A stretch of 53,850 bases of DNA. Source: Bacilli bacterium (GTDB taxonomy: Bacteria > Bacillota_I > Bacilli_A > RF39 > UBA660). Where the stretch lies: assembly GCA_028699175.1 (NCBI GenBank), contig JAQVVC010000001.1:1-53850 (forward strand), read 5' to 3'. The translations under genes and the position numbers were made by a program. Shown here piece by piece: positions 1 to 53,850 of the stretch. The notes below the pieces were generated by a model. The model was not told where the DNA came from, did not search any database, and was given only the letters and a program-made list of their open reading frames with translations. Position 1 is the first letter of the stretch. Every line of letters starts with the position of its first letter.

Positions 1-1
1 A

Positions 2-91
2 AAGAAAACGGCAGAATTATTAAAAGAAACAGCTACTAAACTTGATAATAAGCAAAAAGAAAGTACTCCTAAAACAACACCTAAAAAATAA
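2..91 (+). CDS. 3' end of an upstream ORF (partial, unknown function)
   Basis: Frame 2 is open from the window edge (...KKTAELLKETATKLDNKQKESTPKTTPKK*) with TAA at 89-91. A short hairpin (aacac/gtgtt) and T-run follow at about 90-110. Too short to assign a family. Confidence 0.4.
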   Translation, partial: KKTAELLKETATKLDNKQKESTPKTTPKK

Positions 92-126
92 CACTACAAG
101 TGTTTTTTTATTTTAAACTATCATGA

Positions 127-155
127 TTGACTTAAAAAATATATTTTGTTATACT
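127..155 (+). promoter_or_regulatory. sigma-A type promoter for the T-box/dut-tyrS unit
   Basis: TTGACT (127-132), 17-nt spacer, TATACT (150-155). Confidence 0.55.
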
Positions 156-159
156 TTAT

Positions 160-292
160 TTGTTAATGAAGAAGGGATTTACACTCCTGAAGTTAAAGCG
201 TATTCTTGCGTTAAAAGATAAAGAGCATGCAATCATGAATTAAGGTGGTACCGCGGCATTAGTCGTCCTTTAGTTTATGATTTTTTTTGGAG
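160..292 (+). promoter_or_regulatory. T-box leader (candidate tRNA-Tyr specificity)
   Basis: Canonical T-box sequence GGTGGTACCGCGG at 244-256 and a T8 run at 281-288, just before the SD GGAGG (289-293). UAC followed by A at 180-183 is a candidate specifier, and tyrS is in the operon. The leader is short and I could not trace a full stem I by eye. Confidence 0.7.
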
Positions 293-299
293 GTAAAAG

Positions 300-779
300 A
301 TGCGAAATTTTGAAAAAATATCATTTAATCAATATAAGAAAGATGTAAAAGATGATAAAAAATTATATGATACCTTTTCTTTACCAAAAAGAAAAACTAA
401 GTATTCAGCCGGTTATGATATAATTTCTTTAATTGAATATGAATTATTACCAGGTGAAAGTAAAGTTATTCCCACTGGATTAAAATGTATCTTCCCTGAG
501 GATGAATTTTTAATGATTGTTATTAGAAGTTCATTAGGATTTAAATATGGGATTAAATTAGCTAATCAAGTGGGGATAATTGATGCAGATTATTATAATA
601 ATGAAGATAATGAAGGCCATATTTTAGTTAAATTAGAAAATACTAGTAAAGAACCTTTTAAAATAAATATTGGTGATAGAGTAGCCCAAGGTATATTTAT
701 AAAATATAATATTGTAGATAATGAAGAAGAAATAAAAGATATTAGAAAGGGTGGATTTGGTTCCACAACGTGTAATTAA
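300..779 (+). CDS. dut: dUTP diphosphatase (trimeric dUTPase)
   Basis: 159 aa with AGYDI, GIIDADYY (G-x-ID-x-x-Y motif) and C-terminal RKGGFGST (motif V). Strong SD 7 nt upstream. Confidence 0.9.
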   Translation: MRNFEKISFNQYKKDVKDDKKLYDTFSLPKRKTKYSAGYDIISLIEYELLPGESKVIPTGLKCIFPEDEFLMIVIRSSLGFKYGIKLANQVGIIDADYYNNEDNEGHILVKLENTSKEPFKINIGDRVAQGIFIKYNIVDNEEEIKDIRKGGFGSTTCN

Positions 780-780
780 G

Positions 781-1956
781 ATGAAATTATTTGATGAATT
801 AAAATGGCGAGGACTAATTCAAGATGTAAGTAGTCCAAAATTAGAAGAAATGATTAACAAGGGAGACTTAACTTTTTATATTGGGACTGATCCAACTGCA
901 GAGTCTATGCATATAGGTCATTATTCTTCTTTTTCAGTAGCTAAAAGGCTTGCTGATGGGGGACATAAACCCATTTTATTAGTTGGGGGAGCAACTGGTT
1001 TGATAGGGGATCCTAAACCTAATAGCGAAAGACCAATGATAACGAAAGAAGAGTTAGAAAAAAATTATAAAGGATTAAGAAAACAAGTTGAAGATATCTT
1101 TGGTTTTGAAGTTGTAAATAATTATGATTGGTCTAAAGATATTAATTTTATCGATTATTTAAGAGATTATGGCAAATATTTTAGTTTAAATTATATGCTT
1201 GCTAAAGATACCGTTAAATCAAGATTAGATATTGGAATAACCTATACGGAATTTTCTTACATGATTCTTCAAGCTTTAGATTTTTTATGGTTGTATGAAA
1301 ATAAAAATTGTCTTCTTCAAATCGGTGGGCAAGATCAGTGGGGAAATATTACTGCTGGGATAGAATTAACTAGAAAAAAGATTGGGGCTGAAGTATTTGC
1401 TTTTACGATGCCACTTATTTTAGATGCCCATGGTAATAAATTTGGTAAAAGTGAAGGAAATGCTATTTGGCTTGATAAAAATTTAACTACTCCTTATGAA
1501 ATGTATCAATTCTTTATCAATCAAGATGATAAAATGATTATTAAATATTTAAAAATGTTATCTTTTTTAACTCCTGATGAAATTATGGAAATTGAAAAAT
1601 TGCATAATCAAAAACCAGAATTAAGAATCGCTCAAAAAGCTTTAGCTGAAGATATAATTACTTTTTTACACGGCAAAGAAGAGTTTATTAAAGCTCAAGA
1701 AATAAGCATTAAAATATTTAATGGTGAAAATACTGATATGATGCCAACATTAGTTATTTCAGGAAGTAAAAATATTATTGATGTTTTAGTTAATTCAAAT
1801 ATAGCCCCCTCAAAAAGTGAAGCTAGAAGACTTATTACTCAAGGTGGGATTGAAATAGACAAAGTAAAAATAATCGACCCTAATTATGAAATTGTTAAAA
1901 ATGAAGTTATTATCAAAAAGGGTAAAAAAAGTATCAACAAGATTATCTTAAAATAA
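781..1956 (+). CDS. tyrS: tyrosine--tRNA ligase
   Basis: Class I signatures MHIGH and KFGKS, plus a C-terminal S4-like domain (SKSEARRLITQGGIEID). Start placed at ATG 781 (MKLFDELKWRGL, a typical TyrS N-terminus) instead of the track start 751, which would overlap dut. Confidence 0.93.
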   Translation: MKLFDELKWRGLIQDVSSPKLEEMINKGDLTFYIGTDPTAESMHIGHYSSFSVAKRLADGGHKPILLVGGATGLIGDPKPNSERPMITKEELEKNYKGLRKQVEDIFGFEVVNNYDWSKDINFIDYLRDYGKYFSLNYMLAKDTVKSRLDIGITYTEFSYMILQALDFLWLYENKNCLLQIGGQDQWGNITAGIELTRKKIGAEVFAFTMPLILDAHGNKFGKSEGNAIWLDKNLTTPYEMYQFFINQDDKMIIKYLKMLSFLTPDEIMEIEKLHNQKPELRIAQKALAEDIITFLHGKEEFIKAQEISIKIFNGENTDMMPTLVISGSKNIIDVLVNSNIAPSKSEARRLITQGGIEIDKVKIIDPNYEIVKNEVIIKKGKKSINKIILK

Positions 1957-1957
1957 A

Positions 1958-1996
1958 AATACATAAGTGATTATTTCATTTCACTTATGTATTTTT
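1958..1996. terminator. bidirectional intrinsic terminator between tyrS and the convergent gene
   Basis: Stem aatacataagtga / tcacttatgtatt flanked by an A-run and a T-run. The 3' end of the minus-strand ORF lies inside the hairpin. Confidence 0.7.
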
Positions 1997-2279
1997 TTAA
2001 TGTTCTAGCATTTGGCTTAAAGATAATTTTTAATTGATTGTCTATTTCAACAATACCTTTAGCTCCTAATTTTTGAATAGCATCTTTATCAGCTAGAGTA
2101 ACATCTTTTAAAGTAACTTTAAATCTTGACATATTTACTTCGGTATCTAAAATATTGTCTTTTCCACCCAAATATTGAACTAATTTATTGATTTCAAAAG
2201 TAAAGTTTTTTTTGTTTAATTTTACTACAATTAAAGATATTATAGCTAAAACCGAAAATATAACAATATATTGCCACAT
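1971..2279 (-). CDS. small membrane-anchored protein with a PTS EIIB(Glc)-like domain lacking the phospho-cysteine
   Basis: N-terminal TM helix (WQYIVIFSVLAIISLIVV). Then LVQYLGGKDNILDTEVNMSRFKVTLKD...GAKGIVE...QLKIIF follows the EIIB pattern (L-GG-xNI....hC-TRLR), but Met-Ser replaces Cys-x-Thr. Confidence 0.55.
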   Translation of the reverse strand: MWQYIVIFSVLAIISLIVVKLNKKNFTFEINKLVQYLGGKDNILDTEVNMSRFKVTLKDVTLADKDAIQKLGAKGIVEIDNQLKIIFKPNARTLKKYISEMK

Positions 2280-2384
2280 AATTTATCACCATAACAATTA
2301 TACACCATATGTTAATAAAATTAAATCACTATTTTATAAAATCGACATAAAATATATTGAGTATATATGAAAGGGTGAAAATAT

Positions 2385-2840
2385 ATGTGTAATAATGAAA
2401 GACGCGATGGTGAAAACTGCATCGCGGAAATAATAAATGTTATAAACGTTTTACAACAAAATGCTTGTCCAAATAATTGTACTGATACATGTGATCGACC
2501 AACATTAGGTGGGGGACCAAGTTGTTTAATATGTAATACTCGACCAATTCAATTGTTTACATGTTGTGGTAACGGAGTACCATTTAGCATGCCAGTATGT
2601 AAAGATGATGTAGAAGTATGTTCTAATCCGGAAGAATTAAATCCTTCTCGTGATTGTTCTTCAGTATTTAGAGTTGAAAAACTAGAAGGAAATTGTGCTA
2701 CATTTAGAGTATTAATACCTAATAAAGGTCATGATGAATGTAATATGCCATGGTTAGCTACAAATAGTTTCTTTACAATGGATTTAAACTGTGTTTGTGC
2801 AGTAAGATGTTTAAACGATACTTTTGTCGAATGCGTATAA
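2385..2840 (+). CDS. CotZ/CotY-family spore coat / exosporium-like cysteine-rich protein
   Basis: 151 aa with 18 Cys. VFRVEKLEGNCATFRVL and DLNCVCAVRCLND resemble my recollection of B. subtilis CotZ (FFRVERVHGSCATL; DLDCFCAINCLNP). SD GGGTGA upstream; monocistronic between two terminators. Confidence 0.7.
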   Translation: MCNNERRDGENCIAEIINVINVLQQNACPNNCTDTCDRPTLGGGPSCLICNTRPIQLFTCCGNGVPFSMPVCKDDVEVCSNPEELNPSRDCSSVFRVEKLEGNCATFRVLIPNKGHDECNMPWLATNSFFTMDLNCVCAVRCLNDTFVECV

Positions 2841-2868
2841 AAAAACGAGTTTTAATCTCGTTTTTTTT
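2841..2868. terminator. bidirectional intrinsic terminator
   Basis: aaaaacgag-ttttaat-ctcgttttttt: stem flanked by an A-run and a T-run, between convergent genes. Confidence 0.65.
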
Positions 2869-3571
2869 ATTTATAAAAATTATTTATATATTCTTGATAG
2901 GCCTTATATTCATAAGTATCGGTTATTTCTTGATATTTAATTTTCTTTTTAATTAAAATATCTTTGACAATATAATCTGTGAAATGAGGATTTCTTATTA
3001 ATAAAGGTCCAATTAAATATGTTGCGAAAAAATTATTTTCTCGATATCCTTCATATGATGATTTATAATTATCAGCATATCCATTTATCACATTAAATAA
3101 ATGATTATAATTATTTTGCATTACGCAAGCTCTATTTTGAAATCCAATAATGGGAGGTAAATCTTTAAATTCCATTATTGATTCTCCGATAATTCTAACG
3201 GGATTTTGTTTAGCGTAATAATCAAATATATTTAATGCTTTATATTTAAAATTATTGATTTGAATAAATTTACCAAATAAATCTTTGGAGTTACCAGTTG
3301 AAATAAAATATTTATCTTTTTTTATATACTCTCTTATATCTTGAGTATCTTTTTTTAAATCATTAAGAGCTAGTAATAAATTTTCTTCACTACCACTACC
3401 AATATAAATAATATCATATTTATTAAATTTTTTATTATCTCCAATCGACAATAAATCAATAGTTACATCGACATTTTGCTTGTTAAAAGCATTTGTTAAA
3501 GCCAAAATATTTCCTTGTTCGCCATATAAATTTAATAAATCGTAATAAAGATGGGCTATTTTAATTTTCAT
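2867..3571 (-). CDS. gatD: GatD-like (CobQ-type glutamine amidotransferase) partner of MurT, apparently missing the Cys/His catalytic pair
   Basis: N-terminus MKIKIAHLYYDLLNLYGEQGNILAL and overall layout match GatD. It overlaps the murT stop. Start chosen at the second Met (3571). The nucleophile elbow reads FISTGNSKDLFGK (expected CGGxQxLGK) and the His motif reads TYLIGPL (expected TYLHGP). Confidence 0.7.
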   Translation of the reverse strand: MKIKIAHLYYDLLNLYGEQGNILALTNAFNKQNVDVTIDLLSIGDNKKFNKYDIIYIGSGSEENLLLALNDLKKDTQDIREYIKKDKYFISTGNSKDLFGKFIQINNFKYKALNIFDYYAKQNPVRIIGESIMEFKDLPPIIGFQNRACVMQNNYNHLFNVINGYADNYKSSYEGYRENNFFATYLIGPLLIRNPHFTDYIVKDILIKKKIKYQEITDTYEYKAYQEYINNFYK

Positions 3572-4913
3572 TATCTTCACCATTTTCTTCTTTTAAAAAT
3601 AAATTCTTTAATATCTCGATCATATCAAAACATACCATTGTAAAGATAGTACCAGTACTATTTTCTTTTAATATATTAATAATATCATCAATATTATGAA
3701 CTAAAATAATTTTATCTTCATCTAGACCAGAATTTATTAACCTTGTAGCAACATCAAATCTAAATCTTCCAATACAAAATATCCGATCAATATTCTCAGT
3801 ATCTAAACAATTAAAATCAATATCATAAAGCCATGATAAATCATTATATTTATAACGTCTTGATACATTATTGAAACCTAAAATAATTGTTTTATTATCT
3901 TTATATTGATTAATTATATTTAAACTTTGTAAATAACTTAAATTGTTTTCATTTTTTGATTCAAGCATAATAACTTCGCGATTATCTAGTCTTAAATTAT
4001 GCATTCTTTTAGGTTTAGATACATTTTCATTAAGTGATTTTAATATCTCTTCATCTTTTAAACCAATTGTTTTACATAAAGTATAAGCTGCTAAAGTATA
4101 GTAGGCTGCAAATAATACGCTTGTATTTAAATGAACTTTATTATTTTCGATAAACATTTCTGATAATTCTAAATTTACTTTTTTTCCTTTATAATCTAAT
4201 TTTCTTTGATAATTACAATTATCACATTTATAGTTTCCTAAATGTCCATAGTGATAAAAACTATAATTTAATTTTTTATTACATACTGGGCAGTAAGCAG
4301 CATCAATATTATTACTTATGGGGGTATTTATACTATAAAGCGTTTTATCTATCCCATAAGTTGTTATCTTGCCTTGATGTTTTAACGTCATTTGATTTAC
4401 TAATGAGTCATCAACATTTAGTATTAAATGAGTATCTTCTGTAATCGATGTCAATATTTTATTAAAAATAGATTCTGGTGTGCTGTTTCTAGCTGGTTGG
4501 TCTCTAGTAATATTAGTAACTATTAGATGAGTTAAAGTACTTTGTTTAAATGTTTCTTTAATAAAAGATTCATCTAATTCTAAAAGTAAAATATCGGCTT
4601 TTATTTTAGTTGTTAATGTACTACTATTATTTAATATTAAGGTAGCTATTCCATTTAATAAATTACTACCTGATTTATTCCATACTACTTTATAATCATT
4701 ATCCTTTAATATATGCGCTATTAAGTTAGTAGTAGAACCCTTACCTGATGAACCAGTAACACCAATTACATATTTAGGATATTTTATTTTTTCTAATATA
4801 TTTCGATCTAGTTTTAATACTAAACTAGCAGGAAAAACACTAGCATTTCGACCTAATAACTTACATATTAAGGTAATTAGTTTATTTAATAATATTATAA
4901 TTCTTAATTTCAC
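3561..4913 (-). CDS. murT: MurT, lipid II isoglutaminyl synthase ligase subunit (Mur ligase family with DUF1727-type C-terminus)
   Basis: P-loop VIGVTGSSGKGSTTNLIA and the MurT-typical Cys4 ribbon CPVCNKKL...YKCDNCNYQR, with a GatD-like gene immediately downstream. Confidence 0.85.
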   Translation of the reverse strand: MKLRIIILLNKLITLICKLLGRNASVFPASLVLKLDRNILEKIKYPKYVIGVTGSSGKGSTTNLIAHILKDNDYKVVWNKSGSNLLNGIATLILNNSSTLTTKIKADILLLELDESFIKETFKQSTLTHLIVTNITRDQPARNSTPESIFNKILTSITEDTHLILNVDDSLVNQMTLKHQGKITTYGIDKTLYSINTPISNNIDAAYCPVCNKKLNYSFYHYGHLGNYKCDNCNYQRKLDYKGKKVNLELSEMFIENNKVHLNTSVLFAAYYTLAAYTLCKTIGLKDEEILKSLNENVSKPKRMHNLRLDNREVIMLESKNENNLSYLQSLNIINQYKDNKTIILGFNNVSRRYKYNDLSWLYDIDFNCLDTENIDRIFCIGRFRFDVATRLINSGLDEDKIILVHNIDDIINILKENSTGTIFTMVCFDMIEILKNLFLKEENGEDNEN

Positions 4914-5164
4914 TCTTGCTTCACCTAACTAAATTATAACATAAATAATTACTATTATTATACACCCTCTTATTTTTTTGACACCTGATAAGACACTTTT
5001 TTATTTTTTAATTCTGGTTATAATTAAATCTTAAGTAAATGTAATATTAAATAAATAATAGGTTGACTAACTCTTGCAAAATTTTTTTAGTAAAATAAAA
5101 GAAAAAATGGTATTATATATGTTAGTATCCATATTTTTTTAAATAACAATAATTATGGTTATAA

Positions 5165-5193
5165 TTGAAATAAACTATTATCTATAGTATAAT
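5165..5193 (+). promoter_or_regulatory. sigma-A type promoter upstream of ftsA
   Basis: TTGAAA (5165-5170), 17-nt spacer, TATAAT (5188-5193). SD AGAGGGA lies before ATG 5220. Confidence 0.5.
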
Positions 5194-5219
5194 TTAAAAT
5201 GTAAAATAAGAGGGAATAT

Positions 5220-6461
5220 ATGAGAGAGATTATTAGTAGTATTGATATTGGAACTGATAAAATTAAATTAGTAGTCGGAGAGTATTTAAATAATGATTTT
5301 AATATTTTATGTGCTTTAGATGAACCTACTATTGGTTTTGAAAATTATAATATTATTAATGAATATGACCTTATTAAAGGGATTAAAAGAATTGTTGATC
5401 AAGCAAATCGAAAATTAAATTTTAAGCTTAAAAAAATAATTGTTAATATACCTACTAATTTAAATGATTTTGTTATTAGTGATGCTACTTTGACTATTAA
5501 GAATGAAGATTTAACTGTTACAAGTCAAGATATATTAAAAGTTATTAAAAATACTGCTTATAATAAAATAAATATTAATAATGAATTAATTAGTGCAATT
5601 CCTATTCATTTTAGAGTAGGGGATAATGAAACTAAAGATCCATTTAATAAAAAAGGTAAGAATATTAGTGCTAAAACAGTCTTAGTTACAGCATCTAAGA
5701 GAGAAGTTTATGATATAATATCAATTGTTGAAAAGTGTGGATTAGAAGTAATTGAAATAACAACAACTGGTCTAGTAGATTATTATAATTTTAGAAATGA
5801 TTATTTAGATAGTAAAACTGGTATTATAGTTAATATAGGTCATTCTAAAACTCAAGTTAGTGTTTTTAGTAAAGGAATATATATAAATAATGAAGTACTT
5901 CCAATAGGGGGAGAAAATATAAATAAAGATATTTCTTTTATATATAAAGTAAAAAGAAAAGATGCTATTAAATTAAAAGAAAATTTAGCCTTAGCTAATA
6001 TTAGAAGAGCAAATCCCAAAGAAAAGATGATATTAACTAATAAAGAAGGAGAAAAGCTAGATATAAACCAATATGAATTAACGGAAATTGTATCTAGTAG
6101 AGTAATAGAAATACTAAAATTGATTAAAACTTCAATTAACCACTTAACAAAAAAGAAAATTAGTTATATAATTATAACAGGAGGCTTAACGGAGTTAAAA
6201 GATTTTAATATTTCTTTAACATCTTTATTTGGAGATACCGCACAAATAGGAGAAATTAACAATTTAGGTGCTCGTAATAATAAGTATAGTGTATGTATAG
6301 GAATGATAGAGTATTTTAAAGATAAGCTGAGATTAAGACATAGGAAGTATTCAACAGTAGGTAATATTGATATTGAATTAATGTGTAATACCGATTCTAA
6401 AATATCGGAGGCAAATGATTCAATATTAGGAAAAGTATTTGGATATTTTTTTGATAATTAA
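5220..6461 (+). CDS. ftsA: cell division protein FtsA
   Basis: Actin-like ATPase motifs (SIDIGTDKIKLVVGE, ITGGLTEL) and a C-terminal amphipathic tail (ILGKVFGYFF). Directly upstream of ftsZ. Confidence 0.9.
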   Translation: MREIISSIDIGTDKIKLVVGEYLNNDFNILCALDEPTIGFENYNIINEYDLIKGIKRIVDQANRKLNFKLKKIIVNIPTNLNDFVISDATLTIKNEDLTVTSQDILKVIKNTAYNKININNELISAIPIHFRVGDNETKDPFNKKGKNISAKTVLVTASKREVYDIISIVEKCGLEVIEITTTGLVDYYNFRNDYLDSKTGIIVNIGHSKTQVSVFSKGIYINNEVLPIGGENINKDISFIYKVKRKDAIKLKENLALANIRRANPKEKMILTNKEGEKLDINQYELTEIVSSRVIEILKLIKTSINHLTKKKISYIIITGGLTELKDFNISLTSLFGDTAQIGEINNLGARNNKYSVCIGMIEYFKDKLRLRHRKYSTVGNIDIELMCNTDSKISEANDSILGKVFGYFFDN

Positions 6462-6473
6462 GGAGAGATTATA

Positions 6474-7523
6474 GTGTTTGGATTAGAAATGGATCAAATT
6501 GCAAAAATTAAAGTTATAGGTGTTGGTGGCGGTGGATGTAATGCCGTTAATCGCATGATTGAATCTGGCGTTAAAGGAGTCGAGTTTATAGTAGCTAATA
6601 CTGATTTGCAAGTATTAAATGCTTCTAAAGCTACTAATAAATTACAAATGGGAGAATCCATGACTGGAGGACTTGGCGCTGGTGCTAACCCTGAAGTAGG
6701 TCGTGAAGCTGCTCTTGAAAGTAAAGAAGAAATTAAAGAATCTTTAAAAGGAGCAGATATGGTTTTTGTTACTTGTGGTATGGGTGGAGGAACTGGTACT
6801 GGTGCAGCACCAATTATTGCCGAAATAGCTCAAGATTTAGGAGCTCTTACCGTAGGTATTGTAACTAAACCATTTCGATTTGAAGGAAAGAAAAGAACTG
6901 AACAAGCAGTTATTGGAATAGATGAATTAAGAAAACATGTTGATACTTTAATAGTTATCCCTAATGATCGATTAAGAGATATTATTGATAAAGCAACTCC
7001 AATGTTAGATGCTTTTAAAGAAGTAGATAATGTCCTTCATAGAGGGGTCCAATCGATAAGTGATTTAATAGCAGTATCTGGTTTAGTTAACTTAGACTTT
7101 GCTGATGTTAAAGCTGTTATGGAAAAAAGAGGTAATGCCTTAATAGGTATTGGTTTAGGAGTTGGAGAAAATAGAGCAATTGAAGCTGCTAAACAAGCTG
7201 TCTCTTCACCATTATTAGAAACAAGTGTAAGTGGAGCAAAAGATGCTATTGTAAATGTAACCGGTGGGATAAATTTAGCATTATTTGAAGTTGAAGATGC
7301 CGTTGAAGTAGTAAGACAATCTGCTAATACGGAAATTAATATTATTTTTGGGGCAGTCATAAATGAAAACTTAAATGATGAAGTAATAGTAACCGTAATT
7401 GCTACTGGATTTGATGATGATGATGGTACTATTAATAAATTAGAAGAAAGACCAAGATCAATTATTGATGATGAAACAGATTTTGATATTCCACCATTTT
7501 TAAGAGATCGCGAAAATTTATAA
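6474..7523 (+). CDS. ftsZ: cell division protein FtsZ
   Basis: [17 protein letters not shown], tubulin signature [12 protein letters not shown], and a conserved C-terminal peptide DIPPFLR. GTG start 5 nt after AAGGAGAG. Confidence 0.97.
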
Positions 7524-7538
7524 TAAATAAGAAAATAC

Positions 7539-7565
7539 GACACAAAATACAGTGTCTTTTTTTTA
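7539..7565 (+). terminator. weak intrinsic terminator after ftsZ
   Basis: gacac-aaaataca-gtgtc followed by T9. The stem is only 5 bp. Confidence 0.45.
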
Positions 7566-7577
7566 TAATCAATTTAG

Positions 7578-8351
7578 GTGATGCCTATTATTATATATAT
7601 TGATTTAGTAATATTAATTAATTTTATTATTGATTTATTACTTCTTATTAGTGTCGATCTCCTTTTAAAAAGAAAAACAAAATTTAAAAGAATAATTATA
7701 GCATCTCTATTAGGAAGTATATCTACTTTATTATTATTTTATATTAATAATAATTTTATATTATTATTATTTAAACTTTTAATTAGTATATTAATGGTTG
7801 TAATAGCTTTTAAATATGAAACATTTAACTATTTTAAAGATAATATAATATGGCTTTATATATTAGGAATAATATTAGGAGGAACAATATTTCTTCTTAA
7901 TAATCAAATCGCTCTAGTTAATAATGGTTTAGTATTTTCAGAAAAGGGTTTTAAAATTAATATAATTATTTTATGTATTATAAGTCCAATAATAATTTAT
8001 AAATATTTACAATATCACAAAAGTTTTCAAGATATCTATTCTGAAACTTATGATGTAGACATATATTATAAAGGAATCAAAATTACAGGTACTGGTTTTT
8101 TAGATACTGGTAATAGATTAAAAGACCCATATTTTGGAAGACCAATCATCTTAATTAATAAAGATCTTATTAAAAAAAAAGTTAATACTTTTTTAGTTCC
8201 TTATAATTCTGCCGGATACAAAGGCATGCTTAAAGTATTTAAACCTGATAAAGTTATAATAAATGATAAAAGCACTAAAAAAGTATTAATTGGTTTATCG
8301 GATGTTAATTTAAACGGTATTAAAATAATTTTAAATACGGAGGTAATATGA
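7578..8351 (+). CDS. spoIIGA: sigma-E processing peptidase SpoIIGA
   Basis: Five N-terminal TM helices and the aspartic protease motif GFLDTGNRLKDP. Position upstream of and overlapping sigE. The start may be ATG 7581. Confidence 0.9.
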   Translation: MMPIIIYIDLVILINFIIDLLLLISVDLLLKRKTKFKRIIIASLLGSISTLLLFYINNNFILLLFKLLISILMVVIAFKYETFNYFKDNIIWLYILGIILGGTIFLLNNQIALVNNGLVFSEKGFKINIIILCIISPIIIYKYLQYHKSFQDIYSETYDVDIYYKGIKITGTGFLDTGNRLKDPYFGRPIILINKDLIKKKVNTFLVPYNSAGYKGMLKVFKPDKVIINDKSTKKVLIGLSDVNLNGIKIILNTEVI

Positions 8352-9040
8352 AAAAAATATTATTATGGTTATGTAAAATATTAAAAATAAGAAGTGAATT
8401 ATTATTTGTTGGTAGTGCTGATATTCTTCCCCCTCCTTTATCAAAAGAAGAAGAATTAAATTATATTTTAAGTTTTAAAAAAGGAGACCTAGAGGCAAGA
8501 GATAAACTTATTGAACATAATTTAAGACTAGTTGTTTTTTTATCTAAAAAATATGAAAGTACTGGCTATGATATTGAAGATTTAGTAAGTATTGGATCAA
8601 TTGGTTTAATTAAAGGTATTCAAACTTATAAACCAGATAAAAATATTAAATTAGCAACCTACTGTAGTAGATGTATTACTAATGAAATATTAATGTTTAT
8701 TAGAAAAAATAAACGCCGAAAATCTGAAATTAGTTTTGAAGATGCTATTAATTTTGATCCGGAAGGAAACGAATTACATTTAGAAGATATTTTAGGTACT
8801 GAAGAAGATGTTGTATATAAAAGTTTTGAAGAAAAAATCGATAAAGAAAATTTAGAAAAAGAATTAAATTTACTTACCGAAAGAGAAAAAATAATTATGA
8901 CATTAAGATATGGTTTAAATAATACTGATGATTATACCCAAAAAGAAGTAGCTGAAATGTTAGGGATAAGTCAGTCATATATATCAAGAATCGAAAAAAA
9001 AGTTATTAAAAAAGTTAAGTCATTATTAGAAAGTAGATAA
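8348..9040 (+). CDS. sigE: sporulation sigma factor SigE (pro-sigma-E)
   Basis: N-terminal pro-sequence, then ILPPPLSKEEE, region 2 HNLRLVVFLSKKY and region 4 HTH QKEVAEMLGISQSYISRIEKK. Overlaps spoIIGA by ATGA. Confidence 0.93.
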   Translation: MKKILLWLCKILKIRSELLFVGSADILPPPLSKEEELNYILSFKKGDLEARDKLIEHNLRLVVFLSKKYESTGYDIEDLVSIGSIGLIKGIQTYKPDKNIKLATYCSRCITNEILMFIRKNKRRKSEISFEDAINFDPEGNELHLEDILGTEEDVVYKSFEEKIDKENLEKELNLLTEREKIIMTLRYGLNNTDDYTQKEVAEMLGISQSYISRIEKKVIKKVKSLLESR

Positions 9041-9050
9041 TTTGAATAAA

Positions 9051-9091
9051 AAAAGCTCCTTAAAACCAAGATAACTTTGGAAGGAGTTTTT
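9051..9091 (+). promoter_or_regulatory. hairpin that terminates the spoIIGA-sigE unit and sequesters the sigG ribosome-binding site
   Basis: aaaagctcctt (9051-9061) pairs with aaggagtttt (9081-9090) for about 11 bp including one G-U, with a 19-nt loop and a following T-rich tract. The 3' arm is the AAGGAG SD of sigG. Confidence 0.55.
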
Positions 9092-9094
9092 TAT

Positions 9095-9868
9095 TTGAGT
9101 AAATATAAAGTAGATATAATAGGAATTGATACTAATAAATTAAAAGTACTAAAAAAAGATGAAATGGATGATTTATTTAAAAAATTTCAAAATGGTGATA
9201 ATAATGCTAAAGAAGAATTAATAAATGGTAATTTAAAACTAGTTCTTAGTATTATTAAAAAATATAATAATGGTAAATATGATATGAATGATTTATTCCA
9301 AATTGGATGTATTGGTTTAATTAAAGCCGTTGATAATTTTTCTCTTAATTATAATGTTATGTTTTCTACCTATGCTGTTCCTCTAATATTAGGAGAAGTA
9401 AAAAGATATATTAGAGATTCAAGTGCGGTAAGAATTAGTCGTAGTATTAGAGATAATGCTTATCAAATATTAAAATATAAAGAAAAATATTTACTTGAAA
9501 ATGGTGTCGAACCAACTTATGATGAGATATGTAATTATTTAGGAATATCCGAATATGAATTATCATCAGCTTTAGAAAGTTTAATTACTCCAATTAGTAT
9601 TTTCAGTCCGATATATAATGATGGAGGAGATACAATATATTTACTTGATCAATTACCTGATAAAAAAGAAAGAATTGATAAAGATGATTCAATTAGTTTA
9701 CAAAGAGCATTAAGTAAAATTAATGATCGAGAATCAAGTGTCCTTTATGCTAGGTATATTTATGGTAAAACCCAAATGGAAATTGCTGATGACCTAGGTG
9801 TTTCACAGGCCCAAGTATCAAGAATCGAAAAAAATGCAATTAAGAATGTCAAGCGTTTAATGAAATAA
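9095..9868 (+). CDS. sigG: sporulation sigma factor SigG
   Basis: NLKLVLSIIKKY, YAVPLILGEVKRYIRD and QMEIADDLGVSQAQVSRIEKNA. I prefer the TTG at 9095 (8 nt after AAGGAG) over the track's TTG at 9077, which precedes the SD. Confidence 0.9.
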   Translation: MSKYKVDIIGIDTNKLKVLKKDEMDDLFKKFQNGDNNAKEELINGNLKLVLSIIKKYNNGKYDMNDLFQIGCIGLIKAVDNFSLNYNVMFSTYAVPLILGEVKRYIRDSSAVRISRSIRDNAYQILKYKEKYLLENGVEPTYDEICNYLGISEYELSSALESLITPISIFSPIYNDGGDTIYLLDQLPDKKERIDKDDSISLQRALSKINDRESSVLYARYIYGKTQMEIADDLGVSQAQVSRIEKNAIKNVKRLMK

Positions 9869-9904
9869 TATATATTAAATTCCATATAATTAATTGGTGG
9901 TAAT

Positions 9905-10135
9905 ATGTTAATGAGTGATCTTCAAAGAAAAGATATAGTTAATATTATAAATGGAGTTAGGTTAGGTAAAATAGTTGATATAGATGTAACTAAAGAAGGT
10001 TATATTAACAGTTTAATAGTTGAACCAGTTAAATTAATGAGAAAAATAAGTTATGGTAATGAAGTAAATATTACCTTTAGTCAAATAGTTACTATTGGAA
10101 GTGATGTAATATTAGTTGATTTATCAATTAAATAA
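9905..10135 (+). CDS. YlmC/YmxH-family PRC-barrel sporulation protein
   Basis: 76 aa. LQRKDIVNIINGVRLGKIVDIDV...GYINSLIV fits the PRC-barrel YlmC/YmxH pattern. Located after sigG, as in many spore formers. Confidence 0.7.
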   Translation: MLMSDLQRKDIVNIINGVRLGKIVDIDVTKEGYINSLIVEPVKLMRKISYGNEVNITFSQIVTIGSDVILVDLSIK

Positions 10136-10185
10136 TTCATCTTTTTTTAATTTCATTTTAATGATAAAATAAGTATGAGGTATTT

Positions 10186-10659
10186 ATGAATAAAAAAATA
10201 TTAATTTATGCAAGTATAATTTTATTTTTAGATCAAATTTCGAAAATATTAGTTGATTTATATTTAAGTATCAATGATTCATTTCCAGTTATTAAAAATT
10301 TTTTTCATATTACCTATATAAATAATTATGGAGCAGCATTTGGAATATTAAATAATAAACTTTGGTTATTAATTATATTTACATTATTAGCTTTTTTTAT
10401 TATATATAGATATATAAATACTTTTAAAATAAATAAAAGAAATGAAATAGCTTTTAGTTTTTTATTAGGTGGAATATTAGGTAACTTAATCGATCGATTA
10501 TTTTTAGGATATATTAGAGATTTTTTAGATTTTAATATTTTCGGATATAATTTTCCGGTCTTTAATTTAGGAGATTCATTTATCTTTTTGGGAGCGATTT
10601 TATTAATAATAGCAATTTATAAAGGAGAAGACAATGCAAATAGTAGTAAATCAAGATAA
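10186..10659 (+). CDS. lspA: lipoprotein signal peptidase II
   Basis: NNYGAAFG, GNLIDRL and IRDFLDF motifs with 4 TM segments. Confidence 0.9.
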   Translation: MNKKILIYASIILFLDQISKILVDLYLSINDSFPVIKNFFHITYINNYGAAFGILNNKLWLLIIFTLLAFFIIYRYINTFKINKRNEIAFSFLLGGILGNLIDRLFLGYIRDFLDFNIFGYNFPVFNLGDSFIFLGAILLIIAIYKGEDNANSSKSR

Positions 10660-11524
10660 AATTAGAATTGATAAATATTTAAGTAATGTTACTGAATATT
10701 CCCGTTCTTTAATTCAAAAAATGATTGACGGAGGATATATATTAGTAAATAATAATAATATTAAAGTCAAGCATTTGCTTCAATATGGAGATATTATAAT
10801 AATAAAAGATGGCTTTATCAAAGAGTCCCATTTAGAACCTGAAAAAATAAAATTAGATATTGTCTATGAAGATCAAGATTTAATTGTAATTAATAAACCT
10901 TCCGGAATGGTAGTTCATCCTGGTAATGGTAATAAAACAGGTACTCTAGTTAATGCATTACTTCATCATACTAATAAATTAAGTAATAAAGAAAGTGACA
11001 TTAGGCCTGGTATTGTTCACCGAATTGATAAAGATACGAGTGGATTATTATTAATTGCAAAAAATGATCATGTTCATGAGTTGTTAGCTACGGAATTTAA
11101 AAATAAAACTATAATCCGGGAATATATTGCCCTTCTAATCGGAGAATTAAAAACTGATACAGCTACAATTGATGCTCCCATAGGAAGAGATGTTCATGAT
11201 CGCATGAAAATGAATGTAACTAATGTTAATGCTAAAAAAGCTGTCACTCATTTAACAGTATTAAATAGATATCAAGGTTATACTTTAGTTAATTTTAAAT
11301 TAGAAACGGGGCGAACTCATCAAATTAGAGTTCATGCTAAATATATAGGTTATCCAGTATATAATGATCCAGTATATACTAAAAATAAGTGTACATCTTT
11401 TGGTCAGTTTTTACATTCTAGTAAATTAGAGTTTATTCATCCTATTACAAAAAAGCATTTAATTTTTGAGTGTTCTTTACCGAAAGAATTCAATGATTTT
11501 TTATTTAATTTAGAAACCAAGTAA
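10634..11524 (+). CDS. rluD: 23S rRNA pseudouridine synthase, RluD family
   Basis: N-terminal S4 domain, catalytic HRIDKDTSGLLLIAK, and GRTHQIRVH. The lspA-rluD pairing is typical. Confidence 0.9.
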   Translation: MQIVVNQDKIRIDKYLSNVTEYSRSLIQKMIDGGYILVNNNNIKVKHLLQYGDIIIIKDGFIKESHLEPEKIKLDIVYEDQDLIVINKPSGMVVHPGNGNKTGTLVNALLHHTNKLSNKESDIRPGIVHRIDKDTSGLLLIAKNDHVHELLATEFKNKTIIREYIALLIGELKTDTATIDAPIGRDVHDRMKMNVTNVNAKKAVTHLTVLNRYQGYTLVNFKLETGRTHQIRVHAKYIGYPVYNDPVYTKNKCTSFGQFLHSSKLEFIHPITKKHLIFECSLPKEFNDFLFNLETK

Positions 11525-11963
11525 AAGTAAATATTATTATATTATAAACAAGCCAAAATAGATAAAATATTATCATATATGATAGTTTATTATTAATTTT
11601 TTTAGTTTCAATAAATAAATATAAAGTACTTATTAATATCGATATTATTGAAATTATAAATAATAATAAATTATTAATTTCATAAAGCATAAAATTATAT
11701 AGCCAGTTGGATAATAAATTTAATATCAAAGCAAATAGATAATTATTATTAATTTTTTCATACTTTATAATAGTAAAGATACTAGTTGTAATAAAAATAA
11801 AAGCAATAACTGAACCTAAATAATAAATTGACACATTTGGAATTAACCAAGTTAAATTTAAAGTATTAAAATAATTAATATCAAGAGGGAAAAATAAAAA
11901 AGGCATAAAGTATAAAAAGAATATTATCGTCATTGAAAAAGCATTTTTTATAATTATCATCAC
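11505..11963 (-). CDS. TspO/MBR-like five-TM membrane protein (divergent)
   Basis: 152 aa, polytopic. FPLDINYFNTLNLTW... and LILNLLSNWLYNF... echo the TspO pattern (FP-D--WY--L-KPSW; LN---N--W) from memory. A weak call. Confidence 0.4.
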   Translation of the reverse strand: MMIIIKNAFSMTIIFFLYFMPFLFFPLDINYFNTLNLTWLIPNVSIYYLGSVIAFIFITTSIFTIIKYEKINNNYLFALILNLLSNWLYNFMLYEINNLLLFIISIISILISTLYLFIETKKINNKLSYMIIFYLFWLVYNIIIFTFTWFLN

Positions 11964-12019
11964 CCTTTACATAACTAAAATTTTGTTATAAAATAATATA
12001 TGCAGAAGGAGAATATAAT

Positions 12020-13141
12020 ATGAGTTTAACTGTTAATAATAGAGATGAAATAATCATGAGATTAGTTCATTATTTTGTTACTGAAGAAAATTATCAACCA
12101 ATAATTGTAAATGGTGTTAAAAATGAAATCTGGCTTGAAAATTTAGAAGCTCCATACCGCATCATTCGTATTAATTCTAATTATATCCATAATAATGATC
12201 AATTAATTTTTGATAATTATAAAGTTAAAAGTATTGCTAAACAAGTAAAGAAAAAAACTTTATCTTTTAAAGTTAATATTTTAAATATTTTATTAGATTT
12301 AAATGAGGATATAAATATTCAAGAAGATAAAAATATCGATACTTTTAATATTAAAACTTTAAAAGATGTTAGAAAAGATAATGGATTATCAAGTCTTTTT
12401 CCAAAATTAAAAACCTTCACTTTAAATAAAGAGAATAATGTTGAATTAATTGTTAATATAACTAATGATATAAATAAAAAAACTGAAAAGAATAATATTA
12501 ATTATGAAAATATTTTTAAACCGAAGAAGATAATAGTTACTAAAGTGTTAATTGTAATAAATATTATGATGTTTATCTTTAGTGTTTTATATCCTAATAT
12601 TTTTAATTTATTTTTTCTTAATTCTGATTTAGTTAAAACAGGTGATTACTGGAGATTATTTACAGCGGCATTCCTACATGCTAATATAATTCATTTATTA
12701 GTAAATATGTATTCTCTATATATTATAGGAACTCAAGTAGAAACCTTTTTAGGGAAAAAGAAATTTTTAATTGTTTATTTTGGGACTGCAATATTAGCTA
12801 GTTTAATGTCTGCAGTTATTACGCAAGGTAATAGTGTTGGGGCATCAGGTGCTTTATTTGGTTTATTAGGATGCTTATTATATTTTGGTTATCATTATCG
12901 AGTATATTTTGGTAGTGTCTTAACAAGTCAAATTATACCAGTTATCGTAATTAACTTATTAATCGGATTTACAGTTCCGATGATCGATAATGCTGCTCAT
13001 ATAGGGGGCCTAATTGGTGGAGTATTTTTAACAATGGCTATTGGGGTAGGTAAGAAAGATGATAAAGCAACAATGATAAATGGGACCATAGTTAGTTTTA
13101 TTTATATGGCATTTTTAGCATATTTATTATTTTTAAATTAA
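12020..13141 (+). CDS. rhomboid family intramembrane serine protease (GluP-like)
   Basis: HLLVNMYSL, catalytic GASGALFGLLG and AHIGGLIGG. About 170-aa cytoplasmic N-terminal extension. Confidence 0.88.
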   Translation: MSLTVNNRDEIIMRLVHYFVTEENYQPIIVNGVKNEIWLENLEAPYRIIRINSNYIHNNDQLIFDNYKVKSIAKQVKKKTLSFKVNILNILLDLNEDINIQEDKNIDTFNIKTLKDVRKDNGLSSLFPKLKTFTLNKENNVELIVNITNDINKKTEKNNINYENIFKPKKIIVTKVLIVINIMMFIFSVLYPNIFNLFFLNSDLVKTGDYWRLFTAAFLHANIIHLLVNMYSLYIIGTQVETFLGKKKFLIVYFGTAILASLMSAVITQGNSVGASGALFGLLGCLLYFGYHYRVYFGSVLTSQIIPVIVINLLIGFTVPMIDNAAHIGGLIGGVFLTMAIGVGKKDDKATMINGTIVSFIYMAFLAYLLFLN

Positions 13142-13168
13142 AAAGCAGTAAAAATATTTACTACTTTT

Positions 13169-13417
13169 TTAATGATTTTTAATGTTTAAACAATCGGGGA
13201 TATAAATAACTTCTTTTTTATCAGTTATTAAATAATTATTGGTTTTAGCTATTATTCTAGCTTTAAAGATTCGATCTTTAGTTTCAATTATAGCATCAAT
13301 TGGTAATTGATTTAAATCTATATTATTAATATTTCTATTAGATAAGCCATAATATGTATACTGAGAGTTTTTGATGTTTTCATCGATTTTATTTTTAAAT
13401 ATTTTGGGTAAATTCAT
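13169..13417 (-). CDS. hypothetical protein
   Basis: 82-aa ORF with SD GGAGGG upstream on the minus strand. No motif recognised. Confidence 0.45.
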   Translation of the reverse strand: MNLPKIFKNKIDENIKNSQYTYYGLSNRNINNIDLNQLPIDAIIETKDRIFKARIIAKTNNYLITDKKEVIYIPDCLNIKNH

Positions 13418-13479
13418 TCTTATCCCTCCACTTATAATATTATATGTATATAAAGCCTAAATGAGATAAAAATAATAAT

Positions 13480-14535
13480 ATGAAAAAAAATATTCCCCTT
13501 TTACTTACACTTATTTTATTAATGTTACTTAGTTTAATTAATAATTATAGTGCTAAATATATATCGCTAGACTATGATAATTATTTTATTAAACAATTAA
13601 TTTGGTATATAGTAGGTTTTTTTATTATTTTTATTATCAATAAAATTAATCTTAATTATCTTTTTAAATATAGTTTTTGGTTATATTTATTTGGTAATTT
13701 ATTATTAATAATTACTTTATTTTGGGGAGTTAATGTTAATGGCAGTAATTCTTGGCTTAGTTTAGGTTTTATTAATTTTCAACCTAGCGAATTAGTTAAA
13801 GTTATTTTAATAATATATTTATATTCATTTAGTAAAAAATATATTTACTTAAGTAACTTAAAATATATTTTGCTTACTTCATTAATAATATTAATACCTA
13901 GCATATTAACTTTCTTAGAGCCTGATACAGGAGCGATATTAATTTATATTATTATTTATATATCATTTCTGATATCGAGAAATTTAAATAGATGGTGGTA
14001 TATATTAGGTATTATTTTAATTGTTTTAGTAATTGGTTCGTTTTTAGTATTATATTATTTTTTTCAAGATACTTTTATAAATATATTTGGAACTACATTT
14101 TTCTATCGAATGGATCGCATAACTGATTTTATTAATGGGGAGGGTTATCAAATAAATAAAGCTTTAATTGCTATAGGATCAGCAGGTTTATTTGGTAGAG
14201 GAATTAGAAATATCCCTGAATATTTTCCTGAAGCCCCAACTGATTTTGCTTTTACTTTACTTATTAATAATATAGGATTAATAGGAGCGGTTATCTTTTT
14301 AATAGTATATTTTTATTTTATATATTTAATTATTAATAAATATTATTTAAATAAAAAATTAATCTTACCAATTATATTGCTATTAATGATTCAATTTTCA
14401 ATTAATGTATTAATGAATATTGGATTATTACCTATTATCGGAATAACCTTACCTTTTATTAGTTATGGAGGAAGTAGTTTAATCTCTTATATGATACTTA
14501 TTGGATTAGTTATCAATGTAAAAAGTATCAAATGA
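13480..14535 (+). CDS. SEDS family glycosyltransferase (RodA/FtsW/SpoVE family)
   Basis: Polytopic. FQPSELVKV, PEAPTDFAF and LPFISYGGSS are SEDS hallmarks. Confidence 0.88.
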   Translation: MKKNIPLLLTLILLMLLSLINNYSAKYISLDYDNYFIKQLIWYIVGFFIIFIINKINLNYLFKYSFWLYLFGNLLLIITLFWGVNVNGSNSWLSLGFINFQPSELVKVILIIYLYSFSKKYIYLSNLKYILLTSLIILIPSILTFLEPDTGAILIYIIIYISFLISRNLNRWWYILGIILIVLVIGSFLVLYYFFQDTFINIFGTTFFYRMDRITDFINGEGYQINKALIAIGSAGLFGRGIRNIPEYFPEAPTDFAFTLLINNIGLIGAVIFLIVYFYFIYLIINKYYLNKKLILPIILLLMIQFSINVLMNIGLLPIIGITLPFISYGGSSLISYMILIGLVINVKSIK

Positions 14536-14541
14536 TACTTA

Positions 14542-14748
14542 TTAACGATAATAATAAGGGTTATAATTATAACCACCATAATAACTATATCCATAAGGAT
14601 AATAAGGTGGATAATATACTGGAGGATTAACATAAACAGGTCTTGGTCGAGCAGCTGAAGCAATAGCAGCTCCTCCTAAACCACCTAAAAGAAAAGGTAC
14701 TAGAAAATATCTATCTCCAATATTATGGGGAATATTTGTATAATACAT
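14542..14748 (-). CDS. 68-aa Tyr/Pro-rich small protein with central Gly-rich hydrophobic segment
   Basis: ATG at 14748 sits 8 nt after AAAGGAG. MYYTNIPHNIGDRYFLVPFLLGGLGGAAIASAARPRPVYVNPPVYYPPYYPYGYSYYGGYNYNPYYYR. The track's longer 110-aa version overlaps the upstream gene and has no SD. Confidence 0.6.
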   Translation of the reverse strand: MYYTNIPHNIGDRYFLVPFLLGGLGGAAIASAARPRPVYVNPPVYYPPYYPYGYSYYGGYNYNPYYYR

Positions 14749-14794
14749 AATAAAAGCTCCTTTCATTTTATTATATGAAAAGAGCTTGTTTGTG

Positions 14795-15628
14795 TTAGTT
14801 ATTATATAAACGATAAAAATTAAAGGAAGGGCAGTTAAATAATCTAATTGGATATTTGCTAGTACCAAGACCACTTGAAATATATAGATCAGTATTATTT
14901 AATTGATATTTTTCATCATAATAGGTTTTAGCTCCATCAGGAGTGTATATAGCTCCGACAAAAGGAATTCTAATTTGACCATTATGAGAATGACCTGCTA
15001 ATACTAAATCAATATCTAGTTTAATATCTAGTATTGTATCGGGTTCATGAGTAAGTAAAATAGTATAATAATCTTTATTATAATTTGTAAAAGCTTTTGA
15101 AATATCTAATTTATTTTCGAGTTTACTTTCTACTCCAATAATATTTATTGGAGTATTATCTTGATAATAAAAAGTAACTAATTCATTTTTTAAGACTTTA
15201 AAAGAAGTATTATCAATTATTTTATCAAAAGTTTCACTATAATCATGATTACCTTTAATTAAGTAGTAAGAAATATTAGCTTTCATTTTATTAAATTCTT
15301 TTAAAAAATTATCTATTTCATTATTTTTCATATTATGATGTTTATCAATTAAATCCCCAGTAAATAGTATTACATCAGGATTTAATAAATTAATTTCTTT
15401 AACAATTTTCTTTAAATCATTTAATTTTATAGATGTTCCATAATGTAAGTCGGAAAAATGCACTATTTTTAAACCTTGATGGTTAATATTTATTTTATTA
15501 TTTATAATTGCATATTCTTTGACATTTAAACTTTTAATTGAAGTGCTGTATAAAATAGTGACTACTAATAATATAATTATTAAATAAAATATTTTTCTGA
15601 TTGTTCCTTTTTTTTCTTTTTTTTTCAC
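14795..15628 (-). CDS. membrane-anchored metallophosphoesterase (YkuE/calcineurin-like)
   Basis: N-terminal TM, then HFSDLHYG, TGDLID, GNHD and AGHSHNGQ. Confidence 0.85.
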   Translation of the reverse strand: MKKKEKKGTIRKIFYLIIILLVVTILYSTSIKSLNVKEYAIINNKININHQGLKIVHFSDLHYGTSIKLNDLKKIVKEINLLNPDVILFTGDLIDKHHNMKNNEIDNFLKEFNKMKANISYYLIKGNHDYSETFDKIIDNTSFKVLKNELVTFYYQDNTPINIIGVESKLENKLDISKAFTNYNKDYYTILLTHEPDTILDIKLDIDLVLAGHSHNGQIRIPFVGAIYTPDGAKTYYDEKYQLNNTDLYISSGLGTSKYPIRLFNCPSFNFYRLYNN

Positions 15629-15730
15629 AATAGTCTCCTTATCAATTATTTTAACATATTTTTTCAGAATATAGTTTTAAAAAAAAAAAGATTATGATAT
15701 ACTAGATATAATAATTAAGGAGTGTAAGTT

Positions 15731-16462
15731 ATGATTAAGATATATAAAATGGTATTTTTCATAGTAATTACTTTATTTATAAGCAATATAGAAGCGTTTT
15801 CAATAAGCACTACGTGTACTTATGAAGAGAAAGCCAATTTAAATGATATAGCAGGAAAAATCACTGCTAATTATAAAATTGATGAAATAAAAGAAAAATA
15901 TGAATTTACCAATCCTGATACGGGTGAAAAATCGATGGAAGAGCAAATAAATATTCAGTTTAATGTAAGTATTTATAATATATTAGATGATGTTTATATT
16001 GTTCAAACTAATGATTTTGATAGTGAAGAAGTAAGTATCTATTATGATGAAGCAACTAAAGGTGTATATACGTTTAAAACCGATAATACTTCTGATATCA
16101 TAAAATACACTTATAATATTTATTCGAACTTAGAAGGATGTCGAGGAGAAATATTAAAAACTTTTATTTTTACAAAACCAAAAATTAATATGTATTCTCA
16201 ATATGGAATATGCAAAGGTTTAGAAGATACTGATTTTTGTCAAAAGTATATAACAGAGGAATTAAATCTTACTGAAAGTCAACTTTATGAAAAAGTTAAA
16301 GCATTGCAAAAAACAACTGTAAAAGATAAAAAAGATAAGAATAATAAAGAGGGTATATCAGATTTTATAATTGATAATTATATTTATTTTATAATTGGTA
16401 CTGTTGTAATAGGTGGTACAGTTGTAGGATACATAATTGTTAGAAAAAGGAGTGCCCTATGA
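15731..16462 (+). CDS. secreted protein with C-terminal membrane anchor (first gene of the Tad-like operon)
   Basis: N-terminal signal-like helix and C-terminal TM (YFIIGTVVIGGTVVGYIIV) followed by RKRS. SD AAGGAG upstream. Stop overlaps the next start (ATGA). Confidence 0.6.
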   Translation: MIKIYKMVFFIVITLFISNIEAFSISTTCTYEEKANLNDIAGKITANYKIDEIKEKYEFTNPDTGEKSMEEQINIQFNVSIYNILDDVYIVQTNDFDSEEVSIYYDEATKGVYTFKTDNTSDIIKYTYNIYSNLEGCRGEILKTFIFTKPKINMYSQYGICKGLEDTDFCQKYITEELNLTESQLYEKVKALQKTTVKDKKDKNNKEGISDFIIDNYIYFIIGTVVIGGTVVGYIIVRKRSAL

Positions 16463-19400
16463 GACAATTAAAATATGGGATATTTTTATTAATAAGTTTA
16501 TTATTTATTACTGTAGAAGTGAATGCTAATACGGGAATATGTACAGGAAAAGACATGGATCCTTATGGCTATTGTAATATTACACCTGTTAAAATAGATG
16601 GTTCGGCAATTCCAGAACAACTAATTAAATTTACTGATGGTACATCAGCTATTATTAATAGTTATTCAGGTTTTGTAATTGATAGAAATCAAATGATGTT
16701 TTGCATCGATGCTAATCATAATGCTCCTGGAGATCAATTATATGGGCTTGCTAGGCCATTTGATGTAACAAGCTCAGCTTATGACCGCTCAATAGCTAAA
16801 GTTTATGGAGCTTATATTAATGAAGTAATATGGTTAATGAATCAAGGCAATTCTAAAGAGGCTGCTTATAATCGTTATTTACAAATGATAAATGTTGTAA
16901 TGAGAGCAATTACAATTAAATATGATTATTATATGCAAGGAGGATCCTCACAATTTTTTATTAATAATTTATTAGCATATGAAAATGTTGTTAAACAATT
17001 AGAGGGGTCAAAACCTACTGGTAAGAAATTACAAGAAGATGCTACTTATTACCCGATTCTTAAAAAATGGTATACAGAAGCAATGAGTGGTGCTCAGCCA
17101 GTTCAAATTAAACTTGATTTTAATTCAAAAAATGAAGATATTACTACTGAATATATTGGTAATAATTTTACTCAAACAATACCAGTAACAGTAAAAGGAC
17201 TAGGTGAGTTTACTAATCCTAAATATTCAGTTACCAATCCTAGTTTTAAAATTAAATCAGTAAAATGTGAAAATGAAAAATTAAATTGTAGTTTAGAAAA
17301 TACAACTCCTGTTAATACCAATTTATTATCAGGAATAACTGGGGATAAATTTGAATTTAAAGTTATTGTAAAAGGTGATAAAACCAACTTTTTAGATGAA
17401 TCTTCAACAAAAGTTATTATTGAATACGAAAAATATCATATTTTAGATATTGATAATTTAGCAGTTTTAAGATATTCAAATACCGAGCAACAAAGACAAA
17501 GAATGATAGCATTAATGCCTGATACTCCTCAAACTGCATCAGTAAAAATAAATATATCTATGCCATCTATGTGTGAAGCAGAAGTTACTGGCGGAGTTCA
17601 AAAATATTTATATGGTGGTACACCAATGAGTGAACTTAATTATTTAAAAACAGGATGCTGCAATGTTGATTATGATTACTTGAAAAATGAGGAAGCAAAA
17701 GAATATTATTTAGACAATTGCTCTACGGGAGATATAATTCATTTAGTAAATGTATGCAATAATGAAACTAATGAAATGTCTCACTCTTATGTATACCAAA
17801 AAGAAATTAATAAAATAATGGATCAGGTTAATGGAGCAGAAGATATGTATATTAAGGGTTCTTATTCTCTTGGTACATTAAAAAACACCTTAAGTAATTA
17901 TGATAACAATATCGACCGTGTCTATTCTGAAGATGGTATATCTCCAAGAAATGATTATTGTAAAATGTATACTAGCGAAAAACAAGATATCTATTATCCT
18001 GGAACGGCTGAATCAACTGGTGGACAATTTTTTGTATTTCGTGAGATAGGTACAAACAAATTTTTACAACCTAAAGTAAATGGTGAAATTTATGCTAATT
18101 TTCATACTGATGTTAATAGATGGTTAGATGATTATAAAAAAGCAATAGAAAAAGAAAAAGAAGCTTATACTAGTTGGCAAGAAGCTGCTGCTTTAGAAAA
18201 TGCAATAGGTAAATTAACTAGTTGTTATTCTTCTGGCGATTGTGGTTGTTGCAGCGATAAATGTACAGGAAGTTGTAAAACAAGATATAGCGGATCAAAT
18301 ACAGCATATGCCGATGCTGGCACTTATTTTAAAGCAGATGGCACTGATTTAAAAACTGTTAGAGCTCGACAATCATGTGGTTGTGGATCTAGTTCTAGAA
18401 CATCAAAACCATCACCTTCAGCTTCTCAAAGAAGAAACACTTATAATAAAGCTAAGGCGGATAGAATTAAATTAGAAGATTTTAAGGAAGAATGTGAAGC
18501 GAAAACCAATATTAAAGATGATTGGAAATATCAATTATCTCCTGAATTAACTTTTTATTACAAACAGAGAATAAATGCAGAAAGTGAAGATGCCCCAAAT
18601 CCCGCAGAATTACTAACTGAAAGTGTACCGATGGAAATTTCTAAAGAAAAGGTTAAATATTGGGAAGGAATAAGTCAAAATCCGATTGAAAAATCATATT
18701 TTGGAAAACCAGAAAAAATTATAATTGATGAAACATATGGAGATGCAAAAGGTGATCGAATAATCGAGTTTCCTTATGATAAAACTAAAGATTATCAAAT
18801 TGGTTATACTCAAGAATTATTTTATAAACCCTCTGTATATTATTATAGTTTAGTGCCTTCAGGTAAATATATTAAATCACAAGAGAAAAAAGAAGGGAAA
18901 AGCGTCTTAGATGTTGGATATGTATTTAATATTGACATAACAAATTATGAAGGTTTTTATGAAACATGGTTTGAAATAGAAAATATTGGTCATTTAATGA
19001 AAGATCCAGAAGATAAACCAAAATTAAAATCAAATATTCAAAAATCTGTTGATGACTACATTGACGATAATAAAGATAAATATTTAGATCATGAAGATAA
19101 AGTTAATACACAATTATTTGCAAGTAAATGCTTTTATCATAATAAAGAAGTATTATATAAAAGAGATTGTTTAGATTGTACTGATCCTAGTTTTGAAGCT
19201 CAATTCTTTTATCGTACTATTTCACTAAATAATGTTAATCCTAATGATCGTGTTAATACTAATTGGACGTCGACTAAAGGTGACCTAGCTAAAAAATCTG
19301 TTCAATCATTAGGTGATCAAATTTATAATGATAATACTAGAGAATATTTAGAATATTCATTTATATTAGACCCTAATGATATGAAAGATATAAAAGATTA

Positions 19401-19632
19401 TAATAATAAAAATAAATACAGTGATTTTCAATTAGAATGTGAAAATGGTAAAGAATGTGAAAGTGATTTTCTTACTTTGTGGGCGAAAAACTCTAATACT
19501 GAAGAATTATTAAATGATACAAGAAATAATAAATGGAAATATTTTATAAATGGAGCTTGGACTAGTGGTAATATATCTGATTTAATGGGAGGATATCCTC
19601 CAGAAACAAAAAATCTAACGGATTGGCCATAA
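16459..19632 (+). CDS. 1057-aa secreted cysteine-rich protein of unknown function
   Basis: Signal peptide MRQLKYGIFLLISLLFITVEVNA and no C-terminal anchor or LPXTG. Cys cluster SCYSSGDCGCCSDKCTGSCKTRY...SCGCGSSS. Translationally coupled on both sides. Confidence 0.7.
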   Translation: MRQLKYGIFLLISLLFITVEVNANTGICTGKDMDPYGYCNITPVKIDGSAIPEQLIKFTDGTSAIINSYSGFVIDRNQMMFCIDANHNAPGDQLYGLARPFDVTSSAYDRSIAKVYGAYINEVIWLMNQGNSKEAAYNRYLQMINVVMRAITIKYDYYMQGGSSQFFINNLLAYENVVKQLEGSKPTGKKLQEDATYYPILKKWYTEAMSGAQPVQIKLDFNSKNEDITTEYIGNNFTQTIPVTVKGLGEFTNPKYSVTNPSFKIKSVKCENEKLNCSLENTTPVNTNLLSGITGDKFEFKVIVKGDKTNFLDESSTKVIIEYEKYHILDIDNLAVLRYSNTEQQRQRMIALMPDTPQTASVKINISMPSMCEAEVTGGVQKYLYGGTPMSELNYLKTGCCNVDYDYLKNEEAKEYYLDNCSTGDIIHLVNVCNNETNEMSHSYVYQKEINKIMDQVNGAEDMYIKGSYSLGTLKNTLSNYDNNIDRVYSEDGISPRNDYCKMYTSEKQDIYYPGTAESTGGQFFVFREIGTNKFLQPKVNGEIYANFHTDVNRWLDDYKKAIEKEKEAYTSWQEAAALENAIGKLTSCYSSGDCGCCSDKCTGSCKTRYSGSNTAYADAGTYFKADGTDLKTVRARQSCGCGSSSRTSKPSPSASQRRNTYNKAKADRIKLEDFKEECEAKTNIKDDWKYQLSPELTFYYKQRINAESEDAPNPAELLTESVPMEISKEKVKYWEGISQNPIEKSYFGKPEKIIIDETYGDAKGDRIIEFPYDKTKDYQIGYTQELFYKPSVYYYSLVPSGKYIKSQEKKEGKSVLDVGYVFNIDITNYEGFYETWFEIENIGHLMKDPEDKPKLKSNIQKSVDDYIDDNKDKYLDHEDKVNTQLFASKCFYHNKEVLYKRDCLDCTDPSFEAQFFYRTISLNNVNPNDRVNTNWTSTKGDLAKKSVQSLGDQIYNDNTREYLEYSFILDPNDMKDIKDYNNKNKYSDFQLECENGKECESDFLTLWAKNSNTEELLNDTRNNKWKYFINGAWTSGNISDLMGGYPPETKNLTDWP

Positions 19633-19649
19633 GAGGATGTGAATAATAA

Positions 19650-20066
19650 ATGAAAGAAAGTTTATGGGGCTATTGGCTTGTGGTCTTAGGATTATTTATA
19701 ATATCGGTAATGATGTTGCTTCAAAATTATACAACAACAAATGAACAAGATTATTATTTATTAAAGGAAGTAACTGAAGCTTCAATGGCTGAGTCAATTG
19801 ACCTTGCTCATTATAGATTATATGGTGAAGTTAGAATTATTAAAGAAAAGTTTGTTGAAAATTTTTTAAGAAGATTTTCTGAAACAGTAAATATTAATAA
19901 AACTTATAAAATTGATTTTTATGATATTTATGAAGCGCCACCAAAGGTAAGTGTTAAAGTAACAACTAGTACTCAAGAATATGCTATAATGTCAGATACC
20001 GGTGATTTTGGGGTTGTTAATAAAATAGATTCAATTATTGAAGTATTAAATAATAAGGAGGAATAA
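19650..20066 (+). CDS. small N-terminally anchored protein (possible pseudopilin/TadE-like role)
   Basis: 138 aa with a single N-terminal hydrophobic helix (WGYWLVVLGLFIISVMMLL). No canonical prepilin cleavage motif seen. Confidence 0.5.
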   Translation: MKESLWGYWLVVLGLFIISVMMLLQNYTTTNEQDYYLLKEVTEASMAESIDLAHYRLYGEVRIIKEKFVENFLRRFSETVNINKTYKIDFYDIYEAPPKVSVKVTTSTQEYAIMSDTGDFGVVNKIDSIIEVLNNKEE

Positions 20067-20068
20067 GA

Positions 20069-20896
20069 ATGGGAAATATAGGGATATCGATAAAAAGATT
20101 TTTAGGTAATAAAAATACAGTTACAATTTTAGGTGTTATAATTGGAATATTAGTATTATATTTTGGTTATAACTGGCGAGTAAATCAAGCGATTGAACCT
20201 CTAACTGTTCCTTTTGCTAAAGAAGAAATACTTGGTAATGAACTTATTACTGATGAGAAAATCGGAACTGTTAAAGTTTCTAAAAACATGGTTGATACTA
20301 CTGATACTCTAATTACTAATCAAGCTCAAGTTAGAGGTAAATATGTTAGGTATGATACAACTATTCCTAAAGGAGGACTATTTTACAGTACCCAATTAAT
20401 GCTCGAAGAAGAATTACCTAATTCAGTTATAAAGGATATACCAGAAGGATACACTTTATATAGTTTAGCAGTTGATTTACATAGTACTTATGGTAATTCA
20501 ATAATGCCAGAAGATTATATAGATTTATATTTCAAAGCTGTAAATGATAATAAATTTGTTATGTTTGGTAAATTTATCGAAAGCATCAAGGTTTTAGCCG
20601 TAAAAGATTCGGCTGGAGAACATGTGTTTTCATCATCTTCTGATGGTGATCCTGCAGAATTATTATTTGCTGTACCTGATGATTATTACTTACTTTTAAG
20701 GAAAGCTGGTTTTATAACTACCAATAATATCGAAATAATTCCGGTACCAAGAAATAAAGATTATAGTGAAAATCCTACTGATACAGTAATTACTAGTGAA
20801 GAAATCAAAGCTTTTATTAATTCAAAAGCAGTAGATGCTAGGCAAAATGTTGGAACTAATCCAATTGATACAGAACCAATAGAAGTAGCAGAATAA
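20069..20896 (+). CDS. CpaB/RcpC-like pilus-assembly protein
   Basis: N-terminal TM and a SAF-like segment (PFAKEEILGNELITDEKIGTVKVSKNMV). Then GYTLYSLAVDLHSTYGNSIMPEDYIDLYF and IKVLAVKD follow the CpaB pattern. Confidence 0.55.
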   Translation: MGNIGISIKRFLGNKNTVTILGVIIGILVLYFGYNWRVNQAIEPLTVPFAKEEILGNELITDEKIGTVKVSKNMVDTTDTLITNQAQVRGKYVRYDTTIPKGGLFYSTQLMLEEELPNSVIKDIPEGYTLYSLAVDLHSTYGNSIMPEDYIDLYFKAVNDNKFVMFGKFIESIKVLAVKDSAGEHVFSSSSDGDPAELLFAVPDDYYLLLRKAGFITTNNIEIIPVPRNKDYSENPTDTVITSEEIKAFINSKAVDARQNVGTNPIDTEPIEVAE

Positions 20897-20924
20897 AGTT
20901 TAAGAATAAAAAGGAGGCCCAAAA

Positions 20925-22025
20925 ATGACAGATGCAATTTTTTCACAATTAGATTTTGGTCCATTAAATGAATTTATTAACGATGATAATATTACTGATG
21001 TTTCATACAGCAATGGGGGTCAAGTTTGGCTAAAAACCCTTGATAAAGGGGTATATCAGGTTCAAAGGCCAGAAATTAATAATGCTTTAATGGAAAAGCT
21101 TGCCTTTCAGTGTTCAAATGTCATGGGAAAAACATTTAATATGGCTCATCCATTTTTAGATGCTGAAAGTGCTGAACTTCGTTTGAATTTTGTTCATGAT
21201 TCAATCGCAACAAATGGAATAGCTTGTGTTATTCGTAAAACACCAGCTAAAATAAGATTAAAAAAAGAAAAATTATTAGATGAAAAATATGTTACATTGC
21301 AAGTACATGATTTTCTTATTAAATGTGTTGAAGGGCATTGTAATATTATTGTTAGTGGTGAAACTGGTTCAGGTAAAACCGAACTTGTTAAATATCTAGC
21401 AAGTCATACAAAAGAAGATGAAAAACTTATTACAATTGAAGATACATTAGAACTTCACCTTGATAGAATATTTCCTCATCGTGATATAGTGGCGATGAAA
21501 ACAAACAATATTGCTTCTTATTCTGATGTTCTTGTTACTTGTATGAGACAAAATCCAAGATGGATTTTATTATCTGAAGTACGTAGTGCAGAAGCGGTAA
21601 TGGCAGTTCGTAATTCTATTTCATCAGGTCATAATATTTTATCTACTATTCATTCAGATAAAGCTGAAAGTATTCCAATGAGAATGTATTCACTACTTGA
21701 AGGGGATCAAGATATTGAGCAATTTTTATCTTCCATTCATAGATATGTTCAACTTGGAGTATATGTAAAAGGTTATATGAGCAAAGAACGAGGTAGGTTT
21801 CATCGAGAAATAATGGAAGTTTGCGAATTTTTTGTTGATGAAAATAATGTCGCTTGTAAGAATATTATTTATAAAAAAATGATGGATGGAACCTTCTTTA
21901 TGAAAAATCCAACTAAATATTTGCTTGAGTATTTATCAATACAAGGGGTAATTCTTCCAAGTGATACATTTAAATTAGGCAGTGAAAATGACGGAAGTCA
22001 AAAAGAAGTCAAAATGACTTCATAA
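20925..22025 (+). CDS. CpaF/TadA/VirB11-family secretion ATPase
   Basis: Walker A VSGETGSGKTE, Asp box ITIEDTLEL, Walker B RQNPRWILLSEVR and His box GHNILSTIHS. Confidence 0.85.
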   Translation: MTDAIFSQLDFGPLNEFINDDNITDVSYSNGGQVWLKTLDKGVYQVQRPEINNALMEKLAFQCSNVMGKTFNMAHPFLDAESAELRLNFVHDSIATNGIACVIRKTPAKIRLKKEKLLDEKYVTLQVHDFLIKCVEGHCNIIVSGETGSGKTELVKYLASHTKEDEKLITIEDTLELHLDRIFPHRDIVAMKTNNIASYSDVLVTCMRQNPRWILLSEVRSAEAVMAVRNSISSGHNILSTIHSDKAESIPMRMYSLLEGDQDIEQFLSSIHRYVQLGVYVKGYMSKERGRFHREIMEVCEFFVDENNVACKNIIYKKMMDGTFFMKNPTKYLLEYLSIQGVILPSDTFKLGSENDGSQKEVKMTS

Positions 22026-22044
22026 TATAAAATGGAGGTGCATA

Positions 22045-22938
22045 ATGGAATTAATTGTTTTATTATTAATAGCAATATTTGTATTAACATATCGAAAAAA
22101 TACCGGCGATAATTTTTATAAATTTCTTATGAATGAATTAGGAAATATTTATGGTAAATATGCACCTTATAGCTTTCAAATGGTCCGAGAAAAAACAAAA
22201 GAATTAGGGCAAGAATATACCGTGAAAGAATATATTTCCCAAATTACGATATTCGGTTTTTTAGGAGCCGTAGTAGGATTTTTATATTTTCAAAGTATAA
22301 TATGGGCAATTTGTTATGGTTTAGTTGCAATAGCTTTTATACCCTTTTTAGCTTATTTAAGATGTCAAAGAGTATATAGTGAGTATATATTTGAACAAAT
22401 CCAAGTGTATACAACTAATGTTATTATGGAGTTTAATACAACACAAAGTTTTGTTAGAGCTTTAGAAGGTGTAGCAGAATCAGGAGTACTAGAAAGTCCA
22501 GTATTAGATGATGTTAAATTAATGATTGATTTATCTTATCAAAATGGTACGATAGATGAATCTATTCAATATTTTGATAATAAATATCCTTATTATATGG
22601 TTAAAAATATGCATCAATTATTTTTACAAATAACTAAAGAAGGAGCTAAAGATTCAGGAGAATCACTAGAAAATATGCTTCTAGATATTGATATGCTTGT
22701 TGAAGGTGTATATCGTGATAAAATGGATCGAGCAACATTTCATAAGAAATTTTTGACCTTTGGTTTTGCCTTATATTTTTTAGTTATGTTAACTCAATTT
22801 CTATTAGGTAGTGATAATTATATAAAAATGTTAGAAGAATGGTATGTTCAGTTTTTACTTCATGCTATTTTAATCATAAATACCTACTTCTTAATAAATG
22901 GCGAGAAATTTTATAATGAAGATACGGGGGCTGAATAA
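22045..22938 (+). CDS. TadB-like (T2SSF-family) inner-membrane platform protein
   Basis: N- and C-terminal TM helices flank a cytoplasmic helical domain with the T2SSF-like pattern. Directly follows the ATPase. Confidence 0.55.
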   Translation: MELIVLLLIAIFVLTYRKNTGDNFYKFLMNELGNIYGKYAPYSFQMVREKTKELGQEYTVKEYISQITIFGFLGAVVGFLYFQSIIWAICYGLVAIAFIPFLAYLRCQRVYSEYIFEQIQVYTTNVIMEFNTTQSFVRALEGVAESGVLESPVLDDVKLMIDLSYQNGTIDESIQYFDNKYPYYMVKNMHQLFLQITKEGAKDSGESLENMLLDIDMLVEGVYRDKMDRATFHKKFLTFGFALYFLVMLTQFLLGSDNYIKMLEEWYVQFLLHAILIINTYFLINGEKFYNEDTGAE

Positions 22939-22940
22939 CG

Positions 22941-23729
22941 ATGTTAATAGAAGTCTTATTATTAGGAGTCCTTTTATATATTATCTTAGAATATAATGGC
23001 AGTATTAGTACTAATAAATTTATTATTGATAACAGTAATATATTTATAAAATTAAAAGAAAAAGATTATGATTTTTATGTTAAAGCAAAATATGGAGATT
23101 CAATTGATGTTGAAAAATTATTTAATATTAGATTGCGAAATGGTTTGTTTGTGATACTAATAATGCTCTTTCTTTTTATAACTAATATAAATTTTGCCAA
23201 TATTTTATTTTGTATAATAGCGGGTTATGGAGTATATAAATTATCTTATTTGTCACTTAAAAAATATTATAAAACTCATTTACATACAATAGATTTAATG
23301 CTTCCTTATTATTTAAAAAATTTAGAAATATTAGTTCAACATTATACTGTTCCAGTTGCATTAGGTAAATCAGTAGAAGATGCTCCTAAAATTTTTAGAG
23401 AAGGCTTAAAAACTTTAATTGAAAAAATTAATGCCGGTGATAGTACTATTAATCCTTATATGGATTTTGCTAAAGATTATCCTGTAAGGGATTCAATGAG
23501 AATGATGAGGTTATTATACCGTTTAAGTCTAGGTAGTAATGAAAGAAAACAAGAGCAATTATTAACTTTTTCTCGTAATATATCGAATTTACAACAAAAA
23601 GCTAGAGAATCAAGATATAAAGAAAGATTAGAAAAGATGGAAAGTAAAACAATGGTTATGTTAGTAACTACAGGGGTAGGAGTAATGGTATTGTTAATTA
23701 TTTCAATTTTGATGATGTTTACATCTTAA
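22941..23729 (+). CDS. TadC-like (T2SSF-family) inner-membrane platform protein
   Basis: Same architecture as the previous gene (LPYYLKNLEILVQHYTVPVALGKSVEDAP..., C-terminal TM). Confidence 0.5.
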   Translation: MLIEVLLLGVLLYIILEYNGSISTNKFIIDNSNIFIKLKEKDYDFYVKAKYGDSIDVEKLFNIRLRNGLFVILIMLFLFITNINFANILFCIIAGYGVYKLSYLSLKKYYKTHLHTIDLMLPYYLKNLEILVQHYTVPVALGKSVEDAPKIFREGLKTLIEKINAGDSTINPYMDFAKDYPVRDSMRMMRLLYRLSLGSNERKQEQLLTFSRNISNLQQKARESRYKERLEKMESKTMVMLVTTGVGVMVLLIISILMMFTS

Positions 23730-23753
23730 TATAAAGCAAAAAAATATAAAAAT

Positions 23754-23775
23754 TGACAAATTTGTCATTTTTTTT
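23754..23775 (+). terminator. perfect 14-bp palindrome plus T-run after the Tad-like operon (terminator or operator)
   Basis: tgacaaatttgtca (23754-23767) followed by T8. The stem would be short, so an operator role is equally possible. Confidence 0.35.
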
Positions 23776-23785
23776 AATTTAGGGG

Positions 23786-23814
23786 TTGCTTTTTATAAAA
23801 TTAATCGATATAAT
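23786..23814 (+). promoter_or_regulatory. sigma-A type promoter of a non-coding unit
   Basis: TTGCTT (23786-23791), 17-nt spacer, TATAAT (23809-23814). Confidence 0.5.
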
Positions 23815-23820
23815 ATAATT

Positions 23821-24214
23821 GCTTAAGGTAAATTAGAACAATCAATTAATGACTTGCATAATTTTTCCAAAAGAAAAGTTATGCATAAAAATTATTAGAA
23901 ATAATAATTTTATAAATTTATTTATTAAATTTAACAAAATAATTTTTACTAAAATTAAAATTATTAAAAATTTAATAAATGATAATTAATTTTGTTTTAA
24001 TTAAAGTAATGAAGTTTTACGAAAGTAAAATCTTATCTACGGTAAGCGGGACAATTGTTTTCGGAGAGTGTGTTACTCCAAATGATAGGTAGTTACCGGG
24101 TTGTACTGATAATACTCCGCAATCATATATATTATATTTTTAATTAAATATAATGTGTATTGTGACTATTCATCAAACCAGACTAGATAATTTATCAGAT
24201 TATCTAGTTTTTTT
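23821..24214 (+). ncRNA. unassigned non-coding transcript with structured GC-richer core and intrinsic terminator
   Basis: No SD-preceded ORF. GNRA hairpin gttttac-GAAA-gtaaaat (24014-24031). Helix cggtaa (24040-45) / ttaccg (24093-98) encloses ggag/ctcc pairings. Strong terminator ctagataa...ttatctag plus T7 (24181-24214). Confidence 0.45.
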
Positions 24215-24215
24215 G

Positions 24216-24244
24216 TTGCATTAAGTGTTTTGATTTGTTATAAT
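24216..24244 (+). promoter_or_regulatory. sigma-A type promoter of the 4-gene McrB-like cassette
   Basis: TTGCAT (24216-24221), 17-nt spacer, TATAAT (24239-24244), immediately after the upstream terminator. Confidence 0.55.
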
Positions 24245-24272
24245 TTATTATAGAATAGAGGTTTATTAAGGG

Positions 24273-25400
24273 ATGAATGATTGGATTAGTGTGTATAAAA
24301 AAAATAAAAAAACAAATCTTTATCAATATATGTATTTAATATCCAACATATTGTCCATTGATAATAAAAAAATCTTAGGTAGTAAAAAAAGAACCTCTGA
24401 AATTTTAGAAAAAATATGTGAAATATATATCGACGAGATTTATTTAAATAATAATAAGAAAATTAATTTAAGTAACATGTTTATAGAAAATAAATATATT
24501 GATGATTATAAATTACATAAAGAAATATATTCGGTGATCAAATTTTTTATAAAAAATAATATTGTTCTTGATATTAAAAATAATGAAAAAGATATTATCT
24601 TAATTGCAGTATTTATTAAATTAGCTATCGAATTGGACAGTTTAACAAATCCATTTACAAATGAAAAAATAAATATATATAATTTAGCTACTGAATATAT
24701 AAATTTATATCACAAAATAGATTTTATTTATTTGATAGATCAAGGTAAGAAGAATACTAAGTTATTAATTGATGCAATTAAAATAAACTTTGTAAAAGAA
24801 AAAAAGTTTTTTAGTATTTTAACAAGTGATAACTCATTTAATAAATATATTAGAATAAATGAAAATGTTCCCTATTATATTACTCAATATAATTACTATA
24901 TTAAAAGTTTAGAAAATTATAATCCAAAACCGATAAAAAATGTTTATGAAACATCAAAAATAGATGAGCAATTCACTTTTATAAGTATTGAATTAGCAGT
25001 TATTACTTTAGTAAAAGAAATCGCAGTTCAAAAAGATTTAAGCACTTTCTTAATTCCTGTTAAATTAGATTTTTTTGAAAAAGACAAAAATATAAAGGAT
25101 TTAAAATCAATATTTGAATTAAAAATAATCAATAAAAAAATAAAAATACTTATAAATTATGATGATATAAATAATAATTTACTTAATATATTAAAAAGAA
25201 ATAAAATAGATTATTATATATATTGTAATAAAAATGCAACTATAACCAATTTTGAAGAGAATGAAAAATATGTTTTTAGTAAAGAATTTATTAAAAAATA
25301 TCAACTTGAAGCAAGAAATAACGTTATACTAGAAACAATAAATGTATATATGAAAGATAATGATATATTATTTTTGAAAGGTAAGGAGAATAAAATATGA
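24273..25400 (+). CDS. hypothetical cytoplasmic protein (cassette gene 1)
   Basis: 375 aa, very Lys/Asn/Ile-rich, with no TM and no motif recognised. Stop overlaps the next start (ATGA). Confidence 0.6.
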   Translation: MNDWISVYKKNKKTNLYQYMYLISNILSIDNKKILGSKKRTSEILEKICEIYIDEIYLNNNKKINLSNMFIENKYIDDYKLHKEIYSVIKFFIKNNIVLDIKNNEKDIILIAVFIKLAIELDSLTNPFTNEKINIYNLATEYINLYHKIDFIYLIDQGKKNTKLLIDAIKINFVKEKKFFSILTSDNSFNKYIRINENVPYYITQYNYYIKSLENYNPKPIKNVYETSKIDEQFTFISIELAVITLVKEIAVQKDLSTFLIPVKLDFFEKDKNIKDLKSIFELKIINKKIKILINYDDINNNLLNILKRNKIDYYIYCNKNATITNFEENEKYVFSKEFIKKYQLEARNNVILETINVYMKDNDILFLKGKENKI

Positions 25401-26905
25401 ATGTATATGGGGAATTTTTCCTAAAGTTTATGGAGCCCTTTTTTGGAGGTATAATAAGTTTATTTACTGAACTAGGTAAGTCACTTTTTAGAATATTTAA
25501 TATCCTTACTTATATTGATATTATTAAAGAATATATAACTGAATTAAGTGGCATAGGAATAGTTATGGTAGTTATAGCTACACTTTGCTTATTATTATTG
25601 TTTGGTTTATTCTTCTTCTTTGTTTATAAATTAATAAGTAATTTTGTAAAATATCGTCAAAGAATGAAACATCAAGAATCATTAGTTGAAGAAATAGATA
25701 ATTTAAATAATGAAGTTATAAAACTTAAAAGTGAAAATGAAAAATTTCTTAATATGACTGATCCTAATTCTGGTGAAATTGAGTATGATGAAGAGGGAAA
25801 TGTAATTAATAAATTATCAGAAGGTGAGAGCAGATTCTTTAAATTAACTCAAGTAGATAATATGATGGAAACTTATGAAGCAAAAATATATGCAGAAATT
25901 ACATCTTTAGAAAGTTTATGTCAAGATTTTTTAAATTATTCAGCTTCTAAATTAGGATTATATTATGATATTTCTTTAATAAGATTATTTGTAGCTGCAT
26001 TTGCTTCAAATAGATTGATAATATTGCAAGGTATATCAGGTACTGGTAAAACATCACTTGCATATGCTTGGGGAAACTTTGTCAATAATAATACTGTAAT
26101 AGCACCTGTTCAACCTTCTTGGCGAGATAGTTCAGAGTTATTTGGATATTTTAATGAATTTACGAAAAGGTTTAATGAAACTGAAGTATTAACTAAGATG
26201 TATGAAGCTAAATATCTAGATAATGTATATACAATATTGTTAGATGAAATGAATATATCACGTGTTGAATATTATTTTGCTGAAATGCTTTCGATATTGG
26301 AACTTCCATCGGCAGATGAATGGGTTATTGATTTAGTTCCGAATACATGGGCTAATGATCCGAAATTACTTGAAAATGGACGTTTAAAAATCCCATTTAA
26401 TATGTGGTATGTAGGGACAATAAATAATGATGATTCTACATTTATGATAACTGATAAAGTATATGATCGTGCTATGCCAATAAATATTGATACAAAAATA
26501 CCTCCATTTGAAGCTCCCGATACTGAAGCAATTAATTTATCAAGCAAGAACTTCATTGATTTATTTAATAAATCAAAAGATGAACATCCAGTTAGTGAAG
26601 AAACATTAAATAAAGTGGCTGAAATGGATGATTATGTTATAACTCATTTCCGGATTGCATTTGGTAATCGTATTGTCAAACAACTAAGAGATTTTATTCC
26701 TGCTTATGTTGCTTGTGGTGGTGATGAAATGGTGGCAGTTGATTACATAATTGCTCATAAGATATTGAGAAAGTTTGATCAATTAAATTTATCATATATA
26801 AGAAATGAAATAGATGGATTTATTACCTTTTTAAATCAAACATTTGGACAAGATGTAATGAAAGAGTGTATTATTTATTTAGAAAGACTTAAAAAAACAA
26901 TATAG
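25397..26905 (+). CDS. membrane-anchored, coiled-coil McrB-like AAA+ (AAA_5 / COG1401-type) NTPase (cassette gene 2)
   Basis: TM helix GIGIVMVVIATLCLLLLFGLFFFFVY and coiled coil ESLVEEIDNLNNEVIKLKSENEKF. Walker A ILQGISGTGKTSLA, then VQPSWRDSSELFGYFN. Walker B ILLDEMNISRVEYYFAEMLSILE and VGTINNDDSTFMITDKVYDRA. The last three are McrB-family hallmarks. Confidence 0.75.
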   Translation: MNVYGEFFLKFMEPFFGGIISLFTELGKSLFRIFNILTYIDIIKEYITELSGIGIVMVVIATLCLLLLFGLFFFFVYKLISNFVKYRQRMKHQESLVEEIDNLNNEVIKLKSENEKFLNMTDPNSGEIEYDEEGNVINKLSEGESRFFKLTQVDNMMETYEAKIYAEITSLESLCQDFLNYSASKLGLYYDISLIRLFVAAFASNRLIILQGISGTGKTSLAYAWGNFVNNNTVIAPVQPSWRDSSELFGYFNEFTKRFNETEVLTKMYEAKYLDNVYTILLDEMNISRVEYYFAEMLSILELPSADEWVIDLVPNTWANDPKLLENGRLKIPFNMWYVGTINNDDSTFMITDKVYDRAMPINIDTKIPPFEAPDTEAINLSSKNFIDLFNKSKDEHPVSEETLNKVAEMDDYVITHFRIAFGNRIVKQLRDFIPAYVACGGDEMVAVDYIIAHKILRKFDQLNLSYIRNEIDGFITFLNQTFGQDVMKECIIYLERLKKTI

Positions 26906-26920
26906 TAAAGGAGTAATGTT

Positions 26921-28021
26921 ATGACTGAAGGATTATTAGATTTAGTTAATAATGTCCCAACTGATGATTTAGATTTGTTTTCATCCAAAACAAAATCAAT
27001 ATTAACTGCAAAAAAATATGTTGAAAAAGTATCAGTAGATTTTTCATGGGTAGATGAGATTTATGAATCAATTCCTTATATCGACAATATAATTCGTAAT
27101 CCAAGGCGTTTTATTACTCAAGAAGAAGACGTAATTAGAATTGAAAAAGTTAAAAAAGTTAGTGAAGAATCAATAAAGCACCTAGCTCAACATACTTCTT
27201 TAATTCAAAAAGTTGATCAAGATGGAACGGTAAAACCGCTTAAATTATTAAATGTATTTAAAGAAGAAACAATTGATTTATATGAAAATAGATTTATTTA
27301 TTCATTAGTAAATAATTTAAATGTATTTATTCAAGGTCAGTTAATATATAAAGATGAAGAATCATTTAATAAAGAAGTTAAAACAGTTAATTATGAAGCT
27401 CAAACAAAATTTGAAAAAGAAGATATTACAATTAAACTTTTAATAAGATCAGCTAATTATGAAAACTTAACTATATCTAATGAAAAAGCCAAAGATTTAA
27501 AAGAAAAATTGAATTACATTGCTGATATTTTAGATGATTTTATGAGTAGTGTTTTTATGAAAACTATGAGAAATGCTACGCCAGTTAGATCACCAATTAG
27601 AAAAACAAATATAATACTTAAAGATGTTAATTTTATTTATGCTTTAAAATTATGGGAATTTTTAGAAGGCTTTCAAGTTGAAACACCTCTTAAAAAATAT
27701 AAAGAGACGATTGATTTAGCTAATAACAAACTCGATAGTAATTATGCTTTAACTTATTATTTAAATTATTATTTTTTAAATGATAGAGATCGTAATGAAA
27801 CTGATGAAACTAGTAAACATGCTGGTTTAAAAAAAATAATATTTGACACTGCTAAAGATTTTGATAATGATGAAATTGAATTAAGAAAATTATTAAATAA
27901 TGAATTAAAATTAGCGGCAAAGTATAAACAAGATCAAATAAAGGGAATTAGTATTTCATTTAAAGATTTTATTGATAATCATCGTAACAAAATGAAAGAA
28001 GCATTATTCATTTTAAAATAA
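26921..28021 (+). CDS. hypothetical protein in the McrC position, no PD-(D/E)xK motif visible (cassette gene 3)
   Basis: 366 aa with SD AAGGAG upstream. DLYENRFIYSLVNNL weakly recalls DUF2357/McrC-associated regions (from memory). I found no D...ExK nuclease signature. Confidence 0.55.
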   Translation: MTEGLLDLVNNVPTDDLDLFSSKTKSILTAKKYVEKVSVDFSWVDEIYESIPYIDNIIRNPRRFITQEEDVIRIEKVKKVSEESIKHLAQHTSLIQKVDQDGTVKPLKLLNVFKEETIDLYENRFIYSLVNNLNVFIQGQLIYKDEESFNKEVKTVNYEAQTKFEKEDITIKLLIRSANYENLTISNEKAKDLKEKLNYIADILDDFMSSVFMKTMRNATPVRSPIRKTNIILKDVNFIYALKLWEFLEGFQVETPLKKYKETIDLANNKLDSNYALTYYLNYYFLNDRDRNETDETSKHAGLKKIIFDTAKDFDNDEIELRKLLNNELKLAAKYKQDQIKGISISFKDFIDNHRNKMKEALFILK

Positions 28022-28048
28022 TTTTAAATTAATGGAAGGGAGAAAAAA

Positions 28049-29338
28049 ATGGCTAATAAAAATAAAAAAGAATCTAAGATTAACCCAATATTGGGCCGAG
28101 CTGGACAATCTATTGATTTAGTAAAATTTAATATTAAAAAGGAACAAGATCAGTTTACTGAAATCGAAAAAATATTAAAAGAAATATATCAAAATGATCT
28201 AAAAATTAATAGAAAACATATTTTAAAGTGTTTGAAATTAACCTGGTCAGTTAATGATGATTTTATATTTCTTCCTTTTAATTTAAAAGTTTCAAAAGAA
28301 AAATTCACTTTAAAATTTGATGTTCAACCTAAAAAAGGTATTGGTTTTGGTTGGGTAATATTCGCAATTTGGTTATTTTTATTTGCCTTTATTGGTGCTA
28401 CCTATGCTGGTTTTACATATCTAAGTATTGCAAATTTAAATAAAGATATTGATGGAGATGGAATAGCAGATATTAATATTGATATTAATAATGATAAATT
28501 AGCTGAAATAAATGTTGATATAAATAATGATGATATACCAGATTTAAATATAGATTATAAAGGAAATCGGAGAGCGGTATTTAATATTGATACGGATAAT
28601 GACCAAAAACCCAATTATAATATAGTAAATGATGCAACAGGTGGTAAAGCATGTTTAATTAATTGTGATTTAGATGGAGATGGATGGCCTGATATAAATT
28701 TAGATTTAGATGGTGATGGTATAATAGACATAGATATCGACACTGATAATGATAAAGTACCAGACTTAAATTTAGATGTAAATGGTGATGGTCTTTGTGA
28801 CATAATGTGTGATACAAACGGGGATAAAGTTTGCGATATTAAATGTATAAAAGTTGTAGAACAAAATGAAGATGTAAAAACCGGATCATCTACCCAAACA
28901 GGTGAAGCAAATGTCGAAACTTCTACACCATATTTATTAATAAATTATAATGATGGTATAACAGTAAATGTCAGAGGTCTGTTACCTGATGATCAACCTG
29001 AAATTGCTGGACTTCCAGTTGTAAAACCAGTTAAAGAATTTACTGTTGAGAATTTATCTGATTACCCTATATATTATGGTATAAGATGGAATGTAAGTAC
29101 CAATACCTTTGTATCAGATAATTTAAAATATACTATTCAAGGTACAAATGGGGCTCCCAATTTGGAACCTACACCTATGCCGGTAACATCAAGATCAATA
29201 TATGAGCGAGTATTAATTATGCCTAGAGTAACTCAAAAATTTAGGATTCAAATAAATCTTCATGGTACTGGATTACCTCAAAATGAAGATCAAGGGAGAG
29301 AATTTATAGGTCAAATTGAAATTAATTTAAATAATTAA
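28049..29338 (+). CDS. single-pass membrane protein with extracellular Asp-rich calcium-binding-type repeats and a C-terminal beta-rich domain (cassette gene 4)
   Basis: About 95-aa cytoplasmic head and TM GFGWVIFAIWLFLFAFIGATYAGFTYL. Repeats DGDGIADINIDINNDK / DLDGDGWPDINLDLDGDGIIDIDIDTDNDKVPDLNLDVNGDGLCD (DxDxDG, thrombospondin-type-3-like), then a roughly 140-aa C-terminal domain. Confidence 0.65.
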   Translation: MANKNKKESKINPILGRAGQSIDLVKFNIKKEQDQFTEIEKILKEIYQNDLKINRKHILKCLKLTWSVNDDFIFLPFNLKVSKEKFTLKFDVQPKKGIGFGWVIFAIWLFLFAFIGATYAGFTYLSIANLNKDIDGDGIADINIDINNDKLAEINVDINNDDIPDLNIDYKGNRRAVFNIDTDNDQKPNYNIVNDATGGKACLINCDLDGDGWPDINLDLDGDGIIDIDIDTDNDKVPDLNLDVNGDGLCDIMCDTNGDKVCDIKCIKVVEQNEDVKTGSSTQTGEANVETSTPYLLINYNDGITVNVRGLLPDDQPEIAGLPVVKPVKEFTVENLSDYPIYYGIRWNVSTNTFVSDNLKYTIQGTNGAPNLEPTPMPVTSRSIYERVLIMPRVTQKFRIQINLHGTGLPQNEDQGREFIGQIEINLNN

Positions 29339-29362
29339 ACACTATCAATTAGTGTTTTTTAT
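29338..29362 (+). terminator. intrinsic terminator ending the cassette
   Basis: aacacta-tcaat-tagtgtt followed by a T-run. Confidence 0.7.
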
Positions 29363-29424
29363 TTTACCTATGAGGATTTTTTTCTAATTTAACTTATTTT
29401 TGCATATAATTGATTGGTGATAAA

Positions 29425-31329
29425 ATGTTTTACTACAAAATCCAGAAAAGATTATATTTAACTTTTTTAATATTATTATTAATTTTTTTAGCCATCATAT
29501 TAAGACTTTTTTATATTCAAGTATTTAAAACTAAAAGTTTAAATGAACTTGCCAGTAATTTGTGGAGTAGAAATTTACCTATTTTAGCTGATCGTGGTTT
29601 AATAACTGACCGAAATGGTATTGTATTAGCTGAAAATATTACTACTACAAGTTTAGTAGTTATCCCTAATCAAATTAAAAATAAAGAAAAAGTATCAGCT
29701 GATATTGCTAAAATATTAAACACAGATTATTTAAATATTTATAAATTTGTTAGTAAAAGAAGTTCAATAGAAAGAGTTCACCCTATAGGAAGAGGACTTA
29801 GCTATGATATAGCTGAGAAAATAAATAATTTAAATTATGATGGAGTATATTTGGTTAAAGAATCAAAAAGATATTATCCTTATGAAACTATGTTATCACA
29901 TGTTTTAGGTTATGTAGGAATCGATAATCAAGGCTTATCAGGTATTGAACTAGAATATGATAAATATCTAAAAGGAAATGATGGAGCAATTAAATATTTT
30001 TCAGATGGTAAAGGAAACCGACTAGACCTAAGTGAAGTTTACACTGAACCGGTTAAAGGTAATAATTTATCATTAACCATTGATGCTAAAATTCAAGAAA
30101 TGGTTGAAAGAGAACTTGATAATGTAATGATTTCTTTAAATCCTGATCAAGCTCTTGTATTAATAATGGATCCTAATACTTCAGAAGTTATTGCTATGAG
30201 TAGTAGGCCTAATTTTGATAGTAATAAATATCAAAATTATGATATTGAAACTATCAATCGTAATTTGCCAATATGGGGAACTTATGAACCAGGATCCACT
30301 TTTAAAATAATAACATTAGCAGCTTCTTTAGAAGAAAAAACGATTAATTTATTTGAAGATCATTTTCATGATAGTGGATCAGTTACAGTAGAAAGTGCTA
30401 GAATAAAATGTTGGAAATCAGGAGGACATGGTTCTCAAACTTATTTAGAAGTAGTCCAAAACTCCTGCAATCCTGGATTTGTATCTTTAGGTCAAAAATT
30501 AGGAACTAATCTTTTATATAATTATTTAATTAAATTTGGTTTTGGAACTAAAACTGGTATCGATTTAAATGGTGAAAGTTCGGGAATATTATTTAAACTC
30601 GATCAAATGGGTCCTATAGAAACTGCTACAACAGCTTTTGGTCAAGGTATAAGTGTAACCCCATTGCAACAAGTAAGGGGTGTGAGTGCTGCTATTAATG
30701 GAGGAAAATTACATATACCATATATCGTAAGAAGTATTAGTGAACCAGAAACTAATGAAGTCATAGTACTTAATAAACCTAAATTAGTTAAAGAAGTTAT
30801 TTCGGAAGAAACTTCTAAATTAGTCAGATATGCTTTAGAAACCGTAGTAGCTCATGGAACGGGTCGAAATTCTTATATTGAAAATTATCGAGTTGGAGGT
30901 AAAACTGGTACAGCTCAAAAAGTAAAAGATGGTGTTTATATGGTCGGTAATTATATTTTATCATTTATTGGTTTTTTTCCCGCTGATAAACCTGATTATG
31001 TAATTTATGTTGCTGTTGATAATCCAAAAGGAATAACTCAATATGGAGGAACAGTATCAGCTCCCATAGCTAAAAATATTATGTTAAGTATTATTGATTA
31101 TCTACATTATAAACCAGTAAAAAATGAATTACAAAAAGAATATTTTTGGCTTGATACCAAATATTTATATTTAGAAAATGTAGTAGGTCAAAATATTAAA
31201 GAAGTAAAAAAACAATTAAAGAACTTTAAAATTGAGTATAGTGGTAGTGGAACAAATATTATTGAGCAAAATCCTAAAGGGGATACTTATGTCAAGGAAG
31301 GTAGCACTGTAAAGTTAATGCTTAATTAA
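29425..31329 (+). CDS. class B penicillin-binding protein (SpoVD / PBP2B type) with C-terminal PASTA domain
   Basis: N-terminal TM, STFK (SxxK), SCN (SxN) and KTGTA. C-terminal PASTA-like VVGQNIKEVKKQLKNFKIEYSGSG. ATG 29425 preferred over TTG 29410. Confidence 0.9.
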   Translation: MFYYKIQKRLYLTFLILLLIFLAIILRLFYIQVFKTKSLNELASNLWSRNLPILADRGLITDRNGIVLAENITTTSLVVIPNQIKNKEKVSADIAKILNTDYLNIYKFVSKRSSIERVHPIGRGLSYDIAEKINNLNYDGVYLVKESKRYYPYETMLSHVLGYVGIDNQGLSGIELEYDKYLKGNDGAIKYFSDGKGNRLDLSEVYTEPVKGNNLSLTIDAKIQEMVERELDNVMISLNPDQALVLIMDPNTSEVIAMSSRPNFDSNKYQNYDIETINRNLPIWGTYEPGSTFKIITLAASLEEKTINLFEDHFHDSGSVTVESARIKCWKSGGHGSQTYLEVVQNSCNPGFVSLGQKLGTNLLYNYLIKFGFGTKTGIDLNGESSGILFKLDQMGPIETATTAFGQGISVTPLQQVRGVSAAINGGKLHIPYIVRSISEPETNEVIVLNKPKLVKEVISEETSKLVRYALETVVAHGTGRNSYIENYRVGGKTGTAQKVKDGVYMVGNYILSFIGFFPADKPDYVIYVAVDNPKGITQYGGTVSAPIAKNIMLSIIDYLHYKPVKNELQKEYFWLDTKYLYLENVVGQNIKEVKKQLKNFKIEYSGSGTNIIEQNPKGDTYVKEGSTVKLMLN

Positions 31330-31379
31330 TTTTACTTTATATAAAAGAAAATAGTATAATGATTATGAGGTGAGAATAT

Positions 31380-32372
31380 ATGTTAATATTAGCTAAATCA
31401 ATATTAGGTCTTATGCTAGGATTTGTTTTATCTTTGATAACAGCGATAATATTAATACCAATATTAAAAAAATTAAAAGCAGGTCAAACAGTAAGTCGGT
31501 TAATTAATAAAAGGCATTTAGAAAAAGATGGAACTCCTACTTTAGGGGGATTAATATTTATAATTCCTACTATTGTTATAATGGGACTTTTATATTTAAA
31601 AGGAAGTATTGAAATTACAGCTTCTCTAAGTATTTTAATATTAGTTTTTCTTGCTTATGCATTGTTAGGTTTTATTGATGATTATAAAAAAATAAAATAT
31701 AAAAACAATAAAGGTATATCAACGATTAATAAACTTATATTCCAAACGATTATTGCAATCATATTTTATGTTATTTTTATTCAATATGGTGGTGATTCTA
31801 ATTTAATTATTTCTTCTCTAGGTATAAACATTCCTTTAGGATGGTCATTTGGTATTTTCATATTATTAGTTTTAGTAGGAACAACTAATGCTGTTAATAT
31901 TACTGATGGTTTAGATGGTTTATGTGGAGGGCTTTCTGTAATGGCTTTTCTAGCTTACGGAGTTATTGCTTGGGGAACTTCATGGCTAGCTGGTTATCAA
32001 GAAATTGCTATCTTCTCATTTGTTTTGATAGGAAGTATATTAGGTTTTTTAGTCTTTAATACTCATCCTGCTAAAGTATTTATGGGTGATACTGGATCAC
32101 TTGCTTTAGGAGGAGCTCTTGCTACAATTGCTATATTAACAGCTCATGAACTATCATTATTAGTAATTGGTGGAGTATTTGTTGTTGAAACTTTATCTAG
32201 TTTAATTCAAATAATAGCAATTAGAAAATATAATAAAAAAGTATTTAAAAAAGCCCCTCTTCATCATCATTTTGAAGAACTCGGGTGGATTGAAACCGAT
32301 ATTGTTAAATTATTCTGGACGATAGGTTTATTACTTGCTATGTTAGGAATTTTATACGGAGTTTGGTTGTAA
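31380..32372 (+). CDS. mraY: phospho-N-acetylmuramoyl-pentapeptide transferase
   Basis: NAVNITDGLDGL, MGDTGSLALGG and PLHHHFE. Confidence 0.95.
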   Translation: MLILAKSILGLMLGFVLSLITAIILIPILKKLKAGQTVSRLINKRHLEKDGTPTLGGLIFIIPTIVIMGLLYLKGSIEITASLSILILVFLAYALLGFIDDYKKIKYKNNKGISTINKLIFQTIIAIIFYVIFIQYGGDSNLIISSLGINIPLGWSFGIFILLVLVGTTNAVNITDGLDGLCGGLSVMAFLAYGVIAWGTSWLAGYQEIAIFSFVLIGSILGFLVFNTHPAKVFMGDTGSLALGGALATIAILTAHELSLLVIGGVFVVETLSSLIQIIAIRKYNKKVFKKAPLHHHFEELGWIETDIVKLFWTIGLLLAMLGILYGVWL

Positions 32373-32398
32373 AAATAATTATTAATGGGGGTTAAATA

Positions 32399-33481
32399 AT
32401 GAATAAGAATATTGGTATTATAATACCTGTAGTAATATTAACTTTATTTGGTTTACTAATGGTATATTCATCAAGTAATATTTGGAGTGAATATAAATAT
32501 AATGATTCTTTTCATTATTTAAGACATCAAAGTATTTTTGTTGTTGTGGGTTTTATAATCATGTATATATTATCTAAAATTGATTATAAAATATATTATA
32601 AAAAAGCAAATTGGATTTTACTAATTTGCTTTTTATTATTAGGGCTTGTCCTTATACCAGGTATTGGTATCATAAGAAATGGATCAAGAAGTTGGTTTGG
32701 TATAGGTGCTTTTGGAATTCAACCTAGTGAGTTTGCTAAGATATGTTTAATTATCTTTATGGCTAAGTATTTAAGTAATAATGTTAAAGATATGAGTAAT
32801 TTTAAAAAAGGTGCCTTACCTATTTTAATAGTGATATTTATCTTTTTTGCTCTTATTATGTTAGAGCCAGACTTTGGAACTGGCATGGTTATAGTAATAA
32901 GCTTAATAGGAATGTTATTTATATCAAATATTAAACTAAACTTTTTTGCATATGCAGGCGTTGCTGGTTTAGTTGGTATGATAGGTTTAATAATAGCTGC
33001 TCCGTATCGAGTAGCAAGAATAGTTTCTTATTTGAATCCTTGGAGTGATCCTTTAGGATCAGGATTTCAAATTATTCAAAGTTTATATGCAATTGGACCT
33101 GGTGGTTTATTTGGCTTAGGACTAGGTAATTCTATTCAAAAACATTTTTATTTACCTGAACCACAAACAGATTTTATTTTTGCTATAATTTGCGAAGAAT
33201 TTGGTTTTTTAGGAATTATAATCTTAGCTAGTCTATATTTATATTTATTTTATAAAGTATTAAAAGTAAGTATTAATATTAATGATTTATTTGGTAAATA
33301 TTTAGCTTTTGGACTTATTTTTGGGATAATTTTTCAAACAGCGTTAAATATTTGTGTTGTAATTGGTTTACTTCCTGTAACGGGAGTAACTCTACCATTT
33401 TTTAGTTATGGGGGCTCTTCATTATTAGTATCTTTAGCAAGTATTGGAATTATTTTAAATATTGGTAAAAATGTGAAATAA
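32399..33481 (+). CDS. SEDS protein FtsW/SpoVE
   Basis: IQPSEFAKI, PEPQTDFIFA and LPFFSYGGSS, positioned after mraY. Confidence 0.9.
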   Translation: MNKNIGIIIPVVILTLFGLLMVYSSSNIWSEYKYNDSFHYLRHQSIFVVVGFIIMYILSKIDYKIYYKKANWILLICFLLLGLVLIPGIGIIRNGSRSWFGIGAFGIQPSEFAKICLIIFMAKYLSNNVKDMSNFKKGALPILIVIFIFFALIMLEPDFGTGMVIVISLIGMLFISNIKLNFFAYAGVAGLVGMIGLIIAAPYRVARIVSYLNPWSDPLGSGFQIIQSLYAIGPGGLFGLGLGNSIQKHFYLPEPQTDFIFAIICEEFGFLGIIILASLYLYLFYKVLKVSININDLFGKYLAFGLIFGIIFQTALNICVVIGLLPVTGVTLPFFSYGGSSLLVSLASIGIILNIGKNVK

Positions 33482-33536
33482 AATATATCTAAAATATTTA
33501 TAGTATAATATAATAAAAATAGGAGGAAAGATATAG

Positions 33537-34121
33537 ATGATGGAAATGATAACTTTACCATATAAATATAATGATTTTAGTTTTATAAGTGAAGAAACAA
33601 TGAAAAATCATTATGAAATATTATATAAAGGATATGTTAATAATTATAATAGAGCATTTTTAGATTTACGCAAGGCAAGAGAAGAAAATGATTATATTAA
33701 TATAAAAGCATTAGAAAAAAATTTAGCTTTTCAAGGAGCAGGAGCAGTTTTACATCAATTGTTTTTTGAAAATATTAGTCCAATTAAGAAACCTATAGAC
33801 CAAATATTAACTAATAAAATTAATGAAGATTTTGGTTCCTTTGAAGCATTTAAAAATCAATTTATTAATAATATTACTAATATTGAAGGTAGTGGGTGGG
33901 GAATACTTGGTTATAGTAAAATGTTAGATAAATTAATTATCCTTCAAGTTGAAAAACATCAAGACCAAACTATATGGGATTTTGTTCCTTTATTAGTAAT
34001 AGATATATGGGAACATGCTTATTACTTAGATTATAAAACTAAGAAAAAAGAATATATAAATGATATTTTTAATTATATTAATTGGGCCATAGTTAAAGAA
34101 AGATATAAAAATGAAGGATAA
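33537..34121 (+). CDS. sodA: Fe/Mn superoxide dismutase
   Basis: LPYKYNDF...ETMKNHYEILYKGYVNNYN, LHQLFF and DIWEHAYYLDY. The metal ligands appear retained. Start uncertain among three Met codons (33537-33546). Confidence 0.85.
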   Translation: MMEMITLPYKYNDFSFISEETMKNHYEILYKGYVNNYNRAFLDLRKAREENDYINIKALEKNLAFQGAGAVLHQLFFENISPIKKPIDQILTNKINEDFGSFEAFKNQFINNITNIEGSGWGILGYSKMLDKLIILQVEKHQDQTIWDFVPLLVIDIWEHAYYLDYKTKKKEYINDIFNYINWAIVKERYKNEG

Positions 34122-34180
34122 ACTTCTTTTTTTATGATTATTTTGTTATACTAAATTAGTAAGAAAGTAGGTATAAAAAC

Positions 34181-34960
34181 ATGGTTCTAAATAGTAAAAG
34201 AGTAATTGTAACTGGAGGTGCATCAGGGGTAGGAAAAGAATTAGTAAAACAATTATTAGAAAAAGGTGCATATGTAAGTGCATTAGATATTAATATCGAA
34301 AATTTAAAAAAGTTAAAAGCTGAATTAAACAATGATAAATTATTTATTTATCAAGTTGATGTGACAAATGATAAAAATATTAAAGACTTTAAAAAAGATT
34401 ATTTTAAAGATCAACCTTGGATTGATGTTTTAATAAATAACGCGGGTATAATTCAACCATTTATTAATATAAGTGACTTAGATATAAATATTATTGAAAA
34501 AGTAATGAATGTCAATTATTATGGCCCTTTAAAGTTAATAAAAACTTTTATTAACGAATTAAAAGAAAGAGACGAGGCATATATATTAAATGTAAGTAGT
34601 ATGGGAGGTTTTTTTCCTTTTCCAGGTCAATCAGCTTATGGAGCTTCTAAGGCAGCATTAAGTTTACTTACAGAAGGATTATATTCTGAATTACTTGATA
34701 CTAATATTAAAGTATCACTAGTACTGCCTGGTGCTATGGCAACAGATATTGCTAAAAATTCGGATATTGAAATAAAAGAAAATAATTCTAAAGAAATAAA
34801 AATGATAACCGCAAGTGAAGCAGCTGATAAAATAATAAAAGTAATTGAAAAAAATAAATTTAAATTATACTTAGGTAATGATTCTAAATTTATGAATTTT
34901 ATGTATAAATTAAATGCTAAAGCCGCTATTAAATTTATAACTAAATTAATGAAAAAATAA
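34181..34960 (+). CDS. short-chain dehydrogenase/reductase (SDR)
   Basis: TGGASGVGK, NNAGI and the YGASKAAL catalytic motif. Confidence 0.85.
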   Translation: MVLNSKRVIVTGGASGVGKELVKQLLEKGAYVSALDINIENLKKLKAELNNDKLFIYQVDVTNDKNIKDFKKDYFKDQPWIDVLINNAGIIQPFINISDLDINIIEKVMNVNYYGPLKLIKTFINELKERDEAYILNVSSMGGFFPFPGQSAYGASKAALSLLTEGLYSELLDTNIKVSLVLPGAMATDIAKNSDIEIKENNSKEIKMITASEAADKIIKVIEKNKFKLYLGNDSKFMNFMYKLNAKAAIKFITKLMKK

Positions 34961-34970
34961 GGAGTTTTTT

Positions 34971-36269
34971 ATGTATCATTTTATTGGAATTGCTGGTTCA
35001 GGAATGAGCTCTTTAGCTTTAATTATGTATAATTTAGGATTTAAAGTCAAAGGTAGTGATATAGGTAAAGATTTTTTTACGACAGAAGAATTAAAAAAAT
35101 ATGTAAAAATTACTATATTTGATGAAAAAAATATAACTAAAGATTTAATTATTGTCCAAGGAAATGCTTTTAATGATGATAATGTTGAAGTAAAAAAAGC
35201 CAAACAATTAGGGCTTAAAATATATAGTTATCAAGAAATGGTAGCTAAGTTAACTAAAATGTTTGAAACGATAAGTATCTCGGGTTGTCATGGAAAAACA
35301 ACGACAACATCAATGTTAAGTCATATTCTTAAAAATATCTGTGGTACTAATTATTTAATTGGTGATGGGACAGGTTATGCAAGTAAAGAAAATAAAACTT
35401 TTGTTCTTGAAGCATGTGAATATAAAAGACATTTTTTAGCTTATAAACAAAAATATACAATTATTACTAATATTGATTTAGATCATATTGATTATTATAA
35501 AGATATTGAAGATGTTATTGATGCTTACAGAAGTTTTGCATCTAATACTGAAAAATGGATAATAACTTATGGAGATGATCCATATACAAGGGAATTAAAG
35601 ATTAACAAAGATATCTTATATTATGGATTAAAAGAAAATAATGATGTAGTAGCTAAAAAGATAAAATATGATTCTAATGGTACAACATTTGAGGTTTATA
35701 TTAATAAAGAATATTATAATACATTTTTTATTAGATTTACTGGAGAACACATGGTTTTAAATTCATTAGCGGTTATAAGTCTATGTTATTTAGAAAAGTT
35801 AAATAAAGATAAAGTAAAGCATGAATTAGGTACTTTTCTTGGTGCAAAAAGAAGATTTTCAGAAGAAAAAATTAACAATAATATTATTGTTGATGATTAT
35901 GCTCACCATCCTAAAGAAATTGAAGTAACAATTAAAGCTGCTAAATTAAAATATCCTAATAAAAAAATAATAACTATTTTTCAGCCCCACACATTTTCAA
36001 GAACAAAAAAGTTTATTAATGAGTTTATTAAAGTATTAAATGAAAGTGATATAACTTATGTATTAGATATCCATCCATCAAGAGAAAAGTTAGAAAATTT
36101 TCCTAATATTAATTCAAAAATAATAATATCTAAATTAAAAAAGGGTTTTTATATTAGTAAAAATAATGCTGATGAATTATTAAAATATAATAATGTAGTT
36201 TTATTATTTTTAAGTCCTAATAGTTTAAAAGGATTAATCGATGATTATAAAAATAAAATAAAAAGTTAA
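34971..36269 (+). CDS. murC: UDP-N-acetylmuramate--L-alanine ligase
   Basis: MYHFIGIAGSGMSSLA, SGCHGKTTTTSM and DDYAHHP. Confidence 0.92.
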   Translation: MYHFIGIAGSGMSSLALIMYNLGFKVKGSDIGKDFFTTEELKKYVKITIFDEKNITKDLIIVQGNAFNDDNVEVKKAKQLGLKIYSYQEMVAKLTKMFETISISGCHGKTTTTSMLSHILKNICGTNYLIGDGTGYASKENKTFVLEACEYKRHFLAYKQKYTIITNIDLDHIDYYKDIEDVIDAYRSFASNTEKWIITYGDDPYTRELKINKDILYYGLKENNDVVAKKIKYDSNGTTFEVYINKEYYNTFFIRFTGEHMVLNSLAVISLCYLEKLNKDKVKHELGTFLGAKRRFSEEKINNNIIVDDYAHHPKEIEVTIKAAKLKYPNKKIITIFQPHTFSRTKKFINEFIKVLNESDITYVLDIHPSREKLENFPNINSKIIISKLKKGFYISKNNADELLKYNNVVLLFLSPNSLKGLIDDYKNKIKS

Positions 36270-36290
36270 AAAAATTTAACTTTTTATTTT
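36261..36290 (+). terminator. intrinsic terminator after murC
   Basis: Perfect 10-bp stem aaaagttaaa / tttaactttt with a 4-nt loop and T-run (A/T-rich stem). Confidence 0.5.
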
Positions 36291-36309
36291 ACATTGGCAC
36301 TTGTTTTCT

Positions 36310-36338
36310 TTGCAAATACTACATGTTTAAGTTATAAT
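36310..36338 (+). promoter_or_regulatory. sigma-A type promoter upstream of ftsK/spoIIIE
   Basis: TTGCAA (36310-36315), 17-nt spacer, TATAAT (36333-36338). Confidence 0.5.
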
Positions 36339-36358
36339 TATTTTAAGGTGTGAGGCTA

Positions 36359-38542
36359 ATGGCTAAAAAGAAAAAAAGAAAAGAAGATAATAATAAAGTC
36401 AAATTCAGTACTGAGTTAACTGGTTTAATATTAGTTTTAATTAGTGTTATTGGTATTGGTTCTTTTGGTCCTGTTGGAAACTTAATAAAAGATTTCACTA
36501 TATTTGTTATGGGTGCATGGTGGGCTATATTAATTGTATTATTTTTAGTTTTAGGAACATATATGATATTAAAAAGAACTTTACCAAAGTTTTTTACTAC
36601 TAGGTTAATAGGTTTTTATATATTATTAATAGCTCTTTTAACTTTATCTCATATGGAATATATTAAAAATAATCCTGATATTATGATAAATTCAATTTTT
36701 AAAGAAACAGTAGATAATTTTTTAAATACAATCAAAAGTGATAATTATTTTAATTTAAAAAATATGGGTGGAGGAATTATTGGAGCAGCATTTGCATGGT
36801 TATTAGTACTAGCAATTGATATAAAGGGAACATATATTGTATTAATTGTTTCAGCGATATTTGGTCTGATAATGTTATTAGATATAAGTTTTGCAGATAT
36901 CTTTAATAAACTTAAAAAAATATTAAATAGTATAAAAGAAAATGCAAAAGATAGTAGATTATTTAAAATGCCTGATGATGAAGATAATTATGATAATAAT
37001 GTTTCTGATAAAATAATTGTATCAAGTGCTGAAGATATTAAAAATATGAATCTTAATTATGTTTCAGGAGAAAATTATCAACCAGAAAATTCTACTAATG
37101 GTAATTATAAATTACCTTCTATAAATATACTTGATCCAGTAAAAAAATTAGGCAGAGTAAATCCCACGGAATTTATAAATGCTAATAAAATAGCCCTTGA
37201 AAAAGTTCTAAATGATTTTCAAATTACTGGAAAAGTCGTTGATATTCATGAAGGACCTGCTGTTACTCAATATGAAATTGAAATAAAAGCAGCTACTAAA
37301 TTAAATAGAATAACTAGTATTCATCGTGAAATAGCTTTAGCTTTAGCGGCTAAAGATGTTAGAATAGAAGCTCCTATTCCTGGTAAAAGTACAGTGGGAA
37401 TTGAAATACCAAATAAGCAAATTGCATCTGTACCAATTAGAGAAATATTTACAACAATTCCAAAAAATATGCAAAATGCCCAAATTTTAGTAGCTTTGGG
37501 AAAAGATATAAAAGGTCGGACATGTTGTGCGGATTTATATAATATGCCACATTTATTAGTAGCAGGAGCTACTGGTTCAGGAAAATCAGTATGTATTAAT
37601 AGTTTTATTGCTTCGATATTAATGTATAAAAGACCTGAAGAAGTAAAATTAGTATTAGTTGATCCCAAAAAAGTTGAATTATCTAATTATAATGGAGTAC
37701 CTCATTTACTTTGCCCAGTAGTAACCGATCCAAAAAAAGCTAATATTGCTCTTCAAAAAATAGTTTCAGAAATGGATCGTAGATATGGTATTTTTGAAGA
37801 CAAAGGGGTTAAAAATATATTAATATATAATGAAATGATTACTAAACAAAATAAAAAAAATGATACAGATATACCGCTTTTACCTTATATAGTGGTAATT
37901 ATTGATGAGCTTGCTGATTTAATGCTAGTTGCAGCTAAAGAAGTAGAAGATTCAATAATGAGAATTACTCAAATGGCAAGAGCAGCAGGGATTCATTTAA
38001 TTGTTGCTACCCAAAGACCATCAACTGATATAATAACGGGAATAGTAAAAGCAAATATTCCTTCAAGGATATCATTTACTGTTGCTTCCTATATTGATTC
38101 AAGAACTATATTAGATACAACAGGAGCTGAAAAATTATTGGGCCGTGGGGATATGTTATATTTACCAATGGGTGAAAATCATCCTCAAAGAATACAAGGG
38201 ACTTTTATTAGTGACGATGAAATCAGTAGATTAATTGAATATGTATCTAAAGAACAAAAGGCTAATTATGATAATACATTACTTGTTCAAGAACCTAATC
38301 ATATGGCAGCTGGAGATGGGTATGAACAAGAAGAATATGAAGATCCAATTTATAATGAAGTAGTCCAGTTTGCTTTAGAAGCTGGTAAAATAAGTGCATC
38401 TTTACTTCAAAGAAGATTTAGAGTAGGATATAATCGTGCTGCACGCATAATTGATTTATTAGAAGAAAGAGGAATTGTCGGTCCTGCTAATGGATCAAAA
38501 CCTAGAGAAGTTCTAATGGCATTAGATAAATCAGATAAATAA
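36359..38542 (+). CDS. DNA translocase FtsK/SpoIIIE
   Basis: N-terminal TM helices, Walker A GATGSGKSVCIN and Walker B VVIIDELADLM. C-terminal gamma wHTH SASLLQRRFRVGYNRAARIIDLLEERGIV. ATG 36359 preferred to GTG 36350. Confidence 0.93.
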   Translation: MAKKKKRKEDNNKVKFSTELTGLILVLISVIGIGSFGPVGNLIKDFTIFVMGAWWAILIVLFLVLGTYMILKRTLPKFFTTRLIGFYILLIALLTLSHMEYIKNNPDIMINSIFKETVDNFLNTIKSDNYFNLKNMGGGIIGAAFAWLLVLAIDIKGTYIVLIVSAIFGLIMLLDISFADIFNKLKKILNSIKENAKDSRLFKMPDDEDNYDNNVSDKIIVSSAEDIKNMNLNYVSGENYQPENSTNGNYKLPSINILDPVKKLGRVNPTEFINANKIALEKVLNDFQITGKVVDIHEGPAVTQYEIEIKAATKLNRITSIHREIALALAAKDVRIEAPIPGKSTVGIEIPNKQIASVPIREIFTTIPKNMQNAQILVALGKDIKGRTCCADLYNMPHLLVAGATGSGKSVCINSFIASILMYKRPEEVKLVLVDPKKVELSNYNGVPHLLCPVVTDPKKANIALQKIVSEMDRRYGIFEDKGVKNILIYNEMITKQNKKNDTDIPLLPYIVVIIDELADLMLVAAKEVEDSIMRITQMARAAGIHLIVATQRPSTDIITGIVKANIPSRISFTVASYIDSRTILDTTGAEKLLGRGDMLYLPMGENHPQRIQGTFISDDEISRLIEYVSKEQKANYDNTLLVQEPNHMAAGDGYEQEEYEDPIYNEVVQFALEAGKISASLLQRRFRVGYNRAARIIDLLEERGIVGPANGSKPREVLMALDKSDK

Positions 38543-38544
38543 TA

Positions 38545-38571
38545 AAAAGCAAATGGTTAGTTTGCTTTTTC
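38545..38571 (+). terminator. intrinsic terminator after ftsK/spoIIIE
   Basis: aaaagcaaa-tggttag-tttgctttt plus T-run. Confidence 0.7.
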
Positions 38572-38604
38572 TATGCGGGAATGATAAAATTATTTCGGTG
38601 ATTA

Positions 38605-39372
38605 ATGATGCTTAAAATAGAAAACTTAAATGTTAAAATAAATAATAAAGATATTCTAAAAGATTTTAATTTAGATATAAAACTAGGCGAAATTCATGGA
38701 ATTATGGGACCAAATGGAATCGGTAAAAGTACAATATGTAAAACAATAATAGGTGATCCTATTTATTTAGTTACCAAAGGAAAAATTTTTTTTAATTCTA
38801 AAGATTTACTTAAATTAAATATTACCCAAAGAGCAAAAGAAGGAATATATTTAGTTAATCAAAATCCGATCGAGATACCCGGTGTTACTAACGCTGAAAT
38901 GTTAAGAGTAGCTCTTTTTGAAAAAACCGGTGAAGTAGTAAATATATATGAATTTAATAAAAAATTAGAGGAAACATGTGATAAATTATCAATTCCAAGA
39001 AGTTTTATTCATCGAGGTATTAATGAAGGAATGAGTGGTGGAGAAAGAAAGAAAAATGAACTTCTTCATCTTTGGATGTTAGAACCTAAATTAATTATTT
39101 TAGATGAAATAGATAGTGGTTTAGATGTTGATAGTATTAAAGTAGTATGTGATAATCTGAAAGAATATTATAAGAATCATAAAGTTAGTATATTAATAAT
39201 AACCCATGGTCCACAATTATTAAAACTACTCAGTGCAACTCATATCCATATTTTAAATGAAGGAAAAATAATAGCAACCGGCGACTATAATTTAGCTTTG
39301 AAAGTTGGAAAAGAAGGGTATAAGAAATATAATAAGGCATATTTAGTAAGCGAGAATGAAAAAAATGAATAA
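38605..39372 (+). CDS. sufC: Fe-S cluster assembly ATPase SufC
   Basis: GPNGIGKST, SGGERKKNE and ILDEIDSGLD. Confidence 0.92.
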   Translation: MMLKIENLNVKINNKDILKDFNLDIKLGEIHGIMGPNGIGKSTICKTIIGDPIYLVTKGKIFFNSKDLLKLNITQRAKEGIYLVNQNPIEIPGVTNAEMLRVALFEKTGEVVNIYEFNKKLEETCDKLSIPRSFIHRGINEGMSGGERKKNELLHLWMLEPKLIILDEIDSGLDVDSIKVVCDNLKEYYKNHKVSILIITHGPQLLKLLSATHIHILNEGKIIATGDYNLALKVGKEGYKKYNKAYLVSENEKNE

Positions 39373-40003
39373 ACTAAATATGAATAATAGTATCATAAAT
39401 GATGAAAATAATAATATTATAGTTTCCAAAGATTCTATATATACTATTATGAATCATAGTTTAAAAACTTTTAATATAGAAGTAAAAAGTAATTGTAAAG
39501 TTATAATAAATGATTTTAGAATAATAGATAAAGAAGATACTAATATAAAAATAAAAATAAATGGTAAAGCTAGTTTAATATATAATCATTCATTTATTAA
39601 TAAGAATAAATATGAATTAAATATTAATACGACTTATAAAAGTGAAGAGTCAGAAATAATATTAAATATTCATGGTATAAATGATAAGGGTTTTAATACA
39701 ACAAATGTTAGTGGGATTATGAGCGATAAAAAAAACAATATTTTAATTGAGGATATAAGACTAATTAATATAAATAATGGCAGTGGAATAATAATACCTA
39801 ATATTTTAGCAGAAACTAGTAAGATAATTGCTAATCATAATACAACTATAGGTACTATTTCAGAAGATGAATTATCCTATTTAATGAGTAAGGGTATAAG
39901 TGAAACTGAAGCTAAAAATTTAATATTAACTGGTTTCTTAATCAATATATTTAAAGATAAAGGGTTAATAACCAAAATAAAAGAAATAATTTATTGGAGG
40001 TGA
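39356..40003 (+). CDS. short SufD/SufB-family protein
   Basis: Only 215 aa. The C-terminus ELSYLMSKGISETEAKNLILTGFL matches the conserved SufB/SufD tail. Sits between sufC and sufS. Confidence 0.65.
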   Translation: MKKMNKLNMNNSIINDENNNIIVSKDSIYTIMNHSLKTFNIEVKSNCKVIINDFRIIDKEDTNIKIKINGKASLIYNHSFINKNKYELNINTTYKSEESEIILNIHGINDKGFNTTNVSGIMSDKKNNILIEDIRLININNGSGIIIPNILAETSKIIANHNTTIGTISEDELSYLMSKGISETEAKNLILTGFLINIFKDKGLITKIKEIIYWR

Positions 40004-40007
40004 AATA

Positions 40008-41201
40008 ATGCATAGAGAAGATTTTCCAATGCTTAAACAAGACTACATTTATTTAGATAATGGGGCAACAACATTTAAACCACAAATAGTTATCAATGCT
40101 ATTAATGATTATTATTGTAATTATTCAGCAAATGCTCATCGAGGCGACTATTCAATTAGTTATAAAGTTGATCTTGAATATGAAGGAGCAAGAAAAAAAG
40201 TTGCTGAATTTATCAATGCGGATATAAATGAAATCGTATTTAATAGTGGTGCAACTGAAGGATTAAATACCATAGTAACTGGTTTTTTTGATAATTTACT
40301 TGAGCCGGGTGATGAAATTATTATTAGTAAAAGTGAGCATGCTAGTAATGTTTTACCATGGTTTAGATTAGCTAATAAAAACAATTCAAAAATTGTCTAT
40401 GCTCCACTAGATGCAAATTTACATATTACTTTAGAAGGAATAAAAAGTGTTATTACATCTAATACAAAAATAATTGCTTTAGCAGAAACAACAAATGTTG
40501 TAGGAGACGTAAGACCAATTAAAGAAATTTGTGAATATGCTCATAAAAATAATATTTTTGTTGTTGTAGATGGAGCCCAAAGTGTACCTCATAAAAAAAT
40601 AGATGTAAAAGATAATGATGTTGATTTTTTAGTATTTTCCGGTCATAAAATGTGTGGCCCTACTGGTATTGGAGTTTTATATGGAAAAAAAGAATTGTTA
40701 GAAGAATTAGATCCCTTAATACTAGGAGGGGGCATGAATGAATCTTTTGATAGTGAAAAAGAAATATATTTAAAAGAAATACCTCAAAGATTAGAAGCAG
40801 GAACTCCTAATATTGCTGGAGCAATCGGATTAGGTGCAGCTATCGATTATTTACAAAACATAGGAATGGATAATATAAGTATTTATGAACAAAAATTAAA
40901 AGACTATTTAGTATCAAAATTATTAGAAATAGAACATATAAAAATTATCAATGAAGAAGCAGAAAGTGGTATAATAGCATTTAATATTGAGGGAATATTT
41001 AGTCAAGATGTAGCTTATTATTTGAATAAATATAATATATGCACTCGAGCTGGTAATCACTGTGCTAAAATATTAAAAAGTGTGACAGGAGTAAAAAACA
41101 CGGTCAGAGTAAGCCTATATTTTTACAATACTTATGAGGAAATAGATTCCCTAATTGAATTATTAATGGATAAAGAAAAAATATTAAAGGAAATGATATA
41201 A
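40008..41201 (+). CDS. sufS: cysteine desulfurase SufS
   Basis: PLP lysine motif SGHKMCGPTG and catalytic RAGNHCA. Confidence 0.92.
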   Translation: MHREDFPMLKQDYIYLDNGATTFKPQIVINAINDYYCNYSANAHRGDYSISYKVDLEYEGARKKVAEFINADINEIVFNSGATEGLNTIVTGFFDNLLEPGDEIIISKSEHASNVLPWFRLANKNNSKIVYAPLDANLHITLEGIKSVITSNTKIIALAETTNVVGDVRPIKEICEYAHKNNIFVVVDGAQSVPHKKIDVKDNDVDFLVFSGHKMCGPTGIGVLYGKKELLEELDPLILGGGMNESFDSEKEIYLKEIPQRLEAGTPNIAGAIGLGAAIDYLQNIGMDNISIYEQKLKDYLVSKLLEIEHIKIINEEAESGIIAFNIEGIFSQDVAYYLNKYNICTRAGNHCAKILKSVTGVKNTVRVSLYFYNTYEEIDSLIELLMDKEKILKEMI

Positions 41202-41630
41202 GTGGATACTGAATTAAAAAGACAAATTATGTTAGAAAATTATTCCAATCCTTTTCATAAAGAAACAAAAGGTGAAGATTATATTAAAACCAACGCCAAT
41301 AATATTTCTTGTATTGATGATATAAATTTATATTTGAAAATAGAGAATAATATCATTAAAGATGCTTACTTTGATGGTGAAGCATGTGCAATAAGTACTT
41401 CAAGTACATCGATAATGCTTAAAAATATTATAAATAAAAGCATCAATGATGTAAAAGAATATATTAATAATTTTGAGAATATGATTTATGAAAAAGAGTA
41501 TAATAAAGAAATCTTAAAAGAAGCTCTTGTCTATGATGAAATTTATAAACAAGAAAATCGAAAAACATGTGCAACACTTCCTTATGAAGCTTTAAAAAAA
41601 GCAATTGATAAAAATAAAGAAATATGCTAA
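41202..41630 (+). CDS. sufU: SufU (IscU-like) sulfur-transfer / scaffold protein
   Basis: GTG start abutting the sufS stop. Conserved Cys positions in SCIDD, GEACAIS and KTCATLP. Confidence 0.8.
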   Translation: MDTELKRQIMLENYSNPFHKETKGEDYIKTNANNISCIDDINLYLKIENNIIKDAYFDGEACAISTSSTSIMLKNIINKSINDVKEYINNFENMIYEKEYNKEILKEALVYDEIYKQENRKTCATLPYEALKKAIDKNKEIC

Positions 41631-41684
41631 TATTATTGAGTAAGAAAGCAATTATATAGGACTATAATTAATACCTAATTATAT

Positions 41685-41836
41685 AGAGAGTTAACGCTTG
41701 GTGAAAGTTAATTAATTGGATTAATGAATCTCCCTATTAGTGAAGTTAAAATCTTCCGGTCTTAAGACCGTTATTAAAAAAAAGAAAAATAAAGGATGGT
41801 ACCGTGCATATGCACTCCTAATACCATCTTTTTTTG
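41685..41836 (+). promoter_or_regulatory. T-box leader upstream of serS
   Basis: Stem I motifs AGAGAG (41685-90) and GCTTGGTGAAAG. T-box sequence AAAGGATGGTACCGTG (41791-41806). Terminator arm gatggta (41795-801) / taccatc (41822-28) plus T7. Candidate Ser specifier UCU/UCC near 41728-41734, not resolved. Confidence 0.75.
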
Positions 41837-41940
41837 TTAGAAAGGATATATAATGAAAATAATTAATGATATAATAATGTTTAGAAAGACGAGGGCCTTT
41901 TTAAATAAATTAAATAAAGAAAAAGAAAGAAGATGAAAAA

Positions 41941-43221
41941 ATGATAGATATTAAATTAATAAGAGAAAATCAAGAAAAAGTAAAAGAAAATATAAAAAAG
42001 AAATTTCAAGATGATAAATTATCTTTAGTAGATGAAATATATAATTTAGATATAACATATCGCGAAATTAAACAAAAAGCTGATAATTTAAGAAGTGATA
42101 AAAATAAGACTAGTGATAAAATTGGTTCTTATATTCGTGATAAAAACCAAGAAGAGGCAAATAAATTAAAAAATCAAGTTCGAAATTATAGTAATGAAAT
42201 AGCAGCATTAGAAAAAGAAGAATTAAAATTAGAACAAGATATCCGAAATAAAATGATGTTAATTCCCCAAATAATACATGATACAGTTCCAATAGGTAAA
42301 GATGATACAGAAAATGTTGAAATTGAAAAATTTGGCGAACCAATAATACCTGAATTTGAAATACCATATCATGCTGATATTTTAGAAAGAATTGCTGGAC
42401 TTGATAAAGAATCATCAGGTAGAACTAGTGGTTCAGGATTTTATTATTTAATTGGCGATGCTGCTAGATTACATTCAGCTATGATTAGTTATGCCAGAGA
42501 TTTTATGATTGATAAGGGATTTACTTATTGTATTCCTCCCTTTATGATTCGATCTGATGTTGTTACTGGAGTTATGTCATTTACCGAAATGGAAAATATG
42601 ATGTATAAAATTGAAAATGAAGATTTATATTTGATTGGTACAAGTGAACACTCTATAATAGGAAGATACAAAGATCAAATAATAAAAGATGAAAGTCTTC
42701 CCATTACTTTAACTTCTTACTCACCTTGTTTTAGAAAAGAAGTAGGAGCTCATGGTATTGAAGAAAGAGGAATATATAGGGTTCATCAATTTGAAAAACA
42801 AGAAATGGTAGTATTATGTAATGAAGAAGATCATTTAGATTGGTATAACAAAATGTGGTCATACACGGTTGAGTTTTTTAGAAGTTTAGATATTCCTGTT
42901 CGAACTTTAGAATGCTGTTCTGGGGATTTAGCTGATTTAAAAGTTAAATCATGTGATGTCGAAGCATGGAGTCCAAGACAAAAAAAATATTTTGAAGTTG
43001 GTTCTTGTTCAACTTTAGGAGATGCTCAAGCTAGAAGACTAGGAATTAGAACTAAAACTAATAAAGGCACCAAATATGTTTATACTCTTAATAATACGAT
43101 ATTAGCAACACCAAGAGGTTTAATTGCTCTTCTAGAAAACAATGTAAATGAAGATGGTAGCATTAATATCCCGATAGTTTTAAGACCATATATGGGGAAT
43201 AAAGAATTAATTAAACCATAA
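41941..43221 (+). CDS. serS: serine--tRNA ligase
   Basis: N-terminal coiled-coil arm and a class II core (GTSEHSI, FRKEVGAHG, YRVHQFEKQE, NNTILATPR). Confidence 0.93.
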   Translation: MIDIKLIRENQEKVKENIKKKFQDDKLSLVDEIYNLDITYREIKQKADNLRSDKNKTSDKIGSYIRDKNQEEANKLKNQVRNYSNEIAALEKEELKLEQDIRNKMMLIPQIIHDTVPIGKDDTENVEIEKFGEPIIPEFEIPYHADILERIAGLDKESSGRTSGSGFYYLIGDAARLHSAMISYARDFMIDKGFTYCIPPFMIRSDVVTGVMSFTEMENMMYKIENEDLYLIGTSEHSIIGRYKDQIIKDESLPITLTSYSPCFRKEVGAHGIEERGIYRVHQFEKQEMVVLCNEEDHLDWYNKMWSYTVEFFRSLDIPVRTLECCSGDLADLKVKSCDVEAWSPRQKKYFEVGSCSTLGDAQARRLGIRTKTNKGTKYVYTLNNTILATPRGLIALLENNVNEDGSINIPIVLRPYMGNKELIKP

Positions 43222-43284
43222 AAAAATTCTAAGTGAAATAATAAACATTTTCTTTTATAGGCATATTATATATTGGGTGATGAA

Positions 43285-43521
43285 ATGAAGGACGAAGTTT
43301 TTGATAAAGTAGAAAATAAAACGCATGTTGATAAAGCGACGATATTAGAGTTAGCTAAACAAGTTAATGATAATGGCTTAAAAGATGAAAAGACTTTAAA
43401 ATCAGTAATAAGTAAATTATCAGTAATAACAGGTAAAAATGTATCAAAAGAAATGGAAGAAAAAATTATAAAAACCATTTTAGAAGACAAAGTACCTAAA
43501 GATGTCGAAAAAATGTTTTAA
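43285..43521 (+). CDS. spoVIF: stage VI sporulation protein F (SpoVIF/YjcC family)
   Basis: KDEKTLKSVISKLSVITGKNVSKEMEEKIIKTI parallels my recollection of B. subtilis SpoVIF (KDENTVRSVINRVAQMANRRVPKELEDKIVESI). Start is ATG 43285 or TTG 43273. Confidence 0.65.
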   Translation: MKDEVFDKVENKTHVDKATILELAKQVNDNGLKDEKTLKSVISKLSVITGKNVSKEMEEKIIKTILEDKVPKDVEKMF

Positions 43522-43557
43522 AAATATTATAACTTTAGTTTTATAATATTTTTTTAT
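43521..43557 (+). terminator. A/T-only hairpin terminator after spoVIF
   Basis: Perfect 12-bp stem aaaatattataa / ttataatatttt with an 8-nt loop and T-run. Confidence 0.4.
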
Positions 43558-43585
43558 TCATAGAATTTATAAATAAACATAAGTT
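43558..43585 (+). promoter_or_regulatory. candidate sigma-E type promoter for spoIVA
   Basis: TCATAGA (43558-64), 13-nt spacer, CATAAGTT (43578-85), compared with the remembered consensus kmATATT / CATACAnT. spoIVA is sigma-E dependent in B. subtilis. Confidence 0.3.
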
Positions 43586-43607
43586 TTAAATGAAAGGGAA
43601 GAAGAAA

Positions 43608-43985
43608 ATGGAAAAGAAAGAGATTATTAGTAGCATCTCTGCATGGGGACAAGGAGAAATATATTTAGGAGTAGTAGGAGCTGTTCGTACTGGTAAATCG
43701 ACATTTATAAAAAAAGTAATCGAAAATTTAATAATTCCTAATATTAAAGATGAAGATGATAAAAAAAGATGTTTAGATGAAACTCCACAAAGTGCTCCTG
43801 GTAAAACCATTATGACTACTGAACCTAAATTTGTACCCTCTACTGGTGCTATGATAACAATTGATGAATTTACAACTAATATTAAATTAATTGATTGTGT
43901 TGGTTATATAATAAAATCAAGTAATGGTTATGAAGACGATTTAGGAAATCCTAGGCTTGTTAAAACTCCTTGGGGTGTTATATAA
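43608..43985 (+). pseudogene. spoIVA: 5' fragment of spoIVA (first ~122 codons), interrupted
   Basis: MEKKEIISSISAWGQGEIYLGVVGAVRTGKSTFIKK...TPQSAPGKTIMTTEPKFVP...LIDCVGY...GYEDDLGNPRLVKTPW tracks the B. subtilis SpoIVA N-terminus (492 aa) up to TPW (TGG 43971-73). It then reads GVI-stop into unrelated DNA. Confidence 0.85.
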
Positions 43986-44090
43986 AAATGGATACCCCTT
44001 AAATAACAGCACAAACCCTTATAATATAAGGCATAATGATATATTTTCTTACTAAGCTTTGCATTTAAATTATTAAGAAAAGGAGAAATT

Positions 44091-45065
44091 ATGTTGAAAA
44101 CAGAAAATTATTATGAAAAGTCCTTTACTGATTTAGCAAAGTTATATTATGATAAATTTCAAATTCCATTTCCTATTTCATTATTAAAAGCAGTTGAAAA
44201 TAAAGAAATAAAAACTAAAATAATAAATTGCTTAATTTCTGGTGAATTATATAATTATTATGATGATAGAAAATTCCGTATAAATAAAATAAATAATAAA
44301 ATTGATTATGTTGAATTGATAAATTTAATAAAACAAAGCATGGATGAAATAGGATATGATTATCAAAAAATGATTAATGATATTAATTCTGTAGTTAATC
44401 TTAGACTTAATGGAAAAACATTTTCTTTTGAAGAACATTTAGAGGCACTAGTACTTGCTCAATTGAGCAATCATCGATGGGGCGATGAAACAATAATTAG
44501 AAACAGAGAAAATTTAAGATATATTTTTAAATTTTACAATAGAGAATATTTAAAAAAAATCGATCCCGAAGTTTTAACTAAAGAAGTAATAAATATAAAT
44601 TGTGGTAATGCTTCAATATATAGACAAATGAAAGCATTAAGTTATAATATAACAATACTAGAAAAAATTGAAAAAGATTATGAACACTTAGATTGTTTTG
44701 TTGCATCAGCTGAACCGAATACAATAGCCAATATATTGTATGATGGTAAATATAAACTAAATCAAGTAGGAAAAGCTTTTGCATTAGATTATTTAAAAAA
44801 AGTTGGAATAAACACTTGTAAATCGGATTCACAAATAACTAGATTATTTGGTTCTAATAGATTATCTTTAGTCAATAATCATATAGCTACAGCTTTAGAA
44901 ACTATGTCAATAATAAAAAAAATAACAAACGATCCATTAATTTCTGAAATAGAAGTTAATTCTTTGTTGTGGCAATTTTGTTTGCCAAGAGGTGCAAATA
45001 TATGTACTAAAAATCCAAATTGTTATTTATGTAAATTAAATCATTTGTGTAATTATAACAATTAG
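44091..45065 (+). CDS. HhH-GPD / endonuclease III-like superfamily protein
   Basis: HhH-like LNQVGKAFALDYLKKVG followed by KSDSQITRLFG. C-terminal Fe-S-type Cys cluster CTKNPNCYLCKLNHLC (C-x5-C-x2-C-x5-C, against x6 in EndoIII). Confidence 0.5.
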   Translation: MLKTENYYEKSFTDLAKLYYDKFQIPFPISLLKAVENKEIKTKIINCLISGELYNYYDDRKFRINKINNKIDYVELINLIKQSMDEIGYDYQKMINDINSVVNLRLNGKTFSFEEHLEALVLAQLSNHRWGDETIIRNRENLRYIFKFYNREYLKKIDPEVLTKEVININCGNASIYRQMKALSYNITILEKIEKDYEHLDCFVASAEPNTIANILYDGKYKLNQVGKAFALDYLKKVGINTCKSDSQITRLFGSNRLSLVNNHIATALETMSIIKKITNDPLISEIEVNSLLWQFCLPRGANICTKNPNCYLCKLNHLCNYNN

Positions 45066-45143
45066 TAATATCGTATTTTTATATAACTTGCAGAAAAGAT
45101 ATAAAAGTATTATAATAAATCTATAAAATGAAAGGGAAATTTA

Positions 45144-45707
45144 ATGAAAAATAAAGAAACTGTTATTAATTTCAATGAAATTAAATTTGAAACAGAGAGA
45201 TTAATTATTAGAAGAATTAAAAAAGAAGATTGGCAAGACTATAATGAAATTATGGGAAACGAATTAACTATGAATTTTTTAGGACGTGCTAATACTTTAG
45301 AAGAAGTTAAAGGTTATGTGGAAAATCAAAGTAATCAAGATTATAATAACTTAAGTGGAAATTATGCTATCGTTTTAAAAGAAGAAAACAAAGTAATAGG
45401 TCAATTTGGATTAGAAATTAATACTAAACATTCAAAAGCTTCGATTAGTTATCTATTTAATAGTAAGTACTGGAATAAAGGGTATGCAATAGAGTGTGCT
45501 AAATTTATGGTGGATTATGCTTTTAATGAAATTAATTTAAATAGAATAGAAGCAGATTGTGTAAAAGAAAATGAAGCATCCTTAAAAATATTTAAGAAAT
45601 TAAATATGAATTTTGAGGGGGAATTTAAAGAATCTCGTTATAATAAAAGACTAAACAAATTTTTTGATGTAGTATATTATGCGATATTAAGAAGCGACTA
45701 TAAATGA
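45144..45707 (+). CDS. GNAT family N-acetyltransferase (RimJ/RimL-like)
   Basis: ETERLIIRRIKKEDWQDY..., YWNKGYAIE and NRIEADCVKENEASLKIFKKLNM. Confidence 0.8.
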   Translation: MKNKETVINFNEIKFETERLIIRRIKKEDWQDYNEIMGNELTMNFLGRANTLEEVKGYVENQSNQDYNNLSGNYAIVLKEENKVIGQFGLEINTKHSKASISYLFNSKYWNKGYAIECAKFMVDYAFNEINLNRIEADCVKENEASLKIFKKLNMNFEGEFKESRYNKRLNKFFDVVYYAILRSDYK

Positions 45708-45778
45708 ACTTAATAATGTATTTTATTATACTAATAAATTAGAATTAAAAGCAAAATTAGAGTAACTTTTTCAAAATA

Positions 45779-45817
45779 ATTACAAACTGTATAAAGAGTT
45801 GTGATTACAAACTGTAT
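45779..45817 (+). repeat. tandem direct repeat attacaaactgtataaagagt; the second copy is split by the IS
   Basis: Copy 1 is at 45779-45799. Copy 2 starts at 45804-45817 (attacaaactgtat) and resumes after the IS at 47402-47408 (aaagagt). Confidence 0.7.
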
Positions 45818-47393
45818 GTTAGTGTAAAGAGTTTTTGGGATTTTTAGAAGGATTCATTAAAAATATAATTGTATTTTAAAATTAATAACGAAAGTTGTTA
45901 ATTTTTTAGTATTTATAAGATAAAGCAATTGTTGGTAACTTTGGAAGTTTTGGTTTAGTATCTTTATGATACATATCAAAGATACTATAATTAATATTTT
46001 CTAAATCAATAATAATTTGTTCTTTATTATTGTGGTTGTTTAAATATAATTTTTTTAAATTGTAATTATTTTTATATAACATACGATGTTCCATTAGTTT
46101 GTCTATCATTTTTAAAGAATAAGCTTTAGGCCTTGAAGTAAATAGATCAGCTATATTATGCGAAATATTAGATTCCATACAACATCTTAAGTTATTGTTA
46201 TAAGAATTAAGAATGTATTGCCAATTATTAAGAATATATGTTTCCTTTTCCAAGATGGTTTTTTGTCGATGAGGATAACTTATTATTAAATTAGTGCACA
46301 GTTCTTTAAAAGTTTGTTTATCATCATTTAAAATATAGGTAGTAGCGTTATATTCTAAAAGTTCATTTTGACATATGTGATGCAGTGCCTGTTTGAAATG
46401 GAATTTATCAAGTCCAAAAATAACATTGGTATTAGTGGTAAATTTAAAATAATTTTTAATATTTTTAATCCATCCAGCACCATCACCCATATAATATATA
46501 TTTTTAATTTTATCTGTATTATATACTTTGTATATGTAATCTAGAACATTATCAACAATAGAACCACTATAGTTAGAAAATATCATTTTATTAATTAGTT
46601 TAATTCGATTACCATCATTGTTGATTTTATCGAAAACTACAATTGACTTTATAATTGCATCTTTCTTATTATTGCGTTGGGTATGAATAAATTTTTCATC
46701 AGCCATGATGTAGATACTATCTACATCATTAATCGGTTCACATTTAGGAATTGGCATAACGCTTTTTAGAATGATATTACGTACTATTTGCCTAGATAAT
46801 AAACAATCCTTTGATAAGTTTATTCTATTACCAATCATTTCAGAAATAAGACTACCGGTCTTTTGAAATGAATATTTAGTAGAATAATCAATCACCAATG
46901 CTTTAATGTAAGGATCAAAATAATCGTACTTATTAAGACCTAGAAACCAATCTAAATAACAAAATGAGCCTTTATTATGCTTGTCTGAATAGAATGTTCT
47001 TTTAAATGTTATTTCTCCAAAGATGGTCATAAGTGATCTTGTATGATGGGCTTTAATATGATACTTTCTTTTCCTGTCATAAGAGTTTCGATATCCTCTG
47101 TCTATGGCTTCAAATATAGTTATTAAGCTTTCTTTAGCAATTTTACATAAAGACTTGTCCAGTGATGAAAGAAGATTAATATAATTGAATACAGTGGGAT
47201 TGCTATCTATTTTATTCAATTCTTGTTCAAGGTTATTAGAAAAGTTTGAAATAATCATATTTTTTAATACATTTATATAATTGTTTGGTATAATATTCAT
47301 ATGGAAGACCTCCTAAAATATTGTTTTACAATTATATTTTAACATGAAGGTCTTCCTTTTGTATGTGTAATCCCAAAACTATTTTACACAATC
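45818..47393 (-). mobile_element. 1576-bp insertion sequence with imperfect terminal inverted repeats and 8-bp target-site duplication
   Basis: Left end GTTAGTGTAAAGAGTTTTTGGGATT. The reverse complement of the right end is GATTGTGTAAAATAGTTTTGGGATT. AACTGTAT is duplicated at 45810-45817 and 47394-47401. Confidence 0.85.
45906..47300 (-). CDS. IS transposase (possibly ISLre2/UPF0236-like)
   Basis: 464-aa single ORF filling the IS, with SD GGAGG upstream on the minus strand. The family guess rests on size and Firmicute context only. Confidence 0.7.
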   Translation of the reverse strand: MNIIPNNYINVLKNMIISNFSNNLEQELNKIDSNPTVFNYINLLSSLDKSLCKIAKESLITIFEAIDRGYRNSYDRKRKYHIKAHHTRSLMTIFGEITFKRTFYSDKHNKGSFCYLDWFLGLNKYDYFDPYIKALVIDYSTKYSFQKTGSLISEMIGNRINLSKDCLLSRQIVRNIILKSVMPIPKCEPINDVDSIYIMADEKFIHTQRNNKKDAIIKSIVVFDKINNDGNRIKLINKMIFSNYSGSIVDNVLDYIYKVYNTDKIKNIYYMGDGAGWIKNIKNYFKFTTNTNVIFGLDKFHFKQALHHICQNELLEYNATTYILNDDKQTFKELCTNLIISYPHRQKTILEKETYILNNWQYILNSYNNNLRCCMESNISHNIADLFTSRPKAYSLKMIDKLMEHRMLYKNNYNLKKLYLNNHNNKEQIIIDLENINYSIFDMYHKDTKPKLPKLPTIALSYKY

Positions 47394-47409
47394 AACTGTA
47401 TAAAGAGTA

Positions 47410-47438
47410 TTGACAAATATCCAAAAAACAGTTATCAT
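47410..47438 (+). promoter_or_regulatory. sigma-A type promoter of the peptide-modification cluster
   Basis: TTGACA (47410-15), 17-nt spacer, TATCAT (47433-38). Lies 9 bp from the IS target duplication. Confidence 0.6.
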
Positions 47439-47446
47439 ATCACTAA

Positions 47447-47521
47447 ATTTGGGAGTTGTCCCCAAATCTAATGATACAACAAGAAGTTATTGGGGATTCT
47501 AATTTTAGAATCTCCTTTTTT
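47447..47521 (+). promoter_or_regulatory. leader with three mutually exclusive hairpins ending in an intrinsic terminator (attenuator candidate)
   Basis: tttggg (47448-53) / cccaaa (47461-66). ccccaa (47460-65) / ttgggg (47490-95). Terminator ggggattcta (47492-501) / tagaatctcc (47506-15) plus T-run. Confidence 0.5.
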
Positions 47522-47568
47522 AAAAAAAAGATAAAATATATAAGTTTATAAATTTATAGGGGGAATTT

Positions 47569-49569
47569 ATGGAACAAGAAAAAATTACAGTAGTAATACC
47601 AATGTATAATAGTAAAGATTATATAGAACGTTGTTTAAACTCGATTTGTAATCAAACTTATAAAAATTTAGAAATAATAGTTATTGATGACGGAAGCCAA
47701 GATAAAAGTAAAAGTATAGTAGAGGAATTTCAGCAAAAAGATTCTAGAATAAAATATTTTTATCAAGAAAATCAAGGACCTGGTGTAGCGAGAAATGTCG
47801 GAATAGAAAAAGGAACTGGAAAATATATTTCGTTTATTGATAGTGATGATGAAATAAGAGAAAACTTTTTTGAAATTTTATCTAACACAATACAAGAAAA
47901 TGATAGTTTTGCATTAACTGGTGGATATATGATTTTTCCTGATGGTACATTTCAAAAATCATTTTTAACAAATGAAACTGAAACAAGAAATTTTAAAGTA
48001 CCTATATCTTGTAATAAACTATTTAATTTTGAATTAATAAGAGAAAAAAATTTAAGATTTAAAAGTTTATATTATGCTGAAGACATAGACTTCTGGGGCA
48101 GACTTTTAATGATAAATGATAAGTTTTCTATAGCAAATGATTATTTATATTTGTGTTATTTTAGAGAAGATTCTTTAACAAGAAGTTATACCGAAAAAGA
48201 TACTATTTATCAAATTTTTCAAGTTATTTCAAATATAGAAGATAGTGCAAAAATAAACAATAAGTATGAAAGTTTAAAAGAAAACTTTGAATTCTTGAAT
48301 ATAAAAGAAGTTTTAATTAGAGCAATGAAACAAATTAGTCAGCTTTCAGATTTTGGAGAATATGATGTTATTAAAATGTTATCATATGTCGAAGATAAAT
48401 ATCCTAATTGGTATTACAATAAATACATAAAATTATCATTTGATAAATACAGAAAAAAGAGACTAGAGCTATTGTTTAAAAAAGACTATAAGGGGATAAT
48501 CAATTATCTTCGCCAAATGAATTCAGGTCATGTAATAAAAACAGATGAAGAAATGCTTGCAGAAAACATAGTAGATCATTCTATTTCAGTTGAAAAAGAT
48601 CAAATAATTCAAATAAGATATAAAAGCACAGAATGTAATCCTTTAGTAGTCCAATTAATCAGAGAAATACAAAATCGAGGAGCGGTAGCTATTCCCAGAT
48701 TACAAGATTTAGACTTAGAAAGAGTCGCAAGGGAAACCTATGATAGTGCAGCTATGCAACAGTTAGCTGAAATAATTACCAAAGAAGCAGATTTTTATAG
48801 TTCATATATATCTATAGGTTATAGTGAAAATGATTATGATTTTTCAAGAAATAATGAAAATCCTGCTTTTAGATTGTTGATTAGTTATTTAACTGAATAT
48901 AACAAAATTGTAAGAAGCAAAAAAAGTGTTAGTGTATTTTATCCGTCTCCATTAGATGCACATAAAGCAAAAATGACTACCGAAGATTATAAAAAATATG
49001 CATTTTCGATTATGAATTATGATTATAAAAGTTTAAAAGTAAAGATGGAGCATTTAAAAGAAATGATGGATAAAACATCTCAAGTAGCAATAATAGGTAA
49101 AGATACAGACTTAACTTTTTCAAAAAAAGATATTCCATCTATTATTTTATCTGGAGAAGTAAATATCCCCGATGGAGAAGTTTATACATCTCCTATAAAA
49201 GATAGTGTAAATGGAACTATAAGGTTTAATGTTGCTACTAAATATATGGGCAATATATTTGAAAGTATATTATTAGAATTTAAAAATGGGAAAGTCGTAG
49301 ATTTTGATTGTAGTGACCCTAATGAATTAAGAAATATATTGGATATAGATAAAGGAAGTAGATTTATAGGTGAGTTTGCATTAGGAGTCCATCCACTTAT
49401 ATTATATCCAATAATTAATACATTGCATGATGAAAAAATTTATGGAAGTTTTCATTTAGCATTAGGTCAAGCATATAGAAATGCTTATAATGGAAATGAC
49501 TCAAATGTGCATTGGGATTTAATAAATATTCAAAGAGATGATTTTGATACAGGCAAAATTTTTCTTTGA
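47569..49569 (+). CDS. fusion protein: family-2 glycosyltransferase (N-terminal) plus M29 (AmpS/PepS-type) aminopeptidase (C-terminal); the 3' tail is frameshifted
   Basis: GT2: ITVVIPMYNSKDYIERCLNSICNQTYKNLEIIVIDDGSQD and IDSDDE. M29: NIPDGEVYTSP, GEFALG, HLALG and NVHWDL. The conserved tail FFDDILIRENGEFV... continues in another frame at 49562-49666. Confidence 0.75.
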   Translation: MEQEKITVVIPMYNSKDYIERCLNSICNQTYKNLEIIVIDDGSQDKSKSIVEEFQQKDSRIKYFYQENQGPGVARNVGIEKGTGKYISFIDSDDEIRENFFEILSNTIQENDSFALTGGYMIFPDGTFQKSFLTNETETRNFKVPISCNKLFNFELIREKNLRFKSLYYAEDIDFWGRLLMINDKFSIANDYLYLCYFREDSLTRSYTEKDTIYQIFQVISNIEDSAKINNKYESLKENFEFLNIKEVLIRAMKQISQLSDFGEYDVIKMLSYVEDKYPNWYYNKYIKLSFDKYRKKRLELLFKKDYKGIINYLRQMNSGHVIKTDEEMLAENIVDHSISVEKDQIIQIRYKSTECNPLVVQLIREIQNRGAVAIPRLQDLDLERVARETYDSAAMQQLAEIITKEADFYSSYISIGYSENDYDFSRNNENPAFRLLISYLTEYNKIVRSKKSVSVFYPSPLDAHKAKMTTEDYKKYAFSIMNYDYKSLKVKMEHLKEMMDKTSQVAIIGKDTDLTFSKKDIPSIILSGEVNIPDGEVYTSPIKDSVNGTIRFNVATKYMGNIFESILLEFKNGKVVDFDCSDPNELRNILDIDKGSRFIGEFALGVHPLILYPIINTLHDEKIYGSFHLALGQAYRNAYNGNDSNVHWDLINIQRDDFDTGKIFL

Positions 49570-49667
49570 TGATATTTTAATTCGAGAAAACGGAGAATTT
49601 GTTCCTGATAATTTAAAAACTCTAAATGATGAACGAGCAAGAATATTAACAAAAAGGAGAAGATAGT

Positions 49668-50774
49668 ATGGAAAGAGTGCCGTCACTAATTGTTTTAAAT
49701 CTCACATCTGACTGCAATTTAAGATGTAAATATTGTTACGCTTCGGCTGGGACATTTAAAGAATATATGACATCTGAATGTGCGATAGAAATAATAAGAC
49801 AAGTAGCAAAATACAACAATACAATTGAATTGTTATTTCATGGAGGAGAACCGTTATTGGTCTTTGATGTAATCAAAGAGGTCATAGATTATTGTAAAAA
49901 CAATCTGAAAAGTAAAGAAATAAGATATTATATACAGACTAATGGAGTGTTATTAACTGCAGAAAAAGCCAAGTATTTGATAGATGAAAACGTAGAAATC
50001 TGTTTGAGTATTGATGGACATACTGAAACAAGTAATCAATGCAGAATTTATCCTGCTGGGCAATCAAGTTTAAAAATGTTGAAAAATCGAATTGATTTAT
50101 TAAAAAGTATGAATTATAATACAACTGTTTTAGCAGTATTAAATAAGAAAAATAAGAACGAAATAGAAGATTTTATAGATTTTTTAATAAATAATAAAAT
50201 ATTTAATTTTTCTTTAAATTATTTTATAAAAGGAGGAAGAGGGAATGAAAACAGTGATCTCGCTTTAAGCCCTGTAGAGTTATATGAAGTAACAAAGAAT
50301 GTAATATCAAAGATTTTGAGCTATCACGAAAAAAACATAAAAGTAGTTGAAAGAAATATTTCTCATCTTTTAAGGAACATATTTACAGAAAAAAAAGGCT
50401 ATATGTGTATGAATAGCCCGTGTGGTGCTGGGAACCATTTATTAGGATATACACCAAATGGTGATATATATCCCTGCGATGATTTAAGTTCTGTTGAGCA
50501 ATTTAAAATAGGTAATATTTTTGATGGAGATATTAAAGATATATTAAAAGATAACGATGTAATTAATTTTTTTAATTATTGTTCTTATGAAAATATTCCT
50601 AAATGTTGTGATTGTAAAATTAAAAATAAATGTGGTGCTGGATGTGCTTCGAGAAAATTTTATGAAAATGGGACAATCTATGAAGTGGATCCAATTTGTG
50701 AATTTTATAAATTAATAGTACCATATATTGAAAATTTAATGATCGAAAACCCATCAATAAAGGAATTAGTATAA
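49668..50774 (+). CDS. radical SAM enzyme with SPASM domain (peptide maturase 1)
   Basis: CNLRCKYCYA (CxxxCxxC), FHGGEPLL, and auxiliary-cluster cysteines YMCMNSPCGAG, YPCD and CCDCKIKNKCGAGCASR. Confidence 0.85.
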   Translation: MERVPSLIVLNLTSDCNLRCKYCYASAGTFKEYMTSECAIEIIRQVAKYNNTIELLFHGGEPLLVFDVIKEVIDYCKNNLKSKEIRYYIQTNGVLLTAEKAKYLIDENVEICLSIDGHTETSNQCRIYPAGQSSLKMLKNRIDLLKSMNYNTTVLAVLNKKNKNEIEDFIDFLINNKIFNFSLNYFIKGGRGNENSDLALSPVELYEVTKNVISKILSYHEKNIKVVERNISHLLRNIFTEKKGYMCMNSPCGAGNHLLGYTPNGDIYPCDDLSSVEQFKIGNIFDGDIKDILKDNDVINFFNYCSYENIPKCCDCKIKNKCGAGCASRKFYENGTIYEVDPICEFYKLIVPYIENLMIENPSIKELV

Positions 50775-50775
50775 A

Positions 50776-51462
50776 ATGAAAACTACAGTAATTAGAAGAA
50801 TAATGAAAAATCAAACTAACATAATTAACAACTTGTTAAAAAACAACAACAAAATAATTTTTATAAAATCTATACCTCAAACAGGAAAATCAACAATATT
50901 AAAAAAATTATTTGATATGAATCATGAAGAGATAAAATTATTTATAACTGGATGTGATCCTAAAAACATGTCTTTAATTAATGATGAAATATTAGCAGAA
51001 ATTGAAAGTTGTCTAATCAAAAATAAAGAAAAAAATATTACGATTTATTTTGATGAATATTATAATGATGAAATATTATATTATTTGCAAACTAATAAAC
51101 ACAAAAATATAAAGGTATTTATAACTACAAACAAAATAATAAAAAAAATGAATTTTAATTATGGAATAATAGATATATATAAAGATATTTTTAACGAAAT
51201 AGATAAATATATGCTTGAAGAATATAATATTAATATTGAGGACAAATTATCAAAAAGAAAAATATCGGTAACTGAATTGATTAAAATAGCAGGTTGGCTT
51301 GATAAAAACGCTAATTTAAATTACAATATTAATGAAATTTTAAATATATTGAAAGATGAATTAGATGAATTAGAAAAAGCTAGATTTTTACCAACAACAA
51401 CAGCAATATTATGTATACATAAATATTTTAGAACTTTTAAAACGTTTGATTTTGAAGATTAG
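50776..51462 (+). CDS. small P-loop-like protein of unknown function
   Basis: Deviant Walker A SIPQTGKSTILKKL and Walker B-like ITIYFDEYY. Abuts the upstream stop. Confidence 0.5.
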   Translation: MKTTVIRRIMKNQTNIINNLLKNNNKIIFIKSIPQTGKSTILKKLFDMNHEEIKLFITGCDPKNMSLINDEILAEIESCLIKNKEKNITIYFDEYYNDEILYYLQTNKHKNIKVFITTNKIIKKMNFNYGIIDIYKDIFNEIDKYMLEEYNINIEDKLSKRKISVTELIKIAGWLDKNANLNYNINEILNILKDELDELEKARFLPTTTAILCIHKYFRTFKTFDFED

Positions 51463-51477
51463 TAAGGAGATTTTATT

Positions 51478-52785
51478 ATGGATTTATCACTTATAGTAGA
51501 AAAAGGAATAGACATTTTGATTAATAAAAACACAGGGAAATGGATAGCTATAAAAAATAATGAAGAACAAGATTTAAAAATTATAAAAAAAATCAGCCGA
51601 GAATTATTAATAGATAAATTCGGGAACAAATTTGGTACATATTTATGGAGCAAAAGAATTGAAATGTCAGAAAAAATTGAAGACAAGTTTTGTCATCAAA
51701 TGAATTGCTTAGTTATAAATGTTACTGATAGCTGTAATTTAAAATGCCAATATTGTTATGCTAACAATGAAAATAAAATTAAAATGATTGATTCTGAAAC
51801 CATAATTAAAGCCGTAGAAAAATTTTCTGAAAGAATATATCCAAATAATTTAACTGTTATTTTTCATGGTGGAGAGCCTTTGCTTGCTTTTGAAAAAATT
51901 AAAGAAGCAGTAGAGAATCTTAAACATATTAAAAATGTCGTTTACTCTTTACAAACGAACGGAACTTTACTAACTCAGGAAAAATTAATTTTTTTCAAAA
52001 AAAATAAATTTTTAATAGGGTTAAGTATAGATGGAATCAGTGATGAAAACAATTCACTAAGAAATATAGACGGAAAGATAAAAGATTATACAAATAAAAA
52101 TTTGGAAATTCTAAAAAATAATAAATCATTTGTAAAGCCTCTTATTGTAGTACATAAAAAAAATATTAACAATATAAAAGAAATAGTAAACTTTTTTAAA
52201 AATAATGATTTCGATGGACTCGTATGTAACTTATTGTTTGAACCAGAAAATTTTGACAATTGTGTTTTAGATGATTCATTATTTGATAACATGAGATATA
52301 TTCTTGATTTAATGATGGAAAATTATGATGGAGAAAATTTTGCGTTTTCTGAACGAGACATCAGATTGTTATTTAGAAAAGTAATATATGGATTTATAGA
52401 TGAATATATGTGTATGAATAGTCCATGTGGTGCAGGAAAAGAAACAGTTGCAGTAGACTACAAAGGGGATGTATGGGCTTGCAATGTTTTGATTTCAAAA
52501 ACAGAAAAGGATAACTACATGGGCAATATATTTGAAAATTCAATTAATGAAATTTTAAGTAAAGAAGTAAAAATTTCCAAAAGAAATATTGATTCAATTC
52601 CTATATGTAATGAGTGTCCATATAAAAAATTATGTGGTGGTGGTGGATGTTGTGGTTTTGTTACTAATCAAAGAAATAATTTGAAAGATAAAAGTATATA
52701 TTGTGACTACCATTTTAAGCTTATAACATATATGATAGATAGTGTTATGAGATATTACGAAAGTGATATTATAACAAATTTTTAA
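51478..52785 (+). CDS. radical SAM enzyme with SPASM domain and ~75-aa N-terminal extension (peptide maturase 2, possible RRE)
   Basis: CNLKCQYCYA, FHGGEPLL, YMCMNSPCGAG, WACN and CNECPYKKLCGGGGCCGF. A paralogue of the enzyme at 49668-50774. Confidence 0.85.
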   Translation: MDLSLIVEKGIDILINKNTGKWIAIKNNEEQDLKIIKKISRELLIDKFGNKFGTYLWSKRIEMSEKIEDKFCHQMNCLVINVTDSCNLKCQYCYANNENKIKMIDSETIIKAVEKFSERIYPNNLTVIFHGGEPLLAFEKIKEAVENLKHIKNVVYSLQTNGTLLTQEKLIFFKKNKFLIGLSIDGISDENNSLRNIDGKIKDYTNKNLEILKNNKSFVKPLIVVHKKNINNIKEIVNFFKNNDFDGLVCNLLFEPENFDNCVLDDSLFDNMRYILDLMMENYDGENFAFSERDIRLLFRKVIYGFIDEYMCMNSPCGAGKETVAVDYKGDVWACNVLISKTEKDNYMGNIFENSINEILSKEVKISKRNIDSIPICNECPYKKLCGGGGCCGFVTNQRNNLKDKSIYCDYHFKLITYMIDSVMRYYESDIITNF

Positions 52786-52800
52786 AGGAGGTGAAAAATA

Positions 52801-52923
52801 ATGACTAAGGACAAAAAATATGATGCAATCATGAAGAAATTAGCTACAAAAAGAGCAAAAGTAAATGTACCTACTTATGACAGTAAGGTAATGATGGCTC
52901 ATTGGAGCAATGGTTACAATTAA
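52801..52923 (+). CDS. 40-aa candidate RiPP precursor peptide (not in the ORF track)
   Basis: ATG 52801 lies about 9 nt after AAAGGAGGTG. MTKDKKYDAIMKKLATKRAKVNVPTYDSKVMMAHWSNGYN, TAA at 52921-23, with a terminator immediately after. No Cys; Lys-rich N-terminal half and aromatic C-terminus. Confidence 0.65.
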   Translation: MTKDKKYDAIMKKLATKRAKVNVPTYDSKVMMAHWSNGYN

Positions 52924-52924
52924 G

Positions 52925-52952
52925 AAAAAAGCTACTAATTGTAGCTTTTTTT
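52925..52952 (+). terminator. intrinsic terminator after the precursor gene
   Basis: aaaaaagctac-taatt-gtagctttttt. Confidence 0.75.
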
Positions 52953-52976
52953 GTATATTGTTTGTGGTTAATATGT

Positions 52977-53402
52977 TTATAAATCACAAATTTTTTCAAT
53001 TGAGATATTAAATTTTTTAGCAATTAAGAGTATATATTTTGTTAGAATTAGTACCTTACCATTTAGAAAAGCAGAAATTGTTGATTGTGTTGTATTCAAT
53101 TGCTTAGCTAATTTAATTTGTGTTAAATTATTATCATTGCATATTTTTTTTATGTTTTTACCTATTATAATTTTATCAAGTTCTTTAATTTGATTTTTAT
53201 TTTGAATAGGAGATAAGCCAGCTAAATAATCCATTGAGATATTATAAAACTTTGCTAATAAAAGTAATTTCTTTAGTGGTATTGTTTCTAGTCCGTTTTC
53301 CCATTTACTATAATTCGCTTGTTGAGTATTTATAATATTAGCAATATATTCTTGTGTATAATTATTTTTAATCCTTATCGCTTTTAATCTTTTAAAGTTC
53401 AT
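52977..53402 (-). CDS. XRE-family regulator with two tandem HTH domains
   Basis: Two Cro/C1-type units: LKAIRIKNNYTQEYIANIINTQQANYSKWENG and NIKKICNDNNLTQIKLAKQLNTTQSTISAFLNG. Confidence 0.8.
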   Translation of the reverse strand: MNFKRLKAIRIKNNYTQEYIANIINTQQANYSKWENGLETIPLKKLLLLAKFYNISMDYLAGLSPIQNKNQIKELDKIIIGKNIKKICNDNNLTQIKLAKQLNTTQSTISAFLNGKVLILTKYILLIAKKFNISIEKICDL

Positions 53403-53416
53403 ATAATTATACCTCT

Positions 53417-53850
53417 TTACTTATTATAAGTGTAATCAAATTTTCCTAATACTCCATCAATAGAAAAATTATATTTTACTGCTAATATATACAATTTATC
53501 TAATTTTATTTGAGTTTTCCCATTTTCATAGGCAGCATAGGATGACTGTTTAATCTTTAAATCTTCTGCTAAATTTTCTTGTGATAATCTATTATATCTT
53601 CTTATCTTTCTAATTTGTTTGCCTAAATCATCAAAATTAGCTGATAGAGGATTGATCATATATCTTTTATTATTAGTGATTCCAGTTAAATAATCTATAC
53701 TTAAATTATAATAGTCTGATAATTTTTCGATAATTGGAAGTGGAAAAGATACTATACCATTTTCCATAGCAGTATATATTCCTCTTTTTATTCCCAAAAT
53801 TTCAGATATTTCTTTTTGTGTTAAATCCAAGTCTTCTCTTGTAAATTTTA
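53417..53850 (-). CDS. second XRE-family regulator with two HTH domains (5' end probably outside the window)
   Basis: LTQKEISEILGIKRGIYTAMENG and IRKIRRYNRLSQENLAEDLKIKQSSYAAYENG. The frame stays open to the window edge (KFTREDLDLTQ...), so the track's TTG start is doubtful. Confidence 0.7.
   Translation of the reverse strand, partial: KFTREDLDLTQKEISEILGIKRGIYTAMENGIVSFPLPIIEKLSDYYNLSIDYLTGITNNKRYMINPLSANFDDLGKQIRKIRRYNRLSQENLAEDLKIKQSSYAAYENGKTQIKLDKLYILAVKYNFSIDGVLGKFDYTYNK

What the first reader, a model, noticed from the sequence alone, without database searches (positions are those of the whole stretch)
52801..52923. Unannotated 40-aa ORF ending in AHWSNGYN is the likely substrate
The ORF is below the track's size cut-off. 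It has the best SD in the cluster (AAAGGAGGTG) and is followed directly by a terminator. The sequence is MTKDKKYDAIMKKLATKRAKVNVPTYDSKVMMAHWSNGYN, with a basic, helical-looking leader and a short C-terminal core containing His, Trp and Tyr plus Ser, Asn and Gly. Aromatic-x-x triplets such as W-S-N, and the overall W/S/N/H/Y composition, are reminiscent of rSAM-cross-linked cores (darobactin WNWSKSF, dynobactin, triceptide motifs, all from memory). This exact sequence is not one I recognise. Two maturases and two aromatic-centred sites (HWSN and GYN) would fit one cross-link each.
Basis: partly seen in the sequence, partly recalled or inferred. Interest (0 to 1): 0.6.

Follow-up and report, generated by a model that had tools for sequence, protein, structure and literature searches.

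The report
Precursor peptide of new radical-SAM pathway
The 40-codon gene is real: it encodes the conserved substrate peptide of a previously undescribed family of enzyme-modified bacterial peptides, found in anaerobic-digester and gut bacteria, whose chemistry and purpose are still unknown.

Summary
The ORF at 52801-52923 is exactly as described: the 40-aa sequence, by far the strongest Shine-Dalgarno site of the operon, and a terminator directly behind it. It is not a chance ORF. A small ORF carrying the same ungapped 14-residue block, P-x-(Y/F)-(D/N)-x-x-x-Φ-M-x-H-W-(S/T)-(N/D), lies in the cluster of every related radical-SAM (rSAM) enzyme I could retrieve, down to 28-37% enzyme identity. 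It occurs as one, two or three tandem copies. About 20 families of such peptides exist among 1.8 billion representative proteins. None is named, no Pfam or NCBIfam model hits them, and no searchable paper prints the motif.

The core is under purifying selection: only synonymous changes, while the leader varies. The conserved partners are two orthologous rSAM/SPASM enzymes (one with an RRE-like N-domain), an AAA+-like P-loop protein, a glycosyltransferase (GT2 here; GT9 plus ADP-heptose genes elsewhere), an M29 aminopeptidase and a GNAT.

Its second site, GYN, is specific to this subfamily. The family-wide candidates are H34, W35, S36, N37 and Y26. The cross-link chemistry is inferred, not shown. 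I rate it a new variant of rSAM-modified RiPPs, of moderate to high interest.

The parts
52801..52923 (+). Precursor peptide gene (40 aa, Cys-free): variable basic N-terminal part (residues 1-23), conserved block P24-N37, subfamily-specific tail G38-Y39-N40
   Evidence: homologues; codon analysis
52870..52911 (+). Codons for the family-wide 14-residue block PTYDSKVMMAHWSN. P24, M32, H34 and W35 are invariant; Y26 is Y/F, D27 mostly D/N, S36 S/T, N37 mostly N/D
   Evidence: Alignment A2; census of 35 core units; further members
52785..52794 (+). Shine-Dalgarno site AAAGGAGGTG, the strongest in the operon; conserved in L001 and L006
52924..52952 (.). Intrinsic-terminator-like hairpin plus T-run. 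It scores on both strands and is shared with the convergent regulator gene
51478..52785 (+). rSAM/SPASM maturase r2 (435 aa) with an N-terminal RRE-like domain of about 64 residues (three to four strands, two helices). CxxxCxxC at C86/C90/C93; SPASM cysteines invariant
50776..51462 (+). P-loop NTPase (228 aa) with an AAA+-like fold: Walker A GK[ST], Walker B DE, invariant GC.P motif. Present in every related cluster whose full gene set was retrieved
49668..50774 (+). rSAM/SPASM maturase r1 (368 aa), a paralogue of r2 (33% identity) without the N-terminal domain. It forms its own orthologous clade across clusters
   Evidence: (P0021)
47569..49666 (+). GT2 glycosyltransferase fused to an M29 aminopeptidase. 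In the window the ORF stops at 49569 because of one extra base in a T-run. Without base 49559, as in two public runs, it gives 698 aa matching the L001 orthologue
47410..47515 (+). Best promoter-like site of the region (47410-47438, 11 of 12 matches), followed by a terminator-like hairpin (47492-47515) ahead of the first gene. Possibly a regulatory leader
   Evidence: no Rfam match
45144..45707 (+). GNAT (Acetyltransf_3, RimJ/RimL type), separated from the operon by an IS. It is 72% identical to the GNAT of the L001 cluster, and a GNAT is also present in the L004, L007, L009, L095 and L096 clusters
52977..53830 (-). Two convergent XRE-type regulators, each with two HTH units. Candidate regulators; the association was not tested

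Best explanation
The ORF encodes the precursor (substrate) peptide of an undescribed family of ribosomally made, radical-SAM-modified peptides (RiPPs).

Shown:
- The peptide and its 14-residue block P-x-(Y/F)-(D/N)-x3-Φ-M-x-H-W-(S/T)-(N/D) are co-conserved with two orthologous rSAM/SPASM enzymes and an AAA+-like P-loop protein.
- Most clusters also carry a glycosyltransferase, an M29 aminopeptidase and a GNAT.
- The core evolves under purifying selection.
- The gene has the operon's strongest ribosome-binding site and its own terminator.

Inferred mechanism:
1. r2 binds the peptide through its RRE-like N-domain. The bound part is probably the Φ-P-x-Y-D segment, because multi-core relatives have almost no leader.
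2. r1 and r2 each install one radical-mediated side-chain modification in the invariant H-W-(S/T)-(N/D) tetrad. The most likely products are three-residue cyclophane-type links: Trp ring to Cβ of Asn/Asp, and His to Cβ of Ser/Thr. A link involving Y/F26 or M32 is the alternative.
3. The M29 aminopeptidase trims the N-terminus up to the modified residues. Here the core sits at the extreme C-terminus and no endoprotease is encoded. Multi-core relatives add a transglutaminase-like protease.
4. The fused GT2 adds a sugar. Relatives use a GT9 with cluster-encoded ADP-heptose synthesis.
5. The GNAT may acetylate the new N-terminus or protect the producer.

The role of the P-loop ATPase is unknown.
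For: - Small ORFs with the same block lie directly after r2 in L001 (r2 68% identical), L006 (82%), L004/L005 (37%), L007/L008 (35%), L009/L010 (34%) and L095/L096. They lie a few genes away in L011, L012 and L013 (28-31%).
- Cores occur one, two or three times per peptide. 35 core units give 19 unique 15-mers with P, M, H and W invariant.
- Window against L006 and L001: the 12 C-terminal codons carry 2 and 3 synonymous changes and 0 non-synonymous. The 28 codons before them carry 7 synonymous and 10 non-synonymous changes against L006.
- The motif is absent from 80 unrelated rSAM loci.
- An exhaustive profile search of 1.84 billion representatives gives 23 hits, about 20 of them genuine short peptides.
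- The tree resolves two orthologous rSAM clades, r1 (support 96/92) and r2 (91/90). Each holds one member per cluster, except that L013 lacks r1.
- The r2 model has an N-terminal β-β-β-α-α domain at pLDDT about 90. Its best fold matches are the peptide maturases anSME, CteB, SuiB, TigE and ChlB.
- The P-loop family is conserved.
- L095 carries the whole set in one operon: transglutaminase-like protein, r1, P-loop, r2, precursor, GT9, GNAT, M29, HldE, GmhA, GmhB.
- SD and terminator.
- In a metatranscriptome, one of the two substantial contigs matching the cluster covers exactly 52768-52942.
- W-x-N, H-x-x and Y-D-R three-residue cyclophanes are known rSAM products (PMC11499958; bioRxiv 10.1101/2024.12.16.628070).
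Against: - No chemistry was observed, so the type and position of the modifications are inference only.
- Both rSAMs score far below every curated family cut-off, so no reaction type can be transferred from a known family.
- Overlapping H-W-S and W-S-N rings would be strained.
- In one relative the residue two after the Y/F is Gly, so a three-residue ring there cannot be general.
- The window's and L001's clusters show no exporter, although the window ends 0.9 kb downstream.
- In this assembly the GT2-M29 gene carries a frameshift, and an IS sits just upstream of the promoter.
- The RNA evidence is one 200-nt contig of a close relative, at depth about 3.
Confidence: 0.85

Rival explanations
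1. The peptide is the substrate, but the end product is a small peptide-derived molecule that stays in the cell, such as a cofactor or redox-active compound in the manner of mycofactocin or PQQ, rather than a secreted bioactive peptide.
For: The window and L001 clusters carry no transporter. An exopeptidase fused to a GT2 suggests trimming to a very small core followed by glycosylation. That is the logic of mycofactocin: rSAM MftC, peptidase MftE, GT2 MftF (PMC7491314, listed). The GT2 domain gives a weak MftF hit of 60 bits.
Against: MftC and MftF scores are far below their cut-offs (87 against 265 bits; 60 against 280 bits). Precursors with two or three cores, ABC exporters (L004, L007, L012) and agr/LytTR quorum-sensing genes next to relatives fit a secreted product better. 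No partner oxidoreductases are present.
Confidence: 0.1
2. The cluster is a relative of the His-Xaa-Ser (HXS) anti-phage system. The rSAM pair would mature an H-x-S-containing effector for defence, not a natural product.
For: The best NCBIfam hit of r1 is HxsB, which is also the second-best hit of r2 (171 and 140 bits). The invariant core contains His-Trp-Ser/Thr. L011 and L013 add an HxsC-like third rSAM (96 bits). The P-loop proteins give faint STAND/Avs-type hits. In HXS, HxsB and HxsC modify an SHRSS motif (PMC13128918).
Against: All scores are far below the cut-offs (370 and 268 bits). PapB, CbpB and DynA score about as well. [quoted passage not shown] PADLOC gives only generic viperin-type rSAM hits. 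The glycosyltransferase, aminopeptidase, GNAT and exporter are typical tailoring genes of natural-product clusters.
Confidence: 0.04
3. The small ORF is conserved but is not the enzymes' substrate. It could instead be an immunity, regulatory or signalling peptide of the cluster.
For: No direct enzyme-substrate evidence exists. Adjacent XRE regulators (window) and agr-like genes (L004) show that peptide signalling occurs near these clusters.
Against: No other conserved small ORF exists in the clusters. The position right after an RRE-bearing rSAM, the tandem duplication of the core unit and an invariant aromatic-rich block are the classic signature of a RiPP precursor.
Confidence: 0.04
4. It is a chance ORF in AT-rich DNA with a fortuitous SD-like sequence.
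For: Many ORFs of 30-60 codons occur by chance in this region.
Against: The protein sequence is conserved across clusters whose enzymes share only 28-37% identity. The core shows only synonymous substitutions. The motif gives zero matches in about 1 Mb of control loci.
Confidence: 0.01

Closest known systems
Triceptides and xenorceptides: three-residue cyclophane RiPPs made by rSAM/SPASM '3-CyFE' enzymes such as YhhB, HaaB, HtkB, ChlB, XncB/SmcB and OscB
   Same: Both have a short precursor with conserved aromatic-X-X motifs, often repeated. Both use an rSAM/SPASM maturase. W-x-N (WVN), H-x-x (HAA, HNR, HTK) and Y-D-R motifs are known substrates (PMC11499958; bioRxiv 10.1101/2024.12.16.628070). 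ChlB is among the best sequence and fold matches of r2.
   Different: Both enzymes score far below the cut-offs of the YhhB, GrrM/OscB, FxsB and AmcB models. Two paralogous maturases are always paired. A dedicated AAA+-like P-loop protein, a glycosyltransferase, an M29 aminopeptidase and a GNAT are conserved partners. The conserved block is 14 residues with an invariant Met and Pro. No cross-link has been observed.
CteB/PapB-type sactipeptide and ranthipeptide maturases, and SuiB (streptide)
   Same: The architecture matches: N-terminal RRE-like domain, rSAM barrel and SPASM domain. CteB is the best PDB sequence match for both r1 and r2. CteB and SuiB fold alignments span the whole length of r2.
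   Different: The window's peptide has no Cys, as do 15 of the 25 family members compiled, so thioether chemistry is excluded. No conserved Lys precedes the Trp, so a streptide-type Lys-Trp link is unlikely.
Darobactin and dynobactin (DarE and DynA)
   Same: The core is Trp-containing and Ser/Asn-rich, with rSAM/SPASM enzymes. DynA is among the top NCBIfam hits.
   Different: DynA scores 138-161 bits against a cut-off of 450. There is one Trp only and two enzymes instead of one. The producers are Gram-positive Bacilli-type or gut bacteria. Glycosylation and trimming genes are present.
His-Xaa-Ser (HXS) anti-phage system (HxsA-D)
   Same: Both have paired rSAM enzymes, a His-x-Ser/Thr element in the target and HxsB/HxsC-like best hits.
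   Different: Scores are below the cut-offs. [quoted passage not shown] The targets here are 26-77-aa peptides with a different, longer motif.
Mycofactocin pathway (MftA-F)
   Same: The gene logic is similar: an rSAM acts on the C-terminal end of a small peptide, followed by a peptidase and a GT2 glycosyltransferase (PMC7491314).
   Different: There is no Val-Tyr C-terminus, and MftC/MftF scores are below the cut-offs. There is no MftD/MftB equivalent or partner dehydrogenase. Multi-core precursors and exporters occur in relatives.

Membership tests
rSAM/SPASM-dependent RiPP system (generic kind) | Radical SAM CxxxCxxC cluster motif in the maturase | tested here: met
   PF04055 hits for both enzymes. 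C86, C90 and C93 are invariant in the 11 r2 homologues.
rSAM/SPASM-dependent RiPP system (generic kind) | SPASM auxiliary-cluster domain | tested here: met
   PF13186 hits. C312, C317, C335, C377, C380, C386, C391 and C409 are invariant.
rSAM/SPASM-dependent RiPP system (generic kind) | Small precursor gene co-conserved with the maturase | tested here: met
rSAM/SPASM-dependent RiPP system (generic kind) | Peptide-recognition (RRE) domain | tested here: inconclusive
   r2 has a confident N-terminal domain (residues 1-64) of three to four strands and two helices. The profile alignment to CteB starts within CteB's N-terminal region, and the CteB and SuiB fold alignments span the full length. There is no Pfam PqqD hit. 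r1 lacks the domain.
rSAM/SPASM-dependent RiPP system (generic kind) | Enzyme-dependent covalent modification of the peptide | not testable with these tools
   Needs co-expression and mass spectrometry.
Triceptides (three-residue cyclophanes) | Conserved aromatic-X-X motif in the precursor | tested here: met
   H-W-(S/T) and W-(S/T)-(N/D) are conserved in all core units. (Y/F)-(D/N)-x is present, but its third residue varies and is Gly in L012.
Triceptides (three-residue cyclophanes) | Maturase belongs to a curated cyclophane-synthase family (YhhB, GrrM/OscB, FxsB, AmcB) | tested here: not met
   YhhB 111 bits against 445; GrrM/OscB 86-97 against 310; FxsB 72 against 370; AmcB 91-102 against 425.
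Triceptides (three-residue cyclophanes) | Cross-link between an aromatic ring and Cβ | not testable with these tools
   Needs MS/MS and NMR.
Darobactin/dynobactin | DarE/DynA-family maturase | tested here: not met
   NF041298 DynA scores 161 and 138 bits against a cut-off of 450.
Darobactin/dynobactin | Core with the ring-forming Trp/Lys pattern (darobactin-type C-terminal 5-mer W-T/S-K/R-S-F, as quoted in bioRxiv 10.1101/2024.12.16.628070) | tested here: not met
   The conserved block has a single Trp and no conserved Lys or second aromatic residue after it.
Sactipeptides/ranthipeptides | Cys donors in the core | tested here: not met
   The window's peptide has no Cys, and 15 of 25 relatives have none.
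Sactipeptides/ranthipeptides | PapB/SCIFF-type maturase above the cut-off | tested here: not met
   PapB 167 and 138 bits against 340; SCIFF 143 and 85 against 425.
His-Xaa-Ser (HXS) system | HxsB and HxsC equivalogs | tested here: not met
   HxsB 171 and 140 bits against 370. The HxsC-like protein of L011 scores 96 against 268. The window has no HxsC-like gene.
His-Xaa-Ser (HXS) system | HxsA repeat effector and HxsD partner | tested here: not met
   No cluster protein or peptide hit the HxsA or HxsD models in NCBIfam.
Mycofactocin | MftC and MftF equivalogs and a C-terminal Val-Tyr precursor | tested here: not met
   MftC 87 bits against 265; MftF 60 against 280. The C-terminus is ...SNGYN.

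The most novel reading that the evidence does not exclude
This is a new RiPP class. A Cys-free His-Trp core is modified by two co-evolving rSAM/SPASM enzymes with the help of a dedicated mini AAA+-like ATPase. It is then trimmed by an M29 aminopeptidase and glycosylated: with heptose from cluster-encoded ADP-heptose in the gut relatives, and with a GT2-delivered sugar here. It may also be N-acetylated. To my knowledge a heptosylated, rSAM-cross-linked peptide and an AAA+-type accessory factor in RiPP maturation would both be without precedent.
Probability: 0.5. Interest if true: 0.72.

Novelty: new variant of a known kind. Interest (0 to 1): 0.6.

Why it matters
The result turns an unannotated 123-bp ORF into a defined, testable substrate for two uncharacterised radical-SAM enzymes. 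It also gives a family-wide motif that says which residues to mutate: H34, W35, S36, N37, Y26 and M32, but not Y39.

The conserved gene set points to chemistry that has not been described together in a RiPP. It combines paired rSAMs, an AAA+-like ATPase, a glycosyltransferase (with ADP-heptose supply in gut relatives), an M29 aminopeptidase and a GNAT. The producers are uncultured bacteria of anaerobic digesters and of human and animal guts.

If the product is bioactive, as an antibiotic or a signal, it would be a new scaffold. If not, the pathway still offers new enzyme reactions on His and Trp.

Tried and rejected
I could therefore not look for extra precursor copies in the window's own genome, and no taxon-ordered survey was possible.
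- The single genome-contig scan with the r2 alignment was swamped by generic rSAM patterns. All 80 loci were at most about 32% identical and none carried the motif. It served only as a negative control.
- Literature searches for the motif strings (MMHWS, MHWSN, AHWSN, HWSNGYN, MVHWTN and others) gave no relevant paper. Searches for rSAM RiPPs combined with heptosyltransferase, ADP-heptose or M29 also gave none. Subscription-only papers and supplements were not searched.
- Pfam and NCBIfam gave no model for the peptides.
- PADLOC gave only generic viperin-type rSAM hits.
- Rfam found nothing in 47300-53100.
- Run X1 is labelled RNA-Seq but has a METAGENOMIC source. It showed flat depth over one 5.8-kb contig, so I treated it as DNA.
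- The fold search of the P-loop protein gave only low-TM AAA+ matches (TM 0.33-0.44), enough for the fold class but not for a function.
- The 324-aa ORF upstream (44091-45065) is unrelated to the HD protein of the L001 cluster.
- I considered and rejected thioether, Lys-Trp, darobactin-type and mycofactocin-type assignments (see the membership tests).

Full report
**Observation**

ATG 52801 to TAA 52923 translates to MTKDKKYDAIMKKLATKRAKVNVPTYDSKVMMAHWSNGYN. AAAGGAGGTG lies at 52785-52794. Its predicted pairing to a Firmicute-type anti-SD tail is -17.9 kcal/mol, against -6.0 to -9.3 kcal/mol for the four upstream genes. So the claim of the best SD in the cluster holds. A 12-bp hairpin (52924-52952, -13.3 kcal/mol) with a T-run begins right after the stop codon.

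The genes upstream on the same strand are:
- a GT2 glycosyltransferase fused to an M29 aminopeptidase (47569-49569);
- an rSAM/SPASM protein of 368 aa, called r1 here (49668-50774);
- a 228-aa P-loop protein (50776-51462);
- a second rSAM/SPASM protein of 435 aa, called r2 here (51478-52785).

Both rSAMs score 140-170 bits with the HxsB, PapB, CbpB and DynA models. That is far below every curated cut-off, so they belong to no named family.

**Is it more than chance?**

A 40-codon ORF means little in this AT-rich DNA, since one search lists dozens. A search with r2 found close and distant relatives. I fetched their contigs.
- In L001 (r2 68% identical) a 42-aa ORF directly after r2 ends ...VPTYNSKVMMAHWSNGYN.
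- In L006 (82%) a 40-aa ORF ends ...VPSYNSKVMMAHWSNGYN.
- In L004/L005 (37%) the ORF after r2 has three tandem units of LPRYDERAIMMHWSNTSN. L007/L008 (35%) has two. L009/L010 (34%) has two of LPKYDENSIMMHWSDTS.
- In L011, L012 and L013 (28-31%) the cluster still holds a small ORF with IPEFDDEALMVHWTN... or VPNFDGTSLMSHWTN..., though not directly after r2.

All of these align without gaps over 14 residues: P-x-(Y/F)-(D/N)-x-x-x-Φ-M-x-H-W-(S/T)-(N/D).

Across 25 distinct peptides there are 35 core units, giving 19 unique 15-mers. P, M, H and W are invariant. The other positions read Y16/F3, D16/N3, S16/T3 and N18/D1.

A word-indexed profile search of 5.8 billion proteins gave 23 hits. An exhaustive HMMER search of 1.84 billion representatives also gave 23, of which about 20 are genuine short peptides and 3 are repetitive false positives. 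New members include a 26-aa peptide, MKKVDKIEVPKYDEASVMMHWTNTGP, and two window-like variants...AAMAHWSNGFN and ...KTMSHWSNGYN.

As a control, the motif occurs once in the 53.8-kb window. It never occurs in the six-frame translation of 80 unrelated rSAM loci, roughly 1 Mb.

At the codon level, window against L006 shows 2 synonymous and 0 non-synonymous changes in the last 12 codons, and 7 synonymous and 10 non-synonymous changes in the first 28. Window against L001 shows 3 synonymous and 0 non-synonymous changes in the last 12 codons. The frame is therefore under purifying selection for the C-terminal protein sequence. The SD is conserved too.

**The surrounding system**

A maximum-likelihood tree of all rSAM/SPASM proteins from these clusters gives two orthologous clades. 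One is r1 (365-379 aa, support 96/92) and the other is r2 (430-443 aa, support 91/90). Each holds one member from each cluster, except that L013 lacks r1. The pair is thus old and co-inherited with the peptide.

The r2 model (pLDDT 82) has a confident N-terminal domain of three to four strands and two helices, residues 1-64. This resembles the peptide-binding RRE domains of CteB and SuiB. The best sequence and fold matches are the peptide and protein maturases anSME, CteB, SuiB, TigE and ChlB. r1 starts at the rSAM barrel and lacks this domain.

The P-loop protein has homologues in the clusters examined. They share Walker A GK[ST], Walker B DE and an invariant GC.P motif. Its model (pLDDT 85) matches AAA+ ATPases such as TRIP13, Mpa, NSF and the Rpt subunits, but only loosely, at TM 0.33-0.44.

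The fullest operon is L095: transglutaminase-like protein, r1, P-loop, r2, precursor, GT9, GNAT, M29 aminopeptidase, HldE, GmhA, GmhB. A glycosyltransferase, an M29 peptidase and a GNAT therefore belong to the pathway. The gut-type relatives make their own ADP-heptose donor. The window and L001 instead fuse a GT2 to the M29 domain and have no heptose genes.

The window's GNAT (45144-45707) is separated from the operon by an IS. It is nevertheless 72% identical to the GNAT of L001, more than r2 is.

Clusters whose peptide has one core at the extreme C-terminus (window, L001) lack the transglutaminase-like protease. Multi-core clusters have it. This fits exopeptidase trimming here and endoproteolysis between repeats elsewhere.

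**Expression**

The organism is common in biogas-reactor, wastewater and landfill metagenomes. A run labelled RNA-Seq but with a metagenomic source showed flat depth, so I treat it as DNA. In one true metatranscriptome, only two substantial contigs match the cluster. One of them, 200 nt at depth about 3, covers exactly 52768-52942, that is the SD, the ORF and the terminator of an L006-like allele. This is weak but consistent evidence that the precursor gene is transcribed more strongly than the enzyme genes.

**Mechanism: what is shown and what is inferred**

Shown: the co-conservation, the selection on the core, the translation signals, and the enzyme architecture.

Inferred:
- r2 docks on the peptide. 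The docking site is probably the Φ-P-x-Y-D segment, because multi-core relatives begin MKK-LPKYDE with practically no leader.
- The two rSAMs each modify the invariant H-W-(S/T)-(N/D) tetrad.
- M29 then trims, the GT glycosylates, and the GNAT acetylates or protects the producer.

The most economical chemistry is three-residue cyclophane formation. W-x-N (WVN), H-x-x (HAA, HNR, HTK) and Y-D-R rings are established rSAM products (PMC11499958; bioRxiv 10.1101/2024.12.16.628070). Here the third residues, S/T and N/D, are conserved exactly as such a mechanism needs. A three-residue ring starting at Y/F26 cannot be general, because its third residue varies and is Gly in L012. Thioether chemistry is excluded, because the peptide has no Cys.

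It cannot be the target of an enzyme shared by the whole family.

**Comparison with known systems**

The membership tests all fail on the enzyme side. Triceptide synthase models, DynA, PapB/SCIFF, HxsB/HxsC and MftC/MftF all score far below their cut-offs.

The HXS anti-phage system deserves mention, because the core literally contains His-Xaa-Ser/Thr and the best enzyme hits are HxsB/HxsC-like. In that system HxsB and HxsC put a +8 Da modification on an SHRSS motif (PMC13128918). However, no HxsA or HxsD is present, the targets here are small peptides, and the tailoring genes are those of a natural-product pathway.

No Pfam or NCBIfam model, no source annotation and no searchable paper covers the peptide family.

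**Verdict**

The interpretation as substrate is supported. The assignment of sites is revised. This is a new, small family of rSAM-modified peptides with an unusual accessory set, so a new variant of a known kind. The chemistry and biological role remain open.

Noticed in passing
window 49554-49569: The GT2-M29 ORF is cut short (666 aa) by one extra base in a T-run. Contigs of two independent public runs lack base 49559 and have A>G at 49557. Without that base the product is 698 aa, and its tail matches the 698-aa L001 orthologue, ending 2 nt before the r1 start codon. This is either an assembly error or a strain-level frameshift.
   Followed up: yes
window 45906-47300 (-), IS about 45818-47401: An ISLre2/UPF0236-family transposase sits between the cluster-associated GNAT and the operon's promoter. 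Public-run contigs break exactly at 47394, which fits a repeated or variably present IS.
   Followed up: partly
window 47410-47515: The best promoter-like site of the region is followed by overlapping hairpins and a terminator-like stem with a T-run, about 50 nt before the first gene. It is a possible attenuator. No Rfam family matches.
   Followed up: partly
window 52977-53830 (-): Two adjacent XRE-type proteins, each with two HTH units, converge on the precursor's terminator. Relatives carry different regulators instead (agr/LytTR).
   Followed up: no
L004 3861-4606 and 1189-3209: An agr-like quorum-sensing set lies next to the multi-core cluster: a 59-aa AgrD-like ORF overlapping the start of AgrB, plus a histidine kinase and a LytTR regulator. 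L013 also has a LytTR two-component pair.
   Followed up: partly
L012 3130-7851 and 15823-16794: The most divergent cluster sits among a serine recombinase, ArdA and a viral-type Rep gene. L001 places the cluster beside the S10 ribosomal operon. The cluster is therefore not syntenic and is probably mobile.
   Followed up: no
L011 10497-11426; L013 9699-10694: The distant clusters add a third rSAM, HxsC-like and without a SPASM domain (96 bits against TIGR03977, below the cut-off), and two ABC ATPase genes. L013 lacks r1.
   Followed up: partly
window 52931 and 52944: Two public populations each carry a different G>A change in the terminator stem, while the precursor ORF itself is identical in both.
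   Followed up: no
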